DNA of 64,000 nucleotides from Escherichia phage CMS-2020a. The number at the start of each line of letters is the position of its first letter. Position 1 is the stretch's first letter. The stretch lies in the sequence record CP053388.1; one strand, given 5' to 3'. A model generated the notes under the pieces. That model did no database searches. It was not told the origin of the DNA and was given only the letters and a program-made list of their open reading frames with translations. This document shows, piece by piece, positions 1 to 64,000 of the stretch. The translations under genes were made by a program, and so were the position numbers.

Positions 1-104
1 TGTGAAAAAGGATTTGGCGTTCGGTTTCTTCAGTCATTACATCATTATTGCTGATATAGATAGGCTCAGCCCCATCGCAGAACAACACGCTGGCTGTTTG
101 TGGT

Positions 105-356
105 TTAATGACGCACCCACTTATCATACAACTCACGATGAACGGCAGAAGCATCTTTCTGACGTATTTTACTGCTCGTCTCATTCACCACTTTCACTGT
201 GTTTTGAAGTCGTTTTCTGTCTTCCTGTTTTGCCTTCTCTTCCATTGCTCGTCGCGCCGCATTCCCGCCCATCGTGTAAGCGCCGACAAGAACGAAAAGA
301 ACGGCAGCCAGCGTAATCAAAGCAACTTTTAGCTTTGTCATCAGGCTGCCTAGCAT
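105..356 (-). CDS. hypothetical membrane protein (N-terminal TM helix, charged C-terminus; possible spanin-like lysis component)
   Basis: 83-aa ORF with hydrophobic segment VALITLAAVLFVLVGAY; last gene of the late operon. Confidence 0.35.
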   Translation of the reverse strand: MLGSLMTKLKVALITLAAVLFVLVGAYTMGGNAARRAMEEKAKQEDRKRLQNTVKVVNETSSKIRQKDASAVHRELYDKWVRH

Positions 357-357
357 A

Positions 358-1077
358 TTAGACCATCCCTTTCTGGTGTCTTCTTACCTGCGACCAGGCA
401 ATGAATCCGGCCACAACAATAGTGGCAATGCCGAAGATGATGCGTACTGTATCCCCGCTAGAGATATGACCTTGTGCCTTATCCATAGCAGCGGAAACCT
501 GCGGCATAACATCGGCCAGCTGCGCCAGACCAATACCTGCTGTAACAGTTGCGCCTGCGGTTTCTTTAGTTACAGGAACAGCCTTCACGGTTTTCACCGG
601 CTTAACAACGCCAGCTCGACGCAGACCTTCCTCAATAACTTCTGCCGCATACCAGGTGTTCAGCGTTTTTAGCGGGCCTCGGCCATTCTCGTGGCGAATG
701 ATTGCCTCAACCAAAGGTCGAAGGATGTCGTAATCATGCAGATCGATGATCATGTCTGCGGTTACACCAACGGCTTTAGACACCTCATTAATGTAGGCGT
801 CAGTATTGTTTTCATTCGGCGGTGCCCAGCGTTCAATAACTTCACGAATGGTATCGATACTTGTGCCGTCTTTTGCGCGACGTTTATCGTGGTAGGTAAT
901 TAGAGTCACCGCCAGCGCACGAATCCCCCAAACAGGGTCTTTAAACGTGCAAAAGCGCGGTTCGGCAGGGTTGTCGATTAGCCCCTGCCACGGCGAACCT
1001 TTGTCGAGGTTGCCAGGGTTGTTATTACGAATGCCTCTCGGAGTTTTCATCCTTGATCTCCTGTTATTGCAGTCCAT
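358..1077 (-). CDS. hypothetical protein with C-terminal TM anchor (possible lysis or virion-associated protein)
   Basis: 239-aa ORF; RGIRNNNPGNL motif; C-terminal hydrophobic helix; sits between two small membrane proteins after the fibre genes. Confidence 0.45.
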   Translation of the reverse strand: MDCNNRRSRMKTPRGIRNNNPGNLDKGSPWQGLIDNPAEPRFCTFKDPVWGIRALAVTLITYHDKRRAKDGTSIDTIREVIERWAPPNENNTDAYINEVSKAVGVTADMIIDLHDYDILRPLVEAIIRHENGRGPLKTLNTWYAAEVIEEGLRRAGVVKPVKTVKAVPVTKETAGATVTAGIGLAQLADVMPQVSAAMDKAQGHISSGDTVRIIFGIATIVVAGFIAWSQVRRHQKGMV

Positions 1078-1399
1078 TCTTCACGCCATAAGCGGCCAGA
1101 CCCAGCAGCAGCGCGGTAATCAGGAACGACGTTATCTTTGAGATAATGCCGCCAAAGAACCCGCTGGAGATGGCGTCTAGCCGATTAAGTAGTTTGTCCA
1201 GGTTGGAGTGCTGAATGCTGTGTTGCGAAGGCGTCATATCGCCAAAGTAGGTTTTGAGCTGGTCGTTGACCTCCTGGCCAATTTCCTCACGCAACTCCTT
1301 ACCTAATTTGCCGACAACTTCACGCGCAACGATAGCGGCAATGCGCTCTACCTGCTCTGGCGTTACGCCTGCCATCTCGTTCGACATTATTTCCTCCAT
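1064..1399 (-). CDS. hypothetical small membrane protein (C-terminal TM; holin-like candidate)
   Basis: 111-aa ORF, C-terminal hydrophobic helix; overlaps start of downstream gene. Confidence 0.4.
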   Translation of the reverse strand: MEEIMSNEMAGVTPEQVERIAAIVAREVVGKLGKELREEIGQEVNDQLKTYFGDMTPSQHSIQHSNLDKLLNRLDAISSGFFGGIISKITSFLITALLLGLAAYGVKNGLQ

Positions 1400-1450
1400 G
1401 AATCGTCAAATCGGGATGGCGGTTTTATATCATAAAACGCCCACACTTGG

Positions 1451-1465
1451 TAGGTAAGTACTTAC
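1451..1465. promoter_or_regulatory. motif B palindrome
   Basis: taggtaagtacttac. Confidence 0.45.
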
Positions 1466-2301
1466 ACATGAGCGCCGTAAATTGCCCCAGCTTTAGTCCA
1501 TGTAGGCGCGTTGCCAGTTACGGCTTTACCAGCTGCTCCGCCGTTATATTCTGTACCGTTACCTTGAGTATTACATCTTCCTCCAGCAGCACCGACATTA
1601 CCACCCGAACCGCCTGTATATGCACTAAGAGACCCCTCACCAACAGATCCTTTACCAGGAGCGGAAATAGTACCAGCAGTTGCACCGGAACTCATATGAG
1701 AGGAAGACCCACCAGCACCGAATGGGCGACCACCGCCACCACCAAATATTAGTTTACCCCTGTTACCGCCGCCACCGCCGCCGCCACCTCCAGCGATTGC
1801 ACCATTATTCGTAATACGCAAGCGTGTACCGATGCCATTATTAATTGCGTTACCACCAGCAGCACCGGCAGCGTTACTACCACCATTGCCACCGCGTCCA
1901 TAGACAGTCACACCTGCGTTGATTACAAGGCTGATATAAGAGTTGGTAAGTGAACTCGGGAAATCTAAACATGGCACGCCGCTACTGGACGACACCAGAT
2001 CCCCTGTAATGGTAACAACGACTGGCGTCGCCCCCTGGGATTTTAAATAGTTGATCAGTGTGTCTTTGTTGTAGTTATGATTCGCACCGATGCTGTAATG
2101 AATTTCCTTAGAACGACCTGCTAACTGAGACATATTCCCAGCAGCAGACAATTGCACCGCCGTTCGAGCTGCACTCATCCATCTCTGGCCTGTCACACTG
2201 ACAGCCGAAGACCCAATCCAACCGGGAACACCGACAATTGGCACATCTAATCTCCTTTTTGATGTGAATATCCTGAATTGGTGAGGGTGGCCCCTCACCA
2301 T
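1462..2301 (-). CDS. glycine-rich protein (poly-Gly tracts; candidate adhesin or tail-fibre accessory)
   Basis: 279 aa with runs such as GGGGGGGGGN and many GGxGG repeats, directly downstream of the tail fibre gene. Confidence 0.6.
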   Translation of the reverse strand: MVRGHPHQFRIFTSKRRLDVPIVGVPGWIGSSAVSVTGQRWMSAARTAVQLSAAGNMSQLAGRSKEIHYSIGANHNYNKDTLINYLKSQGATPVVVTITGDLVSSSSGVPCLDFPSSLTNSYISLVINAGVTVYGRGGNGGSNAAGAAGGNAINNGIGTRLRITNNGAIAGGGGGGGGGNRGKLIFGGGGGRPFGAGGSSSHMSSGATAGTISAPGKGSVGEGSLSAYTGGSGGNVGAAGGRCNTQGNGTEYNGGAAGKAVTGNAPTWTKAGAIYGAHV

Positions 2302-2310
2302 TCACCTTGA

Positions 2311-5300
2311 TTACATTTTTGCCTTCAGTTCGCGCACTTCCTCGCGCAGCTCTTTGACAGCCTCGACCAACATGCCGATAACGCCGTTGTAGTTAAGACG
2401 CAGACGAGGCTCTCCTGACTGATCGTTATGGTCAACCGTTACCAGTTCAGGCTGAACATTCTGGACGTCCTGAGCGATGAGGCCGCCAGACTGCTCATAC
2501 CGGTCACAGACCTGAATCTCGTACAGAACACCTTCGATCCGATCCAGCTTGTCGAGCGCTCGTTCAATCTTGCGAATATTGCGTTTGCTACGACGGTCAG
2601 AGCGGATATAAACGTCATTAAAGCTGCCATTACCGCCACAAACCCAAGTACCATCATTCTGGAGGTATGCGTTCGCATCCGTGCCGTTTGCGGTACGTGA
2701 GTTGTTGATCATGTAAAAACCAAACTGACTGTTTCCCAAGCCACCCAAGAAGAATTTGCGATCCGCGTGGTCTTGTCTCAACAACGCTTGTGCAGAGCTT
2801 GTACTTACAGCGTTCCTCCCGAAGATGACGTTCTGGTTACGCATATCTATCCACGCGCCAGAGCCGCTGTTGATGGAAAAACGGTTGGCGTAAACCCACG
2901 CACTTGACGTGATGTCACCCGTTACACTCAACGGCTTAAGGCTTTGCAGCGTGCTATTAACGAACCTAAAAACATGGGCGCTATTGGCGTAAACATCCAG
3001 AATGCCATCTCCGTTCTGTTTAAAGCCGGTGTCATTGTCACCCAGAACAATGGAATTACCGCCAAGAGCACTGGATGTACCGATGCCCAGTGCACCATTC
3101 AATTGACCTCCAGATAATGATAACGCCCCAACATCAGCAGCAGTCGGTTTAATGTGCGAACTGTAAATTACATATACAGTTCCATCTGTCAGGCCTGTTG
3201 GTTTATTCGCTGTATAAGTTGGTGATGTATGAATCGTTACGCTGGCGTTACTGGTATAATCCCACTGGATATTAACACCTGTGGCGTAATTACCTATTTC
3301 TACATAAATGTCATAGGTATCACCGGATGTATTCACCCATGCAAAATTAGTAAATCCAACCGAGGTCCGTCGCCATAATGCACCAGTAATACCTTTGGGG
3401 TTCCCATTTCCTGCACGCAGAACCAGCTCAGAGATGCCTGCTTGCTGCGGGGAGCCAACGTTAAACCCTGCGCCACCAATCAGGCTTATGTAAACCACGG
3501 AACTGGCTTGTGGCATGGTTACAGTTGCCAGCTTGAACCATCCGGCACCACCACTAAAAGACATTGTTGCTGAGTTGATCGTGCCTATAGACCTTGGAGT
3601 TAGCTCAATATTTTTAGAACCGTCAAACGACACCCCATTTATAGTTCTAGCGGTTTGTAACTTGGTCGCTGTCGCTGCATTACCGGTTGTGTTCTGGTTA
3701 CCAGCAATGTTTACACCCGGCAGGTTGATATTGGCGGAGCCATCGAATGACACGCCGCCTATTGTGCGTGCTGTTTGCAGTTTTGTTGCAGTTGCAGCAT
3801 TACCGTTCAAACTACCATTGATGCCGCCAGTAACATTGAGTCCATTACCGATCGTAACAGCACCGCTGGTATTATTAATTATAATAGGTCGCAAACCGTT
3901 CCATGAACCTAATGTGTCTCCTGATGCTGTTAGCATGAAATATGTGTTCGATCCATCATTACGGATAAAGAATCCATAGTTGCCATAGGCAATGCGCAGA
4001 CCATTCGCCGATTTTGAAATAATCTCGCCAGCAGCAGTTAATCCGCCAGTTAACGCTCCTCCAGAAAGCGATAATGCTCCTACATCAGAAGCTGTTGGTT
4101 TGTTTCTAGTGTTATAAGAACGACGCCAGCCTGGCGCGTAATCACTGCCATTGTACACATAAATAAATTCCGCATTGTTAACACCACCATGACCCGATGT
4201 TGTTGTCGTTGTAACACGAATAGTGTAGTGGCTTGTTGCCTTATTACTAAACACCTCAATCACGGAACCAGATAGATCGATCCTACCGCAACCAGTGTCG
4301 TCTATATAATTATTGTTGGCGTAAGTCCATGAGCACCGTGCGATCCAATGTTTGTTTGTAAATGCCCCCTGATTATTTAGCCAAGTTATAAATTGAGCAG
4401 TCGTAAATGCCGTTCCGTTACCACTATTTAACCATCCAGCGGCAGCGGTTGGCGCGTTTATATCAGCCGGCTGAGGCATAAATCCAGTCGTGTAAACCTG
4501 CTCCCAACCACTTTCAAAACCATAGCCATCTCTTGAGGAACGGTAGAACAGACCACCATTTTTATAGTGAGCTTTAATTTGAAGCGTACGGCAACTACCT
4601 AAACCGGTATAAAAGTTGGCAAGAATATAACTGTGGCCTGTTCTATTTACATTATAAGCACCAGATTCAGCATTCCACGGCACGCCACCATCAGCATCCG
4701 CATATGACCCTGTTGCCCTTCTTGCGAAAGCGGCAACATGCGCAGCGGTTAAAGTGATATCAGTAGAACCATCAAATGGAACACCGGATATTTTTCTTAC
4801 CGTCTGAAGTTTTGTAGCAGTTGCAGCATTACCAGTGGTGTTCTGATTACCCGTAGTGTTTACACCTGGAAGGTTAATATTTGCAGAACCGTCGAAAACA
4901 ACTCCACCGATAGATCTTGCCGTCTGCAATTTCGTGGCTGTACTTGCATTACCATTCAATGAACCAGTTAATCCACCTGTAACAGACAACGGACCTGAAA
5001 CTGTTCCTCCGGTTGTTGGCAGTGCTCCAATATCTAACGGCGTCGGTTTCTGATGTGTGCTATACATCGTATAAACAACACCATCGGTAACGCTGGAAGG
5101 CTTACTCGCTGAATATGTTGGCGATGTATAAATAGAAACTGTCGCATTTGCAGTACAATCCCAATGGATATTTACACGAGTCGCATAATTGCCAATCTCA
5201 ACGTAAATATCATATGTATCGCCGGATGTGTTGATCCAGGCGAAATTCGTTAACCCGACGGCTGTACGCTTCCACAAAGCCCCGGTAATTCCTTTGGGGT

Positions 5301-7041
5301 TTCCATTGCCTGCTCGTAGAACCAGTTCTGAAATGCCTGCCTGATGTGGGGAACCGACGTTGTAACCAGCGCCACCAATCAATGCGATGTAAACGATGGA
5401 ACTCGCTTGTGGCATGGTAACCGTAGCCAGTTTGAACCACCCAGCCCCGCCAGAGAAAGACATCGTTACTGAATTTAAAGTACCAATATCTTTCGGCGTT
5501 AATGTTATATCCGCAGTCAGTGCTTTTCCGTTAACTTTTCGGTTAGATGGCACCCTGCTATTCGCATTGTCATTGGCTGCTTTAACTGCTTTTGGCGTTG
5601 CGGCCAGCGATTCACTGGTGCTATCAACAGCACTGCTAAGTTTCACAACACCTTTAGTTGTAAGGCTTGCGTCTTCCATCGCAACTGCACCGGCAATCTC
5701 TTCAGCACGATCAGCAGCAGCTTCCGCACGGGTCGCAGCGGATTCAGCAGCAGTTTTGCTCTGAGATGCTGCCGTCGCACTGCCTGCCGCCTCTGTTGCT
5801 TTCGTGGATGCCGTCGTGGCGCTGCCCTTCGCTGCTGACGCCTGTCTGGTCGCCTCATCTTTTGAAGCAGACGCAGATGATGCCGATGACGCTGCCGAAC
5901 TGGCGGACGATGCGGCTGCCGTTTTTGAGGATTCTGCACGGGTTTCCGACGCTTTCGCGTTCGTTTCGGATGTCTTCGCTGCGGAAGCAGACCTCGCTGC
6001 TGCGCTGGCCTGTTCAGTGGCTTCGCCAGCCTTCGTTGTGGCTGTTGAAGCAGACGATGCGGCACTTTCTGCCGATTTTCCGGCGGCGGTGGCACTGGCT
6101 GAGGCCTGCCCGGCACTTGTTGACGCGGCACTGGCAGACGACGCAGCCGCTGTTTTTGAGCCTGCCGCAGCTGAGGCACTCTGTCCCGCTGCCGTTTCAG
6201 AAGACCTGGCGTTCGTCTCGGACGTTTTTGCCGCCTTCGCGGAATTGCCTGCCGCTGTTGCCGAGGAGGCTGCACTACTGGCGCTCGAGGCTGCGCTCGT
6301 TTCTGATGATTTTGCCGCCTCTTTTGAAGCCGACGCATCTCTGGCTGAGGTGGCAGCTTCTGACGCTTTCGTGGTCGCGGTGGATGCAGAAGTGGCTGCA
6401 GATTTTTGTGACGCTGCAGCATTCGTTTCAGATTTTTTCGCAGCAGTTGCACTCGCACTTGCGGCACTTTGTGAGGATGCCGCAGCGGATGCACTTTGAG
6501 ACGCTTGAGAGGCTTTTTCTCCAGCGATATTGGCGCTTTCTGCTGCTGCGGCAGCACTGGCCGCCGCCTCACGAGCTTTGTCGCCAGCAGCATCAATCGC
6601 GTCAGTGTTATTTTTATACCACTCAACGTTTTCGTTGTGCTCGTTGACGATCTGCATTAGCGGCTTAACGGTCACTTCTGTACCGTCTTCACGCTCGATT
6701 GTCACCTCATCCAGAGCAGTCAACCAACTGCGCATGGACTTGGAATCAGCCGACATACGCGACATTAGTGCTGTAAAGCGCGCGCTAAACTGTGTTAAGT
6801 CGCCTTCATAGGTCGTAATGATTCGGCACGGAACTTCAGACTGAGTTTCGCCGGTATAAGGTTCTGAGAGAACAATGTTCGTATCACTGGTTACGCGCTT
6901 GATCTCATACAGCTTATTGTCGGGGCCAATGACGATCATCCCCGGCAACACACCATTAGCTGTTACGTTCCAGGCTGTCCCTGCCCCAACCAGAGTATTG
7001 CTACCCTGTGTAAATGTGATAGTACCTTCCCTGTACCACAT
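2311..7041 (-). CDS. long tail fibre protein with Ala/Ser-rich stalk, duplicated receptor-binding-type modules and C-terminal intramolecular chaperone (S74-like) domain
   Basis: 1576 aa; repeated TIGGVxFDGSxNIxL and NAATATKLQTAR fibre repeats; two copies of the MSFSGGAGWFKLATVTMPQASS module; C-terminal SDRRSKRNI motif. Confidence 0.9.
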   Translation of the reverse strand: MWYREGTITFTQGSNTLVGAGTAWNVTANGVLPGMIVIGPDNKLYEIKRVTSDTNIVLSEPYTGETQSEVPCRIITTYEGDLTQFSARFTALMSRMSADSKSMRSWLTALDEVTIEREDGTEVTVKPLMQIVNEHNENVEWYKNNTDAIDAAGDKAREAAASAAAAAESANIAGEKASQASQSASAAASSQSAASASATAAKKSETNAAASQKSAATSASTATTKASEAATSARDASASKEAAKSSETSAASSASSAASSATAAGNSAKAAKTSETNARSSETAAGQSASAAAGSKTAAASSASAASTSAGQASASATAAGKSAESAASSASTATTKAGEATEQASAAARSASAAKTSETNAKASETRAESSKTAAASSASSAASSASSASASKDEATRQASAAKGSATTASTKATEAAGSATAASQSKTAAESAATRAEAAADRAEEIAGAVAMEDASLTTKGVVKLSSAVDSTSESLAATPKAVKAANDNANSRVPSNRKVNGKALTADITLTPKDIGTLNSVTMSFSGGAGWFKLATVTMPQASSIVYIALIGGAGYNVGSPHQAGISELVLRAGNGNPKGITGALWKRTAVGLTNFAWINTSGDTYDIYVEIGNYATRVNIHWDCTANATVSIYTSPTYSASKPSSVTDGVVYTMYSTHQKPTPLDIGALPTTGGTVSGPLSVTGGLTGSLNGNASTATKLQTARSIGGVVFDGSANINLPGVNTTGNQNTTGNAATATKLQTVRKISGVPFDGSTDITLTAAHVAAFARRATGSYADADGGVPWNAESGAYNVNRTGHSYILANFYTGLGSCRTLQIKAHYKNGGLFYRSSRDGYGFESGWEQVYTTGFMPQPADINAPTAAAGWLNSGNGTAFTTAQFITWLNNQGAFTNKHWIARCSWTYANNNYIDDTGCGRIDLSGSVIEVFSNKATSHYTIRVTTTTTSGHGGVNNAEFIYVYNGSDYAPGWRRSYNTRNKPTASDVGALSLSGGALTGGLTAAGEIISKSANGLRIAYGNYGFFIRNDGSNTYFMLTASGDTLGSWNGLRPIIINNTSGAVTIGNGLNVTGGINGSLNGNAATATKLQTARTIGGVSFDGSANINLPGVNIAGNQNTTGNAATATKLQTARTINGVSFDGSKNIELTPRSIGTINSATMSFSGGAGWFKLATVTMPQASSVVYISLIGGAGFNVGSPQQAGISELVLRAGNGNPKGITGALWRRTSVGFTNFAWVNTSGDTYDIYVEIGNYATGVNIQWDYTSNASVTIHTSPTYTANKPTGLTDGTVYVIYSSHIKPTAADVGALSLSGGQLNGALGIGTSSALGGNSIVLGDNDTGFKQNGDGILDVYANSAHVFRFVNSTLQSLKPLSVTGDITSSAWVYANRFSINSGSGAWIDMRNQNVIFGRNAVSTSSAQALLRQDHADRKFFLGGLGNSQFGFYMINNSRTANGTDANAYLQNDGTWVCGGNGSFNDVYIRSDRRSKRNIRKIERALDKLDRIEGVLYEIQVCDRYEQSGGLIAQDVQNVQPELVTVDHNDQSGEPRLRLNYNGVIGMLVEAVKELREEVRELKAKM
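3125..3840 (-). repeat. intragenic direct repeat block, copy 2 (module X2 plus fibre-repeat set 2) within tail fibre gene
   Basis: About 80-85% nucleotide identity to 4760-5470; antisense ORFs at 3515 and 5414 start with the same MVTVASLNHPAPP peptide. Confidence 0.75.
4760..5470 (-). repeat. intragenic direct repeat block, copy 1 (module X1 plus fibre-repeat set 1) within tail fibre gene
   Basis: Paralogous to 3125-3840 (offsets about 1.15 and 1.9 kb for the two sub-modules). Confidence 0.75.
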
Positions 7042-7083
7042 GTTGAATATGCTCCTTGATTTGGCGGGCTATCCTTGCCCGCC

Positions 7084-7104
7084 ATTAAGTAAATACTTAC
7101 CTAT
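7084..7104. promoter_or_regulatory. motif B palindrome
   Basis: attaagtaaatacttacctat between J and tail fibre genes. Confidence 0.5.
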
Positions 7105-7134
7105 TTTTACCGATATAAAATTTTTTTTCCACCA

Positions 7135-10100
7135 TCACAGACGGCCAATTCTTACTCGTAAGACGTTGTTATCGTCATAAACGTCAATCCGCTGACCATT
7201 TATAACCAATCGCCCATTGCCGCCGCTATTACCGTTGATCTCAAGCGTTCCATTTTTGCCGAACCGCCATCCAGATCTACCGCTAACAAAATTGGTAGAT
7301 TGCAGATCGCCTACTTTTGCATTGGTGATTGTGCCATCCTTGATATACGCTCCATTCATATAGGCGATACTGTTTTCGATAACAAATGGCGTTGTGATCT
7401 TCCCGTTAACAGAGTTGACCAAACCAAACCTGTCAGCCTGCACCAAAAACTGAGAAAGGCCAGTGGTGTCGATACCAAGCGCAATACCAGCAACATACTT
7501 CTGCCCTCCGCTCGTTGAAGTTTCCATTTTCAACGTCCACGCGGTTGACACTTTTTTGTTGGTATCAGCAATAGCTGTTGCCTGCTGTTGAATTGTCGCG
7601 GTATTTCCATCCACCTCTGCTTTCAGAGTATCGATTCGCCCACTCAGAGCATTATCTGCCTGCGTTCTCGCTGTCGTTTCAGTTGTTACCGCCGCGGAAA
7701 TGTTGGCTGCCGTTTGAGACTCTAAGTTTGTGATTTGAGTCGCCAATGCGGCATCTTGCTCTGTACGCGTTTTCGTTTCGGTTGCTACAGCCGCTTTAAT
7801 ATCCTCTTTGTATTGAGAGGTCAGCTTGGTGATCTGAGACGACAACGCCGAGTCAGCATCAGTTCGAGCCTGCGTTTCAACTGCAACGGCCGCACTAATA
7901 TCTTTCGCTGTCTGTGCTTTTAAACTTGAAACCTCTTTTGTTAAAGCGGTATCACCATCTGCACGAGCCGTTGTTTCTCTGGCAAGAGACGCCTCGAGAT
8001 CATTAGCTTTTGCTGTAAGAGACGTAATCTGGGTAGACAATGCACTATCGGCATCAGTCCTTGCTTTTGTCTCTACAGCAACCGCTGCGGCAATATCAGT
8101 TCCGGTTTGTGCTCGCAGGCTGTTAATTTCTCGTGAGAGCGCCTGGTCAGCACTTGCCCTGGCCTCCTGCTCCTGAGTGATGGCAGCGGATATATCACCG
8201 TCAACCTTTGACTGAAGCTGGTTTATTTGTTTGGCTAACGCAGAGTCCCCGCTTGCTCGAGCCTCCTGCTCACTACGTATTGCAGCAGAAATATCATCAT
8301 CAACCTTTGCCTGAAGTTGGGTGATCTGGCTTGCCAGAGCCGAATCTTCCGTTGCTCGGGCTTCTTGCTCTTCCTTAATAGCTGCGACGATATCGTTGCT
8401 TACTTTCGACTCAAGCTGAGTGATCTGTGTCGTCAGAGCTTCATCGGCAGATGTACGAGCCTCCTGCTCTGTACTAATCGCCGCGCTGATATCTCCTTCA
8501 AACTTAGATTGCAGCTGAGTGACACGCTTTGCCAACGCTTCATCGCCATCGGCACGAGCGGTGGACTCTTCCAGAATACTGGCCTTAATGTCTTCGCCAA
8601 TTTCTACGCGAATTTCCTCAACCTTCGTGGCTATTGCAGACATATCATCAGCAAAGGTTTTCTGTGTTGTTGCGATCTTCGCGTTATTGACCATCTGCTT
8701 GTGCTGGTCTTCATCTTGACGAAGAGCCAGGTCAATATTTGTTTTGGCTAACGCCTCAATGTTCGTAGTCAGTTCTGCACTGGCACGATCGACCTCTGCA
8801 ACCGTCTTTTTCATTTCTTCAACGGCAGCGGAGCTTTCCTCTACCGTTGACTGCAACACTTCCAGTTGTTTAGCGTTTGCAGCATCGCCTTCAACACGAG
8901 CCTCGCTTTCCTTAGCAATAAGAGCCGCCGCTTCATCTCTTGCAGCCTTTATTGCCTCGACTGTATTAGCGAGAGCTTTATCGTGTTCAGATACGGTGTT
9001 TTCGATTTCAACAATTGCAGCATCAGTAGCATCAATTTTTTCAAACGCTTCATTGACCTTGTCAATCGTTGCCGAAACCTCACCTTTAAGCTCGGTTTGT
9101 GCGTTCTCCAAAGCATCGCTACGCTCGTTGAATTTTATTTCAAAATCCGCGAGGTTATCGCTGAACTGCTTATCTAATTCAGCTATATCTTCCTTAACGT
9201 CGTTTACCGCCCCCTCCAAAGATTCGACGCTCTGGTTGATATGCTCATTTAACTCGTCAACTGCTTCTTGAGAGGCTTTGCTGTTGATGTCCTCAAGCAG
9301 AGCCTGACCAAGCTCGGAAGATGTAATTTTGCCAGTCAGGAACGACAGTACATCGCGAGTTGTCGCCTCTGTACCCAAGTTTGAGTTCGGAGGACTTAAC
9401 ATACCTCGCTTGTTCGATGCTCGAACCCAGTAATACCACGTTTCGCTATCCCCAAGACCAGCATGTGTAAAGGTGGTGCTTGCAGACTCTGCGATCAGTT
9501 TCGCCGTATCCAGATTGTTGGTCTGGGATGCGTAAACATTAATGTGATCAAGGTCTACCGAATCTGGATTAACCCAATTCAGTATCACATTACGATAGTC
9601 TCCAACGGCCGTTAATGACGTTGGGGAATCCGGCGGTGTCATTGTGCCCAACACCTGATAAACGGTACTGATAATCTCTGTTTTTTTACCGTTGAATGAA
9701 ACCGCATACAGCTGGAAGTCGTAGCGTCCATTCTCCGCGACATTAACGATTTCGTATTGCTCTTCGGTTACACGCGCCGATTGCCAGTTCGATACATTGT
9801 TTTCATCAGAACGTCGCCAACTGATCCAATACTCTGGAGATTTCCCTTCCCATGTTGCAGTCAGTTTTACTGACAGGTTGCCAGGGCTTGAGAGATAAGT
9901 CCCTTCGGTGATTTGCAAATTAGACGGCTTGGAGTAAGTCGGGTCCAATACCGTCGTATTCTGCGGGATAAGCGTTGCACCATTGTCGATTGCCTCATAT
10001 TTAGACGGATTGTTCTCAACAGCGGTGATGTCAAAGCTACCCGGCGTTTCCCCCTGCGCGATGTTAACGATGCGAACGCGCATAGGTTCGAGATCTGGTT

Positions 10101-11868
10101 CTGTAATTGTCCAGACACCGTTCAAAACAGGCGTTTCCGCTGACGACAGGGCTTTTGAAAACGTAACCTTTGTTATGTTTTCGCCAGTTTCAAGAACATC
10201 GCGTTCAACGATTTTGCCTTCCTGATTCAGTATTCGAATAAAGCAGCCGCCTTTGGCTAACGACACCGGCGCATCGAGTGTGACGCTGTTTTTGGTAAAC
10301 GCCACAATTCGACCTGAGTTACGTTTGCCTGCGCGATATTTGTTCTGAATCAGAACGGTTTCACCAGGCATCAGAAATGACGCGTCTAAGCCGGCAGTAA
10401 ATGTAATTACATCCGACTCCATTCTGGCGGTATATAAAAGCCACAAACCAACTCGGTGAGCCTGCCCTCGGCTTGTACAGCCAAATGCTACGACTTCTGT
10501 CTTACGCTCACCATAACGGCGCATTGCGTCCTGATCTTCAACGTACTCGATGTTTTGCTTATAACCGTCCTCCTTGTTGTTGTAGGTTACGAGCGCAACG
10601 GATGGGCGATCTTTACGCGCAGAACCTTTATAGGTAAACAATCCATCTTTGACGTTAGAGTTGGTAAACATCATTACCGGATCTGATGGGCTATCCTGCA
10701 TGATGTTAACCATGCCACCAGCCCAAAACACCATACCGCGGAATGCACCGGCAATATCCTGAATTAATCGGTATGCGTCCTGTCGACTGGTGATCTGCGT
10801 ATTGATTGCAAAGCGTTTCTCTTTACCACCAAAGCCATCATCAACCTCTTCGTCACAATATCGACCGATCTGGTATAGCTGGCCGAGGTCAATCATAGAT
10901 TCCGACACATACTGACCAAGGCCATATCGAGCATTGGTAAGCAAATCAAAGAGAATCCACGCGGGGTTTGAAGAAGACAACAGCTTAAAAGTGCCATCCC
11001 ATACACCATCATAAGTGTTGCTGGCCTCGTTGTAGTTTGACGGCACGCGAATTTTTAATCCACGTACCAAATACGAACGAGATGGCATGGTGCTACCAAA
11101 CTGCTCAGAATTAACCTTCAGACCCACCAGCACAGAGTTTGGGTAGTTCATCGGTGTATCTACAATCTCACCTATTGAGTCCACCCATGTATCGTTATAG
11201 AGATACTGGCTGCTGTTATCATCGGTAATACGGACTACACGAACCTTGTACGCGCGTCCAGGCTTAGGCAGCTTCAGCTCATAGCTACGGTAATAAACAC
11301 CTGTCTTCTTTGCTGTTAGCTTAATGCCAACGCTTTTTTCACCTTCTGCGACCACATCTACAAATGTTGAGTCGCCATTTGCTATCTGGAACTTGTACTC
11401 AACGGTTGTACCGTTCGTGTCACCAGTTTTTTTATCTATGCTTCGCAAAGAAGGAAACTTCATGATGACACGAACCCGATCAGCTTCATCGTTATCGATT
11501 GAAACCGTTACATAATGTGTTTTTTTTAACTGGATATTGACGGATTTAGGCGTTTCAACGAAATCAAAGCCAGACATTGGAGTCTGGTCTTGCGAACCGT
11601 CGCGAAAATCCCATGTGATTCCGCTGAAGTTGGAGGAACCGTCTTCATTTACAATCGGCAGATCGTCGACAAAAATAGATCTTGCGCCATTTACCAAGCC
11701 GCCAATTACACCTTCCCCAAGAAGATCGAGGATAGCGGCCATTGCACGAGAATTTACGGTATCGTCGGCTTCAACCGGTGTACGGCTAGAGCTTTTGCTG
11801 CTTTTTTTACCACCCGCACCTGCAATAAACAGCGGTAACTTTTTCTTCTTGAACTGTTCCATGTTCAA
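7135..11868 (-). CDS. tail tip / host specificity protein (lambda J-like) with inserted coiled-coil repeat stalk
   Basis: 1577 aa; N-terminal region alignable to lambda J; about 10 tandem ~37-aa repeats of the ITQLxSKVxxDIxAAIxxEQEARxxxDxAL type. Confidence 0.9.
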   Translation of the reverse strand: MNMEQFKKKKLPLFIAGAGGKKSSKSSSRTPVEADDTVNSRAMAAILDLLGEGVIGGLVNGARSIFVDDLPIVNEDGSSNFSGITWDFRDGSQDQTPMSGFDFVETPKSVNIQLKKTHYVTVSIDNDEADRVRVIMKFPSLRSIDKKTGDTNGTTVEYKFQIANGDSTFVDVVAEGEKSVGIKLTAKKTGVYYRSYELKLPKPGRAYKVRVVRITDDNSSQYLYNDTWVDSIGEIVDTPMNYPNSVLVGLKVNSEQFGSTMPSRSYLVRGLKIRVPSNYNEASNTYDGVWDGTFKLLSSSNPAWILFDLLTNARYGLGQYVSESMIDLGQLYQIGRYCDEEVDDGFGGKEKRFAINTQITSRQDAYRLIQDIAGAFRGMVFWAGGMVNIMQDSPSDPVMMFTNSNVKDGLFTYKGSARKDRPSVALVTYNNKEDGYKQNIEYVEDQDAMRRYGERKTEVVAFGCTSRGQAHRVGLWLLYTARMESDVITFTAGLDASFLMPGETVLIQNKYRAGKRNSGRIVAFTKNSVTLDAPVSLAKGGCFIRILNQEGKIVERDVLETGENITKVTFSKALSSAETPVLNGVWTITEPDLEPMRVRIVNIAQGETPGSFDITAVENNPSKYEAIDNGATLIPQNTTVLDPTYSKPSNLQITEGTYLSSPGNLSVKLTATWEGKSPEYWISWRRSDENNVSNWQSARVTEEQYEIVNVAENGRYDFQLYAVSFNGKKTEIISTVYQVLGTMTPPDSPTSLTAVGDYRNVILNWVNPDSVDLDHINVYASQTNNLDTAKLIAESASTTFTHAGLGDSETWYYWVRASNKRGMLSPPNSNLGTEATTRDVLSFLTGKITSSELGQALLEDINSKASQEAVDELNEHINQSVESLEGAVNDVKEDIAELDKQFSDNLADFEIKFNERSDALENAQTELKGEVSATIDKVNEAFEKIDATDAAIVEIENTVSEHDKALANTVEAIKAARDEAAALIAKESEARVEGDAANAKQLEVLQSTVEESSAAVEEMKKTVAEVDRASAELTTNIEALAKTNIDLALRQDEDQHKQMVNNAKIATTQKTFADDMSAIATKVEEIRVEIGEDIKASILEESTARADGDEALAKRVTQLQSKFEGDISAAISTEQEARTSADEALTTQITQLESKVSNDIVAAIKEEQEARATEDSALASQITQLQAKVDDDISAAIRSEQEARASGDSALAKQINQLQSKVDGDISAAITQEQEARASADQALSREINSLRAQTGTDIAAAVAVETKARTDADSALSTQITSLTAKANDLEASLARETTARADGDTALTKEVSSLKAQTAKDISAAVAVETQARTDADSALSSQITKLTSQYKEDIKAAVATETKTRTEQDAALATQITNLESQTAANISAAVTTETTARTQADNALSGRIDTLKAEVDGNTATIQQQATAIADTNKKVSTAWTLKMETSTSGGQKYVAGIALGIDTTGLSQFLVQADRFGLVNSVNGKITTPFVIENSIAYMNGAYIKDGTITNAKVGDLQSTNFVSGRSGWRFGKNGTLEINGNSGGNGRLVINGQRIDVYDDNNVLRVRIGRL
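7670..8750 (-). repeat. tandem ~111-bp coding repeats (coiled-coil heptad array) inside J-like gene
   Basis: Repeating gcctcctgctc... units visible in DNA; protein repeats EQEARA(S/T)xDxAL. Confidence 0.7.
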
Positions 11869-11880
11869 AAAAATCCTTGT

Positions 11881-12474
11881 TTACATTAGCTGGTCAATCG
11901 TGATTGAAGAACTCACAACCTGTGAGCCAACCAGAATTTCCTCGCCATAGATAAGTTGTACTGGGTTGCCCTGGTTTTCTGTATTTTGAGGGCCGTCGAA
12001 ATAATAAGAGTTCGAGTTATCTGCCTGTCTCACACTTTCGTTAGTGGCTTGCGGCGATATGATTTGTGATATGCCGCCCATCATCAGTGACAAACCGAGA
12101 GGTGCTAAAGCAGGCATCACTACCGCCGATACAACCAACAAAGCGGCCCCTACTACCGTCTGAAACCACCCAAAAGCAGATCCACCGCTTCCTCGCGGAA
12201 CAGGTGTAATGCGGATTTTGGCAATGTTGTCAGACTGCCCCATCATCTGATATTCACTTTCGTCAACAGACCACTTGTGGCCCTGTTTATTGGTGATCTG
12301 GATGTGGTAACGGTCATAGGTTTTGATATTGCGCTTCATCCATGCTTTAAACCCAGGCTTGTTGGCCTCAATTAAATCCAGAGCCTGTTTTGTATTGCGC
12401 ACCTTTAGATGCCAGTGGCGGCCAAAATGTTTGGCCATAGGGCCGCCAAGCTGCACATGAACTAACTCAGACAC
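11881..12474 (-). CDS. tail assembly protein (lambda I-like)
   Basis: 197 aa, C-terminal hydrophobic Gly-rich segment; position between K and J. Confidence 0.75.
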   Translation of the reverse strand: MSELVHVQLGGPMAKHFGRHWHLKVRNTKQALDLIEANKPGFKAWMKRNIKTYDRYHIQITNKQGHKWSVDESEYQMMGQSDNIAKIRITPVPRGSGGSAFGWFQTVVGAALLVVSAVVMPALAPLGLSLMMGGISQIISPQATNESVRQADNSNSYYFDGPQNTENQGNPVQLIYGEEILVGSQVVSSSITIDQLM

Positions 12475-13286
12475 GTCTCATCTCCCTTGAGCAAGTCTCT
12501 GTGACGCAAGTGATGCGTCGTATGTTTCTGATACATTCCGCCGTAATAAGCACGACAACTAAGGCGGTCGATCTGGTGATGAAGAATCATTCCATCGCCG
12601 ATATAAACCGCGCAGTGGTCAGGCATTTTCCCGTATTGGATAAAGAAGATGTCCCCACGTTGAGGCTCTGTTCCGGGAGCAAGACGCACCAATCCCTCGT
12701 TACGGTAGTTCTGATCGAGAATGTCGTTATCGCCGGTGTACCACGATGGAATATGCAGGTGTGCGTTCGGGTTTAGTTCGACGTTAAACTCACGCTTCAA
12801 ATAGTCCCGACACAACATCCAGCAATCGAATACGCCAAATACATACGGTCTGCCCAGGTATGGCATTTCGAAACCATCAGGTGTGATCACATTCATCTCG
12901 CTAAAATGGAAAGGGGCATCTCCCTCAACATTCTTGCGAATAGCCAGAATCATCCACGGAACTTCCGTCGCTTCGCAGCCTGCACGATCGGCATCAGATG
13001 CTTCTGCTGATTCATCAGTATGTGAATGCCAGATTGCGATAACATCACCCGCATCCTCTGCCGCCATAATGTCGTCAACGTGCATTACAAAAGTGTTCTG
13101 CGGGTTCTCCGAAACATTCCGCGCTTCCATAAAGCGATATTTGTCGCCATTAGTTCTAACCAGAAAGCCACACGCTTCATTAGGGTAGCGATTTATGGCG
13201 CAGAGATAGATTTGCTGCATAACGTCAGAGCCAAGCTCAGGGATTGCTTTATTACCCATACCGCGTAGCTCCAATAAATCCGCCAA
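12462..13286 (-). CDS. tail assembly protein (lambda K-like; MPN/JAMM plus NlpC/P60 domains)
   Basis: HSHTDESAEASDAD JAMM-like motif and Cys/His NlpC-P60 region; position between L and I. Confidence 0.85.
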   Translation of the reverse strand: MADLLELRGMGNKAIPELGSDVMQQIYLCAINRYPNEACGFLVRTNGDKYRFMEARNVSENPQNTFVMHVDDIMAAEDAGDVIAIWHSHTDESAEASDADRAGCEATEVPWMILAIRKNVEGDAPFHFSEMNVITPDGFEMPYLGRPYVFGVFDCWMLCRDYLKREFNVELNPNAHLHIPSWYTGDNDILDQNYRNEGLVRLAPGTEPQRGDIFFIQYGKMPDHCAVYIGDGMILHHQIDRLSCRAYYGGMYQKHTTHHLRHRDLLKGDETCLS

Positions 13287-13983
13287 AATGGATCACACCG
13301 TCGGCAAAATAATTCCGACGCGCATTACAGGCGTCATAACGTTTTGTGCAGTAATCCGCACCAGACATAGACGTCTGCTGGTTATTTTTGTCGAAATATG
13401 GACCGGTATAGCCGCATTCTGGCCCTCGGTATTTCCACGGGCAGGTGTTTTTAATGATCTGACGATACGGCAGTTGCACCCCCATCAAATCGAACACACT
13501 AGACAATTCAAACTCGACAACCTGATGAGTTTCGAGAGTTTTCTGTTCGATAAACCACATTTCATCCGGGAAATGTTGGTTTGGATCTGCTGTTGGGTTG
13601 CCGTCTTTAAAATTAACGGCATCGAGGAAGCGAGCCAGCGTCATCTTGCGAATAATGCGGCAGCCAACAAGATCGTCGTTTGCCTGAACTTCCGCAGAGA
13701 CAGTTCCGGCAAAGTTCGATACCTGAATTTTTGGACGTGGCAACGTTCCCTGGCCAGTTTTGTCAAAGCCTGATGCTTTGATTGGCCACGGCTCGTATGT
13801 CACTCCTTGCCAGACGACCGGTTGCATCAGTTCGTTTGTTCCGGCGTGGAAGAATAACTTCCCCCCTGAAGTTGTGTTCGACATATCCAGTACGAACAAC
13901 TCAATGAGTGCAGAGGGAGATAAGCTCTGAATATCAGCTTTAATTCCCATTGTTTCATCCTTGAAATAAGTAGGCGCTAACAT
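13252..13983 (-). CDS. minor tail protein (lambda L-like)
   Basis: 243 aa with C-terminal Cys cluster; gene order M-L-K-I-J. Confidence 0.8.
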   Translation of the reverse strand: MLAPTYFKDETMGIKADIQSLSPSALIELFVLDMSNTTSGGKLFFHAGTNELMQPVVWQGVTYEPWPIKASGFDKTGQGTLPRPKIQVSNFAGTVSAEVQANDDLVGCRIIRKMTLARFLDAVNFKDGNPTADPNQHFPDEMWFIEQKTLETHQVVEFELSSVFDLMGVQLPYRQIIKNTCPWKYRGPECGYTGPYFDKNNQQTSMSGADYCTKRYDACNARRNYFADGVIHFGGFIGATRYG

Positions 13984-14000
13984 CCTGTCAGCGCCACAAT

Positions 14001-14025
14001 GATAGTAAATTAGTACTTACTTATC
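14001..14025. promoter_or_regulatory. motif B palindrome
   Basis: gatagtaaattagtacttacttatc between M and L genes. Confidence 0.5.
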
Positions 14026-14032
14026 CAGATAC

Positions 14033-14368
14033 TTAAGCCTCAAATACTTGTCTGAATGTAGCAGTTAAGACACAGTACCCCTGATATCGCTTGACCGTAT
14101 GACTGTCACATACAACTACAATCCGTTTTCCTCTTGGATTAACCCAATAGAACGACTCAACGCCTGCTCGCTCAGTCAGGAAGTCATCGATTGCATTAAT
14201 TTCGTTGTATGATCTGGTAAAGGTTAACGACCATTCTTCTTTAATACGATTAAGACCTTGAGCCTGTCTCTGCTCGTAGTCATCACCAAAATTAAGTACC
14301 GTTACATTCGGTTTTACGCTCTTTTCAGATTCGTAATCTGGATACCAATTAAACGTTTGTCTTTCCAT
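14033..14368 (-). CDS. minor tail protein (lambda M-like)
   Basis: 111 aa, immediately downstream of the tape measure gene. Confidence 0.7.
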   Translation of the reverse strand: MERQTFNWYPDYESEKSVKPNVTVLNFGDDYEQRQAQGLNRIKEEWSLTFTRSYNEINAIDDFLTERAGVESFYWVNPRGKRIVVVCDSHTVKRYQGYCVLTATFRQVFEA

Positions 14369-14410
14369 CTCACATCCTTGTGAGACTGCCCCGGTCGGGG
14401 CAGTCGATAG

Positions 14411-17400
14411 TTAGTTACGTTGAGTGTTTGGGTTGAGTGATCCGCCAGGGCGTTTCTCTTGAGCGATAGTCTCAAGCGCGATTGCTTTCATCCGTTGAGC
14501 GGCATTGTTCCATATGCTTTCTGTATCGCCGGATTCAGTTGTGCTACCGTCACTATGGACGTTGATCTCAATTGATACCGGAGAAAGAACATTTCCTCCT
14601 CCACTCATACCATCGGTACTGAGCGTTACAGGGATTGTTCGACCATCAGGCAATGGAACATACGCCTCATTCATATCGCCTTCCCCAAACAACGCCAATT
14701 GAGGTGAGTTGGCGATACCGCCTTTCTGGTATGCCCGGAGCGGGATCACGCCGTCTTTTCCGAATATGCCACCATTTGCAAACTTCGGAATTGCAGGAAT
14801 ACCATTCGTGCCATCGGCAGCAGAACTGGTCAGATTGTTGAACCCGGAAGTTGAGCCAGAAGAACCGGACATCAATCCATCGAATCCACCACCAGCCCAT
14901 ACTGAAACCAAACCAGATGCAACTGTCGCGCCGAAATTCAACCACTTATTACCAGAGCCGGAAGCATTAGCTCCAAGCATTGCAAACGCGGCAGACAGAG
15001 CGCCGGTAACAGAGCTGAGGTTCTGCATCGAGAAGATGGAGTCCTTCACTGCTTTTGTCTCAGCATCTTTGGCTTCGGTGCTATCAAATAGCCCCGATAC
15101 CCAGCTACCAATCGCATTTGTTGCTGTGCCAATTGCGCTGGTGGTCTGCTGTGTTGTTTGCCCCAATCCAGTTACCGAACTGGACGTCTCCTTCGTGGCT
15201 TCTCCTACCGACTTGTCGCCATTAACAGTGTTGCCCATTCGTACACCTTGATTGGCAACGGCAGAAGCAACTCCAGTGAGCAAATTGCCACTCTGTGAAC
15301 TACCAGCTGCGGTGGTTCCCATCCCCAACATGTTCATTAGAGGCAGCGTGATTTGCGACTTCACGACCATATTGGTGATATCTTTCAAAATGGACTGAGA
15401 TAGGCTGGAGAAGCTCATCTTCCCGTTAATAACGAAATCAGTCAGGACATCAGTTAAGCCACTAAACAAATCAGTCCAGGTGCTTTCGATCTGCTCTGCC
15501 AAGTTTTCGTATTCCAGTGCCAACTTCTGCGTCGCAGTCCCCGTCTCTTTAATAAGCGCGGTATTGCCAGCAGCAATCAGTTGATTGATTTTCTTTGTAT
15601 AAAGCGCCACAACTTTAGGATCAGACGCCTTATCACGAAGTTCTATCAACGCTTTGAGATTGCGGTTGTAGGTGTCTTCGAAATCAGCAACTTTCTCTTC
15701 GCGAGACGGCGTATAGCCAGCACTAATAATGGAATCCGCCTCCGGTGCCCAAGTGGAGATCATCTGCTCAACATTGCGGCGATTAAACATCTCGCGATAT
15801 TCAGGTGTCGCATTTTTGAGGTCTTCAAGACGTTTTTTCGCCTTGTCGATCATCTCTTGAGTGATGAACTCGTTAGGTACCGCATTAGCCAAATCTGTCA
15901 GCGATTTCGTTGTATCGCGAAGAGACTGATCAAACGATACCGTAGCCTTAGAGCTTTCACCCATTTGCCCCATAAGCTGATCAGCTTTGTCCAGAGCCTT
16001 CTGGTATCCGGCTGCCAGTTTCTGTTGCGCTGCCTGTTCCTTCTTGGCCGCACGCTGCGAGGCGTTAGCTGATCGTTGGGCTGCTTTCTCGGCAGCTGCT
16101 GCATCCTGTTCACGAGCTTTAGTAAGTGCGGCAATGGCTGCGGCACGCTCTTCATCGCTCATTTTCTCCAGAGAGCTGGCACTGGATGCTTTCTGCAAAT
16201 TAAGCTGCGTCTTGAGTTGTTTAGGCCCAATAATCGGCTTACCTTCGAAGTCCATCATCGGAGTGCCGTCAGGCAAAGTACGCTGATAAGTCGCAGAATC
16301 CATCTGGTTTCGCATATATTGCGCCAACGCCTTCTGAGCAGCTTTATCAGTTGTACCTAACCCAAGAACAGTCCCCTGGTTTGACATTACGCCCTTACCA
16401 GTTTTGGCCGCGTTATCTCTCTCGAACTCTGCCTGAGTCAGCTCCTGAGCAACGGCTTCCAAATGCTCCTGATAACCACGAATACTGCCTTGCAGTTTCT
16501 GGATCTGCTCGGTATTTCCATCCTTTTTGGCTTTTTCAAGCTGATCATTAAGAGTCGCAATTTGCTTCTCGGTCGCATTCTTACGAGAAGAAAGTGAATC
16601 AACCAGTTTTTGCGCAGGCTCCAGATAGCTTTTGTTTACCGTTTCACGTAACGGTGCCAATAGCTTGTTCTTTTCGTCATCTGAAAGTGAACCGTCATCA
16701 TTGATTTTCTGGATCTTATCCAGAGCCTCTTGCCGGGCTTTCACGAATGTTGCCGCGAAAATCTGGTTTTCCGCTCGAATTTTCTCAATCTGAGATTCGG
16801 CAGCCTCTTTAGCCAAACGCTTTGCTACAGCGCCGTCACCAAGAGCTATCGTGCCGGTTATCTTTTGATACTCCTCCTGATTTTTTTTCAGGCGTGCTTC
16901 GATGTCAGCCTTCGACTCTTTGTGAGTAATAACACCGGCAGAGTTAGATACGTAATTAACACCCTCACCAGTTTTTAATGCTCGTTGATCAGCAAGAATC
17001 TGCTTTTCGAGCTTTTCTGCGCGGTCGGCCATTTGTGCACGTTTGGCCGCTGTCATCGCTTCTGGTATTTTCCTAATCTCGTCAACGACCTTTGAAGTTT
17101 CGCTGCGGAGCATGGTCATGTACGTGATTAGGCCAGCAACAGCTACAGTGGCAACTGTAAATGCTGCCCCTATAGGGTTTGCTGCAATGAACGCCGTTAA
17201 TCCAGCAAAAGCGCCTTTAAGCCCCGTAATCGCCCCACGGATGGCGAAAATAAGAGAGGGGATCGGAGCCAGCCCCATACGTGCCGCACGATTGAATCGA
17301 GTTACTGCTGTAGCGCCGAGGTTAAATGGAGTCTGTATGGCGGTCGCCATCGTGGCAAAGGTGCTAACCATCTGGCTCCCAGCGCCAACTACCCCCATGA

Positions 17401-19000
17401 TCCCTGCTCGCATCAGTTTGAACGCAACCATCGCGGCCACGACCTTACCGAGATTAATTACCAGCTCTTGGTTCTTTGCTAACCATTGAGCAAGCTGACG
17501 CAACCCATCGATTGCCGTTGTTAACCCCGAACCTAAAGAATTGGCAAACGAAATCCCTTCGGCGCTATTCATGATTGAAGCCAGTTCTTTCATCCCCTTC
17601 GATAGAGAATCCAGATATCCGGCCTGACCAACCCGATCAGCAAATAACGTGAATGACGTCTGAAGTTGCGCCAGCGCACCTGTGTAGGTTTGCATCATGT
17701 CTTTCGCTGCGTTCTCATTCTCCGCACGCAGACCAACAAACATCAGAGACAACGCCTGTTTTGCCTCAACCGTACCGCTGGCAACGGCTTTAGTCAGTTC
17801 CCCCATAGTGATGCCTGCGGCGTCTGCCATTGCCTGCATCGCGTTAGGAACGGCTTCACCTAATTGCTGACGTAGCTCTTCCATTGACACGACGCCCTTA
17901 CCGGACATCTGCTGAACGGCCACAGCCGCACGTTTCAACAGCTCACTATCACCACCAAAACGAGCAACGGAGTCCACCAGCGCCTTCAGAGAGCCATCGG
18001 TTGGATCTAAGCCAGCAGAACGAAACTTCACGAAGGAATCTGTTAACGCCTGCATCGCGAACGGCGCATTTTGAGCCATGTCTACGATGTACTTCATGTC
18101 ATCGGCGGCAGCCTGGCCAGGGTTAGACTTCTCCTTATTCAACCCACGAAGCATCACCCGCATACGTTCCATTTCGGCCGCAGCTTCAACAATAGGCTTC
18201 TGCCATCCAAACATGATGTCAGTAACCGTTCTGGCTGCATCTCCGATCTCGCCAAGCAGGAAAATGTTGCCACGAAGGCCAGAGAACATACCTCCTTCGT
18301 TACTTTTACCGCTATGGCCAGAGCCGCTACGCCGCCCGCTGCCACCATCGCCACTTCCAGATGTACGAACGCGTACCGGCTTGCTAATCAGTTGCTGACG
18401 TCCGATAACTTCGTCCATCTGCTCACGAACCTTTTTCAGTCCCTCGGCAGCCTGACTCGTTGTGACACCCCAATTACTGAGTCGCTTCGTCGTGGTATTA
18501 AGGCGCGTATTCATGCCACTCACGGACGCAGAGGCTTCTTTGACCTCCGTACCAAAGCGGCTTGCGCTTTTGCTTGCATAGGTCGCCCAATCAGAGAAAT
18601 CATTTAGCTCTGATTGCACTTTACGTAATGACGCGGTGAGTTTATCTACTGAAGAAGTTGTCGTATCGACGCGCTCAATCAGGGCTTTAAGACCAGAATT
18701 GAGGCTGGTGATGTTGCCACGCATTTTACGCGTAGCATCTGAAGCAAGCTCAAAACCGGCAGCTACATCCTGTAGTTTATCTGCCGTAGAATCGAGCTTG
18801 CTTTCCAGAACGCCAATGATACGGGCGACCGAACCCAAAGAGCGTTCAAAGGTTTGGATTTTTTGAGCAGGCTTTGTTACCTGCTCACCAAATCGAGTAA
18901 GCAGTTTCCCCGCACGATCGATTGACGCTGTAAACTGTTTGTCTTCCAGCGACAGGATAAACTCTACGTTTTGTGACATTCCCTTGTCATCCTCTGCCAA
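14411..19000 (-). CDS. tail tape measure protein
   Basis: 1529 aa, extended helical/coiled-coil composition with hydrophobic central segments; follows G/GT chaperones. Confidence 0.9.
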   Translation of the reverse strand: MAEDDKGMSQNVEFILSLEDKQFTASIDRAGKLLTRFGEQVTKPAQKIQTFERSLGSVARIIGVLESKLDSTADKLQDVAAGFELASDATRKMRGNITSLNSGLKALIERVDTTTSSVDKLTASLRKVQSELNDFSDWATYASKSASRFGTEVKEASASVSGMNTRLNTTTKRLSNWGVTTSQAAEGLKKVREQMDEVIGRQQLISKPVRVRTSGSGDGGSGRRSGSGHSGKSNEGGMFSGLRGNIFLLGEIGDAARTVTDIMFGWQKPIVEAAAEMERMRVMLRGLNKEKSNPGQAAADDMKYIVDMAQNAPFAMQALTDSFVKFRSAGLDPTDGSLKALVDSVARFGGDSELLKRAAVAVQQMSGKGVVSMEELRQQLGEAVPNAMQAMADAAGITMGELTKAVASGTVEAKQALSLMFVGLRAENENAAKDMMQTYTGALAQLQTSFTLFADRVGQAGYLDSLSKGMKELASIMNSAEGISFANSLGSGLTTAIDGLRQLAQWLAKNQELVINLGKVVAAMVAFKLMRAGIMGVVGAGSQMVSTFATMATAIQTPFNLGATAVTRFNRAARMGLAPIPSLIFAIRGAITGLKGAFAGLTAFIAANPIGAAFTVATVAVAGLITYMTMLRSETSKVVDEIRKIPEAMTAAKRAQMADRAEKLEKQILADQRALKTGEGVNYVSNSAGVITHKESKADIEARLKKNQEEYQKITGTIALGDGAVAKRLAKEAAESQIEKIRAENQIFAATFVKARQEALDKIQKINDDGSLSDDEKNKLLAPLRETVNKSYLEPAQKLVDSLSSRKNATEKQIATLNDQLEKAKKDGNTEQIQKLQGSIRGYQEHLEAVAQELTQAEFERDNAAKTGKGVMSNQGTVLGLGTTDKAAQKALAQYMRNQMDSATYQRTLPDGTPMMDFEGKPIIGPKQLKTQLNLQKASSASSLEKMSDEERAAAIAALTKAREQDAAAAEKAAQRSANASQRAAKKEQAAQQKLAAGYQKALDKADQLMGQMGESSKATVSFDQSLRDTTKSLTDLANAVPNEFITQEMIDKAKKRLEDLKNATPEYREMFNRRNVEQMISTWAPEADSIISAGYTPSREEKVADFEDTYNRNLKALIELRDKASDPKVVALYTKKINQLIAAGNTALIKETGTATQKLALEYENLAEQIESTWTDLFSGLTDVLTDFVINGKMSFSSLSQSILKDITNMVVKSQITLPLMNMLGMGTTAAGSSQSGNLLTGVASAVANQGVRMGNTVNGDKSVGEATKETSSSVTGLGQTTQQTTSAIGTATNAIGSWVSGLFDSTEAKDAETKAVKDSIFSMQNLSSVTGALSAAFAMLGANASGSGNKWLNFGATVASGLVSVWAGGGFDGLMSGSSGSTSGFNNLTSSAADGTNGIPAIPKFANGGIFGKDGVIPLRAYQKGGIANSPQLALFGEGDMNEAYVPLPDGRTIPVTLSTDGMSGGGNVLSPVSIEINVHSDGSTTESGDTESIWNNAAQRMKAIALETIAQEKRPGGSLNPNTQRN

Positions 19001-19256
19001 ATATTTGCATCAGTTGCTCTTTGGCGTCAGGGTCTGCCTTATCCTGGCTTGGATCGTAGACTTTATCTGTTACGACTGGTCTTCCAATCCTGAGTTGCAA
19101 ACCCTCCATGAACGCCTTCACAGCCTCGCCATCCGCCTGGGACGCACGAGCGACTTGTAAGTTGCGGACATCCTCTTCCGCACGCAGACGGTCTATATTG
19201 CGACTGAGCATCCAGAACATCGTGAGAGGAACGTTCAGTAGCTCTAATGGCGACAC
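18987..19256 (-). CDS. tail assembly chaperone T-frame segment (probable -1 frameshift product GT)
   Basis: -1 frame is open from the last ~12 codons of the G ORF through this ORF. Confidence 0.5.
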   Translation of the reverse strand: MSPLELLNVPLTMFWMLSRNIDRLRAEEDVRNLQVARASQADGEAVKAFMEGLQLRIGRPVVTDKVYDPSQDKADPDAKEQLMQIFGRG

Positions 19257-19336
19257 GGCGTAGTGAGCAACTACACGACTGAAATAGAATCCGAGATCTA
19301 TTGAGACGGTCCTTGTCCCGGATTCATCGCGGGAAA

Positions 19337-19654
19337 TTACTTTGCCCCTTCGCCAGCCGCTTTTTCGTTTTCTTCATCAATCACTTCCATAGCGAAGGTG
19401 AAGATCTGCTGGAGTTGCGGAACAGTCAGTTTTTCAAGAACTTCGTCAGGTACTGAAGGGATAACCTTACGAACCAGATCTGCATAAGCTGTCACTTGCT
19501 CAACAGGAGACATGTTCATGAGATCTTTGCCTTCCATCTGCTTGATGGAAACGAACAGACCTACCGTCATTTCAACGATGGGATATTCCTGACCGCCAAA
19601 TTTGATGCTTTTCTTCGGAGGCAGAATGGAATCGAGATCGAGTAATTTGGTCAT
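19337..19654 (-). CDS. tail assembly chaperone (lambda G-like)
   Basis: 105-aa acidic protein between major tail and tape measure genes. Confidence 0.6.
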   Translation of the reverse strand: MTKLLDLDSILPPKKSIKFGGQEYPIVEMTVGLFVSIKQMEGKDLMNMSPVEQVTAYADLVRKVIPSVPDEVLEKLTVPQLQQIFTFAMEVIDEENEKAAGEGAK

Positions 19655-19709
19655 TGGTTAAAATCCTTTTAAAAGAGAGGCCCATCCTGAGCCTCTGCTT
19701 AATTACTGA

Positions 19710-20456
19710 TTAATCTGCGGGGTTAATCGTTACTGACTTAGTTGCCTTCTTACCACCGCTATTGCTGGTGAAGGAGATATTTGTAGAACCCTGCGCCACA
19801 CCACGTACCAGACCCGTTTGATCTACCGTGGCCTTTTTCTGGTCTTCGGATTCCCAAACACCGGTTTTGTCTGCGGCATCAGCTGGAGTAATTTCGACTG
19901 TCAGTTGCACAGTCTCCCCTGCTTTTACAGTTGGAGATTCCTGTTTGATCGACACGGTTTTTACCGGTTTAGGACCGCTCATTTTGCCCAGAACGCCTTC
20001 ATCATCCGGGTATGCGCTGAACTGAACAGAGAACACACGAACATCATCAGACTGGTAGGTCATAGTGAAGTTGCCCGCGGTTGCCGCTTTCGGGATGGTC
20101 AACACATAGTCGGTGGTGTCCTGCGGAGTCAGAACCAGCTCCTTCGCCACATCAATCAGGTTAACGCCCTGTGCAGATGTGATCGTGACAGAGCTGTCAT
20201 CTTCGCTCAGAGTAGAACCAGGCATCAGGTCAACCATGTTTTGGAGTACAGACTCAGCCAGAGGCGCGGTGATGGTAATGTTGCGCCCCTGAACTAATTC
20301 GGAAATTACGGTCTGCCCCAACTGATCGACGGTGACTTTCAGCGTTTCAGTGGCTACTTCAACCTGAACACCACCTTTGGTGTAACCCAAATCCACACCA
20401 CCAAACGACACCTTACAGGCACCAAGTTTGATGTTTTTTACATGGGTATTAGACAT
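19710..20456 (-). CDS. major tail protein with C-terminal Ig-like (Big_2) domain
   Basis: Start ATG at 20456 with AAGGAG RBS; C-terminal Big_2-type repeat. Confidence 0.75.
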   Translation of the reverse strand: MSNTHVKNIKLGACKVSFGGVDLGYTKGGVQVEVATETLKVTVDQLGQTVISELVQGRNITITAPLAESVLQNMVDLMPGSTLSEDDSSVTITSAQGVNLIDVAKELVLTPQDTTDYVLTIPKAATAGNFTMTYQSDDVRVFSVQFSAYPDDEGVLGKMSGPKPVKTVSIKQESPTVKAGETVQLTVEITPADAADKTGVWESEDQKKATVDQTGLVRGVAQGSTNISFTSNSGGKKATKSVTINPAD

Positions 20457-20504
20457 TGATGGAAAACTCCTTTTTCCGTTAATTCTACGCATTCATTGCG
20501 CTAA

Positions 20505-20524
20505 TAGTAAGTATATACTTACCA
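20505..20524. promoter_or_regulatory. motif B palindrome
   Basis: tagtaagtatatacttacca upstream of major tail gene. Confidence 0.5.
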
Positions 20525-20530
20525 ATTGAG

Positions 20531-20914
20531 TTAATTCAATAAATAGCCAGCAAATTCAACAGGAATGCCTGCTTCTATTAATGCCCCATCATTTTTGGGA
20601 TAAATGATTGGCATCGCCATCGGTCGTACAAGTCGAAAATAAACACCACCAGATTCCGTTTCCTCTACTGGAAACATCTCAATGATTTTATTGGCTTTCT
20701 CAACCGTCGTAGTAATTGACGAACCACGCACAATGATTGTGAATGATTCGTGATAAAAGCCCTGTAGCTCATGATCGATGCTGATACCGGTATTTGGGTT
20801 AATAAGCAGGACGCCAGATTTCACATTGGCAGGCAAGTAGTGACAGAAAATGTCAGTCCCGACCGTGCCAATCTTTGCCTTCTGCATCAAACTTGCAAAC
20901 GCTTCAATAAACAC
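20531..20914 (-). CDS. tail completion / terminator-like protein (start uncertain)
   Basis: ORF between neck genes and major tail gene; candidate GTG start with AGAGG RBS. Confidence 0.4.
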   Translation of the reverse strand: MFIEAFASLMQKAKIGTVGTDIFCHYLPANVKSGVLLINPNTGISIDHELQGFYHESFTIIVRGSSITTTVEKANKIIEMFPVEETESGGVYFRLVRPMAMPIIYPKNDGALIEAGIPVEFAGYLLN

Positions 20915-20915
20915 A

Positions 20916-21389
20916 TTAACCTCTCGTAAATCCGGCTTTTCTGGCAGCCTCAAGAATCGCTTCTGAGAACTGCTTCTCGCTAATTTCCACCGCTCTTTCC
21001 AGAAAGTGTGGCCCAACACGGGGTTTAACACCGGCAATTGGTGGGTTTGTCACGTTCTTCATTCGAGAAAGATAACCGAGTCGGTATTTACCCAGCTCCA
21101 TGTACTTAGCATAGTCACCGACTTCTACGCCCGGATGCCCCTGACGTGGTTTTGCTCCAGACACAGAAAGCTCAATGCGCAGCCCTGAATAACCTTCTTT
21201 AATCACCCTGGCAAAGATGGCTGTCTCCAGAGATCCGGTTTCCAGCGGGGCCATTGCACGGCTGAGGCGCTCAACCAAACGCGCCAGCTTTTCCATGTCC
21301 CGAATAAGATATCGCTTAAATGCTTTCTGGCTGTTGTTGAGTCTATTCCCCGCACGTTTGAACTGATGCGCATCGTATTTCAGACCCAT
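20916..21389 (-). CDS. neck / tail-component protein (HK97 gp10-like)
   Basis: PLETGSLETAI and GDYAKYMELG segments resemble the HK97 gp10 family. Confidence 0.55.
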   Translation of the reverse strand: MGLKYDAHQFKRAGNRLNNSQKAFKRYLIRDMEKLARLVERLSRAMAPLETGSLETAIFARVIKEGYSGLRIELSVSGAKPRQGHPGVEVGDYAKYMELGKYRLGYLSRMKNVTNPPIAGVKPRVGPHFLERAVEISEKQFSEAILEAARKAGFTRG

Positions 21390-21820
21390 ATATTCGCCCC
21401 TACTTCAAGATGCCCAGGTCTTCCTCGTAGCCCCCAGCGGCGATGAACACTGGACGCCTTTAATTTTTGACCTTCAAGGATCAGTACATCATCAAGTTGT
21501 ACAGCCGCTTCTAAAGGGACTACTAACACAGCATCAAACAGCTCCAGACTCGCCTTACCACGACTACCAGAGCTATCAGCACGAACTGACGATTTCTCAT
21601 TACTCTGTTCGAACTTAACCACGCCGACATTCGTCTTCCTGACGAATTGTAATTGCGCCTCACCGTAAACGTTCTTTGCGCCAAAGCGGTAGATCGCAAT
21701 TTCTGTTTGCCATGAAATATTCATGCTCTCTCCCTGTTGTTGTCGGTCGCTCTCATTACTGGCCAAAAACCCTTTCGACCAAAAGTAAATAATGCGACTG
21801 GCGTTACGCACGGCGAACAA
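21380..21820 (-). CDS. head-tail connector-type protein (hypothetical)
   Basis: Position in neck gene block; start may be the internal MNISWQ. Confidence 0.4.
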   Translation of the reverse strand: MFAVRNASRIIYFWSKGFLASNESDRQQQGESMNISWQTEIAIYRFGAKNVYGEAQLQFVRKTNVGVVKFEQSNEKSSVRADSSGSRGKASLELFDAVLVVPLEAAVQLDDVLILEGQKLKASSVHRRWGLRGRPGHLEVGANIWV

Positions 21821-22637
21821 TCATACGGTTGTTGATGTAACTGACCAGCAAGCGCCAGGTACTACGAGCCACATGCACGTTTGCAGCTTTACCGGTACGG
21901 TACATGTTGGTTGTTTCACCGATGGACTCTGACAAAATGCCATCCTCTCGTGCTGCGGCTACATCATTGCCATTTGCGATCTCACACGCTTCGTTGACAA
22001 CGGCAAGCATCAACGCTTCTTTGAAGTAGTCAGGGAACTCTTCAAACTTCTCCTGCGTCATCTTTTCCCAATCGACTAAATCATGCCGGTACGCTCCATC
22101 TGCTCCCCACGGAATGTCATACACATTCAGCATATTTTGAGGGCGATCGTATCGGTCAAAGTCGATACGTAGAATTTTGCGGATTGAGAACGGTAAAGTT
22201 TTAATTCGTCTGGTAGCCTCAATGAGACGCTTGCGCATTAAGCCTTCACCATCCGACAGCAAAGTGTCCCCATTCAGCATATCGATCGCCTGCATTTGAG
22301 CATCAGCGACAGTTGCAAACGACTGTTCTGGTATCGACAGTTCAAAACTATTCAGCAGAACATACATTTGCCGCTCTTCATGCGTCAGACCCGATGCAAC
22401 AGCCTTCACAATGACGTACCGCAGATCTCGCTCTTTCTCAGAGAGCTGGTTATATTCAGCCGACACGACAACCGGAATCGACATTTGACCGCTGGTAATT
22501 TCTAGCGGCTCGCCATCAACGAGAATAGCCCCGGTGCTGTCCTTTACTGTGTAGGTAGCAGATTCGATATCCAGCACGTTGAAGGCAAATGAAAGAGAAA
22601 CAGCTTCACCGCTACGATACGAGTCGATCTGCGCCAT
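21804..22637 (-). CDS. hypothetical virion protein
   Basis: 277-aa ORF in head/neck block. Confidence 0.45.
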   Translation of the reverse strand: MAQIDSYRSGEAVSLSFAFNVLDIESATYTVKDSTGAILVDGEPLEITSGQMSIPVVVSAEYNQLSEKERDLRYVIVKAVASGLTHEERQMYVLLNSFELSIPEQSFATVADAQMQAIDMLNGDTLLSDGEGLMRKRLIEATRRIKTLPFSIRKILRIDFDRYDRPQNMLNVYDIPWGADGAYRHDLVDWEKMTQEKFEEFPDYFKEALMLAVVNEACEIANGNDVAAAREDGILSESIGETTNMYRTGKAANVHVARSTWRLLVSYINNRMIVRRA

Positions 22638-23071
22638 TACTCACCGCCTTGTGCTTTCAGGATGCCTTCAATCATCTCGACAATTCCTTTCGCTTTGACA
22701 CCAACCTGATTACCAATAACTCGTAGACCGGCAATACCTTCGTTGTCTGCAATGGACTCCAGCTCTTCTCGTGTGAAAGCCTGGATCTGTTTGGCCGGTT
22801 CATCTGGTGTTCCACGTTTCATTGGCACAATGTCAGGCGCTGCTGGCTCGGTAATCAGGTCTGCTGTCAATTCACCACGATCACTGTATGCGGCAGACGG
22901 AGAAACATTTTTGCCCTCTACTGTTGACGCTCGCATTGAAGCACAAATCCTCTGCTGATCGATAAAAGGCAACTCCGCTACGGATACCCCGTTCTCGAAC
23001 TGAACGCCGCACAGCATTCCCGAATAACCGGAAAATTGCGGTTCTAATAAAACAATTTTTGCTGGTTTCAT
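22637..23071 (-). CDS. hypothetical virion protein
   Basis: 144-aa ORF downstream of decoration gene. Confidence 0.45.
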   Translation of the reverse strand: MKPAKIVLLEPQFSGYSGMLCGVQFENGVSVAELPFIDQQRICASMRASTVEGKNVSPSAAYSDRGELTADLITEPAAPDIVPMKRGTPDEPAKQIQAFTREELESIADNEGIAGLRVIGNQVGVKAKGIVEMIEGILKAQGGE

Positions 23072-23115
23072 AACGCTTTCTCTCCTCTTGGGCGGCTTTC
23101 GCCGCCCAATGTCGG

Positions 23116-24036
23116 TTATTCCTGTGCGGCAGTGACCTCTACGGTCGCTGTCGCTTTGTGGCTACCATCTTGGGTAGTAACCTCGATTGTGGCAGTACCA
23201 GCCGCAACACCAGTTACAACACCGGTTTCGCTGTCCACCGTTGCAAACTCGGTATTTTTAGATTCCCAAGTAACGGTTTTATTTGTGGCTCCTGCCGGCT
23301 CGACATTTGCGGTCAGCTGAACAGTTTTGTTTGCCTCAACGGTTGTGCTATTTGGGTCGATTCCGACGCCGGTAACAGCCACAACAGGCGCAGTTACTTC
23401 CACCGTTGCAGTTGCCTTTTTGCTGCCATCTTGGGAAACGATCTCAATCGTCGCAGTGCCAACTTCTACACCAGTAACGTTCCCGCTCTGGTCTACCGTT
23501 GCCTTGTCTTCATTTTTGGAAGACCAGGTAACTGCCTTATTCGTCGCATTTGACGGCTGAACATTCGCTTTCAGACTGACTGATTTCCCTTTCTCAACAG
23601 AGGTTGAGTCTGGCGTTACCGTTACGGATTTAACGGCTACCGGATTTACGGTGACTTCCACTGACGCGGAAAGCTGGGTTTCCTGATCAGTTGCGGTAAT
23701 TTTCACTTTGCCTGGGGCTACGCCAGTTACTAATCCAGTGCCGTTAACGGTTGCAATTTGATCATTGGCTGACTTCCAGGTAAATGAACTGGCACTCTTA
23801 CCCATACTAATACCTGCACTAAGTTGAACAGTTTTCCCAACCAAAACTGATGGTGAAGCCGGAGTTATGTTTACGGATTGGGAGAAGGGAACCGCCTGCA
23901 AACAAGCAGATAGCTGACTTTGTTGCCGCTCGGTTAAAGGTTCATCGGAGATAGAATTGGTAAATCCGGCGCGGCACATATGCCCCGTAAAATCCGAAAA
24001 TGCCTCTTCCGTAATCTTCATCTTTTGTTCTGGCAT
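23116..24036 (-). CDS. Ig-like (Big_2) repeat protein, probable capsid decoration
   Basis: Four tandem Big_2-type repeats (VTV.P.S.....G..V.L.A.V.P..ATNK.VTW.S); immediately after capsid gene. Confidence 0.6.
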   Translation of the reverse strand: MPEQKMKITEEAFSDFTGHMCRAGFTNSISDEPLTERQQSQLSACLQAVPFSQSVNITPASPSVLVGKTVQLSAGISMGKSASSFTWKSANDQIATVNGTGLVTGVAPGKVKITATDQETQLSASVEVTVNPVAVKSVTVTPDSTSVEKGKSVSLKANVQPSNATNKAVTWSSKNEDKATVDQSGNVTGVEVGTATIEIVSQDGSKKATATVEVTAPVVAVTGVGIDPNSTTVEANKTVQLTANVEPAGATNKTVTWESKNTEFATVDSETGVVTGVAAGTATIEVTTQDGSHKATATVEVTAAQE

Positions 24037-24080
24037 TTCTTGCTCCTACAAAAAGGGTGGGCGTATAGCCCACCCTTAAA

Positions 24081-24100
24081 CATAGATAATTACTTATCTA
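24081..24100. promoter_or_regulatory. motif B-like palindrome
   Basis: catagataattacttatcta. Confidence 0.4.
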
Positions 24101-24109
24101 CAACACTGA

Positions 24110-24985
24110 TTAAATTTTTACATTGGTCAGTGCAGCGATAGCCTTATCGTGCTTATTCGCCAGAGAGCAGTACCACTTCACACGGGTACGTACTGCGTCT
24201 TTGTTCTGTACAGTACCAATGTTTTCAACAACGATACCTGCGTTGTCGCCGCCATACAGACCAGTAACGCCGTTCTCTTCTGACAGATGCAGGCAGTAGA
24301 TGCTTGCTTTGCCAGCATCGGTCGGAATGAAGTCGTTTACGATAAACGGAACGCCGTTATGGCACAGCATCGGACGACCGAAGTTCTCCATCATGATTTC
24401 AGACGGACCTACGTTTACTGTACGCAGCAGCGCACGGTAAGCACGCAGGTGCTCTGAACGCATCATGATGCAGTCAGCACCAAGATCTTTCACCGCATCG
24501 ACCAGTTCGTCGAACATGGAGAAAGTCATAGATGCACCGGCGATATCGATCTTCTGATCTGCGTGCATCAGGCGTGGAATGCCGTCAAACGCCTTGTTGT
24601 TAGTGGTGGAGTCGCCAACAATCAGATTGCGACGGAAGGCACGAGCCAGACCTTTGACTTTCTGACGAACCTGGATAGCCAGCTGGTTGTTGGTATCAGC
24701 CATAGTGGTAGCCAGGAATTTGTCGACGTCAACGTCGCCAGCCAGAATGCGCAGCTTCGCAACTTTCTCTTCGAAGGTTGCTGCACCTTCGGTGATGGTG
24801 TCGTTCACATCAATGAAAGTAGCTTCGCTCAGCGTTTTTTCACGGTTGTACAGATATGCCTTTGAATTAATTTTCATAAAAGGCAGGATGGCAAACAGGT
24901 CATCGCGATCGATGATAGTTTCGATCACACCCTGTTCAAGTTCGTTGTTAGACAGCTTTTCAGCTTCTTCACGCAGTAATGGCAT
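24110..24985 (-). CDS. major capsid protein (putative)
   Basis: 291-aa ORF after scaffold gene and before decoration gene; highly expressed-type codons. Confidence 0.55.
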   Translation of the reverse strand: MPLLREEAEKLSNNELEQGVIETIIDRDDLFAILPFMKINSKAYLYNREKTLSEATFIDVNDTITEGAATFEEKVAKLRILAGDVDVDKFLATTMADTNNQLAIQVRQKVKGLARAFRRNLIVGDSTTNNKAFDGIPRLMHADQKIDIAGASMTFSMFDELVDAVKDLGADCIMMRSEHLRAYRALLRTVNVGPSEIMMENFGRPMLCHNGVPFIVNDFIPTDAGKASIYCLHLSEENGVTGLYGGDNAGIVVENIGTVQNKDAVRTRVKWYCSLANKHDKAIAALTNVKI

Positions 24986-25010
24986 CTATCAATTCCCTTT
25001 GATTTAGATG

Positions 25011-25898
25011 TTACTTAAGTCCAATTTTCCCCAGACCGGAGGCCAACTTATCCATAGTCGACTTGTTCTTCGGTTGGGATATTGTGTAGGTCGATTTGGA
25101 ATGTGAGCCTACACCCTGCTTGGCTTCGCTACGCATCAATGCGTCAGCTTCCGGATCTGCCCGCACAATGCGTTCAATCGCGGATTCAAACGGCAACGGC
25201 TTACCTTCACCGTCAACCAGAACAGCTCGTTCTTTATGACCTGCCGGTTTGTCATAACCCACTACGCTACCGTCTTCACCCACTTCAAAATGAGAACCGT
25301 AGATCACGCGGGCTTTTGCCGGGGTCATCAGAACTTTGTCACGTAGGAAGAGAGAGTTACTGAAGGAAGCGCCCACGGTCATCTCGACTAATTGAGATTT
25401 CAGTGATGCGTTTTCACTTTCCAGTGCTGTATAACGTTCGTCACGCTGTGCCAGCTCTGCCTGGTGTGCTTCGATCATCTGTTTTTTAACAGCATCGAAC
25501 TCACCACGACGCTCCAGTTCAGCTTGCTCCGCCTCACGACGTGCATTTTCTGCGGCCTGTTCAGCTTCTAAAAGCTGGCGAGCACGCGCCGGGTCGATAT
25601 CACCGTACTGAGCAAGCTGATCGGCCAATGTGCGCTCTTTCTCTTTGCGCTTCATGTTCTCCTTCAGCAGTTCAGCACCAGCTTTCTTGGTTTTACGAAG
25701 TTCGGCCAGTAACTCTTCCTGAGTCATGCCAGCGTATTCGTCATCGCCCTTCGGCTGCTCTTTTTGTTCACCCTGTTTGTCAGGATCTTGTGTGCTCTGC
25801 TCATTATCAGCAGCTACACCGCCAGCGCCTCCACGCTCATGCGCTTCAGCGACATCCATCAGACCACGACGGGCCAAAAGCATTTGCCACAGATTCAT
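25011..25898 (-). CDS. scaffolding protein (putative)
   Basis: Acidic, coiled-coil-rich 295-aa protein between portal and capsid genes. Confidence 0.5.
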   Translation of the reverse strand: MNLWQMLLARRGLMDVAEAHERGGAGGVAADNEQSTQDPDKQGEQKEQPKGDDEYAGMTQEELLAELRKTKKAGAELLKENMKRKEKERTLADQLAQYGDIDPARARQLLEAEQAAENARREAEQAELERRGEFDAVKKQMIEAHQAELAQRDERYTALESENASLKSQLVEMTVGASFSNSLFLRDKVLMTPAKARVIYGSHFEVGEDGSVVGYDKPAGHKERAVLVDGEGKPLPFESAIERIVRADPEADALMRSEAKQGVGSHSKSTYTISQPKNKSTMDKLASGLGKIGLK

Positions 25899-25919
25899 AA
25901 AAATTCCTTTTGTTACTTA

Positions 25920-27494
25920 TCACTCGTTCTCTTGAGTAGATGAGTCCCCATTCCCTCGGGGTTGATCTTGCCCGCTTTCTTGGGCTGCACCACGATAATA
26001 AGTAAGTACTGACTTATTTTCAAGGGTATTTAGATCATTTTTTGGAGGAAAATTCAAGAGATCTTTATCAAATTCCTTTTTCATCGCCTCAGTAATGTTC
26101 GGGAAAATCTTCTCAATAAGCATTTCCATCTGGTGACGACGTACAGAGTCCGGTGCCTGAAGTAATGACAGTTTCTCGGCAACAGAAAATTCATCAGTAA
26201 GGCCACGAATATCGAAACTTTCTGGATACGCAATTAAAGAGTGGTCTTCGTCCAGATCTGCCCCCATCCATTTCGCAACCAGTAGCATGATTTGGCGTTC
26301 AGCCCTTTCCAGACGCTCTGCTTTTGTGACAAGCAAGCTATTTACACGCTGGAAGTCATACATTTTTGCGGCACCAGATGAATTATCGATTCCCTGTGCG
26401 TTGTCCTGCTTCGTTCGCTCACCAGCTACACCAACTGAATGGTAGATTTCGTTAATCACCGTCTTAATCGTAGTGATGATCATCTGAGCTTGTTTCGGGT
26501 CTGGTGACAGATAAAACGGCTGGTTTCCACCTTCAGAATCGTAGGTGAAGACTCGCTTTGTGCCCATTTCAAGCACTTTAGTGTGGTTTTCATCACCAGG
26601 TAAAAGCGACTGTACCGGTATAGCCAACTGGCTAAATGTCTGATCCTGAATAATGGCATCAAGGTTTGACAGATAGTTTGCAACCGCACGATCAAGATAA
26701 GCGATATCATCGATCAACGATGGGCTGAAATACGGTGATTCACTTTCTCCAATACAATCAACAGGAAACACAGGAACTACGCCGAGATTATGCTCACCGC
26801 TATCCTCTAAAATAACTTTTGCCTGACGGCGACCTGCTCCACCAGCGCCCTTCTTCACTTCCTCACGGAACAGATACCACTCGTTTTGTGTCCACAGACG
26901 ATAACGTTGGTATTCCTGACCTGTAGAAGTAAAAGGATCTGCGTCATCACGAGCGACTTCCACAATTAACGCCCACAACATATTCCCGTCGTCGTCCCAT
27001 GCCACATCCAGCATTTGCTGAGGTGAAATCCAGTAGGCGTAGGCGCGAGCATCTTTCTTTTTCTCGTCAGCTACTGACTCAACATCACCACTCATCGTGC
27101 TATCGACAACAACCCATATGCGACCGTAAATAGACGACTGCAAATCAATAGCGGCCATAAATGAGTCAATAGAGGCATTCTGGCGAGTCGCACGTTTCCA
27201 GAAATTGCGGATCTGCTCTGGTGCCTCTTCGATATTTCTATGAATGTCTTCTTTAAAGAGATATTTGTTGATGAGGTTTACCACCTCACGAGTGTGGTTG
27301 AAGCGATAAGCACGTTCAACTCGCTCCTTAAACTCCTGATCTCCCTCTTTAAAGTAACGAAAGATATTGTCTGTAAACCAACCACGCCCGCCAGCGTAAG
27401 TGCTGGCGAGGAAGTCCCAATGTTCTTTTTTCTTTTCGTATTCCGGGTGGCGTCGCGCCACCAGATCCTTAATTTGTTTGTCGTTCAATTCCAT
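25920..27494 (-). CDS. portal protein
   Basis: 524 aa, immediately downstream of terminase large subunit. Confidence 0.75.
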   Translation of the reverse strand: MELNDKQIKDLVARRHPEYEKKKEHWDFLASTYAGGRGWFTDNIFRYFKEGDQEFKERVERAYRFNHTREVVNLINKYLFKEDIHRNIEEAPEQIRNFWKRATRQNASIDSFMAAIDLQSSIYGRIWVVVDSTMSGDVESVADEKKKDARAYAYWISPQQMLDVAWDDDGNMLWALIVEVARDDADPFTSTGQEYQRYRLWTQNEWYLFREEVKKGAGGAGRRQAKVILEDSGEHNLGVVPVFPVDCIGESESPYFSPSLIDDIAYLDRAVANYLSNLDAIIQDQTFSQLAIPVQSLLPGDENHTKVLEMGTKRVFTYDSEGGNQPFYLSPDPKQAQMIITTIKTVINEIYHSVGVAGERTKQDNAQGIDNSSGAAKMYDFQRVNSLLVTKAERLERAERQIMLLVAKWMGADLDEDHSLIAYPESFDIRGLTDEFSVAEKLSLLQAPDSVRRHQMEMLIEKIFPNITEAMKKEFDKDLLNFPPKNDLNTLENKSVLTYYRGAAQESGQDQPRGNGDSSTQENE

Positions 27495-27505
27495 TTGAAT
27501 AACCT

Positions 27506-27528
27506 TAGATAACTACTTACCTATCGAG
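27506..27528. promoter_or_regulatory. motif B palindrome
   Basis: tagataactacttacctatcgag between terL and portal genes. Confidence 0.5.
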
Positions 27529-28777
27529 AACCACCAAGAATAACACGGTTTTTGACTGGATACCTACGATGTACTGGATAGCCCAATGCGTCTGCACTAT
27601 GCTCAATGCCACCTGTCTTATCCATATCTCGTGTTCCAGGCTTGTAGATGACTTTTTCCAGTGAATCAATCAAATGCTTGCACTTCGGATCGATATACAG
27701 CCGGATATCTCCAGATGCGGACATCAGCATTCGGTTAACAGCATTAACACGATCCGCAATTGGCGGGTGCTTTTTCGAATAATCGACACGTAAGAATCCC
27801 TTCTCTTTGAATATGTCTACGTCAGACTCCCCACGAGCATGTTGGCGATAAGCACCTGCCGGATCTGGAAATACCGTTACCTGTGATTTCCAGCGCCAGA
27901 AGCGTCTCTCAAGCTCATCACAAACTTCTGCCGTGTTAGAGGAAAAGAGCACCAATTCATCAATTGCCCATAGCTCACCATTTGGCTGAGGTTGCAAAAT
28001 TACTGAAGACATCGGGTCAATGTTGAAGTCCTGCCCTACCCATATAGGCAACCGAGGGTTGAACTGAAGCGGTTTTACATGCACGTTACGATCGAACGGG
28101 TAGTAAACGCGCCCGGACATGTTCTCAAAGCTGGCCAGGTACTCCTGAGCGAACGATTTGGGGTCCATATCGTTCTTAGCAGCTTCAATTTCCGCCGTAG
28201 GTACAAACGGAGAATCGGCAGTTACAAACTGCCAGCTCTTCCACTGTCCCTTTCTTTGCAGCTCTACGTTCTGGCCTATCGTCCACAGTTTGTGAAATTC
28301 CGAGAAGCCTTTTGGCGTACCAATGATCAGTGCACCGCCGCGTGTCGATGAAAGAGTAGGTCGTAACACCTTGTACCAGGTGTCAGCCTTCATATCCTGA
28401 AATTCATCAAGCACTACAAAATGCAACGCTACGCCGCGCAGAGTGTCAGGCTTATCAGCACCTTTGAGGGCGATCTCCGAACCGTTCTTCAACACGATTG
28501 TCATCGTGGTGTCGTTCTTTTTCCTAACCCACTTACGAGGCAGAACTTCCTGTAGATCGTCCCACAAAATCTGGCGAGCCATCTGGTAAGTAGGAGCGAC
28601 ATACCAGACCCTTTGCTTTTTTTCCTTTGCCGCCGCACGAATAATAGTGGAGATCGACAACCGGGATTTTCCCCAGCGTCGACCAGCACAAACAACTTTA
28701 AATCGATGCGGAGACTGGAAGACTTTCATCTGTCCAGAATGCAGTTGCACAAGACTGAGCGAGGACGGGATTGCCAT
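27521..28777 (-). CDS. terminase large subunit
   Basis: Walker A-like CAGRRWGKS, Walker B VVLDEF, C-terminal nuclease-type Asp motifs (DFNIDP, DPAG). Confidence 0.85.
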   Translation of the reverse strand: MAIPSSLSLVQLHSGQMKVFQSPHRFKVVCAGRRWGKSRLSISTIIRAAAKEKKQRVWYVAPTYQMARQILWDDLQEVLPRKWVRKKNDTTMTIVLKNGSEIALKGADKPDTLRGVALHFVVLDEFQDMKADTWYKVLRPTLSSTRGGALIIGTPKGFSEFHKLWTIGQNVELQRKGQWKSWQFVTADSPFVPTAEIEAAKNDMDPKSFAQEYLASFENMSGRVYYPFDRNVHVKPLQFNPRLPIWVGQDFNIDPMSSVILQPQPNGELWAIDELVLFSSNTAEVCDELERRFWRWKSQVTVFPDPAGAYRQHARGESDVDIFKEKGFLRVDYSKKHPPIADRVNAVNRMLMSASGDIRLYIDPKCKHLIDSLEKVIYKPGTRDMDKTGGIEHSADALGYPVHRRYPVKNRVILGGSR

Positions 28778-29409
28778 TATTCGTCCTCCCCTTCACTTCC
28801 ATCATCTGTCGCATCAAATTCGCTTAGAGCTTCTTCTTCCAACGTCTCAAGCAATTCGTCATCGATGATTTCAGGCTCGTCGTCTTCCTGACGTAATTTC
28901 GCCACCTGGGAAGGCGTAAGCTCACCAAATACCAGGTTCGGAATTTCTTCCTCGTCATTTTCCGCATGATCCATGCCCAATGCTTTGGACGAAACTTCAA
29001 AGCATTTTGCAAGGGTATTACTGGCTCTCTGTAAGCTCTTGAGAGAATCCTCAATCGCCCCTAAAGGCTTACCCTCACGTTTGGCCGTAGTGACTTCGAC
29101 CATCACCATCTGCCCCAACGCATACGCCCAGCCGTCATAACGTGTACGACGTTCTTCTATCTTTTCCGCACGGGCTTTAGCGCGAAGCTCTGCGTCAGAT
29201 TTAAGAGACTCACGAACCATCTTCCCAACAGAGTCCGCGCCTTTCTCTAATCCTCGCTTTTTGAAATGTCTGGAGAGTGTTTCACGACGAATGCCGTACT
29301 CTTCCTCCAGCTTTGAGAGTGTATATTCGCCTGACGTCCATTTGGCTTCAGCTTCGGCCCACTCCGCTGGTGTCAGGCGAGTTTTTACCTCGTCTTTTTC
29401 GACCGTCAT
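28777..29409 (-). CDS. terminase small subunit (putative, HTH plus acidic tail)
   Basis: N-terminal HTH-like region, acidic C-terminus, immediately upstream of terL. Confidence 0.6.
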   Translation of the reverse strand: MTVEKDEVKTRLTPAEWAEAEAKWTSGEYTLSKLEEEYGIRRETLSRHFKKRGLEKGADSVGKMVRESLKSDAELRAKARAEKIEERRTRYDGWAYALGQMVMVEVTTAKREGKPLGAIEDSLKSLQRASNTLAKCFEVSSKALGMDHAENDEEEIPNLVFGELTPSQVAKLRQEDDEPEIIDDELLETLEEEALSEFDATDDGSEGEDE

Positions 29410-29418
29410 AGATCCCTC

Positions 29419-29450
29419 TAAAACACACAGAGCGCGTCCATGCGCTCTAA
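29419..29450 (-). terminator. hairpin plus U-tract in terS leader (candidate regulated terminator)
   Basis: Minus strand reads AGAGCGCATGGACGCGCTCT followed by GTGTGTTTT, then GAGGG RBS and terS ATG. Confidence 0.5.
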
Positions 29451-29492
29451 AACAACTTGTTTACTGCATCTGCTAACCAACTTGTTTTCTGG
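29448..29492. promoter_or_regulatory. two copies of motif A (AAACAAnTTGTTT palindrome) upstream of terS
   Basis: aaaacaacttgtttac and aaccaacttgttttctgg. Confidence 0.55.
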
Positions 29493-29525
29493 GGTGTTTA
29501 ATTAGGTCTGGCATGTCTTACGAAG

Positions 29526-29580
29526 CCTGCTTCCGTATATATTTAATAAGTTACTTATTATTTATATATACAGAAGCAGG
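29526..29580. repeat. 55-bp near-palindrome, copy 1
   Basis: cctgcttccgtatatat ... atatatacagaagcagg arms with central AATAAGTtACTTATT palindrome; copy 2 at 59621-59677. Confidence 0.8.
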
Positions 29581-29604
29581 TCTTTAAATAAGCTCCCAGA
29601 CCGA

Positions 29605-29871
29605 TTACATCACCAGTAACTTCGCTTTGGCTCGACCTAAAGTAGTTAACCCAAGAGTTCGGCGGTGATAGCGATTGTCACTGCGTTGGCGCGTATGCCC
29701 TTTCTCCACCAGCCCCTTTTTTATCAGAGCGCGAATTGAGAACTGGATACTTTGCTTGGTTGTCTTGTACGGCAAAACTTCAAGCAATTCGTCCAGGTCA
29801 AGTAGATGACCTCGCTCATAACCGAGATTGAGCGTTTTGATGATGTCCTTTTGTTTATCGGTTAACGTCAT
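29605..29871 (-). CDS. small winged-helix DNA-binding protein (putative regulator)
   Basis: 88 aa; helix-turn-helix-like segment and basic C-terminus. Confidence 0.45.
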   Translation of the reverse strand: MTLTDKQKDIIKTLNLGYERGHLLDLDELLEVLPYKTTKQSIQFSIRALIKKGLVEKGHTRQRSDNRYHRRTLGLTTLGRAKAKLLVM

Positions 29872-29880
29872 GGCAAATCC

Positions 29881-30780
29881 TTATGCCGGTAAAGCAATTT
29901 CTAACGGTTTATCCAAAGGTTGTTTGTCGAATGCCAGCAGTGGCAGCGTGTCAGGCAGTCGACGACCAAAGTCAGGGTTTCGATACACACCATACAACGG
30001 AGACGTAAAGCTCAGGTTGTGAATGTCCTTGAGCAGCTTCACAATGCTGGCCTCGTCCACCAGACTGTCGGCAATGTCCTGAATCGTCGTGCCACGATTC
30101 CGCCCAGCTTTTGCCAGGGAACTGTTCTTGTGGTAGTCCGCCACCAGATCACGCAGTGCACGGCGACGACGAGACTCGCTCATAGCGAACAACTCTTTGA
30201 CGATCGCCTCGTTATCACCCGGGTCGGAGCGGAAATGGCGCTGGAACACACGCAGTGCACTTTCATAGCTCTTCGGTCGCTCAGGGCGGATGAACTTAAA
30301 CCCTGCTTTCATGGCGAAGGGATTGTATTTGCTCATCGATGACTGGATCTCAATGATTGGCCGGTCATGCATCCTGCTAACCAGGTTAATCATTCGATAA
30401 GAGACGCCTACGCCACGGTACTGAGTATCCACAACTGAGCGGCTGATCACCGCAAAGTTGTTATTCACGTACCGGCCCCAGTACTGGTTAGCCACGGTGG
30501 TATTGGTAGTTGGTTTCAACTTAGGAAACATGCGATGGCGAGGTGCCAGCAGAAGTTTCGGGTAAGCCATAACCACGACGCCCACCAGACGGTCATCCAG
30601 TTCGCAGCGATAGTATGTTGGCGCGAAAGGTTTGCCGTCTGTTTTGTAGTGAAGCGATTTAAGAGCGTGCCAGTCCTCTACAGTTCCCTTTGTGACAGTC
30701 ATTCGCTCCAGAAAGTCCAGATGACGCGGAAACTCTTCAGGGCGGTAGCGTTTGATGATGATATCTGCCATCTCGATCAC
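29881..30780 (-). CDS. GNAT-like acetyltransferase-fold protein (function unknown)
   Basis: VVDTQYRGVGVSYRMINL resembles the GNAT acetyl-CoA-binding motif. Confidence 0.45.
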   Translation of the reverse strand: MIEMADIIIKRYRPEEFPRHLDFLERMTVTKGTVEDWHALKSLHYKTDGKPFAPTYYRCELDDRLVGVVVMAYPKLLLAPRHRMFPKLKPTTNTTVANQYWGRYVNNNFAVISRSVVDTQYRGVGVSYRMINLVSRMHDRPIIEIQSSMSKYNPFAMKAGFKFIRPERPKSYESALRVFQRHFRSDPGDNEAIVKELFAMSESRRRRALRDLVADYHKNSSLAKAGRNRGTTIQDIADSLVDEASIVKLLKDIHNLSFTSPLYGVYRNPDFGRRLPDTLPLLAFDKQPLDKPLEIALPA

Positions 30781-31031
30781 CTGCGCTCGATATTGGCATT
30801 GATGAAATCCAGGCGAAGAGACTCCATCGCCCCTACCATGACATACGGGCGCCCGCCGTTATGCCAGCAATCAAGAACACTGCCGTCGTTGTTGATCATC
30901 AACAGCGCCAGGCTCTGGCTTTTTCCTTCTCTGGCGTGCTGAAGTGCTTCTTCCAGCAGGCGGATGACTTCCACGTTGTTGTTATCAGTCTCTTTCGATG
31001 GCTTCAGCTCTACGATCTTCAAATCAGGCAT
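30777..31031 (-). CDS. hypothetical protein
   Basis: 84-aa ORF translationally coupled to flanking genes. Confidence 0.4.
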   Translation of the reverse strand: MPDLKIVELKPSKETDNNNVEVIRLLEEALQHAREGKSQSLALLMINNDGSVLDCWHNGGRPYVMVGAMESLRLDFINANIERR

Positions 31032-31662
31032 ATTCCACCTTCACGCGTTCTTTGTAGTGCTTGGTGATCTGCATATCCGGGCGCAGCGCGTTCTTCAGGT
31101 CTTCGTGAGTCGTCGCCACCATTACCGTCGCACCAACCTTTCGAGCGGCACGCTGGAGGTTAGATGCCACAACCTGAGCGGTTACACGGTCGAGAACAGC
31201 GCCGAACTCGTCAGCAGCCCACACTTTAGCGCCTGACTCAATCAGTTTGGCAATCTTGAGACGATATTTCTGACCGTCTGACATTTCAGAAGGCTTGCGA
31301 ACAAACAGATATGCATCGTTCAGACCAGCCATAGATAACAACCCAAGCGCATCACTGGTAGTTTTGCCCAGTTGGTCAATGACGTTAACCTCATTATCGA
31401 AGGTAAAATCATCGATGGAGGCCACAGATAGCCCTTCATCCTTCATCTGGTGTTGCAGCTCGCGCAGCACAACGGATTTGCCGGAACCGGATTGGCCGGT
31501 AATGTACACCACATCGCCCTGCTTCACTTCCAGCTCCAGATTGTCGTAAAGCGTCCACTCTTTTTCGTCCAGGCCAAGCCCGAACGACTCAGCGATTTCC
31601 AACGTGCGCGTGGTTTTATTTACGCGTGTCTGAAACGATACGTTGATGATGTATTTGCTCAT
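31024..31662 (-). CDS. stand-alone ABC-type ATPase
   Basis: Walker A GQSGSGKS, signature-like MSDGQKYRL, Walker B VWAADE, H-loop TTHE. Confidence 0.7.
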   Translation of the reverse strand: MSKYIINVSFQTRVNKTTRTLEIAESFGLGLDEKEWTLYDNLELEVKQGDVVYITGQSGSGKSVVLRELQHQMKDEGLSVASIDDFTFDNEVNVIDQLGKTTSDALGLLSMAGLNDAYLFVRKPSEMSDGQKYRLKIAKLIESGAKVWAADEFGAVLDRVTAQVVASNLQRAARKVGATVMVATTHEDLKNALRPDMQITKHYKERVKVEYA

Positions 31663-32360
31663 GCAGCCATCTCCCCGGAAGAGATCTTCTCCGCATATGC
31701 CACAAATGCGTCTACCCCGCTTTCTCCCGTCATTTCTTCCATGTGGGCAAGCAAATCACCAACAACAATGGCAGAGCCAGCAGGGAGCGTTTTAAAGCCC
31801 AATACGTCGACAACACGTACTTCTTCCGCTGCAACTTCACGACTGATCTCGGTGTGTTCATCCTTCTGTCGTTTAGTTTCTTCGCCAAGATCGATAACTA
31901 GCGAGTCGGTGTCCATTTCTTCTGTCATACTGCCAACGAGAACATTCAACTCACGCTCTTCAAAGCCGAAAACCTCGATATCGTCCAGAACAAGCGACTC
32001 AAGCTCTTTCTGTAGCTTAATTGCATCGTAATCAATGCTGGCAAGTCGGTTATCTTCAAGGCGCTTCGCACGAACCTCGTCATCACTGAGATCATCGCGA
32101 ACAATAACCGGTACGCGCTCAAGTCCAGCAAAAATTGCAGCCTCACGGCGGCCGTGGCCAGTAATAATTACGTCGTTCTTATCGACCGTAATTGGCTGGT
32201 CAAATCCGCGCTTTTTAATGGCTGCGGCTAGATCTCGGATCTGCTGTTCATCATGCTTTTTGGCATTCATCTCATAGGGAATAAGATCTGCCGGGTCGCG
32301 ATATACGATTTCAAACTTTTTGGTCATTACATACGCTCCTTGTAGTAGTCGACCAGCCAT
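31659..32360 (-). CDS. ParB-like nuclease-domain protein
   Basis: ITGHGRREAAIFAG ParB/Srx-type motif. Confidence 0.65.
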   Translation of the reverse strand: MAGRLLQGAYVMTKKFEIVYRDPADLIPYEMNAKKHDEQQIRDLAAAIKKRGFDQPITVDKNDVIITGHGRREAAIFAGLERVPVIVRDDLSDDEVRAKRLEDNRLASIDYDAIKLQKELESLVLDDIEVFGFEERELNVLVGSMTEEMDTDSLVIDLGEETKRQKDEHTEISREVAAEEVRVVDVLGFKTLPAGSAIVVGDLLAHMEEMTGESGVDAFVAYAEKISSGEMAA

Positions 32361-33025
32361 ACCAGAGCCTCACCAGCGTTCTCCATTTCATTACCGGTGT
32401 TAATAGCCTGCTCTTTGATGATGTTTTTTATGGTTTCTGCAACACGATCTGACGCATCGAAAGTTACTTTGAAGCGCATGGTCTGATGTTCCGCACCCAC
32501 ACGTTCGGTTTTCTCTCGTTTGTCGGTATCGACAGGCTCATCACTACCACGAGACAACGCCTCCAGTGCTTCAAGGTCGATTGCCGCCTCTTTTGCTAAA
32601 ACCATCGAGATTTCGTCGTCATACGGGGCGATTTCAGACAGTTGATAGTCAAGTTCTGACTGAATTTCTTCAATGAAGCGTTGCAATGCGATTTGGTCGT
32701 CTTCACCGTATCGCTCGTTGTCCACCAGTGACATCTGTTTAGCTACGACATCGCTAATTTTGCCCACAGAAAGCACCGGAACCGTTGAAATTCCTTGCTC
32801 AATAGCAGCACGCCAGCGATGTTCGCCGCCGAGGATTTCAAAAAATCCATCTTCAAGTTCACGAGCCAAAATTGGCTTAAAAAAGCCCAATTTTTCGATA
32901 GAACCTTTCAGTTTTTCAAAATTCTGCGCACCAACCGAATTGGTGTTCCAGGTATTCGGGCGAAGGTTGGCAACATCAACCTGCAAAATCGTGATTTTTA
33001 CATCCATTTTATTGCTACAATCCAC
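32327..33025 (-). CDS. ParB-like nuclease-domain protein (second paralogue)
   Basis: ILGGEHRWRAAIEQG ParB/Srx-type motif. Confidence 0.65.
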   Translation of the reverse strand: MDCSNKMDVKITILQVDVANLRPNTWNTNSVGAQNFEKLKGSIEKLGFFKPILARELEDGFFEILGGEHRWRAAIEQGISTVPVLSVGKISDVVAKQMSLVDNERYGEDDQIALQRFIEEIQSELDYQLSEIAPYDDEISMVLAKEAAIDLEALEALSRGSDEPVDTDKREKTERVGAEHQTMRFKVTFDASDRVAETIKNIIKEQAINTGNEMENAGEALVWLVDYYKERM

Positions 33026-33045
33026 TAAGTAATCACTTACTTATT
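33025..33045. promoter_or_regulatory. motif B-type palindrome in divergent intergenic region
   Basis: ctaagtaatcacttacttatt between the ParB-like gene (-) and the helicase gene (+). Confidence 0.45.
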
Positions 33046-33089
33046 ATAATAGCCAAATAACATACAAAAGGCACTAAGGAAAGAGGTTT

Positions 33090-34649
33090 ATGACTGTTCG
33101 GATTGTATCTAACGCAGTAAATGCGCTTATTTCTGGCGCAGATGACAAGGTAAAGCAACTGGTGCAGCAAATGTTGAGCTACGAAGTCGAGACTGGCGAC
33201 TGGAAGGGCACAAGCACGATGTTCAACTGGAGTAAAAACTCGTTCCCTGCTGGCTTTGCCAAGCCTGTAGCGGCGAACTTGAACAAGGCGGGCATCAAAT
33301 GTGTTCATATCCGCAAAGACAAAGCCCCGGCGCTTGGTAAACCAAATCCGGCGGTTAACCCATTCCCATACAATCCTGATTATGCGTATCAGGATCAGAC
33401 TGTGGAAACACTGGTTCGAGAGGGAATGATGATTGCGCAGATCGCTACTGGTGGCGGGAAATCTAACGTTGCCTGCAAAGCAGCTGCACGTATCGGTCGA
33501 ATGACATTATTTTTAACAACTCGCTCTGTTCTGATGTTTCAAATGGCCGAAAACTTCCAGAGATCCATCGACTACCGCGCCGAAAATGGCGAACCGTGGT
33601 TAAAGGGCCAAAAGGTTGGAGTCATTGGCTCGGGTGAGTTCCAGGTATCACGACATATCAACGTCGCTACAGTTCAAACTCTGGCAAGTTTCCTTGAAGA
33701 ACCACCACGCGATGCAACACCAGATAAAAAGAGCTACCATCTCAAACGTCGGGAGTTGGTGAAACGCTTCCTTTCAAGTGTGTCTCTGCTTATTCTGGAA
33801 GAAGCGCATGAGTCTTCAGGCTCTAATTTCTATGACATTGCCAGATTATGTGTGAACGCAGACTATCGTCTGGCGCTTACAGCCACGCCGTTCATGAAGG
33901 ATTCGACGGAAGCCAACATGCGCCTGATGGCGGTGGCCGGGCGAATTGAAATTAAAGTCACAGAAAAGTACCTGATTGATCGAGGCATTCTGGCAAAGCC
34001 GTACTTCCTTTATCATAAAGTTGCCTACAAGCCAGACGAGGCCAGAATCAAGGCCGAACTTGCCAACAAACACCTCAATTTTAGAGTTGGTATGAGCACC
34101 GCCTACCAAAAGGCTTATCAGTTGGGGATCGTGTATAATTTGGGACGTAACGAGGCCATAGTGCGCGAGGCATTGCTTTATAAGCAACATTCACTCAACT
34201 GCATGACTCTGGTTCGTCTTAAACGCCACGGGCAAATCCTGATGGAGATGATGAAGGAGTCAGGTCTTAAAGTTGATTTCATCTATGGGGAATCTAACCA
34301 GACGACAAGGCAAGCAAAGCTGAATAGTTTAGCGTCTGGTGAAATAGATGTTTTAATAGGCTCGACTATTCTGGATGTTGGTGTTGATGTGCCAAGCGTT
34401 GGTGCGGTCATTCTTGCTGGTGGTGGGAAAGCAGAAGTTGAAATGAGACAGCGTGTCGGTCGTGGCTTACGAGCCAAAAAAAATCAGGCAAACGTGTGTT
34501 TTATCACTGATTTCATTGACATTAGCAACAAATACCTGTTGTCTCACTCTTATGAGCGAAAACACATCATCGACACCACACCTGGCTTTGCAGAAGGTGT
34601 ATTGCCTATTGATGGAGCATTCGATTTTGGAGTTCTGAAACGAGATTAG
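33090..34649 (+). CDS. SF2 (DEAD/DEAH-type) helicase
   Basis: Walker A ATGGGKS, DExH-like LEEAHE, C-terminal helicase domain motifs. Confidence 0.8.
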   Translation: MTVRIVSNAVNALISGADDKVKQLVQQMLSYEVETGDWKGTSTMFNWSKNSFPAGFAKPVAANLNKAGIKCVHIRKDKAPALGKPNPAVNPFPYNPDYAYQDQTVETLVREGMMIAQIATGGGKSNVACKAAARIGRMTLFLTTRSVLMFQMAENFQRSIDYRAENGEPWLKGQKVGVIGSGEFQVSRHINVATVQTLASFLEEPPRDATPDKKSYHLKRRELVKRFLSSVSLLILEEAHESSGSNFYDIARLCVNADYRLALTATPFMKDSTEANMRLMAVAGRIEIKVTEKYLIDRGILAKPYFLYHKVAYKPDEARIKAELANKHLNFRVGMSTAYQKAYQLGIVYNLGRNEAIVREALLYKQHSLNCMTLVRLKRHGQILMEMMKESGLKVDFIYGESNQTTRQAKLNSLASGEIDVLIGSTILDVGVDVPSVGAVILAGGGKAEVEMRQRVGRGLRAKKNQANVCFITDFIDISNKYLLSHSYERKHIIDTTPGFAEGVLPIDGAFDFGVLKRD

Positions 34650-34651
34650 TT

Positions 34652-34930
34652 ATGAGTGAAAAGAAAACAACTTACTGTCAGGTAGCATTGTCTGATAAGG
34701 CCAATGACAAACTTGGAAAGTTTCAAGTGAAACTAAAAGAAAAAAATATCAAAATGTCTAAGGCTGAAGTCATAAATACCATTCTGGAACAATTGACAAT
34801 GGCCGACTTTGACAAGGTTATATCTTCTGTCGGGGCTTCCGCTAAGACTCGTGAGAAAATCATGCGTATCTATGAGAACTCTAATATGACAAAGGAAGAT
34901 CTCGAAACGCTATTAAGCAGATTAAAATAA
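34652..34930 (+). CDS. hypothetical protein
   Basis: 92-aa ORF, Lys-rich. Confidence 0.45.
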   Translation: MSEKKTTYCQVALSDKANDKLGKFQVKLKEKNIKMSKAEVINTILEQLTMADFDKVISSVGASAKTREKIMRIYENSNMTKEDLETLLSRLK

Positions 34931-34956
34931 TCACGCTATCAATTAGGGAGACAAAG

Positions 34957-35421
34957 ATGAAGTCTCCCATACTGTTCACTTTCTGTTCTAAAACTATCAT
35001 GAAATACTCGCTTCTCCCTCTACTAACGTTACCAGTGTTGATGCTTACCGCGTGCCAATCACGCCCAATATCAATCCATGACGCCAAACCAGCACCGCAG
35101 GCCAAAGTGTTCAAGTATCAAAGCGCAGCGCCAGCTACGTTGGTGGTAATGAGAGACACAGGTTTTGTAGGAGCTGGATGTGATGCTTCCATTTTCATCA
35201 ACGGCGAAACTGTCGCAAAACTGGCTACAGGCGAAAAAGCGACTTTCCATTTAAATGCCGGAGTATTAATTGTGGGTGCATCTCTTGAAGGTGCAGGTTT
35301 ATGTGCTCTAAACCCCGCTCGTCAAGAGCGAGAAACGACTCTGAAGAATGGAGACACAAAAGCGTTCAGGGTGTTCACCAGCAATTCTGGTGACATCGAC
35401 ATTCTGCCAACAACTCTGTGA
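34957..35421 (+). CDS. putative lipoprotein
   Basis: GGGAG RBS; signal peptide with LTAC lipobox. Confidence 0.55.
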   Translation: MKSPILFTFCSKTIMKYSLLPLLTLPVLMLTACQSRPISIHDAKPAPQAKVFKYQSAAPATLVVMRDTGFVGAGCDASIFINGETVAKLATGEKATFHLNAGVLIVGASLEGAGLCALNPARQERETTLKNGDTKAFRVFTSNSGDIDILPTTL

Positions 35422-35425
35422 TGAC

Positions 35426-35950
35426 ATGACAACCAAAGATATTACCTACGGTATCCAAGCTGAACTCTGGCCGCGAGATTACACTAACGTTGAAAAACTA
35501 CTGATGTTCTGGCGCAGAGAACAAATTCCTGTAAGGGTCACTCTCGAAGATGGCCAGGCGTTTTGCATGTACGTTTATGGCCTCATGCCATCTCGTAACA
35601 AAGTTGACCTTTGCCCAGCCCCTTTTGACAAAGAAAATCGTATAAGGCTCCCACTTGAACGCATTAGTACAATTGAATCAGGTGTGGTTGACAGTATCGC
35701 TCACGATTTCAAAGGTCGACTAACAGTTCACCCTGATTATGTCGATAATCGGCCATCACGCCGCGATTTTTTTGCAATTTGCAACCAAGCCTACAAAGCA
35801 AACAAATCTATAAGGGTGTACATGGCGGATGGCCGTGAAATTGAGGGGGTGTCAGCAGGTGCAGATGCTTGTCAGGTTACACTACGTGTCGAGAACGGTA
35901 GAAAAATAGTTGTTTTGTTCGATTGGGTTGAACGAATTTTGCCTTTTTGA
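35426..35950 (+). CDS. hypothetical protein
   Basis: ORF starting MTTKDITYG after lipoprotein stop. Confidence 0.45.
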   Translation: MTTKDITYGIQAELWPRDYTNVEKLLMFWRREQIPVRVTLEDGQAFCMYVYGLMPSRNKVDLCPAPFDKENRIRLPLERISTIESGVVDSIAHDFKGRLTVHPDYVDNRPSRRDFFAICNQAYKANKSIRVYMADGREIEGVSAGADACQVTLRVENGRKIVVLFDWVERILPF

Positions 35951-35953
35951 GTT

Positions 35954-36262
35954 ATGAAATCGATATTGTTACCACCATTATTTTTACTTTGCTCAGTTGC
36001 AGCAAATGCAATGGACTATAAGCCTGTCATTCAGTCGCTGATGAATGACGTGTGCTCAACGTCTCAGAATGTATCAGTTTGCATGTATCAATTTTCGGCA
36101 GCCGTAAAAGCAGGAAAAGCGATAGGCGAGAATGTGGAACTGTGTAAGAAAGTGGCAAATGAAGAACGGGCAATGTTGGATTGCGAATCTAGCGAGTCAT
36201 CGGCACAGTTCGTTGATGCGCTATTTGACACCAATCGTAAGGCTGTAGAGTCTGTTCAATAA
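35954..36262 (+). CDS. small secreted Cys-containing protein
   Basis: N-terminal signal peptide, several Cys. Confidence 0.5.
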   Translation: MKSILLPPLFLLCSVAANAMDYKPVIQSLMNDVCSTSQNVSVCMYQFSAAVKAGKAIGENVELCKKVANEERAMLDCESSESSAQFVDALFDTNRKAVESVQ

Positions 36263-36274
36263 ATCTATAAGGTT

Positions 36275-36306
36275 AATAACCGGCTAAGTCCGGTTATTAT
36301 TTTTCA
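36275..36306 (+). terminator. rho-independent terminator
   Basis: aataaccggctaagtccggttatt followed by T-run. Confidence 0.7.
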
Positions 36307-36453
36307 CATCACTTCTTTATATCTACAAATCAAATAACCTAAATATATATAAGGTCTAAAGCCGCAATCGATTATTTATTTAGGGAACACCTTCGACGAT
36401 CTCGCTTTTATTTCTAGGACTTTCATCCCTGCAAAAAATTTTAAAAAAAACAC

Positions 36454-36481
36454 TTGCAATCTTTTTTCGTATATCGATAAT
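36454..36481 (+). promoter_or_regulatory. sigma70-type promoter candidate for 36547-37701 cassette
   Basis: TTGCAA, 16-bp spacer, GATAAT; A/T-rich upstream tract. Confidence 0.45.
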
Positions 36482-36546
36482 TGAACTCGTCGAAAGCGAA
36501 GACGCTAACGACAATAAATTTTAAATTTACATAAGGAAAAATCATC

Positions 36547-37197
36547 ATGGCTAACATTATCATTTCTAAAAAATCCATCGTTGAAGCTGCTTCCATTGTA
36601 TCCGATGAACTGCGCGAAAAAGCAGATCTGGCAACTCAAACATACAACGAACATTATAAAAATGGTACGCACACTAAAGCAGACAAAGCAAATATGCAAG
36701 CTGCGACCACTAAACTAGCTTACTTCATCAACAACGTTGTAAACGCTGTAGAAGACGAAAAATTGTGCTCTGTTTTCTACTATGCGATTAAAGCAAGCAA
36801 ACAAGCGCCAGAAGTATTTTTTCGTGATGCAATGACTAATAGTTATTCTCTGGAAAAACTGGTTTATCTGGTTAAATCAATTAAATCTGGTAAATGCATT
36901 TATTCCATCGCTGATATGTCTGGATCTCGTGTATTCGCTTTAATCGATATGATTAACGACGAGATCGACACGTTCACCAATGGCGCTGTTTTCGATTTAA
37001 TGAATGAAGCTAAAAAAGCGTGTGAAATTAAATTGGACGCTGGCTATACTCAAGCCAACCAGTTGATCAATCTTTGCGAACGTCTCGGACTTGTTGAAAA
37101 AGTCAAAGGAGCTGGGAGCGCCAAAGCTGGTACACAGCAATATCGCTTTATCAAGAATGATTTCTACAATTATTTAGCTGATGCTTTTAAAGCGTAA
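36547..37197 (+). CDS. hypothetical protein (cassette gene 1)
   Basis: 216 aa, strong RBS TAAGGAAAAA. Confidence 0.6.
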   Translation: MANIIISKKSIVEAASIVSDELREKADLATQTYNEHYKNGTHTKADKANMQAATTKLAYFINNVVNAVEDEKLCSVFYYAIKASKQAPEVFFRDAMTNSYSLEKLVYLVKSIKSGKCIYSIADMSGSRVFALIDMINDEIDTFTNGAVFDLMNEAKKACEIKLDAGYTQANQLINLCERLGLVEKVKGAGSAKAGTQQYRFIKNDFYNYLADAFKA

Positions 37198-37245
37198 TTA
37201 ATGGAATCAAGCGCCCACAATGGGCGCTTTAAAGGAGCTTTAAAG

Positions 37246-37449
37246 ATGGTCAGCTATGACAAGATCCGCGCAGAATATCGCGCAAATTATCGCGCTTATA
37301 AACTGGAATTAATCGACGATTTGATCGCGCAACGCGACCAATTAAATTTTACGTTTTCTGATTTGCTTAACAGCAAGCGAGATTGCAAGCGCAAACGTGA
37401 ATACTTACGCTTAAGCGCATTAATCGGAAAACTTCAAAATTCTATTTAA
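37246..37449 (+). CDS. hypothetical small protein (cassette gene 2)
   Basis: AAGGAG RBS, preceded by hairpin agcgcccacaatgggcgct. Confidence 0.45.
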   Translation: MVSYDKIRAEYRANYRAYKLELIDDLIAQRDQLNFTFSDLLNSKRDCKRKREYLRLSALIGKLQNSI

Positions 37450-37470
37450 TTTTTTTTAAGGAGCTTAATC

Positions 37471-37701
37471 ATGTTTGTTCTTATCGCTGGCGTTAACGTC
37501 CATAATGAATATTATGTTAATCGCATCGCTGGGATCGCTGGTTACGCTGGGCGCGTAGTCGAGCTTATAGACGAAACGACGCGCAAAATTGACTTATTGA
37601 GCGACCAGGAGCGAAAAAAAGCAGACGTGAACGACGCTGATATATTTTTAATGTTAAAAGCGTTCGTAGAAATGGGATTTAAAATCAGTTTACACAAATA
37701 A
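37471..37701 (+). CDS. hypothetical small protein (cassette gene 3)
   Basis: AAGGAG RBS; followed by terminator. Confidence 0.45.
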   Translation: MFVLIAGVNVHNEYYVNRIAGIAGYAGRVVELIDETTRKIDLLSDQERKKADVNDADIFLMLKAFVEMGFKISLHK

Positions 37702-37705
37702 AATC

Positions 37706-37731
37706 GAGCGCCCACTATGGGCGCTTTTTTC
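37706..37731 (+). terminator. rho-independent terminator
   Basis: agcgcccactatgggcgct plus TTTTTT. Confidence 0.75.
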
Positions 37732-37751
37732 GTTTCCAATACACCTACCAT

Positions 37752-37777
37752 AACGCGCCAATGATGGCGCGTTTTTA
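37752..37777 (+). terminator. second tandem terminator hairpin
   Basis: aacgcgccaatgatggcgcgttttt. Confidence 0.6.
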
Positions 37778-38317
37778 TTGTCTTTAACTCACTCCAACAA
37801 CATAAAAATAAGCGCCAAAATAACGCCATAGACGCGCTTTTATATCCTTACCAGTACATGCCCATTACTTAACACATTAACGCGCTTAAAACGCGTTATA
37901 TTGCGCTATAGAGTATGGTTAATCATTGGCTTTTAGTCTTGCTATGTGATCCGCGCTTATTTGTCGGTGCGGATCGGTATTTTGTTTTGTTCTGTATCCG
38001 CTCGCGTATTATGTGCGCGTGATTTTTCACTTAATCACACCACTTAATCACGTATGTGATTATGCTACGAAAGAAATCTGGATGTCTCAGGTGACGAAAG
38101 TCATCATAATTTTCCCCGCTCACCTGTCCGACAACCGCTGGTTGGATTCCACCAGCTTCCCGATGTTTTTTCTACACAAAGGCGAATGCAGCCGTTTCCC
38201 GAAAAAATCCTGGCCGTTCCCCCGTCGGCTCATGAATACGTTCCTCGCCGCTTCTGAAAATTTCCCTGCGGCAGCTGGTGGCTATAGAGAAAGGGCCGTT
38301 TCTGGCCCTCTTCTCAG

Positions 38318-38800
38318 TTACACGCCATCAAGGATGTGGATGCGGTTGCTTGCGTATACATTCAGCATAAAGTTAGCGCAAAACAGTTTCCATGTATCAA
38401 CGCCAGCGGTATACGTAATGTTTTTGCATTTAATCGCATTGTTGGCGATCCGCATCCCCTGCGATACTGCTTCATCGTCGGAAAATTTGAACGACGATTG
38501 AGTTTTAATCCAGACAGAAATCTGCGTAGCGAACTCAATCAGCTTGGACTGGCAGAATCGCCCGGAGCGCACCGGAAAGACGAACGTTCCGAATCCAGAA
38601 TTTACCACATATGCTTTCTCAAATACCCTCGAGTAACGACGATTGCCAATGATGTCGCGTGCAATAATGCATTTTTCTTGTGCTGACAGTTCTACCGTCT
38701 CATTGTCGCGCCATGCACCAAGTACTCGTTTTTCAATGTCAGAGAACGTTACAGCGATATTGCCATGTGCGGGTGCGTTTACAGTAGCGATAAAATTCAT
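38318..38800 (-). CDS. hypothetical protein
   Basis: 160-aa ORF with TAAGGAA RBS and motif A upstream. Confidence 0.5.
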   Translation of the reverse strand: MNFIATVNAPAHGNIAVTFSDIEKRVLGAWRDNETVELSAQEKCIIARDIIGNRRYSRVFEKAYVVNSGFGTFVFPVRSGRFCQSKLIEFATQISVWIKTQSSFKFSDDEAVSQGMRIANNAIKCKNITYTAGVDTWKLFCANFMLNVYASNRIHILDGV

Positions 38801-38821
38801 GATTAATTCCTTATCGTAAAT

Positions 38822-38842
38822 AACAAATTGTTTTCTTGTTGG
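38822..38842. promoter_or_regulatory. motif A
   Basis: aacaaattgttttcttgttgg about 20 nt upstream of ATG. Confidence 0.55.
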
Positions 38843-38882
38843 TGTTAATTATCGTTGTACGAATAAGGCGTCAAAGTGGAAA

Positions 38883-38955
38883 GTTGCGGTAGCCGGACGG
38901 GAACAGGTGGGTTTGTCGGTTGCCTGGAGGTAAGAGGTTGGTGTTTTTAGCCTGC
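38883..38955. repeat. ~75-bp GT-rich repeat, copy 1
   Basis: About 75% identical to 42055-42130 (cggtagcc..aggtgggt..tcggt.gcctg..aagaggttggt). Confidence 0.6.
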
Positions 38956-39002
38956 GGGAAACAAGATGGTCATTTAAGGCCACCAATGCTGATGGCCTTA
39001 AT

Positions 39003-39148
39003 AATTATCGCACGATTACGCTAAGGATCTTTTCCTCAACTGATTTGTTGTTGCGACTAAACTGCCTTGCGTATCTGATGACAGAAGAGGCGTTTTGCTT
39101 TCTGACCATCTCGGCTCTTTCCTTCAGGCGTTTCTTGAAATCGCCCAT
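39003..39148 (-). CDS. hypothetical small basic protein (not in ORF track)
   Basis: 47-aa ORF MGDFKKRLKERAEMVRKQNASSVIRYARQFSRNNKSVEEKILSVIVR. Confidence 0.25.
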
Positions 39149-39150
39149 AT

Positions 39151-39525
39151 TTACCACCAGGCGCAGAAGGTCAGTCTGTTATTGTGAAAGTCGTGGTTCT
39201 TAATCAGATCTTCCACAAGCTCTTTCAACTGCCCCACATCATGCCAGTAACCTTCATCGTACTCCTGACTGCCGAAGAAAAAACCTTCCCGGGTAGGCAA
39301 GTACTCTTCGCAATTACTTTCGTTTATGTGCATCAAATGAGCCTTCAGAAAACAAATGTCATTCATCGTTAATTCTAAAAGCTCACAATTTTCGACTTCA
39401 CCTACGTTGCGCTCCATCCACCCAACGAGCGCATTGAACTTACGGAAGTAAGCAACCTGCTTTCTGGATGCCTCGTTATTCAGATCGTTTTTAGGCTGTG
39501 TCTCGATATAGATATCAAGTCCCAT
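39151..39525 (-). CDS. hypothetical protein
   Basis: Start MGLDIY with AAGGAA RBS. Confidence 0.5.
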   Translation of the reverse strand: MGLDIYIETQPKNDLNNEASRKQVAYFRKFNALVGWMERNVGEVENCELLELTMNDICFLKAHLMHINESNCEEYLPTREGFFFGSQEYDEGYWHDVGQLKELVEDLIKNHDFHNNRLTFCAWW

Positions 39526-39582
39526 GATGGTTTCCTTATTAAGTTGCTTCAGTGAAATCATTTTCACAAATCAGATAAGGCA

Positions 39583-39600
39583 GAAAACAAATTGTTATCG
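39583..39600. promoter_or_regulatory. motif A
   Basis: gaaaacaaattgttatcg. Confidence 0.5.
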
Positions 39601-39634
39601 GGCTTAATAAAATGGCGCGGTTTACGCGCCATTT
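39601..39634 (-). terminator. rho-independent terminator
   Basis: GC hairpin ggcgcg..cgcgcc with flanking T-run on minus strand. Confidence 0.6.
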
Positions 39635-39642
39635 AAAGAGGA

Positions 39643-40038
39643 TTAAGCGAATACGCTTTCAGGGATTAAGGTGTCGGCAGGAATGCCAGAGGTAATGCGC
39701 AGGCCGTACTGACCAATCCAGGTAGTGTTGGTATTCAGGTTGGAGGCGAATACGGTGTTAACCATATTCATCATGGTTTCAAACACCTCTTCATCAACCT
39801 GGCGGAAGTAGTTCTCGATTTTCAGCAGCAGCGGGTCAGTTGCATCGAGAATGGACTGGTATTGAGTCGCGTACTCGCCGTCGGAGGCATCACCTTTACG
39901 CACGATCGTACTGGCCTGGACTTCGGCACCAGTTTCGGTGTTGTACGTAACAACGGTGATTTTTGCCACATTCTTACCTTCGGCGGTTTCAGAGGCATAG
40001 TAAACATCAACTGTCAGTTTTTCGCGTTTAACGGTCAT
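39643..40038 (-). CDS. hypothetical protein
   Basis: Start MTVKREK with GGAGAG RBS. Confidence 0.5.
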   Translation of the reverse strand: MTVKREKLTVDVYYASETAEGKNVAKITVVTYNTETGAEVQASTIVRKGDASDGEYATQYQSILDATDPLLLKIENYFRQVDEEVFETMMNMVNTVFASNLNTNTTWIGQYGLRITSGIPADTLIPESVFA

Positions 40039-40074
40039 TTCACTCTCCGTAGTGTTTTGGTTATTTTTATATTC

Positions 40075-40102
40075 TATGATAGTAAGTATGTACTTACAAT
40101 AC
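40075..40102. promoter_or_regulatory. motif B palindrome
   Basis: tatgatagtaagtatgtacttacaatac between terminator and RBS. Confidence 0.5.
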
Positions 40103-40131
40103 AAAAAAGCCCCGTAAGGATGGCGGGGCTG
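40101..40131 (-). terminator. rho-independent terminator
   Basis: agccccg..cggggct hairpin followed by TTTTTT on minus strand. Confidence 0.7.
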
Positions 40132-40164
40132 TCGTACTGTCGACTAATTGCCACTTGCACATTA

Positions 40165-40476
40165 TCAGGCTATTGCCATCACTGATGCTCTCTGAATCTC
40201 TTGCTGGGCCACGCGGTTAACTTCCATCAAAGCCAGTTCGAGCTGATGTTCCGGCCACATTCTTTGAAATGCCACCCAGCCTTTTCCACGCTGGCGACGA
40301 ACATTCATTACATAACGAGTAAAGGTGTTTTTATCGAAAGACACCGCTGTTTCACGGAACAGACGAATAGAGGTTCCATTGGCAACGATGTCCAGCAAAG
40401 TTAATTGAGCAACCAGCGCAGGCTTCTCTTTTCTCTTCTGGTCTTTGTCCAGACCAAGAACCAATGATTTTTTCAT
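40165..40476 (-). CDS. hypothetical protein
   Basis: Start MKKSLVLG with GGAG RBS. Confidence 0.5.
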   Translation of the reverse strand: MKKSLVLGLDKDQKRKEKPALVAQLTLLDIVANGTSIRLFRETAVSFDKNTFTRYVMNVRRQRGKGWVAFQRMWPEHQLELALMEVNRVAQQEIQRASVMAIA

Positions 40477-40486
40477 TACAACTCCG

Positions 40487-40509
40487 TAAACAACTTGTTT
40501 TCTCAATGG
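40487..40509. promoter_or_regulatory. motif A
   Basis: taaacaacttgttttctcaatgg. Confidence 0.55.
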
Positions 40510-40629
40510 CGTAAATAATACCAGTAAGAAAACGGCTACAAAGCATATTGATCAGGTGCATGAGCGATATGCAGGTTCTTCCCTGCGGCTATAGAGAAAT
40601 TAAGCCAGCATTGCTGGCTTTGGTTGGGG

Positions 40630-40959
40630 TTACTCGAATACTTCAAGAAACTCCTGAACGTCCCAATGCTGGACGAGGTGAAGATAGACCTTAGAAATCA
40701 CGTCATTTTCGCTATCGCATGTGAAGTAGTACTTCTGGCTGCGGTTGTATGTGTCCACACAAAATTCGCTCATATCCATAAAGTCAGCATCTTCACCCAG
40801 GTCGCTGATCATCAAAGCAGGTGCGTCATCACGAGTCATCAGTTCCAGCACCCATCTTGAATTGATCAGAGTGGAAGACCAACCTTCTAACTCATAAAAC
40901 TGATCAAACTCTTTTTGAGTTAATTTCTTGATTTGGTTGATGTCGATATTTGTAAACAT
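40630..40959 (-). CDS. hypothetical protein
   Basis: Start MFTNIDIN with AAGGA RBS. Confidence 0.5.
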   Translation of the reverse strand: MFTNIDINQIKKLTQKEFDQFYELEGWSSTLINSRWVLELMTRDDAPALMISDLGEDADFMDMSEFCVDTYNRSQKYYFTCDSENDVISKVYLHLVQHWDVQEFLEVFE

Positions 40960-40971
40960 AAAGCAATCCTT

Positions 40972-40993
40972 AAACATGTTGTTTTCTTGATGG
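40972..40993. promoter_or_regulatory. motif A
   Basis: aaacatgttgttttcttgatgg. Confidence 0.55.
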
Positions 40994-41317
40994 TGTTATT
41001 ATCGCAATAACACACAGGCGGAAAAGGATTTTATTCCGGTGAATGTGGTTTTGGCAGTGAGTTTTCAGGTTCAGTACCGAGTACACTTTTTACATTATTC
41101 TGATTTAGTGGCCGAAAGTGGCTGGTGGCAGAGTAATCCTCTCCCCAAAAACCTACTGAAATCGATTGTGCCCCGTTGGCTGTCTGGCACAATTACGCTG
41201 TAGCTGGGCATTCAGAGGGAATCCAGCGGTAAGCAAGTCCGCCTACGTGAGCGCCTCTCTTCTTCCCGCACATTACAGGTGGGTAGCCGCAACTCTCCCT
41301 CTCGCTATACCGGTACG

Positions 41318-41475
41318 CCACCGTTCCTGAACCGGCATCGAGCCTTCTCCCGAAATCCACACAGGCAACTCGACCGTTTCTCTGAAAACCTCCAGCCGTT
41401 CCCCGAAGGCAACCCAGCCGTTTCTGTAGCGGGATGCAGCCTTTTCCCTGTATGGACCGAAGGCTGACCGTAGGG
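41318..41475. repeat. iteron-like array (6-7 degenerate ~22-bp direct repeats)
   Basis: Units cagccgtt(c/t)c..gaa at 41318, 41340, 41371, 41394, 41415, 41437. Confidence 0.6.
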
Positions 41476-42054
41476 GTGTTACGGGGGGATAAAATCAGGA
41501 GTTGAATAAATACGAAAAAGGAGGCGACACCTCTCCTTCCCTCCCCACTTATACATACCTGGCTTCTTCGCTATACATGTTGTGTTTTCTTCGTGTTTTA
41601 TCTGTCTCAACCTCTCTATAGGCGTTAATGCTCACTCCTTCCAGAACGTTCTATACGGCGACTATTTCTGTTGGTGAATTGGGTGTGTTGTTTTCTCTGT
41701 CGGTGTATGTGGTTTCGTTCGTTTTGCGGTGGTTCTTCTAGGGGGTGTTCTCGTCGTTTTGGTGATTGTTCTTCTCCATGTATGGAGTAATGGCAGGTGG
41801 GCGATTCCTTTCGTTGTTGTGTTTGAGTTGTTTGTCTGGAGTGCGTGAAGGGCTTTTGTAGTTATTCGTGTATTGGGTAATGGCGTTTCCCGTGATTGTT
41901 ATGTTTCGTGTCTTTTGGGATTGAGAGAATCCTTGTGGTTACAGGCTTCGTTGGGGTTTCAGTGATTCTGGTGTTTCTTCGCTGTTTGGGTAATGGCCTG
42001 TCGTGGGTATCGCGCGTATGAATGTTTTCGGATTGCCTGTGAAAGTTAGGTTGG

Positions 42055-42130
42055 TTGTCCGGTAGCCTGGGGAGAAGAGGTGGGTCTTTTCGGTAGCCTG
42101 CCATAAAGAGGTTGGTTGTTTTTGGGAATG
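42055..42130. repeat. ~75-bp GT-rich repeat, copy 2
   Basis: Paralogous to 38883-38955. Confidence 0.6.
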
Positions 42131-42512
42131 GCATGTGTGTTATTTAGTTGTTTTGTTATACCTGAAAATGAGTTGTTTATATGGTTGTGTAACGCAACGG
42201 GAGCGATTTTGAGCGTGTGTTTTTGTTGGTAGTGTGTTGGGTCGTCTGTGGTGAAAATTGGACGCTGTGGCGCTGTCTGCTGCGTAGAGTTACGGGTATA
42301 AGAAGTGATGTGTGAAAACGTCAATTTTTTAGACCAAATCGGGTGAAAGCGTTGACGTTTCGTTGATCTGTTATTTAGTTGTTTTCTTATTTGTATAAAC
42401 AACCATAACCTATTGATATTTAAAGATATGATTGCAGCTATGGAAGGGGAGTAGTGGCGATCAACGGATTCTTATAGAAAAGAATCAAATTGTGACCGCC
42501 ATTATCAATGTT

Positions 42513-43247
42513 TTACATAGTTTTGTTTAGCAGAGAGAGAATTTCATCACTAATTTCACTCGCCTGTTTTATAGCCAATGCAGTTACCTCTTCTATGGTT
42601 GGTGACTGTTGATGCTCATGTTTGGTTTCAGTTATGACAATGTGTTCTTCACCTGAATTTGCGCATAGTGCCGCATTGACGATAAGGTTTGAGTAAGAAT
42701 TTAGCAGAGCACTGTTGATAAACGCTTTCACGGTATTACTGTCTGCACCAAATACATCTTTTCTGACCGCTTCAGCCTCACAGCGAACCCCTGCAGCAAC
42801 ATCGTGAAGAACATGTATGGCCTTGGGGCTTGTTTGTTCACAGTACTCAATCATTATTGTCGAATTGTTCTGTTCAACAAACGATCTGATGCCTGACGAT
42901 TCACCCATAGCATCGAAGGCAGCGTGACCCGCACTGGTAGAGATATCTTCATAGAGTTCTTCATCGCTATCTTTTTCTTCAGGTGTCGAGGTGTCTTCAT
43001 CGTCGTAATAGATATTGCCTTTAATCAGTGTTTTGGACACTTGATATAAACAATAAGAAACGAGATTTAAGCATTGGATTTTAGCTGTATTGTCCTTTGT
43101 CGCCTCGCTCTTCAGTTCTTTCGCTTCTTCAGTAAGGCTGTTGATAAGACTTTGTATTTTTTCCAACGCGTTAGGCGCACACTCCGCGTTGTCCATAAAG
43201 AATTTATAACCAGTCCCAGGGATTTCTAAACTTTTCAACTTTTTCAT
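42513..43247 (-). CDS. hypothetical protein
   Basis: 244-aa acidic ORF. Confidence 0.5.
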   Translation of the reverse strand: MKKLKSLEIPGTGYKFFMDNAECAPNALEKIQSLINSLTEEAKELKSEATKDNTAKIQCLNLVSYCLYQVSKTLIKGNIYYDDEDTSTPEEKDSDEELYEDISTSAGHAAFDAMGESSGIRSFVEQNNSTIMIEYCEQTSPKAIHVLHDVAAGVRCEAEAVRKDVFGADSNTVKAFINSALLNSYSNLIVNAALCANSGEEHIVITETKHEHQQSPTIEEVTALAIKQASEISDEILSLLNKTM

Positions 43248-43292
43248 TTCTTTGATAATCCTAAAAACAAACTACCAATGCTTTAATATCTG

Positions 43293-43592
43293 TTACCAGT
43301 TCCAGCACTCAAGCCCTTCAACGACTGGTGCTCCACAATCAAAATGTACAGAGTCAAAGCCTACATCAAGTACTTTCTGAATGTTAGCAATCGCGCCTTC
43401 GGATATACCATATCGACGCAAGTCGTCTTTCCAGACATCATCCTGTAACCCGGCGTGAACAATACAACCGCCATCAATTTGTGAAACCCAATCCAGCTCA
43501 TTGCTTGCGATCATGAATCGGCGAGCATCTTCCTCTGATGTATGAGATGAACTGATCAATGCCACCTGGTAGGCTTGGGTAATGTTCAACAT
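43293..43592 (-). CDS. hypothetical protein
   Basis: 99 aa; GGAG RBS; two motif A copies upstream. Confidence 0.5.
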   Translation of the reverse strand: MLNITQAYQVALISSSHTSEEDARRFMIASNELDWVSQIDGGCIVHAGLQDDVWKDDLRRYGISEGAIANIQKVLDVGFDSVHFDCGAPVVEGLECWNW

Positions 43593-43604
43593 TTCAACTA
43601 CTCC

Positions 43605-43629
43605 AAAACAAGTTGTTTTCTTATGTGGC
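43605..43629. promoter_or_regulatory. motif A
   Basis: aaaacaagttgttttcttatgtggc. Confidence 0.6.
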
Positions 43630-43646
43630 TTATTATCTCAATCAAC

Positions 43647-43675
43647 AAAAGGTAGAAAACAAATTGTTTTAGGGC
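43647..43675. promoter_or_regulatory. motif A variant
   Basis: aaaaggtagaaaacaaattgttttagggc; candidate -10 GATAAT lies between the two copies. Confidence 0.5.
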
Positions 43676-43704
43676 TTGTGTAAATCAGGAGGGATTGTGT
43701 CTAT

Positions 43705-43736
43705 ATGAAAATGCCCGGCGTGTTGCCGGGCATTGT
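43705..43736 (-). terminator. metG terminator hairpin
   Basis: aatgcccggc..gccgggcatt just after the metG stop. Confidence 0.5.
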
Positions 43737-43753
43737 GAAAAATGGTTGTTTAG

Positions 43754-45787
43754 TTACTTAACTTGGTGGCCTGGTTTAGCACCAGCATCCGGGCTTAACA
43801 GGAAGATATCTTTTCCGCCAGGGCCAGCAGCCATCACCATGCCTTCGGAGATACCGAAGCGCATTTTACGCGGTGCCAGGTTAGCCACCATAATGGTGTG
43901 ACGACCAATCAGTGCCTGTGGATCTGGATAAGCGGAACGAATGCCTGAGAAGACATTACGTTTTTCTCCGCCGAGATCCAGTGTCAGGCGCAGCAGTTTG
44001 TCAGAACCTTCGACAAACTCCGCGTTTTCAATCAGCGCCACACGCAGGTCAACTTTGGCGAAGTCGTCAAAGGTGATGGTTTCCTGAATCGGGGCGTCAG
44101 CCAGTGGGCCAGTTACCGGTGCAGCTGTGGCTTTCACTTCTTCTTTGGATGCTTCCACCAGTGCTTCCACCTGTTTCATATCGATACGGTTATACAGTGC
44201 CTTGAACGGATTCACTTTATGGCCCAGCAGCGGTTGCTGGATACCATCCCAGGTCAGTTCTGTATTCAGGAATGCTTCTGCACGTTCAGTCAGTTTCGGC
44301 AGTACCGGTTTCAGGTACGTCATCAGCACGCGGAACAGGTTAATGCCCATAGAGCAAATCGCCTGCAGATCGGCATCGCGTCCTTCCTGCTTCGCCACCA
44401 CCCACGGAGCCTGTTCATCAACATAGCGGTTAGCCAGGTCAGCCAGTGCCATGATTTCACGGATAGCTTTGCCAAATTCGCGGCTTTCCCATGCTTCGCC
44501 AATCACTTCAGCGGCATCAGTAAAGGTTTTGTACAGTTGCGGGTCAGCCAGTTCGCTTGCCAGCACGCCGTCAAAACGCTTGTTGATAAAGCCTGCATTA
44601 CGGGAGGCCAGGTTAACCACTTTGTTCACGATATCGGCATTCACGCGCTGAACGAAATCTTCCAGGTTGAGATCGATATCATCAATGCGCGAAGAGAGTT
44701 TCGCAGTGTAGTAGTAACGCAGGCTGTCGGCGTCAAAATGATTCAGCCAGGTGCTGGCTTTAATAAAGGTGCCGCGAGACTTGGACATCTTCGCACCGTT
44801 CACCGTCACATAGCCATGAACAAACAGGTTGGTCGGCTTGCGGAAGTTGCTGCCTTCTAGCATGGCAGGCCAGAACAGGCTGTGGAAGTAAACGATATCT
44901 TTGCCGATGAAGTGGTACAGCTCGGCGGTGGAGTCTTTCTTCCAGTATTCGTCGAAGCTGGTAGTGTCGCCGCGTTTGTCGCACAGATTCTTGAAGGAAC
45001 CCATGTAGCCAATCGGCGCGTCCAGCCAGACGTAGAAGTATTTGCCCGGTGCGTTCGGAATTTCAAAACCGAAGTAAGGTGCGTCACGGGAGATATCCCA
45101 CTGTTGCAGGCCAGATTCAAACCACTCCTGCATTTTGTTTGCCACCTGCTCCTGCAACGCACCGCTGCGGGTCCATGCCTGCAACATTTCGCTGAAAGAA
45201 GGCAGATCAAAGAAGAAGTGTTCGGAATCACGCATTACCGGTGTAGCGCCAGAAACTACCGATTTCGGCTCGATCAGTTCCGTCGGGCTGTATGTCGCGC
45301 CGCAGACTTCACAGTTATCGCCGTATTGATCCGGCGCTTTACATTTCGGGCATGTGCCTTTTACAAAACGGTCCGGCAGGAACATGCCTTTTTCCGGGTC
45401 GTACAGCTGAGAGATGGTGCGGTTTTTAATAAAACCGTTCTCTTTCAGGCGAGTGTAGATAAGCTCGGACAACTGACGGTTCTCTTCGCTGTGCGTCGAG
45501 TGATAGTTGTCATAGCTGATGTTAAAGCCTGCGAAATCAGTCTGATGTTCCTGACTCATTTCGCCAATCATCTGCTCCGGTGTGATACCAAGCTGCTGTG
45601 CTTTCAGCATGATCGGCGTACCGTGGGCATCGTCGGCACAGATGAAATTAACCTCGTGGCCGCGCATTCGCTGGTAACGAACCCAGACATCAGCCTGGAT
45701 GTGCTCCAGCATATGGCCGAGGTGGATTGAGCCGTTAGCGTACGGCAGCGCGCACGTCACCAGAATTTTCTTCGCGACTTGGGTCAT
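43754..45787 (-). CDS. metG: methionyl-tRNA synthetase
   Basis: Start [25 protein letters not shown] (HIGH motif), KMSKS motif, C-terminal tRNA-binding domain; matches enterobacterial MetG as recalled from memory. Confidence 0.97.
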
Positions 45788-45944
45788 AGTAGGCATTACT
45801 TCTTTGTAGTGAAAAGGGGCTTGATAGTAACAAAATGGCCTTATGTCTGCCATGTGATAACAGCATTTCTCATAAATGATTAAATGTCGTAGCTGGAGTA
45901 CACTACAAGGCGACAATTGCGCAAATTAAAATAAAGGAGACGGG

Positions 45945-47045
45945 ATGAGCGAGTCCAAATCGCCGGATGCCCTGAGAGCAATGGTAGCCGGTACGCTGGC
46001 TAATTTTCAGCACCCAACCCTGAAACACAACCTGACTACGCTTAAAGCGTTACACCATGTTGCGTTGATGGATGACACACTGCATGTCGAACTAATCATG
46101 CCTTTCGTGTGGAATAAGCCTTTTGAAGACCTGAAAGAGCAATGTAGTGGTGATCTGCTCCGTATCACTGGCGCAAAGGCTATTGACTGGAAGCTGTCGT
46201 ACAACATTGCCACGCTTAAGCGTGTCAAAAACCAACCAGGCATTAATGGCGTTAAGAACATTATCGCCGTCAGCTCAGGCAAGGGCGGCGTGGGTAAATC
46301 CTCCACGGCGGTAAACCTGGCACTGGCGTTGGCTGCTGAAGGTGCGAAAGTTGGTATTTTGGATGCCGATATCTATGGTCCATCAATTCCAACCATGCTG
46401 GGCGCGGAAAACCAACGTCCAACCTCACCTGACGGTACTCACATGGCACCTATCATGTCTCATGGCCTGGCAACCAACTCTATTGGTTATCTGGTCACCG
46501 ACGACAATGCAATGGTGTGGCGTGGACCGATGGCCAGCAAGGCGCTGATGCAGATGTTGCAGGAAACATTGTGGCCTGATCTGGACTATCTTGTTCTCGA
46601 TATGCCGCCGGGCACTGGTGATATTCAGTTGACGCTGGCGCAGAACATTCCTGTAACTGGTGCTGTTGTGGTAACTACGCCGCAAGACATCGCGCTGATC
46701 GATGCGAAGAAAGGCATTGTGATGTTCGAAAAAGTCGAAGTGCCGGTACTGGGTATCGTTGAAAACATGAGTGTGCATATTTGCAGTAACTGCGGTCATC
46801 ACGAGCCAATTTTTGGCACCGGTGGCGCACAGAAACTGGCCGAGAAATACAACACGCAGTTGTTAGGCCAAATGCCACTTCATATCTCTCTTCGTGAAGA
46901 TCTGGATAACGGAACACCAACCGTTATTAGTCGTCCAGATAGCGAATTTACAGCTATTTATCGTGACCTCGCAGATCGCGTTGCCGCCCAAATGTATTGG
47001 CAAGGTGAAGTAATACCTGGCGAAATCGCATTCCGCGCAGTGTGA
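45945..47045 (+). CDS. apbC: Fe-S cluster carrier ATPase ApbC/Mrp
   Basis: P-loop SGKGGVGKSS and CxxC motif; divergent from metG with AAGGAG RBS, the native enterobacterial arrangement. Confidence 0.95.
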   Translation: MSESKSPDALRAMVAGTLANFQHPTLKHNLTTLKALHHVALMDDTLHVELIMPFVWNKPFEDLKEQCSGDLLRITGAKAIDWKLSYNIATLKRVKNQPGINGVKNIIAVSSGKGGVGKSSTAVNLALALAAEGAKVGILDADIYGPSIPTMLGAENQRPTSPDGTHMAPIMSHGLATNSIGYLVTDDNAMVWRGPMASKALMQMLQETLWPDLDYLVLDMPPGTGDIQLTLAQNIPVTGAVVVTTPQDIALIDAKKGIVMFEKVEVPVLGIVENMSVHICSNCGHHEPIFGTGGAQKLAEKYNTQLLGQMPLHISLREDLDNGTPTVISRPDSEFTAIYRDLADRVAAQMYWQGEVIPGEIAFRAV

Positions 47046-47072
47046 TAAAAAGGCGGTGCATTGCACCGCCTA
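47046..47072. terminator. hairpin terminator at the apbC / UmuD'-like junction
   Basis: aaaaa + ggcggtgcattgcaccgcc; U-tract is on the minus-strand side. Confidence 0.55.
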
Positions 47073-47082
47073 ATCAGTTCTC

Positions 47083-47472
47083 CTACATCACGGGACAATC
47101 ATCAAACTCGCCACTTCTTGCGTCGTTGATAATGTGAGTGATCACACCAAACACGGCATTGCTGCCCGTGCATCCATCGTCATCCTTTGGCAATGCTTCC
47201 TTCTTACCGGTTCTTAAATCCTCCAGATGCTGACGTGGGTACTTCCGGTATCTTTTTACGCGATATTCCCCATCCAGAGCGCATACAAGCAGAGAACCAT
47301 CAACCGGGGTAAGTGAGGAATCGACCACCAGCAATGCACCCTGTAATATTCCCTCACGATGATGACTATCAGCTGCCCTCATGAAGTAGGTCGCTGAAGG
47401 ATGTCTAATTATCTGCTGATCAAGAGAAATACGGCTCTCAACATAATCCGCCGCAGGAGAAGGGAAGCCCAT
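47083..47472 (-). CDS. UmuD'-like S24 peptidase-family protein (N-terminally pre-truncated, HumD-like)
   Basis: GFPSPAADYVESRISLDQQIIRHPSATYF aligns with UmuD from its autocleavage-site region onward; no umuC. Confidence 0.85.
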   Translation of the reverse strand: MGFPSPAADYVESRISLDQQIIRHPSATYFMRAADSHHREGILQGALLVVDSSLTPVDGSLLVCALDGEYRVKRYRKYPRQHLEDLRTGKKEALPKDDDGCTGSNAVFGVITHIINDARSGEFDDCPVM

Positions 47473-47488
47473 AATACTCGCCTCTTAA

Positions 47489-47508
47489 TACTGTATACAC
47501 ATACAGTA
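47489..47508. promoter_or_regulatory. LexA (SOS) box overlapping the UmuD'-like promoter
   Basis: tactgtatacacatacagta = CTGT-N8-ACAG; -35 TTCAAA and -10 TATACT on minus strand. Confidence 0.85.
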
Positions 47509-47803
47509 TATATTGAAGCTATATATTTTTGAACTCTATCTCTTAAAAAAGATGTTAATAAGATGCTAACTATTGAAAGGCATAAATATATACAATTCAA
47601 ACAAACGTTATTTTTAACAAATTTTTTCTTCCCATTGACTTTTTCGAACGCCTTGTCCGGTCTAAAGTGCGCAGAAGTCACTTTTTCCTTCCTGAGTTAT
47701 CCACAGGCTTATGCACTTGCATGAAAAATCTATTCACACTATCTTAATTCGCAAGACACTGATGTTGCAGTATTGAGGGTATGTTGGGTTAAAAATAGAC
47801 ATT

Positions 47804-47836
47804 AAAAAGCCCAGTTGACTAGGCTGGGCTTTTTAA
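47804..47836. terminator. bidirectional terminator hairpin
   Basis: aaaaagcccagttgactaggctgggcttttt. Confidence 0.65.
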
Positions 47837-48229
47837 AAGGAAACAGAGTTTGCGGCTCTGTTCCTGAGCCATAAGTATCTGGCGACTGAGCTAAGATTAA
47901 CCGAATGTACTGGATTCATCAAGAAACGTTGAGTGGTCATACTAGGTAATAATGACCATTTACTAAACATCGTTGTTCTCAAAGAAGATTTAAGTCCAGG
48001 TTTTTGGTGACTCTAAAACCTTACCTTAACTCGAAATCGTGCCGTAAGTATCTGGCGACTACAGATATTGCAACTGCAAAGGCAAGCTCAAAGGTATTTG
48101 CAGCTAGGTGCGATAAAACTAAGTGAGGCCTATAGTGCTTAACTTACTTTTCAAAATCGTGCCGCCTATGTTCGCAATCATCGAAGCGATCATTGAGTAC
48201 GTCAACCAGCGCCCATAATGCTAGTTGTT

Positions 48230-48257
48230 ACCGGCCCCATCCAAATGGGGCCATTTT
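48230..48257 (+). terminator. plus-strand rho-independent terminator
   Basis: ggccccatccaaatggggcc followed by atttt. Confidence 0.55.
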
Positions 48258-48267
48258 ATTGTATTGA

Positions 48268-48900
48268 CTACATACTTTCTGATCTAATTGAGTTGTTCAC
48301 TGCTCTGGCAATCTTCTCCCGCAATTGCTGCGCTCCGTGGTACTGAACCGCAATATCCCGCAACTCGTTCACCAGTTCTCTAATCTGGTGATCTTTAAGC
48401 TCATTATTTGGGTGATGGGTAACAACTCTGGTTAATTCACCCTTGTCTTTTGCTCTTACGTATGCAGCTCTTGTGCATTCGACCCATGTATTACCGCCTA
48501 CATTAACTTCGTAGATTAGGCTGGACTTATCTGTCAATTCGGAACAAATACGGGCCGTGGTCTGGCAACTAGAGCATTCGCAGTTATCGCGGAAACCGTG
48601 ATCTACCGGTCGAGAAAGAGGTTTAACTTTTTCATCCAACTTCATCACAGCATCGTGATAAGCGTTCCAGCCGTCATCTTTACCAAGTTGATAAATCTCT
48701 GAAGGCTCCATGTAGTCTATATCGCAACCTTCTTCATCCGATCTATCTGGTCGCTTCCCTGGTAATCGCTCATAAAAACGTTTTCTGTCTCGACGTTCGG
48801 CTCTCAGAGCTAACGCAAGAAGTTGCTCAAGCGAGGTATTTGCACCAGCAATAATTTCATTGAGAATATCTTCTGTGAGATCTTTCGCTACCGTGCTCAT
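48268..48900 (-). CDS. hypothetical protein
   Basis: 210-aa ORF. Confidence 0.5.
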   Translation of the reverse strand: MSTVAKDLTEDILNEIIAGANTSLEQLLALALRAERRDRKRFYERLPGKRPDRSDEEGCDIDYMEPSEIYQLGKDDGWNAYHDAVMKLDEKVKPLSRPVDHGFRDNCECSSCQTTARICSELTDKSSLIYEVNVGGNTWVECTRAAYVRAKDKGELTRVVTHHPNNELKDHQIRELVNELRDIAVQYHGAQQLREKIARAVNNSIRSESM

Positions 48901-49280
48901 TTATCTCTCTCAGTATGTTGCGATGGCGTAAATTTGACGACATCAAATATTTTGGATGGCATCAACTTTATCCGCGAGCTTAGTTCGGCTCTTCTCTGTA
49001 ATGCGGTTAATAATGTTTTCGTTCTGACGCCTTCGTGTATCCTCATCCCTGGCACAAGAACTACATCGCAGGGGAGATGCTCAGGTGACAAATCATTTTG
49101 GGCATCGCTAATCAGTCGTGTAATCTCTCTTTCAAGCCGACCGCCTAGCTCTGTTTTAGTGCAATGTTCTGACCAATCGCCAGCCTCAAGCAGCGCGAGA
49201 ATGCTTAAAATATCGTCCAATAGAACGGTAGTATTATCGACTTCCTTCTGAAACTCACCGGCTACTGATTTATGCATCAT
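48897..49280 (-). CDS. hypothetical protein
   Basis: 127-aa ORF, coupled to neighbours. Confidence 0.45.
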   Translation of the reverse strand: MMHKSVAGEFQKEVDNTTVLLDDILSILALLEAGDWSEHCTKTELGGRLEREITRLISDAQNDLSPEHLPCDVVLVPGMRIHEGVRTKTLLTALQRRAELSSRIKLMPSKIFDVVKFTPSQHTERDK

Positions 49281-49930
49281 TCGTCATCCTCATCCGAGTC
49301 ATCCTCATCACAGGATGAGAGTAGTGGGTTAGTCATTCGCCCTACTTGAGTGGCGTAGCCACGCCGACAGAGATTGCGCAGCACACTGTATATTTCGAAC
49401 ATCTCGGTTCGTTCATCGCCAACATCAAGCTCAGATGCTATAGCGTGGCATTCAGTCGCGAGAGCCGATATTTTCTGAAATAACTCTGCATTATTCACTG
49501 TTCGACTCCTGCGGCGTTCTGGTAGTGACATCCAGTGTGTGACATTGCTAATCAGACCATATTCATTAGTTTGAGGATGGTTGCCGTTAGCGTCTCCGTA
49601 TTTAAGACTCTCCATAAAGCCATAATGCCTATCACCATTAACGCTCACAAAGCCGTAATAAGCAGGTATAACGCCGATCTCACACGTAACCAGTAAAGGA
49701 AAACTAGTTCTCCAATTTAGCTCGCCAATTACAGGCATTCGCTCACTACAGCTTATCCAACCATCCTTAGATGCGGCTGTATTGGCATAGGCCTTACGGT
49801 GCTTCTGTAGCTCTGCTGCAATCGCTCTCACGACTTCAACTGGTGCTCTTGCAGCAAACTCAATGTTGGTGATCAGCTCATTAAGATATTTCTCGCTTGG
49901 GTAGCATTTCTTATTGTTAACGGTGGTCAT
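49277..49930 (-). CDS. DUF551-like phage early protein
   Basis: GWISCSERMP ... VTHWMSLPERRR pattern. Confidence 0.55.
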   Translation of the reverse strand: MTTVNNKKCYPSEKYLNELITNIEFAARAPVEVVRAIAAELQKHRKAYANTAASKDGWISCSERMPVIGELNWRTSFPLLVTCEIGVIPAYYGFVSVNGDRHYGFMESLKYGDANGNHPQTNEYGLISNVTHWMSLPERRRSRTVNNAELFQKISALATECHAIASELDVGDERTEMFEIYSVLRNLCRRGYATQVGRMTNPLLSSCDEDDSDEDDE

Positions 49931-50115
49931 TAGGCAGCTCTCTCAACAACAAGCAATTCGTCGTAGTCATAATCAGTTTCGGAACCATCCGTACCGAACA
50001 GAGTCACTTTGTCATTTTCCATCCAAAAAGATTTAACCGCACATTGTTGACCTTTAGATGTTATGAGCACATCACCAGGGATTACGTCTTCAGCGCGAAC
50101 CTCTAGTGTTCTCAT
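49930..50115 (-). CDS. hypothetical small protein
   Basis: 61-aa ORF. Confidence 0.35.
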   Translation of the reverse strand: MRTLEVRAEDVIPGDVLITSKGQQCAVKSFWMENDKVTLFGTDGSETDYDYDELLVVERAA

Positions 50116-50642
50116 CGTGCTGCCCCCTCTTTGGTGAAAATGCCTGCTGCAATGCTGTTTATGATGCTGTCAGTGCATGGAGTAGAAAGCTGGGCATCTC
50201 CAGCAATTTTCATGACCTCAACATCCGCATATCGAATACCGAGGTGTATCAGACCGGCTATACCTGACTTAAGTCGAACATTTTCCATAAACAGATCTTT
50301 TTCCCGCTGTTTAGCGCCTTCCAACTCCATCGACAATTTTTCCAACTGCTCTTTATGCTTCTTGTATTCCTGATACGCGTGCCAAGACTGACCTTTGCGC
50401 ACACTATCAGTGATATCAGCAACCTGCTCTGGTGTTAGCGTGGTCAGTGGCTGTGCTGGAAAAATCATCACTTGCCCGGCATCCCAATCAAAACCCGCCT
50501 GAATTGACTGAACCTCAACTGATGGTGTTGAACCGATGCGACCAGGCGAATGAACAACGATCGTTACATCCATATCGCGACGATGGCTGTGGTTGTTGGA
50601 CAAAATACGATTCACCAACTCAGAAAATTTGGATAATTTCAT
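50112..50642 (-). CDS. hypothetical protein (start set at MKLSKF)
   Basis: ATG overlaps stop of upstream gene (ATGA). Confidence 0.45.
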
Positions 50643-50962
50643 GCTGATCTCTCTTTCTCTCCCCGGATAATTCTGTTGCACACATCCACACACTCGTCGC
50701 AGATGAAAACGGCGTCCCCAGCAATTAACTTTTTGACGGCGTACTGGGATTTGTTGCAGAAGCTGCAACAAAGTGTTCGCCTGACTGATAAGGATGGAGC
50801 GCCAGATGTCAGCCGCTCCATATCGTTCTTGCGACGCAATATCACACGGCTGAACTCAACCAGTTTCTCCGGGGATATCTCCTCCTCCGTAGCGAGCGTC
50901 TCTAGTCGTTCGAGTATGTTGAAGGCTTTTTCTTGGGTAATAGCAGAGTGCGATGTGGTCAT
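50639..50962 (-). CDS. ClpX-type C4 zinc-finger domain protein
   Basis: [35 protein letters not shown] closely parallels the ClpX N-terminal zinc-binding domain. Confidence 0.6.
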
Positions 50963-51360
50963 TTTCTTTCACCTTCAATGTTCGTGGCGCTGGCACGATT
51001 GTCCTTGCGAAGAAGAGCGGCTATGCGCTTACTTCCATCCGAGATAACGCCCTCGTAATACTCACGCTGCTCGTTGAGTTTTGATTTTGCCAACTCCAGT
51101 TGTTTTGTTAGTTCCGCAATACGGCAAACATCGTTGATACGCGTTTCCTCTAATGCGTTGATCTCATCCAGTAGTGCCAGCACGGTTTCTGGTCCGGCCA
51201 GAAATTTGAAGGCGTTGAGGGCATCAATATCAACACCGCTATCTTTAAGTTCCTGTTCGCATATCAGATCATCATCAACTGGCAACATTAACAGGCGTTC
51301 CATTGCCGGAATTGCACGCTCTGCCGCCTCACGCAGTGCCTGATAGTCAATCTTGCTCAC
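50959..51360 (-). CDS. hypothetical coiled-coil protein (Ea22-like?)
   Basis: 133-aa ORF. Confidence 0.4.
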
Positions 51361-51857
51361 TGGATGACTCCTTTACGAAGCTGTTCAGCAATACTTACGC
51401 ATATCTCTGCGCCTCTAATCAGCCCCGGAACGTTCTTGTTTGGCCCAACTTCACCATCAACAAAATCAATCATCGCGTTACGAGCCATATCCACGCCCTG
51501 CGCACGTACTTCAGCCAGAAAAGCATCGGTGGCTGGAGTCTCCGTCAATTCGCTAACCCAATTATCTCCGTGTTCCTCGGCACACATCGCATCGAATGCT
51601 CGCTCAGATTCTTTCAGGGCTGCATTCTCCGCCGCTAATGCGTCTCTTTGCGCCAGCAACTTCTCAATTTCGGCAGCCATGTAGTAACCAACCATAGCGA
51701 AGACGGCAAAAGAGTTATCTGCCTCATCAGGCGACACTGAGGCCATTAGCAGGCCATCGTAAAAATCGTGACTCCCATTGGTGATCGCCACCGCATAGGA
51801 GTCGTGGTTCTCGCGCTTGTGAATGAGAACTACGGGATTTTCGATTTTGTTACTCAT
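51357..51857 (-). CDS. hypothetical protein
   Basis: 166-aa ORF; motif A variant upstream. Confidence 0.5.
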   Translation of the reverse strand: MSNKIENPVVLIHKRENHDSYAVAITNGSHDFYDGLLMASVSPDEADNSFAVFAMVGYYMAAEIEKLLAQRDALAAENAALKESERAFDAMCAEEHGDNWVSELTETPATDAFLAEVRAQGVDMARNAMIDFVDGEVGPNKNVPGLIRGAEICVSIAEQLRKGVIQ

Positions 51858-51920
51858 GTGTTTTTCTCTTCTTTGCTGTTACATAAGCACTACCAAGTGC
51901 TGGTTTATTTTCACAAATAA

Positions 51921-51948
51921 GAAAAGGTAGAAAACAATTTATTTAAGG
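51921..51948. promoter_or_regulatory. motif A variant
   Basis: gaaaaggtagaaaacaatttatttaagg. Confidence 0.45.
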
Positions 51949-51995
51949 CCACAACTTATGGCCTTTATTTATTCATGCCGAAGGATTTGTAGCGT

Positions 51996-52376
51996 CTAAT
52001 TGCCGGATAAAATGGGGTGAGGTGCTTGCCAGTAGGCTCCACCGTTCCATGTGAACCCCATGCGAATAAGAGTGTTTATTGCGGCTTTGGTAGCCTCCGA
52101 TTCGACACTGGCTTTTCGAAACTCTTGAACCTCTTTCGCCAACTTGTATGTAATTGTGCAGGGGACGATTGCAGCCCAGCCTTTCTCATGACTGTTAATG
52201 ACCATCTGGATGTGACCATCCAGAATAGGTTGATTAGGCATGTTATTGAAAATGTCTGCCTGTTTTTGAATGTGAAGAAAAAGCCTTGCCAGCTCCATTT
52301 GCTCACTCCGAGACAAGGGATTATCAAGAGGGCTTTTTGCAAAAGCGGCTACACGCTGTGCGTCAATGCCAAACAT
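51996..52376 (-). CDS. hypothetical protein
   Basis: 126-aa ORF. Confidence 0.45.
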   Translation of the reverse strand: MFGIDAQRVAAFAKSPLDNPLSRSEQMELARLFLHIQKQADIFNNMPNQPILDGHIQMVINSHEKGWAAIVPCTITYKLAKEVQEFRKASVESEATKAAINTLIRMGFTWNGGAYWQAPHPILSGN

Positions 52377-53080
52377 CAGCGCACCTCACCATCTTTATGG
52401 CTGGAGTTAACTTCCGCCATTAAATGTCTGACGTAATCGACAAGAGAGCCACCTGGTGGAATCTGGCATTCCTCGACTAACTGGAAGTAGATATCCGCAG
52501 CATTACGTGTATTGCTACCCGCACATATTCTTTCTTCCCGAAGTGCATGAAGCTCGTTGATCAAACGGTCACACTCTCCGTTACGCTGATCCACAACGGC
52601 CTCAAGCTCTGCGACGCGTTCACCTGGCGTCTTACCTTCTTTGCGTTGGATGGTAACGACGAAATCGCCAATTTCCGGGACGTTGTAATCCAGCTCAAGG
52701 TAGTTTTTGGCACCGCTGCGGACGAACTCACCCGCGAACATGGTAGCGAACATCGCAGAGGCCACTTCGCCGTTGAAAAGTGACTCCAGATCTAACGGAG
52801 TACCGGCAGCAAGAGCCTCTTTTGCTGTATCCATTGCATCCATGAACCGATCAAACTCATTGGCGCGCTTTTCCAGGTTTTTCCATTGCTCGCTCCAACG
52901 TTTGGCAACGAAGTCTATGAATGTTTTCGCGGATTCATCAAAATTCCCCTCAAACTTAACGATGCCTTTATCAATAATGATCTGGCCTACCGCATCCTCT
53001 GCATAACCTTTCAATGTAAACTTGAAAGGAAAATCGGAATGGCCTGTGACGTTAAAATGCTCTAACTGGAGGTTGCTCAT
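52376..53080 (-). CDS. hypothetical protein
   Basis: 234-aa ORF. Confidence 0.5.
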   Translation of the reverse strand: MSNLQLEHFNVTGHSDFPFKFTLKGYAEDAVGQIIIDKGIVKFEGNFDESAKTFIDFVAKRWSEQWKNLEKRANEFDRFMDAMDTAKEALAAGTPLDLESLFNGEVASAMFATMFAGEFVRSGAKNYLELDYNVPEIGDFVVTIQRKEGKTPGERVAELEAVVDQRNGECDRLINELHALREERICAGSNTRNAADIYFQLVEECQIPPGGSLVDYVRHLMAEVNSSHKDGEVR

Positions 53081-53121
53081 GTGTTTTCTCTTATCGTTTA
53101 GTTACTACATTCTTACATAAA

Positions 53122-53142
53122 CTAAGTAAGTATTTACCTATC
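53122..53142. promoter_or_regulatory. motif B palindrome
   Basis: ctaagtaagtatttacctatc at the MTase gene stop. Confidence 0.5.
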
Positions 53143-54826
53143 ATTTAACGCGTTTGAAAACGTATACGCTGACTGTGATCCCTGTGTCTTCAAACTCGTT
53201 GGTAAACGACTTCCCTCTGGCATAAACGTAATTATCCATCGTCATCCAGTCCAGTATTGGCGCAGTGCCCGGCAATACTGCTACAAGACGCCCGCCGACT
53301 TTCAGATGCCCCAGCGCAGCCAGCGTGTGCTCTCTATGACGACCAAGCGAGTACGGCGGGTTCATAACGATTTTGTCGAACTGATAACCTACGTTGTCCT
53401 CAGACCACTTTATGAAGTCGCAGCAAATCGTGTTCGTATACCCTTTTCCGCGCAGGATATCAGCGAAGAGAGGTGCGATTTCTATGCAGGTAACATCTTC
53501 CAGATCGGCGTTGATATAGGCCAGAAGATCCCCACGTCCGGCTTGAGGCTCCAGCAGCTTCTCACCAGACTTCAATTCAGTGGCTCTGGCAACGTACTCA
53601 GCAATCAAGCGTGGGGTAGGGTAGAACTGGTGTGATTTTGTATCCGGTATTAATCCGGTAGCCACAATCGTATTTAGCGTATGGCCGATCTCATACGGGA
53701 ACTGCCAGTGTTTTTTCTCCTGCACGCCGCCAATGAAGCTCAGTGTGCGCTCAAGCTCTTCCACCTGCGACTTCTGGAGAGCTGAATCAGAGAAGTACCA
53801 TACGCCTTTGTCTTTGCTCAATCGCCCGTCACGAAGCGCAGTGCGAACCGGCACGGAGATCGTCTTCTGGATTAACCCGAACTGCTTTGGTGCCCGTGTT
53901 TTTGGCGCAGTTCGGCATGGCGCGGGGATTGCAGCAGGCATACTGTAAGCCAGCACCTCATTCAACTTCCAGGCCACGTCAGGATGTATTTCAAAGTGAA
54001 CGTTGCCGTTCTTGAACATCTTCACGCGCATCAGATTTCCATCGACGTTCATCCAGTCACCGGTCTGGCAGTCGTTTGCTCGATACGCAGCTGATAGCAC
54101 CTCAGCAGTGCGGTTGATGGTAATAAATTCTTTGTGCGCGAAGAAATGAAGCAAGACACGCAGATCGTCGATGTAGTCCTCTTTGCGATAGTTCACGCTA
54201 ACGCTGTCCCGCCAGAAATCAGAAATGCAGTCAGCGATTATCAGACGCTCGCTGAAACCGTTTGTCTTATTTGTCTTGTGCGCAGGACTCAGCGCCTTAA
54301 ACAAGCCATACACGCGCTCAGAGAGATATTTGTGCCTGTCATTCAGCAAATTAAGCATCGTGGGTATGACCGTTTCTGCTTTGAACTCCGGTACACCAAC
54401 GAACTCTTTAACCTTCATCTGGTAGCCGGTTCTGTCAGTTTTGATGACTTCCTGTTTGCCCTCTATAAACTGCTCGCGCCACTCATCTCGACGGGAAGCT
54501 GGCATGATCAGCAAAACGTTAGTCATGTCCGTGACCTTCCTCCAGTACTCGGCCCAAATATTCTGTTTCACCCATTCCAGATCGACTTTATCCAACCAAC
54601 CTCGATTTAAACGCGAGCGATCTTCATCTGGTCGATGGTTTAGTCTCAGCAGGCGATTAATCATGTTGTGGCGTTCGTCGCCATAAACGAAGTCGTGTAC
54701 CTGATACATGAAGGCGATCTCTTTCTCGCACTCGGCCACAATTTCGTGGATGACGTTCATTTCCTGCCGATAGTCGATAGCAGTGTTTGAGTTGGCATCG
54801 TCGATGATGGAAAGGGCTGTATTCAT
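53141..54826 (-). CDS. DNA methyltransferase (NPPY class) with ~380-aa N-terminal domain of unknown function
   Basis: C-terminal FYPTP, EPQAGRGDL (SAM-binding) and IVMNPPY motifs. Confidence 0.7.
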   Translation of the reverse strand: MNTALSIIDDANSNTAIDYRQEMNVIHEIVAECEKEIAFMYQVHDFVYGDERHNMINRLLRLNHRPDEDRSRLNRGWLDKVDLEWVKQNIWAEYWRKVTDMTNVLLIMPASRRDEWREQFIEGKQEVIKTDRTGYQMKVKEFVGVPEFKAETVIPTMLNLLNDRHKYLSERVYGLFKALSPAHKTNKTNGFSERLIIADCISDFWRDSVSVNYRKEDYIDDLRVLLHFFAHKEFITINRTAEVLSAAYRANDCQTGDWMNVDGNLMRVKMFKNGNVHFEIHPDVAWKLNEVLAYSMPAAIPAPCRTAPKTRAPKQFGLIQKTISVPVRTALRDGRLSKDKGVWYFSDSALQKSQVEELERTLSFIGGVQEKKHWQFPYEIGHTLNTIVATGLIPDTKSHQFYPTPRLIAEYVARATELKSGEKLLEPQAGRGDLLAYINADLEDVTCIEIAPLFADILRGKGYTNTICCDFIKWSEDNVGYQFDKIVMNPPYSLGRHREHTLAALGHLKVGGRLVAVLPGTAPILDWMTMDNYVYARGKSFTNEFEDTGITVSVYVFKRVK

Positions 54827-54929
54827 AATTGCACCATTAAGAAGTGATTTGTTTAATGGTGCAATTATTTCAAAAATGAAAAGGTACTAAATAGAAATAA
54901 ACAGGCAATCGTTCAAATAAAGGCATTGG

Positions 54930-55535
54930 CTAATCATACTTGGAGGTATTTATCACCAGAATTTTGTTTGTATAAATCTTCTTAATATCCCATGTGACAT
55001 TACCGGAATACCATTGACCGTTATATACTTGGTTTCCAGTTGCACCTGTCATTGTTACATAGACAGGTCTGTCGTAATCGGTTCGTCTATAGTTATATAC
55101 CCCAACCATAGCAGGCATTACCGCACATGGATACCCCATATCTATTGTAAATTGAGGGTCAGAAATAGTGATAAGTTTCGCATCAAGGGGCATCATCTCA
55201 CCGTGATACACCATTGCGCCTGCGCTGTTATACATGGCAATGCCATAGCCAGAATGTGGTAACACCATATCAGAAAAAGCATAAACTGTTATTGTTCCGG
55301 GGCTACCATTTACCTGATGCAATCTGAGAGCATTGTATCCGTTACTATGCTCATGAATAAACATCATGTTCGCCTTATTACTGCTTTTTATGAAGAAAAA
55401 GCATGATTTGTTTGATGGGATTGATGTTTGAAAAACAGAACCTTTAGATGTAGACATTGTCCCTTTATTAATCAGATTTTGCGGAGTAAATTCTGGACTC
55501 ATCCACAAACTTCCATCTGATTGAGTAATTGACAT
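54930..55535 (-). CDS. hypothetical protein (AT-rich cassette gene 2)
   Basis: Asn/Tyr/Gly-rich; start MSITQSDG. Confidence 0.45.
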   Translation of the reverse strand: MSITQSDGSLWMSPEFTPQNLINKGTMSTSKGSVFQTSIPSNKSCFFFIKSSNKANMMFIHEHSNGYNALRLHQVNGSPGTITVYAFSDMVLPHSGYGIAMYNSAGAMVYHGEMMPLDAKLITISDPQFTIDMGYPCAVMPAMVGVYNYRRTDYDRPVYVTMTGATGNQVYNGQWYSGNVTWDIKKIYTNKILVINTSKYD

Positions 55536-55546
55536 CCCGAACATAA

Positions 55547-55828
55547 TTATCCCCAGTATGTGTATATGTAAGAACCAAGCCCCGTATATAAATTTGACCA
55601 ACTAACCGTATTTCCATTAATAGTAACTGTTGGAACAGGTAAATTAATGTAGTTGTCGTTGTTAAGAGGCATCAATGACCACACGGCATGTAGCGATTTA
55701 CCCGGTGGCGGATTGGAGTACGTCTTAGAGCCTGATGACGCAGTAAATCGATCAAGAAAAAAAATAGGAGTAAGGAAGCCAGTAACGTTAATTCCTTTAT
55801 TGTTGTAAATCCCTGTACCGTATGACAT
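55547..55828 (-). CDS. hypothetical protein (AT-rich cassette gene 1)
   Basis: 93 aa, Asn/Tyr/Gly-rich. Confidence 0.45.
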   Translation of the reverse strand: MSYGTGIYNNKGINVTGFLTPIFFLDRFTASSGSKTYSNPPPGKSLHAVWSLMPLNNDNYINLPVPTVTINGNTVSWSNLYTGLGSYIYTYWG

Positions 55829-55882
55829 TTTTCACCCTTGTTTTTATCAACACAATATGGCCGATCATGCGGCCATATCAGA

Positions 55883-56452
55883 TCAATTAGAGCTTTGAAA
55901 GACTTTGTGTGGTTGTGTTGCGAGGTTATGTCGATGGCTTAACTCACGCATCATGTCTTCAAGCCGACTCTTTGTGTCGTCGAGTTGGTCGGCCATTGCT
56001 CCCAAAAGCTGACGAACGGCCATCGGATCATCGCTGTTTAGTGATGGCATTTTATAACCCGCCTGAGAAGACATAAGATTGAACGCAGACATCAACATCG
56101 TTAGAGAGGATTTAAGCCCAGCAATTTCACGATCTTTGCTGGCAATAATCGCCTCACTCTTGTTAGTGTCATCAGTTCGTTGAGTCTCGCTCACCATATC
56201 CAAAGTCGCCTGCAACTTATCAGCGCGCTCTTTTTCAGCAAGATAATGAACACCGAAATGATGTGCTAAAGCTACAACCTGAGTTGGCTCTTCAAAGGTG
56301 GACTCAAAATTAAGTGCTGTAACCACTCTCTCAAATATGGAAACGTCTTCTATTCCTCGAAGAATGGCTAACATTTTGACCAGTTCATTAGCATCCATTT
56401 CTTCGAATAAGGCGTTTTGTTCATCAGCTATCGCTTTGCATTTCTTGCACAT
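55883..56452 (-). CDS. hypothetical coiled-coil protein
   Basis: 189-aa ORF; motif A upstream. Confidence 0.5.
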   Translation of the reverse strand: MCKKCKAIADEQNALFEEMDANELVKMLAILRGIEDVSIFERVVTALNFESTFEEPTQVVALAHHFGVHYLAEKERADKLQATLDMVSETQRTDDTNKSEAIIASKDREIAGLKSSLTMLMSAFNLMSSQAGYKMPSLNSDDPMAVRQLLGAMADQLDDTKSRLEDMMRELSHRHNLATQPHKVFQSSN

Positions 56453-56468
56453 GTGTTTTTCCTAATGC

Positions 56469-56493
56469 TTAAACAAGTTGTTTTCTTATTGGC
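56469..56493. promoter_or_regulatory. motif A
   Basis: ttaaacaagttgttttcttattggc. Confidence 0.6.
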
Positions 56494-56559
56494 TTTATTG
56501 TGATGTGGCATAAAAGGGGAGCAAGCTAAACGTAAAGGTGCAAACTCTCTATTTCGGTC

Positions 56560-56590
56560 AACGAAACACAAGGGCCATTTGGCCCTTGTC
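56560..56590 (-). terminator. rho-independent terminator
   Basis: aagggccatttggccctt hairpin, T-rich tail on minus strand. Confidence 0.6.
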
Positions 56591-56749
56591 ATTAACACGT
56601 TGCTTTACGGACTAGCGGATAAGCGAAGTAGATCGCCAGACCAATGAGGACGCCATCAGAAATGACAGACATCATCTTTCCCGTAAAATCCACCAACACC
56701 GCCATCACCAGAAGAGCAATGACGATCACAAGCCGGAATCTCTCAAGCA

Positions 56750-57175
56750 TTAGAGATAAGCATCCAGTGACAACTGAAGCGCCTGGGCGATCTTTTTCAG
56801 TGCCTGCTCTTCTTGTTCACCAATGCCGTCCTGATCGGCAATATCAAGGCACAGACACAGAACATCGACCGCCTCTGGAGTACCCGCAATATCAGACAGC
56901 TCACGAATAGCCTGTGCATTAGCAGAACGAGGGGACGCTTCGTAACGAGCACGGATATTGGCGCTCATTTGGGCAATTTCACCAGCAAACGGAGAAAACG
57001 CAGGCAGAGCTGCAATTGTCTTCTCAAGAATGGCAATTTCTTTTGCGTCACATGTGCCGTCGGCATAGGAGATCATGTACGCGCCCCACACGGTGGCCTC
57101 AACCGCATCACGGTTCTCCATTTTTTTGACTTCGATAACAGCTTTACGAGTTTTCTTTTTGAAGAAACCTAACAT
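56750..57175 (-). CDS. TerB-like domain protein
   Basis: Tandem YADG / DIADQDG acidic motifs. Confidence 0.5.
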   Translation of the reverse strand: MLGFFKKKTRKAVIEVKKMENRDAVEATVWGAYMISYADGTCDAKEIAILEKTIAALPAFSPFAGEIAQMSANIRARYEASPRSANAQAIRELSDIAGTPEAVDVLCLCLDIADQDGIGEQEEQALKKIAQALQLSLDAYL

Positions 57176-57197
57176 GTGCTTTCCTTTTATTATTTGT

Positions 57198-57220
57198 CAA
57201 AACAAGTTGTTTTCTAATTA
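57198..57220. promoter_or_regulatory. motif A
   Basis: caaaacaagttgttttctaatta. Confidence 0.6.
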
Positions 57221-57268
57221 CATAAATTGCTTACGCAGAGATGGTCAATGCATATGCACTAACAGCCG

Positions 57269-57457
57269 TCAGAAATAACCAAGTACCGAACCAACTGGAA
57301 AAACAAAAATCCCAACAACACGAGCCAAGGTCATACCAGCCTGAAACTGGAGATCGCCAGAGCAAACAAGTTTTATAATGTTCGATACCCAACCGGCGGC
57401 CATGAGGGCAAGAATTGCCAGCCAAATTTTTCCAAAGTGATTTGAAAACCAGTTCAT
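57269..57457 (-). CDS. small two-TM membrane protein
   Basis: 62 aa with two hydrophobic helices; ATG overlaps upstream stop. Confidence 0.4.
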   Translation of the reverse strand: MNWFSNHFGKIWLAILALMAAGWVSNIIKLVCSGDLQFQAGMTLARVVGIFVFPVGSVLGYF

Positions 57458-57672
57458 ACAACCGCCTTAGTCACAGCATGATCCTGAGTAACTGGATGAA
57501 CTTGAGGTATCGCATCCACCGTCATCCCATCCAGAGTGACAGGACGCTCTACTGGAGTGGTGGTAATTGTCGTCGACGAAGGTGTGGTGGTGGATGAATC
57601 CGGCATCAAAAGGCTCTGACCGGCTGGAACGGCTACCGTCGCCAGTGAAACTATAATGAGAACGTAGGCCAT
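57454..57672 (-). CDS. small secreted Thr/Pro-rich protein
   Basis: Start MAYVLIIVSLATVAVPA with AAGAGG RBS; overlaps 57467-57961 in another frame. Confidence 0.4.
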   Translation of the reverse strand: MAYVLIIVSLATVAVPAGQSLLMPDSSTTTPSSTTITTTPVERPVTLDGMTVDAIPQVHPVTQDHAVTKAVV

Positions 57673-57961
57673 TGGTTTCAGCCTCTTTCTTTGAAAATTT
57701 TCCATTCGAACTGTCCTTGTTGTTTTTCTCCTTCACTAAAGGCCGTGCATTTTTCGCTTCGCGTGAAGAACCAGAGGCAACAATCGCCCCCACGTTCGCA
57801 ACAACTGACGCTTGATTATCTAAACGTTCATTCAGCAACCGAACGGTAGTCTCTAGTTCTTCAAGGCGTGACATAACACGACCGCTAAATAATTCGGCCA
57901 AAATTTGACGTAAAGAACGAGGGCGTTTAGTTACAGAAGTGAAATAGGTTTGACGTGCCAT
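57467..57961 (-). CDS. hypothetical protein (3' half doubtful)
   Basis: N-terminal 100 aa look protein-like, C-terminal part low-complexity. Confidence 0.35.
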   Translation of the reverse strand: MARQTYFTSVTKRPRSLRQILAELFSGRVMSRLEELETTVRLLNERLDNQASVVANVGAIVASGSSREAKNARPLVKEKNNKDSSNGKFSKKEAETNGLRSHYSFTGDGSRSSRSEPFDAGFIHHHTFVDDNYHHSSRASCHSGWDDGGCDTSSSSSYSGSCCD

Positions 57962-58089
57962 GTGGACTCCATCCAGTGTCAGAAAGAGTTGCGGCTGGCG
58001 ATTGCCAGCCGCCTTTCTCGTTCCATCCTGGAACTGTGTCTTACCGACACATTGTCATCCTGACGCCGATAAGATACATGATTTAAAAT

Positions 58090-58110
58090 GATAGGTAAAC
58101 ACTTACTTAC
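58090..58110. promoter_or_regulatory. motif B palindrome
   Basis: gataggtaaacacttacttac at RNase H stop. Confidence 0.5.
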
Positions 58111-58700
58111 TATTTATTATAAACAAAACCAATATCTTTCTTGTGAGGCATATCTGCTGCTGAAAAAGCTGCGATCTTCGCGAGTCGATCACATATTTCA
58201 TTTTCACGATGCCCGGCGTGACCTTTAACCCACTTCCAGCGAACATTATGTCGACTTGCGGCCTCATCCAGACGCTTCCACAGATCAACATTCTTTACCG
58301 GTTTTTTGTCAGAAGTCATCCATCCATTGCGTTTCCACCATTTCATCCACTGTGTCATGCCGTTTTTCAGATACTGGCTATCAGAGTGCAAAATAACGTT
58401 GCATGGATATTTCAAACGCTCCAGCCCGATAAGTGCCCCCATCATCTCCATGCGGTTATTGGTGGTGCTATGAAAACCATCTGAGAACTCGCGTTCCTCT
58501 CCACGATACTGAAGAACGATACCGTAACCGCCCGGGCCACCCGGATTTTTAAGGCAAGAGCCATCACTGAAGATTTTCACGGTTTTAAGCTGGGGATTGA
58601 ACTCTACGACAGGCGTTGTGGGATTGGTGCGGGGAGAATTTTTGTTTTTGGCTTTTTTGCGAGTTTTCGCTTGCGATCGGGCTGGTGTCTTCGTCGTCAT
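58110..58700 (-). CDS. ribonuclease HI
   Basis: [41 protein letters not shown] motifs; start MTTKTPARS with AGGAG RBS. Confidence 0.85.
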
Positions 58701-59283
58701 ATAAACTCCTGAATCAAGCGCCGCGCCGATTTTTCCTCGCGCGTGCGCACACGCGTGCGTGTTAATAATTATTAAAATAAACAAATTACTTCCCAGAACA
58801 GGTTTTTATAAACCTGAACTGAACGAACGAAGTGAGTGAAGTTCACCTCGAACGAAGTGAGAGGTTGTCTTTTCAGGTAATACTCTCCCAGGGAGGTGAG
58901 TATAAAAATCTCTCACCAACCTGGTCGTTTCATAACCTGAAAAGTTATGGTCTAAGTCTACTGCCAGCTTAGACTTGGGAAGTTATGGATGACAGCACCC
59001 CAGAACCGAGATCTTCCCACACTTTATGAAGGGGAGTACTGGATTCAACCTCTCGAAACACCCCAGACTCGACAATCATAAAGTGACCCTTGTCTCTGCT
59101 CACTTTGGTTCCCCCTTCCCCGACACCTAAACGGCACCAGTTCTACGCTGGTAGTGAGCTTTTTTTAAACCTGACGCCAGTGACGCTTACCCCCACCCAT
59201 CAGGTCGAGTCTCCAGTCTACGACTGGAAACTATCAGATCTTAGCACTTACAATTCACTTTATGAATAGTTTGTACTTATCTA

Positions 59284-59538
59284 TCATTGTGATTGATTAT
59301 TTTCTCTACCATGTAGTTGAACATTCAAGGCAAACACCTCATTGATCAACTCACCTAAAAGCTGTTCAACAAGTTCGCGATGCTCGCCAAGATGCAAGCA
59401 CTTAATTGCCCATTCGTACAAGTTGAAAGCCTGCTCACGATCTTTCATCATTTCACGAGCCTGGGCCAGAAAATCGCTCTCTACGAGCGCAACGACATTA
59501 GTCGGGTATGACATGTTGGTTTCCTTAAAGTGGTTCAT
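59284..59538 (-). CDS. hypothetical protein
   Basis: 84-aa ORF. Confidence 0.45.
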   Translation of the reverse strand: MNHFKETNMSYPTNVVALVESDFLAQAREMMKDREQAFNLYEWAIKCLHLGEHRELVEQLLGELINEVFALNVQLHGRENNQSQ

Positions 59539-59620
59539 AAAATCGATTTTAAAGCGTCTGGGAAGGGGTTCTAGTGGATTCTGTAGTGATGTTCAGGTCT
59601 GGAGTCTCTGATACAAAGCT

Positions 59621-59677
59621 GCCTGCTTCCGTATATTAATAATTAATATGTAGTTATTTATATATACAGAAGCAGGC
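59621..59677. repeat. 55-bp near-palindrome, copy 2
   Basis: gcctgcttccgtatat ... atatacagaagcaggc. Confidence 0.8.
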
Positions 59678-59699
59678 TAATTACAGACGCCAGAACAAA

Positions 59700-60293
59700 C
59701 TAAGCAGCCTTCTTTGATGGTCTTTTTTTCCTGATCACATTCGCAGGATCATACCCTCCCAGACTTTTCATGACGTCCAAAGGGATCTTGCTTATAGAGT
59801 GCCCAGCGTCCTGACAGAATCCTCGAAAAACAACGAGCATACTGCCACCTGGGTTGATGTTTACTTCTACCTGACCCAGATTTACGTCAGGCTCGACAAA
59901 CGCTACGCGGCCACCAGACAGAATAATCGTCTCATTCGCACACTCTGTTGCACGCTCATACCACTTTGTATCTAGGGATTGAGGAATTAGCATCACTGTT
60001 GTAACTCCACGAGCCTGCTCACGTATAGCCGCATCAATCCAGGGGGAGATTTTGGAGTAGGGTGGATTGAGGAAGGCAATTGTACCTGGCTGTCCCCATT
60101 CAGATTTCAAAGCATCACGCTCAACGCCTATGAAATTAGGCAGCTTTGCATTGTCCTTGTTGCAGGCAACGTCAACATCAAATGTCACTCCAAGATAACG
60201 TTGAATGGCAGAAAACAGCCAGTCAGGTGTTCTCCAGAGGTCACGAAGAGAGTTGTCGCGCTTTCGCTGTTTGATTTTTTCGGCTGCAATCAT
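59700..60293 (-). CDS. phage-type DNA N6-adenine methyltransferase (Dam family)
   Basis: WRTPDWLF, DVDVAC, FLNPPY motifs. Confidence 0.7.
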   Translation of the reverse strand: MIAAEKIKQRKRDNSLRDLWRTPDWLFSAIQRYLGVTFDVDVACNKDNAKLPNFIGVERDALKSEWGQPGTIAFLNPPYSKISPWIDAAIREQARGVTTVMLIPQSLDTKWYERATECANETIILSGGRVAFVEPDVNLGQVEVNINPGGSMLVVFRGFCQDAGHSISKIPLDVMKSLGGYDPANVIRKKRPSKKAA

Positions 60294-60303
60294 CTTCTTT
60301 CTC

Positions 60304-60324
60304 GATAGGTAAGTATATACCTAT
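60304..60324. promoter_or_regulatory. motif B palindrome
   Basis: gataggtaagtatatacctat. Confidence 0.5.
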
Positions 60325-60351
60325 TTTTGCATTTGATTTTATGTCTGGCAA

Positions 60352-60403
60352 TCAAATAAAACGCGCCAGAAATGCAAACGAGAAGCTCTCTGGCGCGTTT
60401 TTG
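60352..60403 (-). terminator. hairpin terminator
   Basis: acgcgccaga..tctggcgcgt with T-rich flank on minus strand. Confidence 0.5.
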
Positions 60404-60476
60404 TGGTGCTGGGTATGTGATTGGCTTACCCAGTACTATAAAGCTCTCTATGGGCTTTATTTTAAGTAGGGGAACG

Positions 60477-61286
60477 TCATCCAATAGTGTACTCCGCGAC
60501 AAACTTCTTAACGATCGGTGATTCTTCGTTCAATGTTAGATTTCCACCGTCTCTAACGGCAATTCCTGTCGCTGGAAATACAGCCATCATTTGCCCAGCC
60601 TGAGTTGACGCAGTATTAAGCGGATACGGTTTTTCTGGATTGCTCATTAAAGCAATCTTAATACTATTACTTGTAGCCTTCTTTTCTGTGAGAAGGTGTC
60701 TCATGGAAATTACCGTGTAAACACTAATATCTGGACCTCCGCTAAACCAATTAAGAAGGTTTAATATCTTATCCTTTGCTTTGACAGGCGCGTTATCGTA
60801 AGCGTCTAAGAAAATATCTTTTTCTAAGCCCGCTTTATTGAAAAACGAATCATCTTTATCACTTAAAGTAAAACGAGGACCTCTTGCAGTACGCGCTTTT
60901 TTATTTGTATTGCTATCATTTGACTGTTGAACTTTTAATTCATCATTAACCTCAACACACTCTTCAACCTCAATAAATCCCAATTGTTCTGGCTCGTTTT
61001 CGGCAGCTTCAACACTTTCAGCGTTAATTACGTTTATAGGCTCATGCGCTAACTCCAACTCATTTAAAGCAGAGCTGAAATCACCTGCTTTTTCTTCATT
61101 GAACAGTTCTTCGGCAACATCATCAGAACTCATGGCTACGCCAGCATCTAGGCCGAGCAGCAGATCGTCAATATCATCAGTATTTTCAACCTGTGCAGCT
61201 TTTTTTACTGGTTCATCAAGTGATTGCAACATGGCTGTCAGCTCGTCCAGATCAGCATTTGTCATTACATTTTCAACCGAACTCAT
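60477..61286 (-). CDS. hypothetical acidic protein
   Basis: 269-aa ORF. Confidence 0.45.
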   Translation of the reverse strand: MSSVENVMTNADLDELTAMLQSLDEPVKKAAQVENTDDIDDLLLGLDAGVAMSSDDVAEELFNEEKAGDFSSALNELELAHEPINVINAESVEAAENEPEQLGFIEVEECVEVNDELKVQQSNDSNTNKKARTARGPRFTLSDKDDSFFNKAGLEKDIFLDAYDNAPVKAKDKILNLLNWFSGGPDISVYTVISMRHLLTEKKATSNSIKIALMSNPEKPYPLNTASTQAGQMMAVFPATGIAVRDGGNLTLNEESPIVKKFVAEYTIG

Positions 61287-61444
61287 GTAAGTCTCCTTCT
61301 GTTTGGTTACATTTGCGTTTCGATGGCTGCATTTTGACTAAACCTATCAGGCGGAAAAGTATTAAATACAGGCAGGAAATGATTGAAAGGCGACTGTTCT
61401 TTAAAAAAAAGCCTACTTTAAACTTTTTAAAGTAGGCTTTTGTT

Positions 61445-62002
61445 TTACACAATTTCAGAGGGTAATTTAAAAAATCCGTACTTATTACGTGCCTTAAAGA
61501 AGCATTGCATCATTAAGTTTGTGTCATATAAGGCACTATGTGCTTTGGCATGATCGTATATAAAGCCAAGAGAGAAGGCCAACTCTTCAAGGCGGGGACG
61601 TTTACCGTCTTCTGTGGCCCACAATCCCGATAACATAGTATCTATAACAGGAACTTCTGGCAGTCTTACTCCATACCCTGAAAACTCGTGTCGAATAAAT
61701 GGTATATCAAATGCTTCGCCGTTATGAGCAACCCACACACTACATGCCCCCATATAAGCGCCAATTTCGCTGGCATGATTTGACAACAAAGGTTCAGCTG
61801 CGAGCTGTTCCAATGAAATGCCATGAACGGCTTGAGCTTTCGGATCTATGTTTCTGCGAGGGTTAAAACGCATCTCCAGACTATCAATATGTCTCTGTGT
61901 CTCCAGTTCATAGCGGGTAATTGCGATTTCAATAATTTTATGACCAGCAAGGAAATCCAGTCCCGTAGACTCGATATCGATGCCTGCAACAATCGTTGTC
62001 AT
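61445..62002 (-). CDS. DEDDh 3'-5' exonuclease (DnaQ-like)
   Basis: Exo I DIESTG, Exo II HNGEAFDIPF, Exo III HSALYDT. Confidence 0.75.
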   Translation of the reverse strand: MTTIVAGIDIESTGLDFLAGHKIIEIAITRYELETQRHIDSLEMRFNPRRNIDPKAQAVHGISLEQLAAEPLLSNHASEIGAYMGACSVWVAHNGEAFDIPFIRHEFSGYGVRLPEVPVIDTMLSGLWATEDGKRPRLEELAFSLGFIYDHAKAHSALYDTNLMMQCFFKARNKYGFFKLPSEIV

Positions 62003-62011
62003 CAGAACTCC

Positions 62012-62431
62012 TTACAACTTCTTAGCGCCCTTAAGTAGTGCGCTACGTACAAATTGAGCCGCTTTTTTCAAAGTTTCTTCACTGGTTTCACAGACAATCG
62101 GATCTTTCCACTTACCTGACACAGTGTTGAGAATATTGATTTGGTTGCTATCCAGACAAACAGAGATATAAAGCACCGTGCCACCAGCCAGCATCAAATG
62201 CATAGGAAACAGAGGCTTTTTACTGCCTTCACTGAACTGAGACATGGCGATGTTAATGGCTTCACCCACTTGTGTACCAACAAGCCCCTGCGCAGTTTCG
62301 AATATGGCACGAATAGCCAGACGAGCCTCTCGATCGCTCATAAGCGACCGGGAATGTTCGTCCGCTACACGAATCAAAGCCTCTGTTGTTTTCCGATCCA
62401 GTTCATCTTCAAGCAACATTTCACTAAACAT
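62012..62431 (-). CDS. hypothetical protein
   Basis: 139-aa ORF. Confidence 0.45.
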   Translation of the reverse strand: MFSEMLLEDELDRKTTEALIRVADEHSRSLMSDREARLAIRAIFETAQGLVGTQVGEAINIAMSQFSEGSKKPLFPMHLMLAGGTVLYISVCLDSNQINILNTVSGKWKDPIVCETSEETLKKAAQFVRSALLKGAKKL

Positions 62432-62492
62432 TTTTTATCCTTAACCCATTTTGAGAGTTTTATTGTCGCAATGTCGAAGAGGCGAACAATTT

Positions 62493-63137
62493 CTAATGAA
62501 CGGTCACTCGGCCACAGAACCGGTTTTCTATCTTTTCTACAGCGTTATCTAGCATTCTCATCACTGATCTGGCTCTTGCTTCAACCGTGCGATATCGGTT
62601 GGAAACGACGAAGGTTTGCAGATCTCCCCTTTGCGGATGCAGGTGAATTTTTGTCAGTTCCCCGCACATCAACGCATCAATACGAGCGACATACAGACGG
62701 TCTAATGATGCTCGTTGTGATCGCAAGTAATCTCGCTCTGAGAGAGCGACTCCCGGGCGTAAGCCAGCAATGGCGTTAAAGTTTGAAATAGCAGTTTTGT
62801 GGCAAAACTTTTCGATATCGAGGGCTAACTCAATACACCGATCTTCATTTGTATGGCCGACCAAATCCAACGTGTAGGCCATAACATCAGCAGGTGTGCG
62901 ATCGATAACAAAGCCTTCAACACCACGCGTAAGTAGCTCTATATGCTTTGCTATTTCCATTTGAATCTGAAGCCGCTCATATAGAGGCATAGAATCACCT
63001 ACTCGAACACCGAGGCGGCTCATCAAACTTCCGACACCAGCATCCACGTAAGGGATTCCGTAATGTTTGTCGATATATTTAGCCAGGGTTGTTTTCCCAC
63101 TGCCCTGAGCACCAGTGATCCCAATCCGGTAATCCAT
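62493..63137 (-). CDS. P-loop NTPase (putative nucleotide kinase)
   Basis: Walker A GAQGSGKTT near N-terminus. Confidence 0.55.
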   Translation of the reverse strand: MDYRIGITGAQGSGKTTLAKYIDKHYGIPYVDAGVGSLMSRLGVRVGDSMPLYERLQIQMEIAKHIELLTRGVEGFVIDRTPADVMAYTLDLVGHTNEDRCIELALDIEKFCHKTAISNFNAIAGLRPGVALSERDYLRSQRASLDRLYVARIDALMCGELTKIHLHPQRGDLQTFVVSNRYRTVEARARSVMRMLDNAVEKIENRFCGRVTVH

Positions 63138-63613
63138 TACGACCTTCTGTATACGATCTGCGAAAAGCCAGGCTCTTCCTCGCTGGCTCGTTGGGTATAA
63201 GCTGTTTCAACAGGCACAAAGCCTAAATTACGCATCATGCTTGCCGGGAAGAATGCATCGGCGTTTGGCACATCAACGCCGATGTGGGAGAGCCAAATCT
63301 CTTCAACATGCGGCATGAATAGCGAGTAAATTTGTTCCCCGCCAATCACCCACACAGGCTCTGGTAATCGCAACACATCATCCACACCAGCAGGGTAGAA
63401 TCCATTTGGTACAAAGCCATGAGAGCGCGTCAAAACGAGGTTATGACGCTCTGGAAGAGGGCGTTTGAGACTTTCCATCGTTTTACGCCCCATAACGACA
63501 GTGGCGTTTTTGGTGAGTCTCTTAAATAGCTTCAGATCGGTAGAACAACGCCAGGGCAGTTCGTTCGCTATGCCGATCTCATAGTTACGGCCAACAGCAG
63601 CTATCATCTTCAT
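63137..63613 (-). CDS. dihydrofolate reductase
   Basis: MIAAV..N..G..N.LPW, VVMGRKT, VIGGEQIY pattern typical of DHFR. Confidence 0.8.
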   Translation of the reverse strand: MKMIAAVGRNYEIGIANELPWRCSTDLKLFKRLTKNATVVMGRKTMESLKRPLPERHNLVLTRSHGFVPNGFYPAGVDDVLRLPEPVWVIGGEQIYSLFMPHVEEIWLSHIGVDVPNADAFFPASMMRNLGFVPVETAYTQRASEEEPGFSQIVYRRS

Positions 63614-64000
63614 TTGCTCACCTCATAGATGACCGGTCTATGATGAGAGTCAGCTAAAGCGGCACGGAGTCGAGGATCGTGCACCAGCGCAGCGATAAGC
63701 AGATCGCCTTTATGCTCCGCTAATGTGCGCTTAATATGCTTCTCATAACTGGTGCCATTCGGTACTAGATGAAGCCAGTCATAATCAACACCAAAATCTT
63801 TCAGCCATCGTTTAGTGGGCGCTTCAAGAGTTTCAGAGCGGCTACTGATAAGCACCACTTCAGCCCCTGAGCGAGCAAAACCACGCAACATACGGCTGGT
63901 GGGGAAAATGAGTTCATCACCGGCAATGAATTGGCCTGCATCCGAGTCAGATACAGATTTACGATGGCTGGTATTTGCCAGCACACCTTCAATTTCGCAT
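63610..64000 (-). CDS. hypothetical protein, 5' end beyond window
   Basis: ORF runs to the window edge; overlaps DHFR start. Confidence 0.35.
   Translation of the reverse strand, partial: CEIEGVLANTSHRKSVSDSDAGQFIAGDELIFPTSRMLRGFARSGAEVVLISSRSETLEAPTKRWLKDFGVDYDWLHLVPNGTSYEKHIKRTLAEHKGDLLIAALVHDPRLRAALADSHHRPVIYEVSK

Follow-up and report, generated by a model that had tools for sequence, protein, structure and literature searches.

In the amino-methyltransferases of the TaqI/EcoKI kind, recognition lies outside the catalytic core, in a C-terminal target-recognition domain in the case of M.TaqI and in a specificity-subunit partner in that of EcoKI HsdM. The same kind of core, with its TP motif and NPP(Y/F), also travels on mobile elements within the polyvalent proteins, of which DarB of phage P1 is the archetype; a TP-capped helix and NPP(Y/F) form the signature that places their methyltransferases in the EcoKI/TaqI-like gamma class, and an anti-restriction role has been proposed for them (Iyer et al. 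2017, PMC5512222). Orphan methyltransferases of the plasmid leading region are likewise a recognised anti-defence class (PMC11541004), and M.EcoGIX and M.BceJIII, plasmid-borne orphan adenine methyltransferases specific for single strands, shield entering DNA from restriction (Fomenkov et al. 2020, PMC7736820).

Here we consider a protein of 561 residues that has such a core, has neither M.TaqI's domain nor HsdM's partner and carries instead a large module in front of the core. How might such an enzyme engage its substrate, and what might the module be doing there? The gene lies in a 64-kb window (the whole stretch of DNA analysed, 64,000 nucleotides) that is an SSU5/pHCM2-like phage-plasmid, its DNA 98% identical to that of Escherichia phage Cyrano, which is the phage-plasmid pLF82 of E. 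coli LF82. The reading frame proposed for it in the initial annotation is the one found in the list of open reading frames (Table 1). Its orthologues are SSU5_095 and CYRAN_90, with DNA identities for the gene of 89.9% against Salmonella phage SSU5 and 98.3% against Cyrano, and E. coli plasmid NZ_CP020118 encodes an identical protein. PHROG 6263 covers the protein from end to end (E 7e-300), and the dN/dS of the whole gene against the SSU5 orthologue (0.086) speaks of purifying selection. Databases call the protein "DNA methyltransferase" in SSU5 and "DUF4942 domain-containing protein" in Cyrano. In an RNA-seq table for LF82, the values for CYRAN_90 (2.8-6.0) fall within the range of its neighbours, as do those for CYRAN_79; the table is uninformative on the timing of expression.

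Table 1. Positions in the window of the fusion gene, its parts and motifs and the second methyltransferase gene. Domain borders were drawn from structure models, alignments and a stand-alone homologue.
Feature	Nucleotides	Strand	Residues	Basis
Whole gene, 561-aa DUF4942-methyltransferase fusion plus stop	53141..54826	(-)	1-561	ORF list, ATG start
Lineage-variable N-terminal helical region	54566..54826	(-)	1-87	AlphaFold2 models, homologue identity
DUF4942 module	53927..54565	(-)	88-300	Pfam PF13708, stand-alone homologue, invariant columns, dN/dS
Conserved loop LSPAHKTN	54269-54292	(-)	179-186	DUF4942 alignment
Basic, proline-rich linker	53855..53926	(-)	301-324	Composition and conservation
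Small alpha/beta subdomain beside methyltransferase core	53651..53854	(-)	325-392	Secondary structure in models
Minimal class-I SAM-dependent amino-methyltransferase core plus stop	53141..53650	(-)	393-561	Motifs
Motif X/TP, QFYPTP	53612-53629	(-)	400-405	Core motif
Motif I, LEPQAGRGDL (EPQAGRG at 426-432)	53525-53554	(-)	425-434	Core motif
E449 and D470-F471		(-)	449, 470-471	Core motifs
Motif IV, NPPY	53351-53362	(-)	489-492	Core motif
Second methyltransferase, putative 197-aa phage Dam-family N6-adenine enzyme	59700..60293	(-)		PF05869, TIGR01712, PHROG 111

The claim that the C terminus is an amino-methyltransferase core holds: QFYPTP, LEPQAGRGDL and NPPY are all in place, and alignments of 25 and 48 homologues, which reach down to about 26% identity, show little or no variation at the core motifs. 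This segment is a minimal class-I SAM methyltransferase of the TaqI/EcoKI gamma type, with the Rossmann-like fold of the class-I SAM-dependent enzymes, with SAM-binding motifs X and I-III preceding motif IV and with the TP-capped helix and NPPY of the gamma class. As far as motifs can tell, the last two indicate methylation of an exocyclic amino group, that is, N6-adenine methylation, and the different base modification that had also been suggested for the protein finds no support.

Is the adenine, then, in DNA or in RNA? Fold alone cannot settle the matter, because the top two structural neighbours of the core are the RNA methyltransferases METTL5 and PH1948 and because Erm and KsgA score near the DNA enzymes. 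One might accordingly imagine a protein that methylates an adenine of rRNA, tRNA or mRNA, whether the host's or the phage's, in the manner of METTL5, Erm and KsgA, and in which DUF4942 is a module for binding RNA or the ribosome. We find this quite improbable. The top sequence-profile match of the core is M.TaqI, whereas the NCBIfam models score far beneath their cut-offs (ksgA 15.7 bits against 171; Erm 11.7-13.2 against 212-350); QFYPTP is of the TP type seen in the gamma-class enzymes of DNA (PMC5512222); and the neighbouring genes are those of DNA replication, recombination and DNA methylation. The substrate of the 561-aa enzyme is thus probably DNA.

What sets this protein apart from the textbook enzymes is where it ends. 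It stops 69 residues past NPPY, and therefore the usual C-terminal target-recognition domain is absent; nor is a specificity-subunit gene found among the neighbours of the gene. Compared with M.TaqI and EcoKI HsdM, the core has been cut to 169 residues, and N-terminal to it sits a 392-residue module without a solved relative; when the family profile is compared with the sequences of the PDB, the matches are confined to the methyltransferase core. Since the C-terminal recognition domain is missing, substrate engagement would have to come from these N-terminal 392 residues, in other words from DUF4942, the basic linker and the variable alpha/beta subdomain.

An N-terminal domain followed by a gamma-class methyltransferase also recalls MmeI and Eco57I, and it could be argued that this single chain serves in restriction-modification or defence, as Type IIG enzymes do, and that DUF4942 is a nuclease that has escaped recognition; some relatives are indeed named "restriction methylase" in databases, and there are weak PADLOC matches to the MTase_II and REase_MTase_IIG models and to mad2. 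We give this idea hardly any credence. The PADLOC matches, like the Pfam methyltransferase matches, are confined to the core, and the C-terminal target-recognition domain is the very part that the protein does without. Searches of Pfam, PADLOC and known folds with residues 1-392 returned no nuclease family or fold, there is no PD-(D/E)xK or HNH signature, and the strands expected to bear such a motif are not conserved. The genes, moreover, sit among phage early genes and orphan methyltransferases, not in defence islands. Inspection of the alignments led us to set aside DUF4942 as a nuclease, its conserved positions fitting neither the PD-(D/E)xK nor the HNH pattern.

The N-terminal part had been described at first as a domain with no recognisable motif, and this needs correcting. 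It matches PF13708 at 74 bits (E 1.7e-20), where the cut-off is 25 and homologues reach 78 and 236, and belongs, with the rest of the protein, to PHROG 6263; yet DUF4942 is a catalogued family with neither an assigned function nor a solved structural relative. The structure prediction that had been proposed as a check gave a confident model of residues 1-392 from the 48-sequence alignment (pLDDT 87.8, pTM 0.81) and yielded no solved relative: fold searches and profile searches of PDB sequences found none for DUF4942 or for the N-terminal 392 residues, and a Foldseek search of viral predicted structures returned only two uncharacterised proteins. Nor did fold and profile searches match the N-terminal region to a standard target-recognition domain, which is the match that, by the terms of the initial annotation, would have counted against it. 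Our searches of the literature on DUF4942/PF13708, on the pHCM2 methylase and on the SSU5 and Cyrano methyltransferase found no functional data, and in the portions of published text available DUF4942 apparently appears as an annotation only.

The module is, all the same, one that selection has looked after closely. Across 48 sequences, 13 residues of DUF4942 are invariant (W95, T102, L179, S180, H183, T185, N186, L222, W258, D262, H277, N289 and L292), many of them polar and gathered in or close to a single loop (S180, H183, T185, N186, D262, H277 and N289). Against the SSU5 orthologue, its dN/dS of 0.042 is the lowest of any segment, that of the methyltransferase core being 0.107, and among distant homologues the share of columns conserved at 90% or more is 23% in both. 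DUF4942 is, in short, about as conserved as the catalytic core and at least as constrained. The variation lies to either side of it. Residues 1-87, of which 1-15 are disordered and 20-48 and 52-62 helical in the AlphaFold2 models, are only 17-25% identical in distant homologues and have a dN/dS of 0.158; the small alpha/beta subdomain at residues 325-392 has a dN/dS of 0.114 against SSU5. The most variable stretches of all, in those homologues, are this subdomain (16-35% identity) and residues 1-120 (17-43%).

DUF4942 also lives by itself. A stand-alone E. coli protein of 281 residues, which accounts for the score of 236 bits on PF13708, aligns from about residue 88 to about residue 300, the alignment breaking off exactly at the linker. 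Its gene adjoins radC-, cbeA/cbtA- and yeeW-like genes in a CP4-type island, and at this one locus, the one read, no methyltransferase gene was seen beside it. Enterobacteriaceae have this stand-alone subfamily in great abundance (2354 matching protein clusters, with clustering at 90% identity and E<=0.001), and in chimeric gene calls it is joined to Antirestrict, CbtA, RadC and DUF932 domains. These CP4-island proteins, of the L0010/Aec79 type, are homologous to the module over residues ~88-300 and share with it the motifs LSxx(H/Y)KTN, FGxKxI, DLxR, GxAH and RLN. Unlike the 561-aa protein, they have no methyltransferase domain, and their neighbours are toxin-antitoxin, RadC and antirestriction genes. 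Four polar residues (S180, T185, N186 and H277) are common to the fused and the stand-alone proteins, and a further three (H183, D262 and N289) do not vary among the fused ones.

Between module and core runs the linker, which is strongly basic (pI 11.1) and has conserved residues of its own (I300, P301, R305, K314 and F316). It coincides with a boundary both of modules and of recombination: one homologue, P0044, is 88-95% identical to the window's protein upstream of the linker point and 49% identical downstream. On the far side of it, PHROG 9133, a profile of 1259 positions, matches residues 328-560 as a single unit.

Could we be looking at two proteins in one? That is, DUF4942 might be an autonomous effector, for instance a factor in anti-defence or establishment, or an enzyme with an active site of its own, to which the methyltransferase is joined as a separable activity. 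Nearly everything in the last three paragraphs can be enlisted for this: the existence of the module alone, the company it keeps in the islands and in chimeras, the polar residues that it keeps in both settings, its place as the most constrained segment, the recombination boundary falling exactly at the linker and a fold without a solved relative; and the multi-domain polyvalent proteins of phages and plasmids offer a model for such an assembly. We judge it unlikely nonetheless, while keeping it in view. What can be said of DUF4942 itself is more limited. It is unlikely to be a classical, fast-evolving specificity domain, because it is strongly conserved, also stands alone and is bounded by recombination at the linker; its conservation and stand-alone existence suggest that it has a conserved function other than the setting of specificity. 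It looks like a conserved unit for general engagement of a substrate or partner, or else one with an activity of its own. For tuning specificity, the variable subdomain at residues 325-392 is a better candidate than DUF4942, and we infer a division of labour in which the subdomain would do the tuning and the module would provide general engagement of DNA or of a partner.

The fusion is no accident of one genome. With the N-terminal region alone as query, we recovered 609 clusters at 50% identity, almost all of them 510-580 residues long, and therefore the fusion is fixed in the family. More than 2,000 plasmid records, IncHI2 conjugative plasmids at about 30% identity among them, have a copy of nearly full length, and 273 matching stretches were confirmed in a collection of one genome per species; the 80 loci listed from that scan are mostly in Gamma-, Beta- and Alphaproteobacteria. 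The hosts of the fused gene are prophages, phage-plasmids and IncHI2 plasmids, and it sometimes stands beside other orphan DNA methyltransferases.

All the contexts that we read in detail are early or replication regions of mobile elements, including the nin-type regions of temperate phages. The window's copy separates RNase H, a DnaQ-like exonuclease, DHFR and ThyX from Ea22/Eaa-like genes. The copy in a Variovorax prophage lies downstream of repressor and cro-like genes and overlaps the beginning of an N6_N4 methyltransferase gene; in another prophage, of enterobacteria, the gene comes after lambda-P-like replication genes and has N6_N4 and C5 methyltransferases on its flanks; on IncHI2-type plasmids a Dam gene and a ParB-HTH gene are close to it; and in Pseudomonas phage vB_Pae_U7 it sits between a primase/helicase gene and NinB/NinG. 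Another orphan DNA methyltransferase is nearby in six of the eight contexts read gene by gene and, within 8 kb, another DNA methyltransferase at no fewer than 14 of the 80 genome loci, a lower bound, as the search was made by phmmer with a few single-sequence seeds. A count of neighbouring methyltransferases by motif IV alone has been set aside because its 26 open reading frames were no better than the 22 of a reversed-motif control.

The window itself has such a companion. A six-frame scan of the 64 kb found the amino-methyltransferase motif IV in exactly two open reading frames, with NPPY in each, so that the two methyltransferases claimed for it are indeed two. Several methyltransferases per temperate phage are common, and a pair is unsurprising in kind. 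The second, a small Dam-type enzyme as had been supposed, exceeds over its full length the curated cut-offs of both Pfam Dam PF05869 (131.8 bits where 28.1 are required; E 2.5e-38) and NCBIfam TIGR01712 phage_N6A_met (113.9 bits where 97.05 are required); it also matches PHROG 111 and has its NPPY at about residues 76-79. The gene goes by "Adenine methyltransferase" in the annotation of Cyrano and by "DNA methyltransferase" in that of SSU5, and a search with the protein sequence gave no solved structure. Judged by these family matches, it is an ordinary phage Dam-family methyltransferase. Characterised members of that family, phage T1 Dam for example, methylate GATC, and we assume from these relatives that the 197-aa enzyme would do the same.

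How does the larger protein compare with the systems with which we began? With the polyvalent proteins it shares the core, to which PHROG profiles 1,259-3,925 positions long and derived from giant proteins are a match, and one blast match falls within a 3,421-aa Pseudoalteromonas phage protein whose annotation is a DdrB-like ParB domain. The protein is not itself a giant, however, and virion packaging forms no part of its evidence; phage P1 shows no BLAST-level similarity to it. In the DarB-like dyad an SF2/SNF2 helicase lies C-terminal to the methyltransferase, whereas our protein has no helicase and ends at the core. DarB-type proteins also have, N-terminal to the methyltransferase, the four-helix LPD36 with a GXGU motif (PMC5512222), in contrast to residues 325-392, which are predicted to be alpha/beta and have a conserved IGGV, a comparison made by description and not with an LPD36 profile.

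Another system to compare is YdcA of the IncF leading region, a 187-aa "putative adenine-specific DNA methylase" encoded between an antirestriction gene and ssb/psiA. It has the same minimal core, with 33% identity over residues 400-517 and NPPF, and is likewise uncharacterised; it differs in standing alone, after YdbA. YdbA was considered as a split-off N-terminal domain and ruled out: it is a DUF3560 protein, unrelated to DUF4942 (hhalign probability 0.2%). M.EcoGIX was ruled out as a known relative as well. It and M.BceJIII are beta-class enzymes with DPPY (PMC7736820), as against the gamma order and NPPY of the 561-aa protein, and M.EcoGIX is therefore a possible functional analogue and not a relative.

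The 561-aa protein, generically annotated in databases, fits a known kind, the orphan adenine methyltransferases of phages and plasmids, and its architecture is uncharacterised and non-canonical. The explanation that we prefer, and hold with moderate confidence, is that it is an orphan N6-adenine DNA methyltransferase, a trimmed TaqI/EcoKI core that relies on its N-terminal modules and that, together with the Dam-family enzyme, protects the DNA of its element from restriction. The enzyme would work without a partner endonuclease. Its gene would be expressed alongside those that serve the phage-plasmid early, in replication and in nucleotide metabolism; the enzyme would place methyl groups on adenines of the element itself and, with the Dam-family enzyme encoded 5 kb away, would blunt host restriction after infection or transfer. 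Protection from restriction is the probable benefit, and such a role fits the contexts, from phage early, replication and nin-type regions to phage-plasmids and IncHI2 plasmids with orphan methyltransferases nearby. Our searches of the literature found no methylome or restriction data for SSU5-like elements.

There is a bolder reading of DUF4942, and we think it a doubtful one: that it is an establishment module of mobile elements, hitherto overlooked and new in structure, which gives the fused core its targeting by way of DNA structure or a partner protein and with no classical sequence-reading domain. Such a module may engage DNA or the replisome, or may counter defence, and in CP4-type islands it may work alone.

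Orphan methyltransferases help phages and plasmids, including the phage-plasmids and IncHI2 plasmids that bear resistance, to cross restriction barriers. In this family, one of them breaks the textbook layout, its C-terminal recognition domain replaced by an N-terminal module more constrained than the catalytic core. Solving the function of DUF4942 would explain the thousands of proteins annotated as "DUF4942 domain-containing" in Enterobacteriaceae, and it might yield a new DNA-targeting or anti-defence module.

P0044, one of the individual protein matches to the window's DUF4942-methyltransferase fusion, shares 88-95% identity with that protein over residues 1-300 and only 49% over residues 325-561, the latter as in the Klebsiella lineage. 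Judged from its sequence, P0044 is a natural recombinant whose crossover lies at the basic linker; a crossover at that point marks DUF4942 on one side, and the subdomain plus methyltransferase on the other, as exchangeable units.

Does either unit, or any piece of one, travel without the other? DUF4942 does so in E. coli, as a protein lacking the methyltransferase, and this stand-alone subfamily is very common in Enterobacteriaceae, with 2354 clusters matched. Some sources call its members "restriction methylase" or "Aec79"; the gene in the table sits in a CP4-type island, directly downstream of radC-, cbeA-, cbtA- and yeeW(DUF5983)-like genes. A smaller piece, covering only the first 60-130 residues at 65-100% identity to the window protein, recurs in short open reading frames and fragments (plasmid matches H38, H39 and H58; proteins P0121, P0123, P0124, P0171 and P0181), carried by further plasmids and contigs of Klebsiella and E. 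coli, and PHROGs 16000 and 25525 are likewise limited to this N-terminal piece. These may be truncated remnants, or they may be an N-terminal unit in independent use.

Features of the window and of the related loci (L-numbers; coordinates within each locus)
Feature	Location	Strand	Remarks
Stand-alone DUF4942 protein, 281 aa	L008:4746-5591, E. coli NZ_CP134663	+	no methyltransferase
YdbA-YdcA pair	L002:4506-6477, IncF plasmid OZ026784	+	leading region
DUF4942-methyltransferase gene with upstream genes	L003:3561-5906 and L009:2314-6860		IncHI2-type plasmids
Fusion-family member with neighbours	L010:1803-9940		metagenomic phage contig ERR4504459_2127
TerB-domain protein and the small ORF after it	window 56592-57175	-	PF05099, E 2.4e-7
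107-aa protein, C-terminal ClpX-type C4 zinc finger	window 50639-50962	-	PF06689

On the IncF plasmid, YdbA (453 aa, DUF3560) is followed directly by YdcA, a minimal methyltransferase (187 aa, NPPF) with 33% identity to the window's methyltransferase core. DUF3560 and DUF4942 show no relationship. The pair may represent, split over two genes, an arrangement analogous to an accessory module joined to a minimal methyltransferase. On the two IncHI2-type plasmids, whose sequences are only distantly related, the same gene arrangement is kept: ahead of the DUF4942-methyltransferase gene lie a gene for a 360-387-aa protein, with a weak ParB-HTH match in the L003 copy, and a divergent Dam (MethyltransfD12) gene. 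L009 has, further upstream, a separate ParB-HTH gene (296 aa).

In the distant phage L010, the neighbours of the fusion-family member encode a NUDIX hydrolase, a DUF5131 (Gp37/Gp68-type) protein and a 1142-aa product whose match to ADP-ribosyl-exotoxin is faint; the genes gathered here could have the modification of the host or of DNA as their common theme.

Within the window itself, the TerB-domain gene is followed by a small hydrophobic ORF, and the annotation of Cyrano, a near-identical phage-plasmid, names the two products P1 TciA-like and TciB-like proteins. The zinc finger of the 107-aa protein (aa 65-100, E 1.2e-15) comes with no AAA+ module; by its domain match, this is a phage protein resembling a stand-alone ClpX zinc-binding domain, and it could interfere with, or mimic, substrate or adaptor recognition by ClpX.

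Follow-up and report, generated by a model that had tools for sequence, protein, structure and literature searches.

We propose, with a probability that we put at roughly 0.65, that a two-gene cassette in an Escherichia phage-plasmid (positions 54930–55828, minus strand) encodes a displaced, swapped-in and split receptor-binding module that docks on a J-like tail tip. The DNA analysed, referred to below as the window, is a stretch of 64,000 nucleotides from Escherichia phage CMS-2020a (CP053388.1). The family is known from T1-like phages, and the type of receptor-binding protein (RBP) is not a new one. What is unusual is its distance from the tail genes, the lack of an exclusion partner, its sharing across siphoviruses, Stx podoviruses and phage-plasmids, and its split/fused relation to the DUF6453 RBPs.

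Similarity searches identify the window as an Escherichia SSU5-like phage-plasmid; it is 98–99% identical to Escherichia phage Cyrano (which is also plasmid pLF82) and to >70 Escherichia plasmids of ~105–115 kb. Both ORFs of the cassette are on the minus strand, flanked by a DUF4942 DNA methyltransferase gene (53141–54826) and a phrog_5508 gene (55883–56452); the genes around them, on the same strand over a long stretch, serve replication and nucleotide metabolism. In a BLASTN comparison with E. coli plasmid p4_0.2, homology stops at 54884 and restarts at 55925, which delimits a replaced or inserted segment of 1,040 bp (54885–55924). Besides the cassette, this segment takes in 45 nt on the downstream side and 96 nt on the upstream side, the latter including the last ~14 codons of the phrog_5508 gene; in its place, p4_0.2 has a 121-bp intergenic region with the GC hairpin GGGGGCTGTCGCCCCC. 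Alignments revealed the same two flanking genes in Salmonella phage SSU5 and in Klebsiella pJN2-26, separated by a ~140-nt spacer that holds a GC-rich hairpin and no cassette. Moreover, the Nonagvirus phages JenP1, JenP2 and BRET resemble the window at the DNA level (76–79%) in exactly the two ORFs and nowhere else.

The strongest evidence for the receptor-binding reading is the exchange seen against the sister plasmids, which combine an empty site, a nearly identical J protein and an SSU5-type gene pair with cor. The J protein of p4_0.2 is 97.5% identical to that of the window, with an identical C-terminus, and between its tail fibre and holin genes this plasmid carries an 84-aa plus 188-aa pair followed by cor. 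SSU5 likewise has a distant pair of its own, followed by cor; the three genes close the tail module, with the fibre adhesin gene on one side and the holin gene on the other. At the tail-module end of the window neither a pair nor cor was found; there, the gene for a 1576-aa fibre (2311–7041) is followed by a 279-aa Gly-rich ORF, a holin-like ORF and an endolysin gene. The swap relative to p4_0.2 is reciprocal, and thus points to the 1,040-bp segment as an RBP allele that has been displaced and swapped in, and that comes without an exclusion gene. No ORF in the 64-kb window has a lipobox, and tblastn with five exclusion lipoproteins gave no match there, a lack that in itself counts against the RBP reading.

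The reciprocal pattern extends to the wider plasmid population. Among complete E. coli genomes, the cassette is present in 151 records (almost all of them plasmids), the tail-module pair with cor in 68 and the flanks in 243. Of nine empty-site plasmids listed, six are also in the list of 60 with pair and cor, and among the matches listed the cassette and the tail-module pair occur together in one 198-kb record only. Cyrano has one copy of the large gene. The cassette was found in 124 plasmid records, 123 from Escherichia/Shigella and 1 from an uncultured source; its flanks are present in 688 records, including plasmids of Klebsiella, Enterobacter, Salmonella and Citrobacter. A rule that each SSU5-like element has exactly one pair was considered and rejected, as pJN2-26 has none.

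The proposed docking partner of the pair is the J-like central tail-tip protein (7135–11868, minus strand; 1577 aa), about 43 kb from the cassette and separated from it by DNA-metabolism genes. The C-terminal ~190–200 aa of this protein are 35–38% identical to the J ends of JenP1, Bas04, Bas05 and Bas06, and its sequence ends in ...VLRVRIGRL. A terminus of the form ...LRVxIGR[LI] is common to the J proteins of all pair-carrying phages examined, including ORF71, a 422-aa tail protein that is essential in Stx phages. The LamB-type phage Bas21 and Klebsiella pJN2-26 have no pair and a C-terminal J extension instead; in pJN2-26, J is 4045 aa long and runs ~165 residues beyond the point where other J proteins end. 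This is in line with the LamB- and TolC-type small siphoviruses, in which a J extension takes the place of the RBP locus (Maffei et al. 2021). Co-variation of the J C-terminus with the receptor allele was also considered and was rejected, given that the window and p4_0.2 share a J end and have different pairs, as is likewise the case among Bas04–06.

Both cassette proteins belong to families found at RBP loci. The small protein matches phrog_557 over its full length (E 6e-29), and residues 1–201 of the large protein match positions 6–224 of the 224 of phrog_425 (E 1.7e-70); the small and large genes at the RBP loci of Bas04, Bas05 and SSU5 match the same two profiles. Searches of Pfam and NCBIfam gave nothing over threshold for either protein. 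The statement of the sequence-only reading that the proteins have no recognisable motifs thus holds for these two databases and fails for PHROG. The small protein is 76% identical to JenP1 gp22, 66% to the Stx-phage ORF72 homologue and 49–54% to its counterparts in Bas04/Bas06. The large protein is 83% identical to JenP1 gp21 and, over residues 1–204 of 204, 39.0% and 42.4% identical to its counterparts in Bas04 and Bas06, respectively. The BtuB RBP family has been defined by >30% identity and >99% coverage (preprint 10.64898/2026.04.02.716166), and the large protein falls within both bounds. The best matches listed in one tblastn search were mostly near-identical Stx phages. BFVD fold searches returned uncharacterised phage proteins and, for the small subunit, also a few labelled tail fibres, which accords with the receptor-binding reading but adds little to it.

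Alleles of the RBP locus described by Maffei et al. (2021) predict the terminal receptor of small siphoviruses. The terminal receptor has been determined experimentally as BtuB for Bas04 and Bas06 and as FhuA for Bas05. By family membership, BtuB may also be the receptor of the cassette pair, an assignment that we hold tentatively and at somewhat less than even odds. In its last ~60 residues the large subunit is markedly unlike its Bas04/Bas06 counterparts, and the receptor may therefore be a protein other than BtuB. Literature searches for receptor data on Cyrano, PhiR41_1, JenP1 and other SSU5-like E. coli phages returned nothing.

An exhaustive HMMER search yielded 112 cluster representatives, some of which are 307–325 aa long. 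In most of these longer homologues, residues ~100–315 match the large subunit (E 1e-12 to 1e-21). In several of 315–320 aa, the first ~78 residues match the small-subunit profile (E 1.6e-4 to 6e-3) and share with the small subunit the motifs FxFDxF...SGSxxY and SGNTVSW. Given these fused homologues, the small and large genes are, judged from sequence, a split version of a single-chain RBP. YGxxIYNxxG occurs three times in the pair, once where the small protein begins and twice in the large protein (residues 1 and ~100). An internal three-fold repeat built on it was considered and rejected, since the only signs of one were an hhalign match of 14 residues (E 0.009) and secondary hits, all weak, in hmmsearch; YGxxIYNxxG is retained as a motif and not as a repeat.

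The fused form leads to the one family with a solved structure, that of the Oekolampad RBP and Rtp44 (DUF6453, phrog_1265, PDB 9rpt). The three-dimensional fold is the same as that of this RBP. At the sequence level, residues 37–153 of the large protein match positions 158–287 of the phrog_1265 profile (E 2.3e-6, sub-threshold), and 62 residues match Pfam DUF6453 at 15.4 bits (E 0.012), below the gathering score of 25; by comparison, the Oekolampad RBP itself scores 405 bits against DUF6453. Both sub-threshold matches are in register with the C-terminal two-thirds. Direct profile–sequence comparisons with the Oekolampad RBP were not significant. DUF6453 RBPs are single chains of ~310–320 aa, and the Oekolampad protein is one 321-aa chain that binds LptDE, whereas the cassette encodes two chains from two genes. 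Furthermore, the Oekolampad RBP is partnered with an Rtp45-type exclusion lipoprotein, of which no counterpart was found in the window. The N-terminal, tail-proximal part of the Oekolampad structure is disordered; by analogy with this structure, the 93-aa protein would be the tail-proximal adaptor. Of these RBPs, only the LptD-type single-chain protein has been demonstrated to bind its receptor; the published role of the BtuB- and FhuA-type proteins comes from the correlation between locus and receptor and from AlphaFold3 models (10.64898/2026.04.02.716166).

Comparison with the closest known systems places the cassette among several arrangements of the same pair. In Bas04 (FritzSarasin, bas04_0023-0025) and Bas06 (KarlJaspers, bas06_0024-0026), as in the cassette, a small gene (91–92 aa) and a large gene (204 aa) follow each other in the same order with a 2-nt spacing, match phrog_557 and phrog_425, and accompany a J protein ending in ...LRVxIGR. 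Unlike the window, both phages have the pair directly beside gpJ, preceded by the gene for an 89-aa lipoprotein presumed to act in superinfection exclusion, and their large subunits differ strongly from ours at the C-terminal end. The gp21–gp22 pairs of JenP1, JenP2 and BRET are the closest non-plasmid alleles and, like the window, lack an adjacent lipoprotein gene; unlike the cassette, they sit in the canonical RBP locus, directly after gpJ and convergent to it. SSU5_023/024 with Cor and the p4_0.2 trio share the two PHROGs with the window as well as the same J (87–99% identical C-terminus), and this trio appears to occupy the same functional slot in the sister phage-plasmids. Their pairs, however, are only 24–35% identical to the cassette, are located at the tail-module end and precede the gene for Cor, an exclusion lipoprotein that blocks FhuA, and thus probably represent a different receptor allele. 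The FhuA-type locus of Bas05 is built in the same way, with a small and large pair (24–35% identical to the window pair, same two PHROGs) and then Cor. Finally, ORF72/ORF73 (ECs1234/ECs1235) of Sp5/933W-type Stx phages are 66% and 62% identical to the small and large cassette proteins. They follow the essential tail gene ORF71, whose end carries ...VRIGRL, and precede lom, with no adjacent exclusion lipoprotein; unlike the cassette, they reside in a podovirus, where both are dispensable for plaques and lysogeny on K-12.

The small subunit gene (55547–55828, minus strand; 93 aa) encodes the putative tail-proximal adaptor part of the split RBP, and the large subunit gene (54930–55544, minus strand; 204 aa after correction of its start) the putative receptor-contacting part. 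The sequence-only reading had given sizes of 93 and 201 aa; the former stands, and the latter is replaced by 204 aa, with the start at the ATG at 55544 and not at 55535. This start is preferred because every homologue of the large gene opens with M-[YF]-G-[ML]-S-I, the RefSeq CDS is 615 nt long, and a Shine-Dalgarno-like GGGGA run lies 7–8 nt 5' of the ATG at 55544. The stop codon of the small gene and the start of the large gene are 2 nt apart (TAA TT ATG), as is also the case in JenP1 and Bas04, and the two genes are in different frames, giving two polypeptides. The 2-nt spacing suggests translational coupling.

A stem-loop with a 9-bp stem, read from sequence and alignments as ATATGGCCG-CATGAT-CGGCCATAT, occupies 55855–55878 on the minus strand, 4 nt past the phrog_5508 stop and 26 nt ahead of the small-gene start, where the empty-site relatives have their GC-rich terminator hairpin. 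It has no U-tract and was not called a terminator by consensus scan. The scan of 54600–56100 detected neither a sigma-70-like site nor a minus-strand terminator, and the idea that the cassette has a promoter or terminator of its own was accordingly rejected; transcription is probably by read-through from the upstream operon. The location of the cassette, far from the tail genes in an early-type operon and with no promoter-like site of its own, counts against a receptor-binding role. In the T1-like phages Bas04/Bas06, the pair lies downstream of recombination genes and is not encoded on the same strand as the tail genes; a pair set apart from the tail operon is therefore nothing unusual in this family.

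The sequence-only reading had singled out the cassette by its composition, and its description is confirmed in the main. GC content is 38.8%, compared with 46.9% for the window, and the two genes rank second and third in AT-richness among 60 crude genes (z −2.4 and −2.2). The dip is real and not unique: 2.3% of all 899-bp windows have GC as low as the cassette, and three other stretches (at about 35.7–36.8 kb, 47.4 kb and 60.5–60.8 kb) have GC equal to or below it. GC3 of the cassette genes is less extreme (z −1.5), indicating that part of the dip stems from amino-acid composition. In both proteins Asn, Tyr, Gly, Ser and Thr are over-represented and Glu, Arg and Ala under-represented; in the small protein, for instance, Asn reaches 11.8% versus 5.0% and Tyr 8.6% versus 2.8%. 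AlphaFold2 models of both are all-beta (pLDDT 79 for the large and 82 for the small protein), in agreement with the expectation of beta-rich proteins.

The same dip accompanies the family elsewhere. Its GC is 2–10 points under that of its surroundings in JenP1, the Stx phage, Bas04–06, the SSU5 tail module and p4_0.2, that is, in every split-type context, and low GC is thus inherent to the family, irrespective of genomic location, and not a time stamp. In comparison with the nearest non-plasmid allele, that of JenP1, pS is 0.67–0.80 (saturated) and pN 0.09–0.15, with a dN/dS of about 0.06. As sequence-based estimates, these values indicate strong purifying selection and an old split from the JenP1 allele; with synonymous sites saturated, JenP1 is not a recent donor. 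The plasmid lineage contains at least two allele classes, at 95–100% and 80–90% nucleotide identity, and relative to PhiR41_1 the cassette stretch is ~87% identical and the flanks ~96% (a calculated value). Of the proposed recent horizontal acquisition, the acquisition is supported by the empty sites in the E. coli sister plasmids, SSU5 and the Klebsiella relative and not by composition; its recency cannot be read from composition, because low GC is a family trait and synonymous sites are saturated.

Based on these findings, we suggest the following course of events. The small and large genes would be translated together during lytic growth, and their products would be incorporated into the virion, with the 93-aa protein as tail-proximal adaptor and the 204-aa protein as receptor-contacting head. 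The complex would dock non-covalently on the conserved C-terminus of the J-like protein and bind irreversibly to a protein of the E. coli outer membrane; the likeliest candidate, given the family to which the pair belongs, is the vitamin B12 transporter BtuB. In evolutionary terms, the module would have replaced the SSU5-type pair and cor that the sister plasmids retain at the tail-module end, and would have landed in an intergenic site of a DNA-metabolism/methylase operon without an exclusion lipoprotein.

The pair might instead be a non-essential tail-tip accessory, a second and optional receptor adaptor or decoration that tunes host range while J or the 1576-aa fibre makes the indispensable contact. 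Sp5 ORF72 (ECs1234, 92 aa) and ORF73 (ECs1235, 205 aa) have each been deleted, with primers that encode ...FWG-stop and MY..., and the nine genes found necessary for plaques or lysogeny on K-12 include neither of them; the pair can thus be dispensable. An accessory role would also accord with the very large lateral fibre and the 279-aa Gly-rich protein that the window has where SSU5 has its pair and cor, and with published cases of dual receptors in T1-like phages, such as a NupG-specific J domain combined with a locus-encoded RBP (10.64898/2026.04.02.716166). Nonetheless, the sister plasmids that share this J have exactly one alternative pair each, a pattern suggesting that the slot must be filled and, by inference, that the pair is essential to its element. 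In T1-like phages, moreover, the allele of the RBP locus predicts the terminal receptor without exception (Maffei et al. 2021; 10.64898/2026.04.02.716166), and the strong purifying selection on the cassette likewise speaks against an accessory. We regard this explanation as unlikely.

Much less probable is that the pair is lysogenic-conversion cargo with a function in defence, superinfection exclusion or the envelope, as the sequence-only reading and the PHROG labels ("outer membrane protein" for phrog_557 and "membrane associated protein" for phrog_425) would have it. Such cargo would be in keeping with the atypical composition and the insertion among non-structural genes; in addition, PHROG files phrog_425 under "moron", and the pair adjoins lom in Stx phages. 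PADLOC, however, gave 0 families at E<=1. Neither a signal peptide nor a lipobox is present at the N-termini (MSYGTGIYNNKG... and MFGMSITQSDGS...), nor does either protein contain a hydrophobic segment, which makes the membrane labels doubtful. An outer membrane protein is expected to have a signal peptide together with a transmembrane beta-barrel or a lipid anchor; the models instead are soluble, compact beta-sandwich-type domains of 93 and 204 residues. In Cyrano lysogens the cassette genes (CYRAN_88 and CYRAN_89) are transcribed at background, like their silent neighbours, and both are absent from the moron table of the Cyrano study, in which virions were produced and were inducible by ciprofloxacin. 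The true exclusion genes at RBP loci, furthermore, are separate lipoproteins, Cor and Rtp45-like. Defence or exclusion cargo thus finds no support, and the looser term "host-interaction cargo" applies in another sense only, the pair being homologous to tail-tip RBPs. Relatives carry the homologues as tail-module genes, which comes close to the pattern (conservation as structural genes) that had itself been named as contrary to the cargo view. Equally little credence attaches to an enzyme, with the 204-aa protein as a C39-type cysteine peptidase, or to a tail-fibre assembly chaperone that is not a virion component. RefSeq names WP_000467662.1 a "cysteine peptidase family C39 domain-containing protein", and Cys48, Cys140, His97 and His114 are invariant in the close family; yet neither a Peptidase_C39 domain nor a papain-like fold was found, and the defence, NCBIfam and C39 interpretations were all rejected as unsupported. 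The labels "outer membrane protein", "membrane associated protein/moron" and "C39 peptidase" are therefore probably wrong for a large family of phage proteins.

The cassette links the only structurally solved RBP of a small siphovirus, that of Oekolampad with LptDE, to the far commoner split pairs, those of Stx phages included. The FhuA-, BtuB- and LptD-type RBPs of T1-like phages have recently been described as unrelated families. We consider it possible, although short of probable, that they form one superfamily, with split (adaptor plus head) and fused members that plug onto the J C-terminus "...LRVxIGRL". If docking is non-covalent, a 0.9-kb cassette of this kind could work from any genomic position; it would be a free-floating host-range switch, exchanged among virulent siphoviruses, Stx podoviruses and phage-plasmids, and in the present case re-targeting an SSU5-like phage-plasmid within Escherichia.

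Clinical and animal isolates of E. coli often harbour SSU5-like phage-plasmids (the cassette alone is found in 150 of 5,426 complete genomes), and these elements carry toxin-antitoxin systems and other cargo. If the cassette is indeed a receptor-binding module, BtuB is a testable receptor prediction, and the use of two alternative RBP alleles with a single J would explain how plasmids that are nearly identical could differ in host range. Genome-based receptor prediction would then have to search beyond the locus adjacent to gpJ.

Several database labels are attached to the pair, the two-gene cassette proposed to encode a split receptor-binding protein (RBP). In recent RefSeq records, for example at 1201-1815 of NZ_OZ369339.1, the product name of the 204-aa protein is "cysteine peptidase family C39 domain-containing protein"; this C39 peptidase label was unsupported by Pfam, NCBIfam or the predicted fold. 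The PHROG labels of the small and large proteins, "outer membrane protein" (phrog_557) and "membrane associated protein (moron)" (phrog_425), likewise appear to be wrong. Only one record seen, the 198,406-bp E. coli plasmid NZ_CP146657.1, has the tail-module pair with cor in addition to the displaced cassette (regions at about 125.5-127.6 kb and 179.7-180.8 kb). The length of this plasmid suggests that it is a cointegrate or arose by fusion of two SSU5-like elements.

In the tail region of the window, a minus-strand gene (2311-7041) encodes a 1576-aa tail fibre with a long low-complexity stretch rich in Ala and Ser, an internally duplicated segment several hundred residues long (the block ...SFSGGAGWFKLATVTMPQASS... 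is present twice), and a C-terminal end similar to the self-cleaving intramolecular chaperone domains known from other phage fibres. The next ORF (1462-2301) encodes a Gly-rich product of 279 aa and lies at the position occupied in SSU5 by its adhesin, RBP pair and cor. In Klebsiella phage pJN2-26, the J-like central tail-tip protein pJN226_0075 (L012 1-5936; annotated length 4045 aa) lacks the ...VRIGRL terminus and runs on for ~165 residues beyond the position that marks the end of its Escherichia and Salmonella counterparts. This extension is probably a built-in receptor-binding domain.

The third genes of BtuB-type loci encode 89-aa lipoproteins, which we compared with the Cor proteins, the exclusion lipoproteins encoded beside FhuA-type pairs. 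The genes compared, from both kinds of locus, lie at L007 4451-4720, L008 8546-8815, L009 8986-9213 and L006 19231-19464 of the relatives. Both groups have an MKKLIAV...LTGC lipoprotein signal. The 89-aa proteins are weakly similar to Cor (E 1e-10 to 6e-5), suggesting that the BtuB-locus lipoproteins are its relatives.

AT content equals or exceeds that of the cassette in three further stretches of the window (35660-36810, 47390-47420 and 60550-60815), the lowest GC among them being 0.356, near 36.3 kb. Genes in these stretches include the AT-richest one (36547-37197, plus strand, 216 aa) and one of 269 aa (60477-61286, minus strand). The three stretches may represent further acquired cargo.

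On the minus strand, a 14-nt inverted repeat with a 12-nt loop (54827-54866; arms AATTGCACCATTAA ... TTAATGGTGCAATT) stops immediately ahead of the DUF4942 methyltransferase gene, whose ATG start codon (54826-54824) the feature is described as overlapping. In the sister E. coli plasmid p4_0.2, both arms are altered in matching fashion (AATTACACC / GGTGTAATT). These paired changes appear compensatory, which suggests a conserved hairpin controlling translation or transcription of the methylase.

Follow-up and report, generated by a model that had tools for sequence, protein, structure and literature searches.

The region 58775–59233 on the minus strand of the window (the whole 64-kb stretch of DNA analysed here) is a stand-alone gene of a highly structured non-coding RNA of SSU5/pHCM2-type phage-plasmids, and the replicon in the window is an SSU5/pHCM2-like phage-plasmid. 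The RNA gene fills the gap between a 76-aa ORF and the RNase HI gene. It has its own promoter, a transcript that exceeds those of its neighbours and a structure with covariation, the general marks of a stand-alone ncRNA gene. The 5′ end was set from a conserved −10 element and the 3′ end beyond a terminal hairpin and a U-rich tail; both inferred positions are given to within about 10 nt. As to the function, the best explanation overall is that the stand-alone structured RNA acts in trans in the plasmid or lysogenic state, to which we give a probability of about 0.45. The features of the locus, in the direction of the RNA, are as follows.

59284–59514, minus strand: small ORF of 76 aa (phrog_5343), always directly upstream of the RNA
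59273–59284, minus strand: copy ATAGATAAGTAC of an operator-like motif (consensus ATAGGTAAGTAC, often palindromic), overlapping the stop codon of the small ORF
59238–59246, minus strand: extended −10 element TGcTAAGAT (TGnTAnnnT), conserved upstream of P0
58775–59233, minus strand: structured RNA gene, about 455 nt
59212–59228, minus strand: P0, the 5′-terminal hairpin UCCAGUC-GUA-GACUGGA, hypervariable in sequence with the stem always kept
59094–59209, minus strand: 5′ domain, with the closing helix 59207–59209/59094–59096
59168–59206, minus strand: hairpin of the 5′ domain with the invariant loops GGGUGGRGG...CACUGGC
59153–59159/59098–59104, minus strand: helix of the 5′ domain that surrounds the invariant ACCAGCG and GGGGAAGGGGGAACCAAAG
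58860–59090, minus strand: central domain, with a weakly supported closing helix (59086–59090/58860–58865) and four hairpins inside
59020–59085, 58976–59019, 58950–58974 and 58869–58944, minus strand: the four hairpins of the central domain
58788–58858, minus strand: 3′ domain, with two copies of CUCAC[UUC]GUUCG and a terminal hairpin; several mutually exclusive pairings are possible
58849–58861 and 58824–58836, minus strand: the copies of CUCAC[UUC]GUUCG, which are the gaacgaagtgag repeats on the RNA strand
58793–58822, minus strand: terminal hairpin (helix 18), which is the caggtttttataaacctg palindrome; covariation is seen
58772–58792, minus strand: U-rich tail GAAGUAAUUUGUUUAUUUU, probably the 3′ end or termination region
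58727–58761, minus strand: purine–pyrimidine tract (58738–58761), then CGCGAGG and an A-run; located between the RNA and rnhA, outside the RNA core
58110–58700, minus strand: RNase HI gene (rnhA; Pfam RNase_H, E 9.8e-45)

Covariation, RNA strand and lack of coding

The region folds better than its shuffled sequences, with z scores of −3.2 and −3.45 for the two strands, and none of 100 shuffles was as good. The first structure of the whole RNA contained 127 pairs, 29 of them compensatory. In the 134-pair model, 95.0% of the cells are paired, whereas the slid controls give 36–49%. Changes on both sides are found in 34 pairs of this model against 3–7 in the controls, and none of 500 shuffles reaches the observed pairing values. 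Two relatives, L225 and L226, were held out of the structure derivation; 96% of the pairs persist in L225 and 89% in L226, and the two contribute 6 and 7 further compensatory pairs, respectively. L229, which is a C-to-T (bisulfite-like) converted assembly and not a divergent member, and L230, which contains a run of N, were set aside. Thus the stems are kept in relatives through double-sided changes, as the sequence-only reading had proposed to check. That reading had offered a structured ncRNA as one option for this region, and the option is strongly supported, since covariation and transcription are both found.

The RNA strand is the minus strand. G-U pairs account for 11.4% of the cells, and such pairs form on the minus strand only; with this set of pairs read from the plus strand, the paired fraction drops to 84.7%. 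The consensus energy is −236 kcal/mol for the minus strand and −199 kcal/mol for the reverse complement. No strand had been assigned from the sequence alone; the minus strand is also that of the neighbouring genes.

The conserved core of the RNA (58795–59209) shows 88–95% identity among relatives, against 73–78% for the flanking coding sequences and 49–81% for the flanking spacers. The region had also been described as free of ORFs. Mechanical ORFs of 44–59 aa do exist, but no ORF inside the RNA is shared across the clades, and the variable sites are distributed over the codon phases as 64/74/75, which means no codon periodicity. In L057, L070 and the JZ38 clade, the 44-aa GTG ORF annotated as CYRAN_81 in the relative Cyrano (58969–59103 of the window) is either broken or shifted. 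A small-protein gene was therefore ruled out, as there is neither a conserved frame nor three-base periodicity. Existing annotation either misses the element or wrongly gives a 44-aa hypothetical protein, and in 233 E. coli records PGAP annotates nothing at the RNA locus.

Domains of the RNA

P0 contains the palindrome ccagtctacgactgg (59214–59228), which had been noticed in the sequence and is present as described. At least seven unrelated stem sequences are found at this position among relatives, and each forms a near-perfect hairpin. The stem variants include GCUUCCGGA/UCCGGAAGC, GCUGGCAGAU/AUCUGCCAGC, GAUUUCGA/UCGAAAUC, GCUUCCAGC/GCUGGAAGC and GUCAGUU/AACUGAC.

In the alignment of the 5′ domain, which includes distant members, 98.1% of the cells are paired (31–49% in slid controls), and 16 of the 28 pairs show changes on both sides. 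The covariance model R1 matches the window at 59091–59211 with 132 bits. It also detects distant copies in L436, L277, L435 and L434 with 54, 39.5, 26 and 22 bits, respectively. A pseudoknot between CUGG (59173–59176) and CCAG (59148–59151) is a candidate interaction in this domain. In the central domain, helices 8, 10, 12, 13 and 15 contain 7, 3, 1, 5 and 3 pairs with double-sided changes, with 94–100% of the cells paired. The hairpin 58869–58944 corresponds to the nested inverted repeats of the sequence-only reading, and these were located as cttttcaggt/acctgaaaag (58869–58878 and 58935–58944) around ggtgag/ctcacc (58895–58900 and 58912–58917).

The 3′ domain contains repeats that had been called tandem. 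Two exact copies of cgaacgaagtgag are present (58824–58836 and 58849–58861), but the gaacgaagtgag copies are direct and not tandem, with 25 nt from start to start. The motif CUCAC[UUC]GUUCG is invariant in both main clades. Distant members have CUCGCUNCGCUCG in place of CUCACUNCGUUCG in the repeat motif, so that an A-U is replaced by a G-C. This switch is consistent with a mini-hairpin RC[UNC]GY, in which the middle loop base would be freely variable. The palindrome caggtttttataaacctg of the terminal hairpin lies at 58799–58816, in agreement with the earlier description. Within this domain, GAGG can pair with the upstream CCUC or with the downstream CUUC/CCUC, and two copies of ACUUC compete for one GAAGU. 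As the partners are invariant, covariation does not choose among these alternative pairings. Helix 17 of the RNAalifold model (the second repeat with GAGGUGA) is not backed by the JZ38 clade, in which this part is deleted, and the fold of the 3′ domain is tentative. The tail after the terminal hairpin is U-rich in most clades. A simple terminator scan did not call the 3′ hairpin and U-tail, which do not form a canonical terminator. A 1-nt indel in the SSU5 clade disrupts a 20-nt G-rich pattern.

The alternating purine–pyrimidine tract that had been included in the ORF-free region exists, but it lies outside that region (58786–59283), between the RNA element and the RNase H start codon. Among relatives, the tract varies from 15 to 29 nt and the A-run from 5 to 10. 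Conservation of the CGCGCGAGG(C)AAAA motif extends to clades that have no rnhA.

Promoter, expression and neighbouring genes

In each of the 52 distinct upstream contexts, a −10 element occupies the aligned position 6–8 nt ahead of the 5′ hairpin; 45 of these contexts have the extended form TGnTAnnnT. The spacer around it is only 49–77% identical among relatives. The operator-like motif is located about 25 nt upstream of the −10 element. With up to two mismatches, 18 copies are present in the window against 2.7 expected (maximum of 7 in 100 shuffles), and the motif is kept at the same position in the loci of the RNA described here (type A) and of a second RNA (type B, see below).

Transcription, another proposed check, was found in the published RNA-seq of a Cyrano lysogen of E. 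coli LF82 (GEO GSE154648). CYRAN_81, which lies inside the element, gave 113 and 121 fpkm (about 117; PMC9928086, Table 1 and S1 Table); the library yielded separate plus- and minus-strand profiles, and the featureCounts strand mode for this value is unstated (PMC9928086). The flanking genes CYRAN_80 and CYRAN_82 gave 9.5 and 8.4 fpkm (PMC9928086). Thus the small protein gene is expressed about 12-fold less than the RNA, and the reads of rnhA are about 14-fold below those inside the RNA. In macrophages at 6 h, CYRAN_81 reached a log2 value of 10.3 (about 1,260 fpkm), an approximately 11-fold rise (PMC9928086). In all five published Cyrano conditions the reads of the element exceed those of either flanking gene 10–40-fold, with 12–14-fold in LB and up to about 40-fold in macrophages. 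In lysogens, the RNA ranks with the more abundant transcripts of the phage-plasmid.

The small ORF is tightly linked to the RNA. In all 60 IMG/VR loci found by means of the small ORF, the RNA is located just downstream, and each distant homologue of the ORF is followed by a gene-free gap of about 520–860 nt. The protein family is small, with just 43 clusters among 5.8 billion proteins, and a Pfam search with the 76-aa protein gave no match. The predicted structure is a three-helix bundle (pLDDT 79.5). The fold search gave no significant match (best PDB E 6.8) and no recognisable RNA-binding fold. A Rop-like protein, by analogy with ColE1, was considered and dropped; the model has three helices, the best PDB match is the one given above, and a sequence search yielded only designed proteins (E 0.08).

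The gene after the RNA differs among lineages. It is RNase HI in the window and SSU5, a 103-aa ORF in JZ38, convergent Gabija-like genes in L225, a 183-aa ORF in L434 and a Tad2-like gene in L436. Thus rnhA is a frequent and not an obligatory neighbour, being absent downstream in the JZ38 clade, L225, L434 and L436. In SSU5 the RNA is located upstream of the antirepressor gene Ant in the same orientation; Ant is absent from the lineage of the window. The wider neighbourhood encodes Dam, an exonuclease, DHFR, ThyA, NrdAB and RNase H, proteins of nucleotide metabolism and replication.

The RNA was found in 687 PLSDB plasmids, whose hosts are Klebsiella, Escherichia, Enterobacter, Salmonella (with pHCM2 of S. 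Typhi among them), Citrobacter and Cronobacter. Of 5,426 complete E. coli genomes, 232 contain it. It matches no known RNA family. A search of the whole window against Rfam 15 (4,227 models), which had also been suggested as a check, returned nothing at the gathering threshold. With E values up to 10 on 58500–59700, only noise was obtained (HCV stem-loop, miRNAs), the best match having E 0.081 and 21.5 bits against a threshold of 56. The divergent homologues and the type B RNA also gave no Rfam match. In the literature on ncRNA in pHCM2, SSU5 or phage-plasmids, no description of this RNA was found.

At the same locus in L227, L228 and L433, a second large RNA (type B) is present that is apparently unrelated in sequence. 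BLAST searches of the L227 type B RNA and the distant homologue of L277 against plasmids and phages gave nothing useful, and a scan of genome contigs with the RNase HI protein detected chromosomal rnhA genes only and no relatives of the element. A metagenome scan with the loop motifs yielded at least 14 ordinary SSU5-like copies among the matches listed. The other 106 listed matches were discarded as chance, being GC-rich DNA with no flanking stem, and the pattern matches L282 and L307 were also due to chance.

Possible functions of the RNA

Many of the loops and junctions do not vary, which points to an RNA of fixed three-dimensional shape with a specific macromolecule as its partner. We presume, with low confidence, a role in trans in the plasmid or lysogenic state, either as a stable folded RNA or as a ribonucleoprotein. 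The 76-aa protein would be the first candidate partner, as its ORF is the sole gene always inherited with the RNA; it is linked by position alone. The promoter may be under the control of a phage regulator, since a copy of the dispersed operator-like motif precedes it by about 25 nt. A more specific proposal, which we consider tentative and rather doubtful as a whole, is an SSU5-type module that consists of the 76-aa protein gene and a large ornate RNA of at least two sequence-unrelated types. The RNA would be the core of a new ribonucleoprotein or a catalytic or assembling RNA, with a task in the lysogen such as immunity, anti-defence or copy control and with induction in macrophages, and would be neither a simple antisense RNA nor a leader.

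Few structured RNAs that exceed 400 nt and show strong covariation are known from bacteria and phages, and the new classes found until now have each pointed to unusual biochemistry. The structure model, backed by covariation, can now be used for probing and cryo-EM. The RNA is a testable handle on lysogeny control, copy number or host interactions of phage-plasmids, a group in which carriage of antibiotic-resistance genes has been shown (PMC9600943).

The antisense regulators P1/P7 c4, P4 CI RNA and P22 sar are 69–77 nt long and have defined complementary targets. They resemble the present RNA as lysogen-expressed ncRNAs of temperate phages, and the SSU5 RNA is located upstream of an antirepressor gene. 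The present RNA is, however, about six times larger. The 64-kb window of the approximately 108-kb element was searched for sequences that match or complement the invariant CACUUCGUUCG and the G-rich motifs, and only the RNA itself was found. Simple antisense pairing is thus less likely, as this window contains no complementary site.

An unlikely but not negligible alternative is a cis-acting leader or attenuator. The internal promoter would be constitutive, the large 5′ part would sense a protein, metabolite or RNA signal, and a conditional terminator would gate the downstream accessory genes (rnhA, Ant, TerB-like, Tad2-like and Gabija-like). The RNA lies directly upstream of these genes on the same strand, the reads drop about 14-fold from the RNA to rnhA, and every clade has a conserved CGCGCGAGG-A(n) element after the RNA. 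The mutually exclusive pairings of the 3′ domain would equally suit a cis-acting switch. However, the downstream gene is not conserved, so that a leader specific to one gene is not indicated. In L225 the next genes are convergent, on the opposite strand, and there is nothing to gate. Between the RNA and the next start codon lie an AT-rich spacer of 25–45 nt and another structured element, and known leaders of this size are rare.

The sequence-only reading had suggested a replication signal, which is unsupported at this locus. In the near-identical plasmid p4_0.2, a RepB-family initiator is annotated at 1092–2306, which on the circle is about 17.6 kb away from the RNA, and the cumulative GC skew shows no switch or inflection at the RNA locus. 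An RNA primer or R-loop origin is a separate matter, and we regard it as quite improbable. The transcript would hybridize to the AT-rich DNA just downstream, be trimmed by the adjacent phage RNase HI and prime DNA synthesis, like ColE1 RNA II or the ncRNA origins of mycobacteriophages. The RNA is expressed in the lysogen, about 450 nt long and structured, with a G-rich invariant strand; an AT-rich stretch follows its 3′ end, the RNase HI gene is next in most members, and the hypervariable 5′ hairpin could set specificity, as do the RNA I/RNA II loops. A precedent exists in phages Alma and LadyBird, in which regions of 400–500 bp that express an ncRNA are needed for prophage maintenance (PMC7157519). 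The RNA-based origins of cluster A mycobacteriophages (RedRock, Alma and LadyBird; PMC7157519) also belong to plasmid-living phages, and their lysogen-transcribed non-coding regions of about 400–500 nt are likewise overlapped by spurious ORF calls. In these phages, however, there is no Rep protein and the RNA is beside parABS, whereas the present RNA belongs to a replicon with a RepB-family initiator and to a nucleotide-metabolism operon; the two systems are compared here in their organization.

The comparison with ColE1 RNA II/RNA I is similar. Both are structured plasmid RNAs of several hundred nt with a G-rich segment, and RNase H is involved in ColE1 and often adjacent here. Unlike ColE1 RNA II, the present RNA looks terminated, ending in a hairpin and U-tail and not running on into the DNA, and rnhA is missing beside it in four lineages. 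No plus-strand promoter-like site for an antisense RNA I was found in the 5′ part of the RNA, as the sole nearby plus-strand site (59225–59254) points away, and the RNAI model (RF00106) gave no match. With the RepB-family initiator annotated, a ColE1-type replicon is not indicated. The phage encodes a full replisome (DnaE, a DnaB-like helicase, ligase and FEN), for which RNase HI has an ordinary primer-removal role.

Slightly less probable again is a ribozyme or self-assembling 'ornate' RNA, with self-cleavage, processing of the operon transcript or assembly into homo-oligomeric particles like those reported for ROOL and GOLLD. The size of about 455 nt, the many helices, the invariant junctions and loops, the carriage by a phage and the lack of a known class fit this reading, as does the apparently unrelated second large RNA at the same locus in some relatives. 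ROOL, GOLLD, OLE, HEARO and raiA are likewise multi-helix RNAs of several hundred nt with invariant loops and strong covariation, whose function is unknown or partly known, and ROOL and GOLLD are also carried by phages or prophages. The Rfam models of these RNAs, however, do not match the present RNA, which differs from them in host range and is tightly linked to the 76-aa ORF. No known ribozyme motif was detected, and the range is narrow, being Enterobacteriaceae phage-plasmids and one distant match.

A type III toxin–antitoxin RNA (ToxI-like, with tandem repeats of about 34–36 nt and an endoribonuclease toxin) was rejected, as only two 13-nt direct repeats are present, 25 nt apart, and the downstream gene varies. 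A signal at the DNA level only, such as the packaging site (cos/pac) that had been suggested, a site for partition or an iteron-containing origin bound by protein, is very improbable in spite of the two 13-bp direct repeats and the palindromes. No terminase or par genes adjoin the RNA, and the region forms a transcription unit of its own. Selection is on RNA pairing, with stems kept by compensatory changes while the sequence shifts and with conserved strand-specific G-U pairs. The '13-bp repeats' themselves show the A-U to G-C covariation of mini-hairpins in RNA.

Conservation and secondary structure of the element

Sequence matches to the region were found in Salmonella phage SSU5, in Escherichia phages PhiR41_1, CMS-2020a and Cyrano, in several Klebsiella phages, and in 687 PLSDB plasmids from Klebsiella, Escherichia, Enterobacter, Salmonella, Citrobacter, Cronobacter and Shigella. 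With few exceptions these plasmids are non-mobilizable, and pHCM2 (NC_003385) is among those of Salmonella. According to these phage and plasmid matches, the window is part of a phage-plasmid of the SSU5/pHCM2 type. The genes surrounding the RNA are all on the minus strand and form one long nucleotide-metabolism/replication operon (NrdAB, ThyA, DHFR, 3'-5' exonuclease, Dam, 76-aa ORF, gap, RNase HI and TerB-like gene, in this order). The 76-aa ORF is called the small ORF, and the gap is bordered as follows.

59284-59514, minus: small ORF; stop at 59284-59286, start most likely at 59514
58701-59283: gene-free gap
58700, minus: start of RNase HI (rnhA)

In an alignment of 61 distinct sequences that extends from the small ORF through the gap to rnhA, classic third-position variation is seen in the coding parts, and the block 58795-59210 shows column identities of 0.92-0.998 without periodicity. 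In pairwise comparisons, the RNA core is 88-95% identical to the window in lineages whose small-ORF and rnhA DNA is 73-78% identical, and the spacers flanking the RNA are 49-81% identical in those lineages. The element is more strongly constrained than its neighbouring genes. Within the RNA, no reading frame is common to different clades, and the variable sites fall on the three codon phases as 64/74/75. A 44-aa GTG ORF on the minus strand (window 58969-59103) is annotated in Cyrano as a hypothetical protein, CYRAN_81, and is listed as a 'moron' (PMC9928086). This call, which falls within the RNA, is spurious as a protein gene, and other clades do not keep its frame.

The fold of either strand is more stable than those of shuffled controls (z -3.45 and -3.23), a result that would not persuade on its own. 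RNAalifold analysis of 35 sequences gave 127 pairs, 29 of which carry compensatory changes. A second set consisted of 25 sequences from two clades (SSU5-like and Cronobacter JZ38-like) about 68% identical to each other. In this set, standard pairs occupy 95.0% of 3,294 cells; sliding the 3' partners by 1-3 columns lowers this to 36-49%. The covariation score of 0.236 compares with about 0.05, and none of 500 shuffles reached the observed values. Compensatory changes in relatives, which the sequence-only reading had proposed as a check, were found: 34 pairs have both partners changed, compared with 3-7 such pairs after sliding. As the structure came from that same alignment, two unused sequences were checked. 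A Buttiauxella plasmid (L225, 86% identical) keeps 96.3% of the pairs with 6 new double changes, and a Logan assembly (L226, 81% identical) keeps 89.3% with 7.

The structure belongs to an RNA with the minus-strand sequence. This assignment is based on the consensus energy (-236 kcal/mol, against -199 for the complement), on the G-U cells (11.4% on the minus strand), on twelve pairs that are G-U in most sequences, and on the same pairs being canonical in only 84.7% when read on the plus strand. The parts of the RNA and its -10 element are as follows.

59246-59238, minus: -10 element, TGcTAAGAT
59228-59212, minus: P0, the 5' hairpin; its sequence differs in almost every lineage, always as a clean stem
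59209-59094, minus: 5' domain
59206-59168, minus: long hairpin of the 5' domain, carrying invariant GGGUGGRGG and CACUGGC
59159-59153/59104-59098, minus: second helix of the 5' domain, enclosing invariant ACCAGCG and GGGGAAGGGGGAACCAAAG
59090-58860, minus: central domain of four hairpins (59085-59020, 59019-58976, 58974-58950 and 58944-58869)
58858-58788, minus: 3' domain, with two CUCAC[UUC]GUUCG motifs and a terminal hairpin (58822-58793), then a U-rich tail

Every motif listed in the sequence-only reading was found. Its gaacgaagtgag repeats are the two CUCAC[UUC]GUUCG motifs on the opposite strand; the repeats are real, but they are two exact 13-mers 25 nt apart and not tandem. Distant members have CUCGC[UNC]GCUCG in place of this motif. 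This switch from A-U to G-C is as expected for a putative two-base-pair mini-stem closing a UNC triloop, the middle base of which varies freely. The second copy in one distant relative (L434) is a perfect 6-bp hairpin, GGAAAC[UUC]GUUUCC. Otherwise the fold of the 3' domain is provisional, because several mutually exclusive pairings are possible.

Promoter and expression

Each of the 52 distinct upstream contexts has a -10 element at one common alignment position, 6-8 nt ahead of P0, and 45 of the 52 have the extended form TGnTAnnnT.

At this region the window shares 97% identity with Cyrano (pLF82 of E. coli LF82), whose CYRAN_81 call lies wholly within the element. The RNA-seq suggested earlier as a check is available in published form. 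Misson et al. (PMC9928086) placed CYRAN_81 among the lysogen-expressed genes, 12-fold over the prophage background. In LB, their S1 Table gives 113 and 121 fpkm for CYRAN_81, against 9.5 for CYRAN_80 (small ORF) and 8.4 for CYRAN_82 (RNase H); the strandedness of these gene counts is not stated, and the libraries have separate plus- and minus-strand profiles. The log2(fpkm+5) values of CYRAN_81 are 6.9 (LB stationary), 9.2 (B1), 6.9 (B6), and 8.6 and 10.3 in macrophage at 1 and 6 h, and those of its neighbours in the same five conditions are 2.6-5.8 (PMC9928086). Over these conditions the element reads 10-40 times both neighbours, and its response is partly parallel to that of the LexA-like CYRAN_98. 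With levels far above those of both neighbours, the element is a transcription unit of its own. The observation of the sequence-only reading is confirmed, and of its options the structured ncRNA was right, according to the covariation, the minus-strand G-U pairs, the promoter and the expression.

A motif, ATAGGTAAGTAC, occurs 18 times in the window with up to 2 mismatches, against 2.7 expected and a shuffle maximum of 7 (n=100). It is often found in back-to-back palindromic pairs, and example sites are 1450-1469, 25998-26017, 58091-58102, 59273-59284 and 60305-60324; the last three, which were checked, are at gene junctions. One copy is about 25 nt upstream of the -10 element of the RNA, and another is directly past the rnhA stop. 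The motif looks like a dispersed operator of a phage regulator, for which the P1 C1 operators are a comparison case.

Novelty, relatives and neighbouring genes

Rfam 15 gave no match at gathering thresholds over the whole window or on six loci with divergent homologues, and a permissive search of the region gave only noise, so that the proposed family search assigned no family. ARAGORN found no tRNA or tmRNA. In 233 E. coli records, which come from 232 of 5,426 complete genomes, PGAP left the matching stretch without annotation, and literature searches found no description of the element. The element is a new RNA family in a clinically common phage-plasmid group, and its locus may harbour a sister type. 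Structured ncRNAs that stand alone on mobile elements are a familiar kind of thing; the size and complexity of this RNA and the absence of any relative are unfamiliar.

The RNA is directly downstream of the small ORF in 60 of 60 IMG/VR loci, which were retrieved via the small ORF. The small-ORF family comprises 43 clusters among 5.8 billion proteins, all from enterobacterial phage-plasmids. Its remoter members led to increasingly divergent RNAs, scored by R1, the covariance model of the 5' domain, at 139 (L225), 124 (L226), 54 (L436), 26 (L435) and 22 bits (L434). With distant members included, 98.1% of the 5'-domain cells are paired, with compensatory changes in 16 of 28 pairs, in an alignment fitted to R1. 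R1 also matches L277:399-484 (IMGVR_UViG_3300011830_000001, 99 kb) with 39.5 bits and E about 1e-8. This contig, otherwise unrelated, has the 5' domain only, with the GGGUGGAGGAUAGUGUCACUGGC hairpin and a shortened helix that contains ACCAGCG; every base of the stems is changed with pairing kept, and a 40-nt insertion is absent. No relatives of L277 were found in phage or plasmid collections. The copy is near large ORFs (580 and 337 aa) that look like structural genes.

RNase HI is not an obligatory neighbour, other genes being present there in the JZ38 clade, L225, L434 and L436. Thus, the conserved unit is the small ORF and the RNA, followed by a variable accessory slot (hotspot). L225:3395-5231 holds a convergent UvrD-like helicase and an OLD-like TOPRIM/AAA gene, a Gabija-like pair; L436:3598-3912 is a Tad2-like (anti-Thoeris) gene downstream of the RNA; and in SSU5 (L002, 3656-4390) the antirepressor gene Ant is about 1 kb further downstream, past rnhA.

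In three relatives, another large non-coding region, type B, follows a small-ORF homologue (70% and 53% identical) at the same position (L227:2726-3437, the same as L228; L433:2726-3296). It matches neither the window RNA by nhmmer or CM nor Rfam. Its predicted fold is strong (-167.9 kcal/mol, z -5.6). L227 and L433 share 57% identity, and both partners are changed in 20 of 80 consensus pairs. Type B seems to be another large structured RNA that takes up the same slot. A Logan contig (L229, SRR8137545) contains the complete module with T in place of almost every C, and translation of its gene does not give the indexed protein. It was apparently assembled from bisulfite-converted reads, and is an artefact to exclude from alignments.

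Possible functions

That the element is a structured ncRNA gene is, taken alone, highly probable. Combined with this identity, we tentatively favour a function in trans (probability roughly 0.45): the RNA would act as a stable folded RNA or RNP in the lysogenic state. The stand-alone gene architecture, the abundance in the lysogen, the many invariant loops and junctions and the exclusive linkage to the small protein fit this reading. However, the RNA lacks a known partner, and the small protein, whose fold is uninformative, has low expression in the lysogen.

It is doubtful that the RNA is a cis-acting attenuator that gates transcription into the accessory genes downstream. The alternative pairings of the 3' domain and a 14-fold drop in reads fit such a role, but the downstream gene changes between lineages and in L225 even has a convergent orientation. 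A role as RNA primer or R-loop origin, in which RNase HI would cooperate, is quite unlikely, since a RepB-family initiator is 17.6 kb away, no antisense RNA was found, the 3' end of the RNA looks terminated, and rnhA is missing in four lineages; lysogen-expressed ncRNA origins of mycobacteriophage plasmids (PMC7157519) are nevertheless a precedent that makes testing worthwhile. A ribozyme or self-assembling ornate RNA is slightly less likely still. A DNA-level packaging, partition or origin signal is hardly credible, as strand-specific RNA covariation contradicts it, and the packaging or replication signal offered by the sequence-only reading is unsupported.

The alternating purine-pyrimidine tract, assigned earlier to 58786-59283, is present, but at 58738-58761. 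Together with CGCGAGG and an A-run it occupies 58727-58761, in the interval separating the RNA from rnhA, and varies in length: among distinct relatives the A-run is 5 to 10 and the tract 15 to 29 nt, and L068 has one ACACGC unit more than L070, another relative. Even lineages lacking rnhA retain the core CGCGCGAGG(C)AAAA. A long inverted repeat located between the stop of Dam and the start of the small ORF (59621-59677; GCCTGCTTC ... GAAGCAGGC around a 39-nt AT-rich palindromic core) was the source of miRNA-like chance matches in the permissive Rfam search, and may be a terminator or operator.
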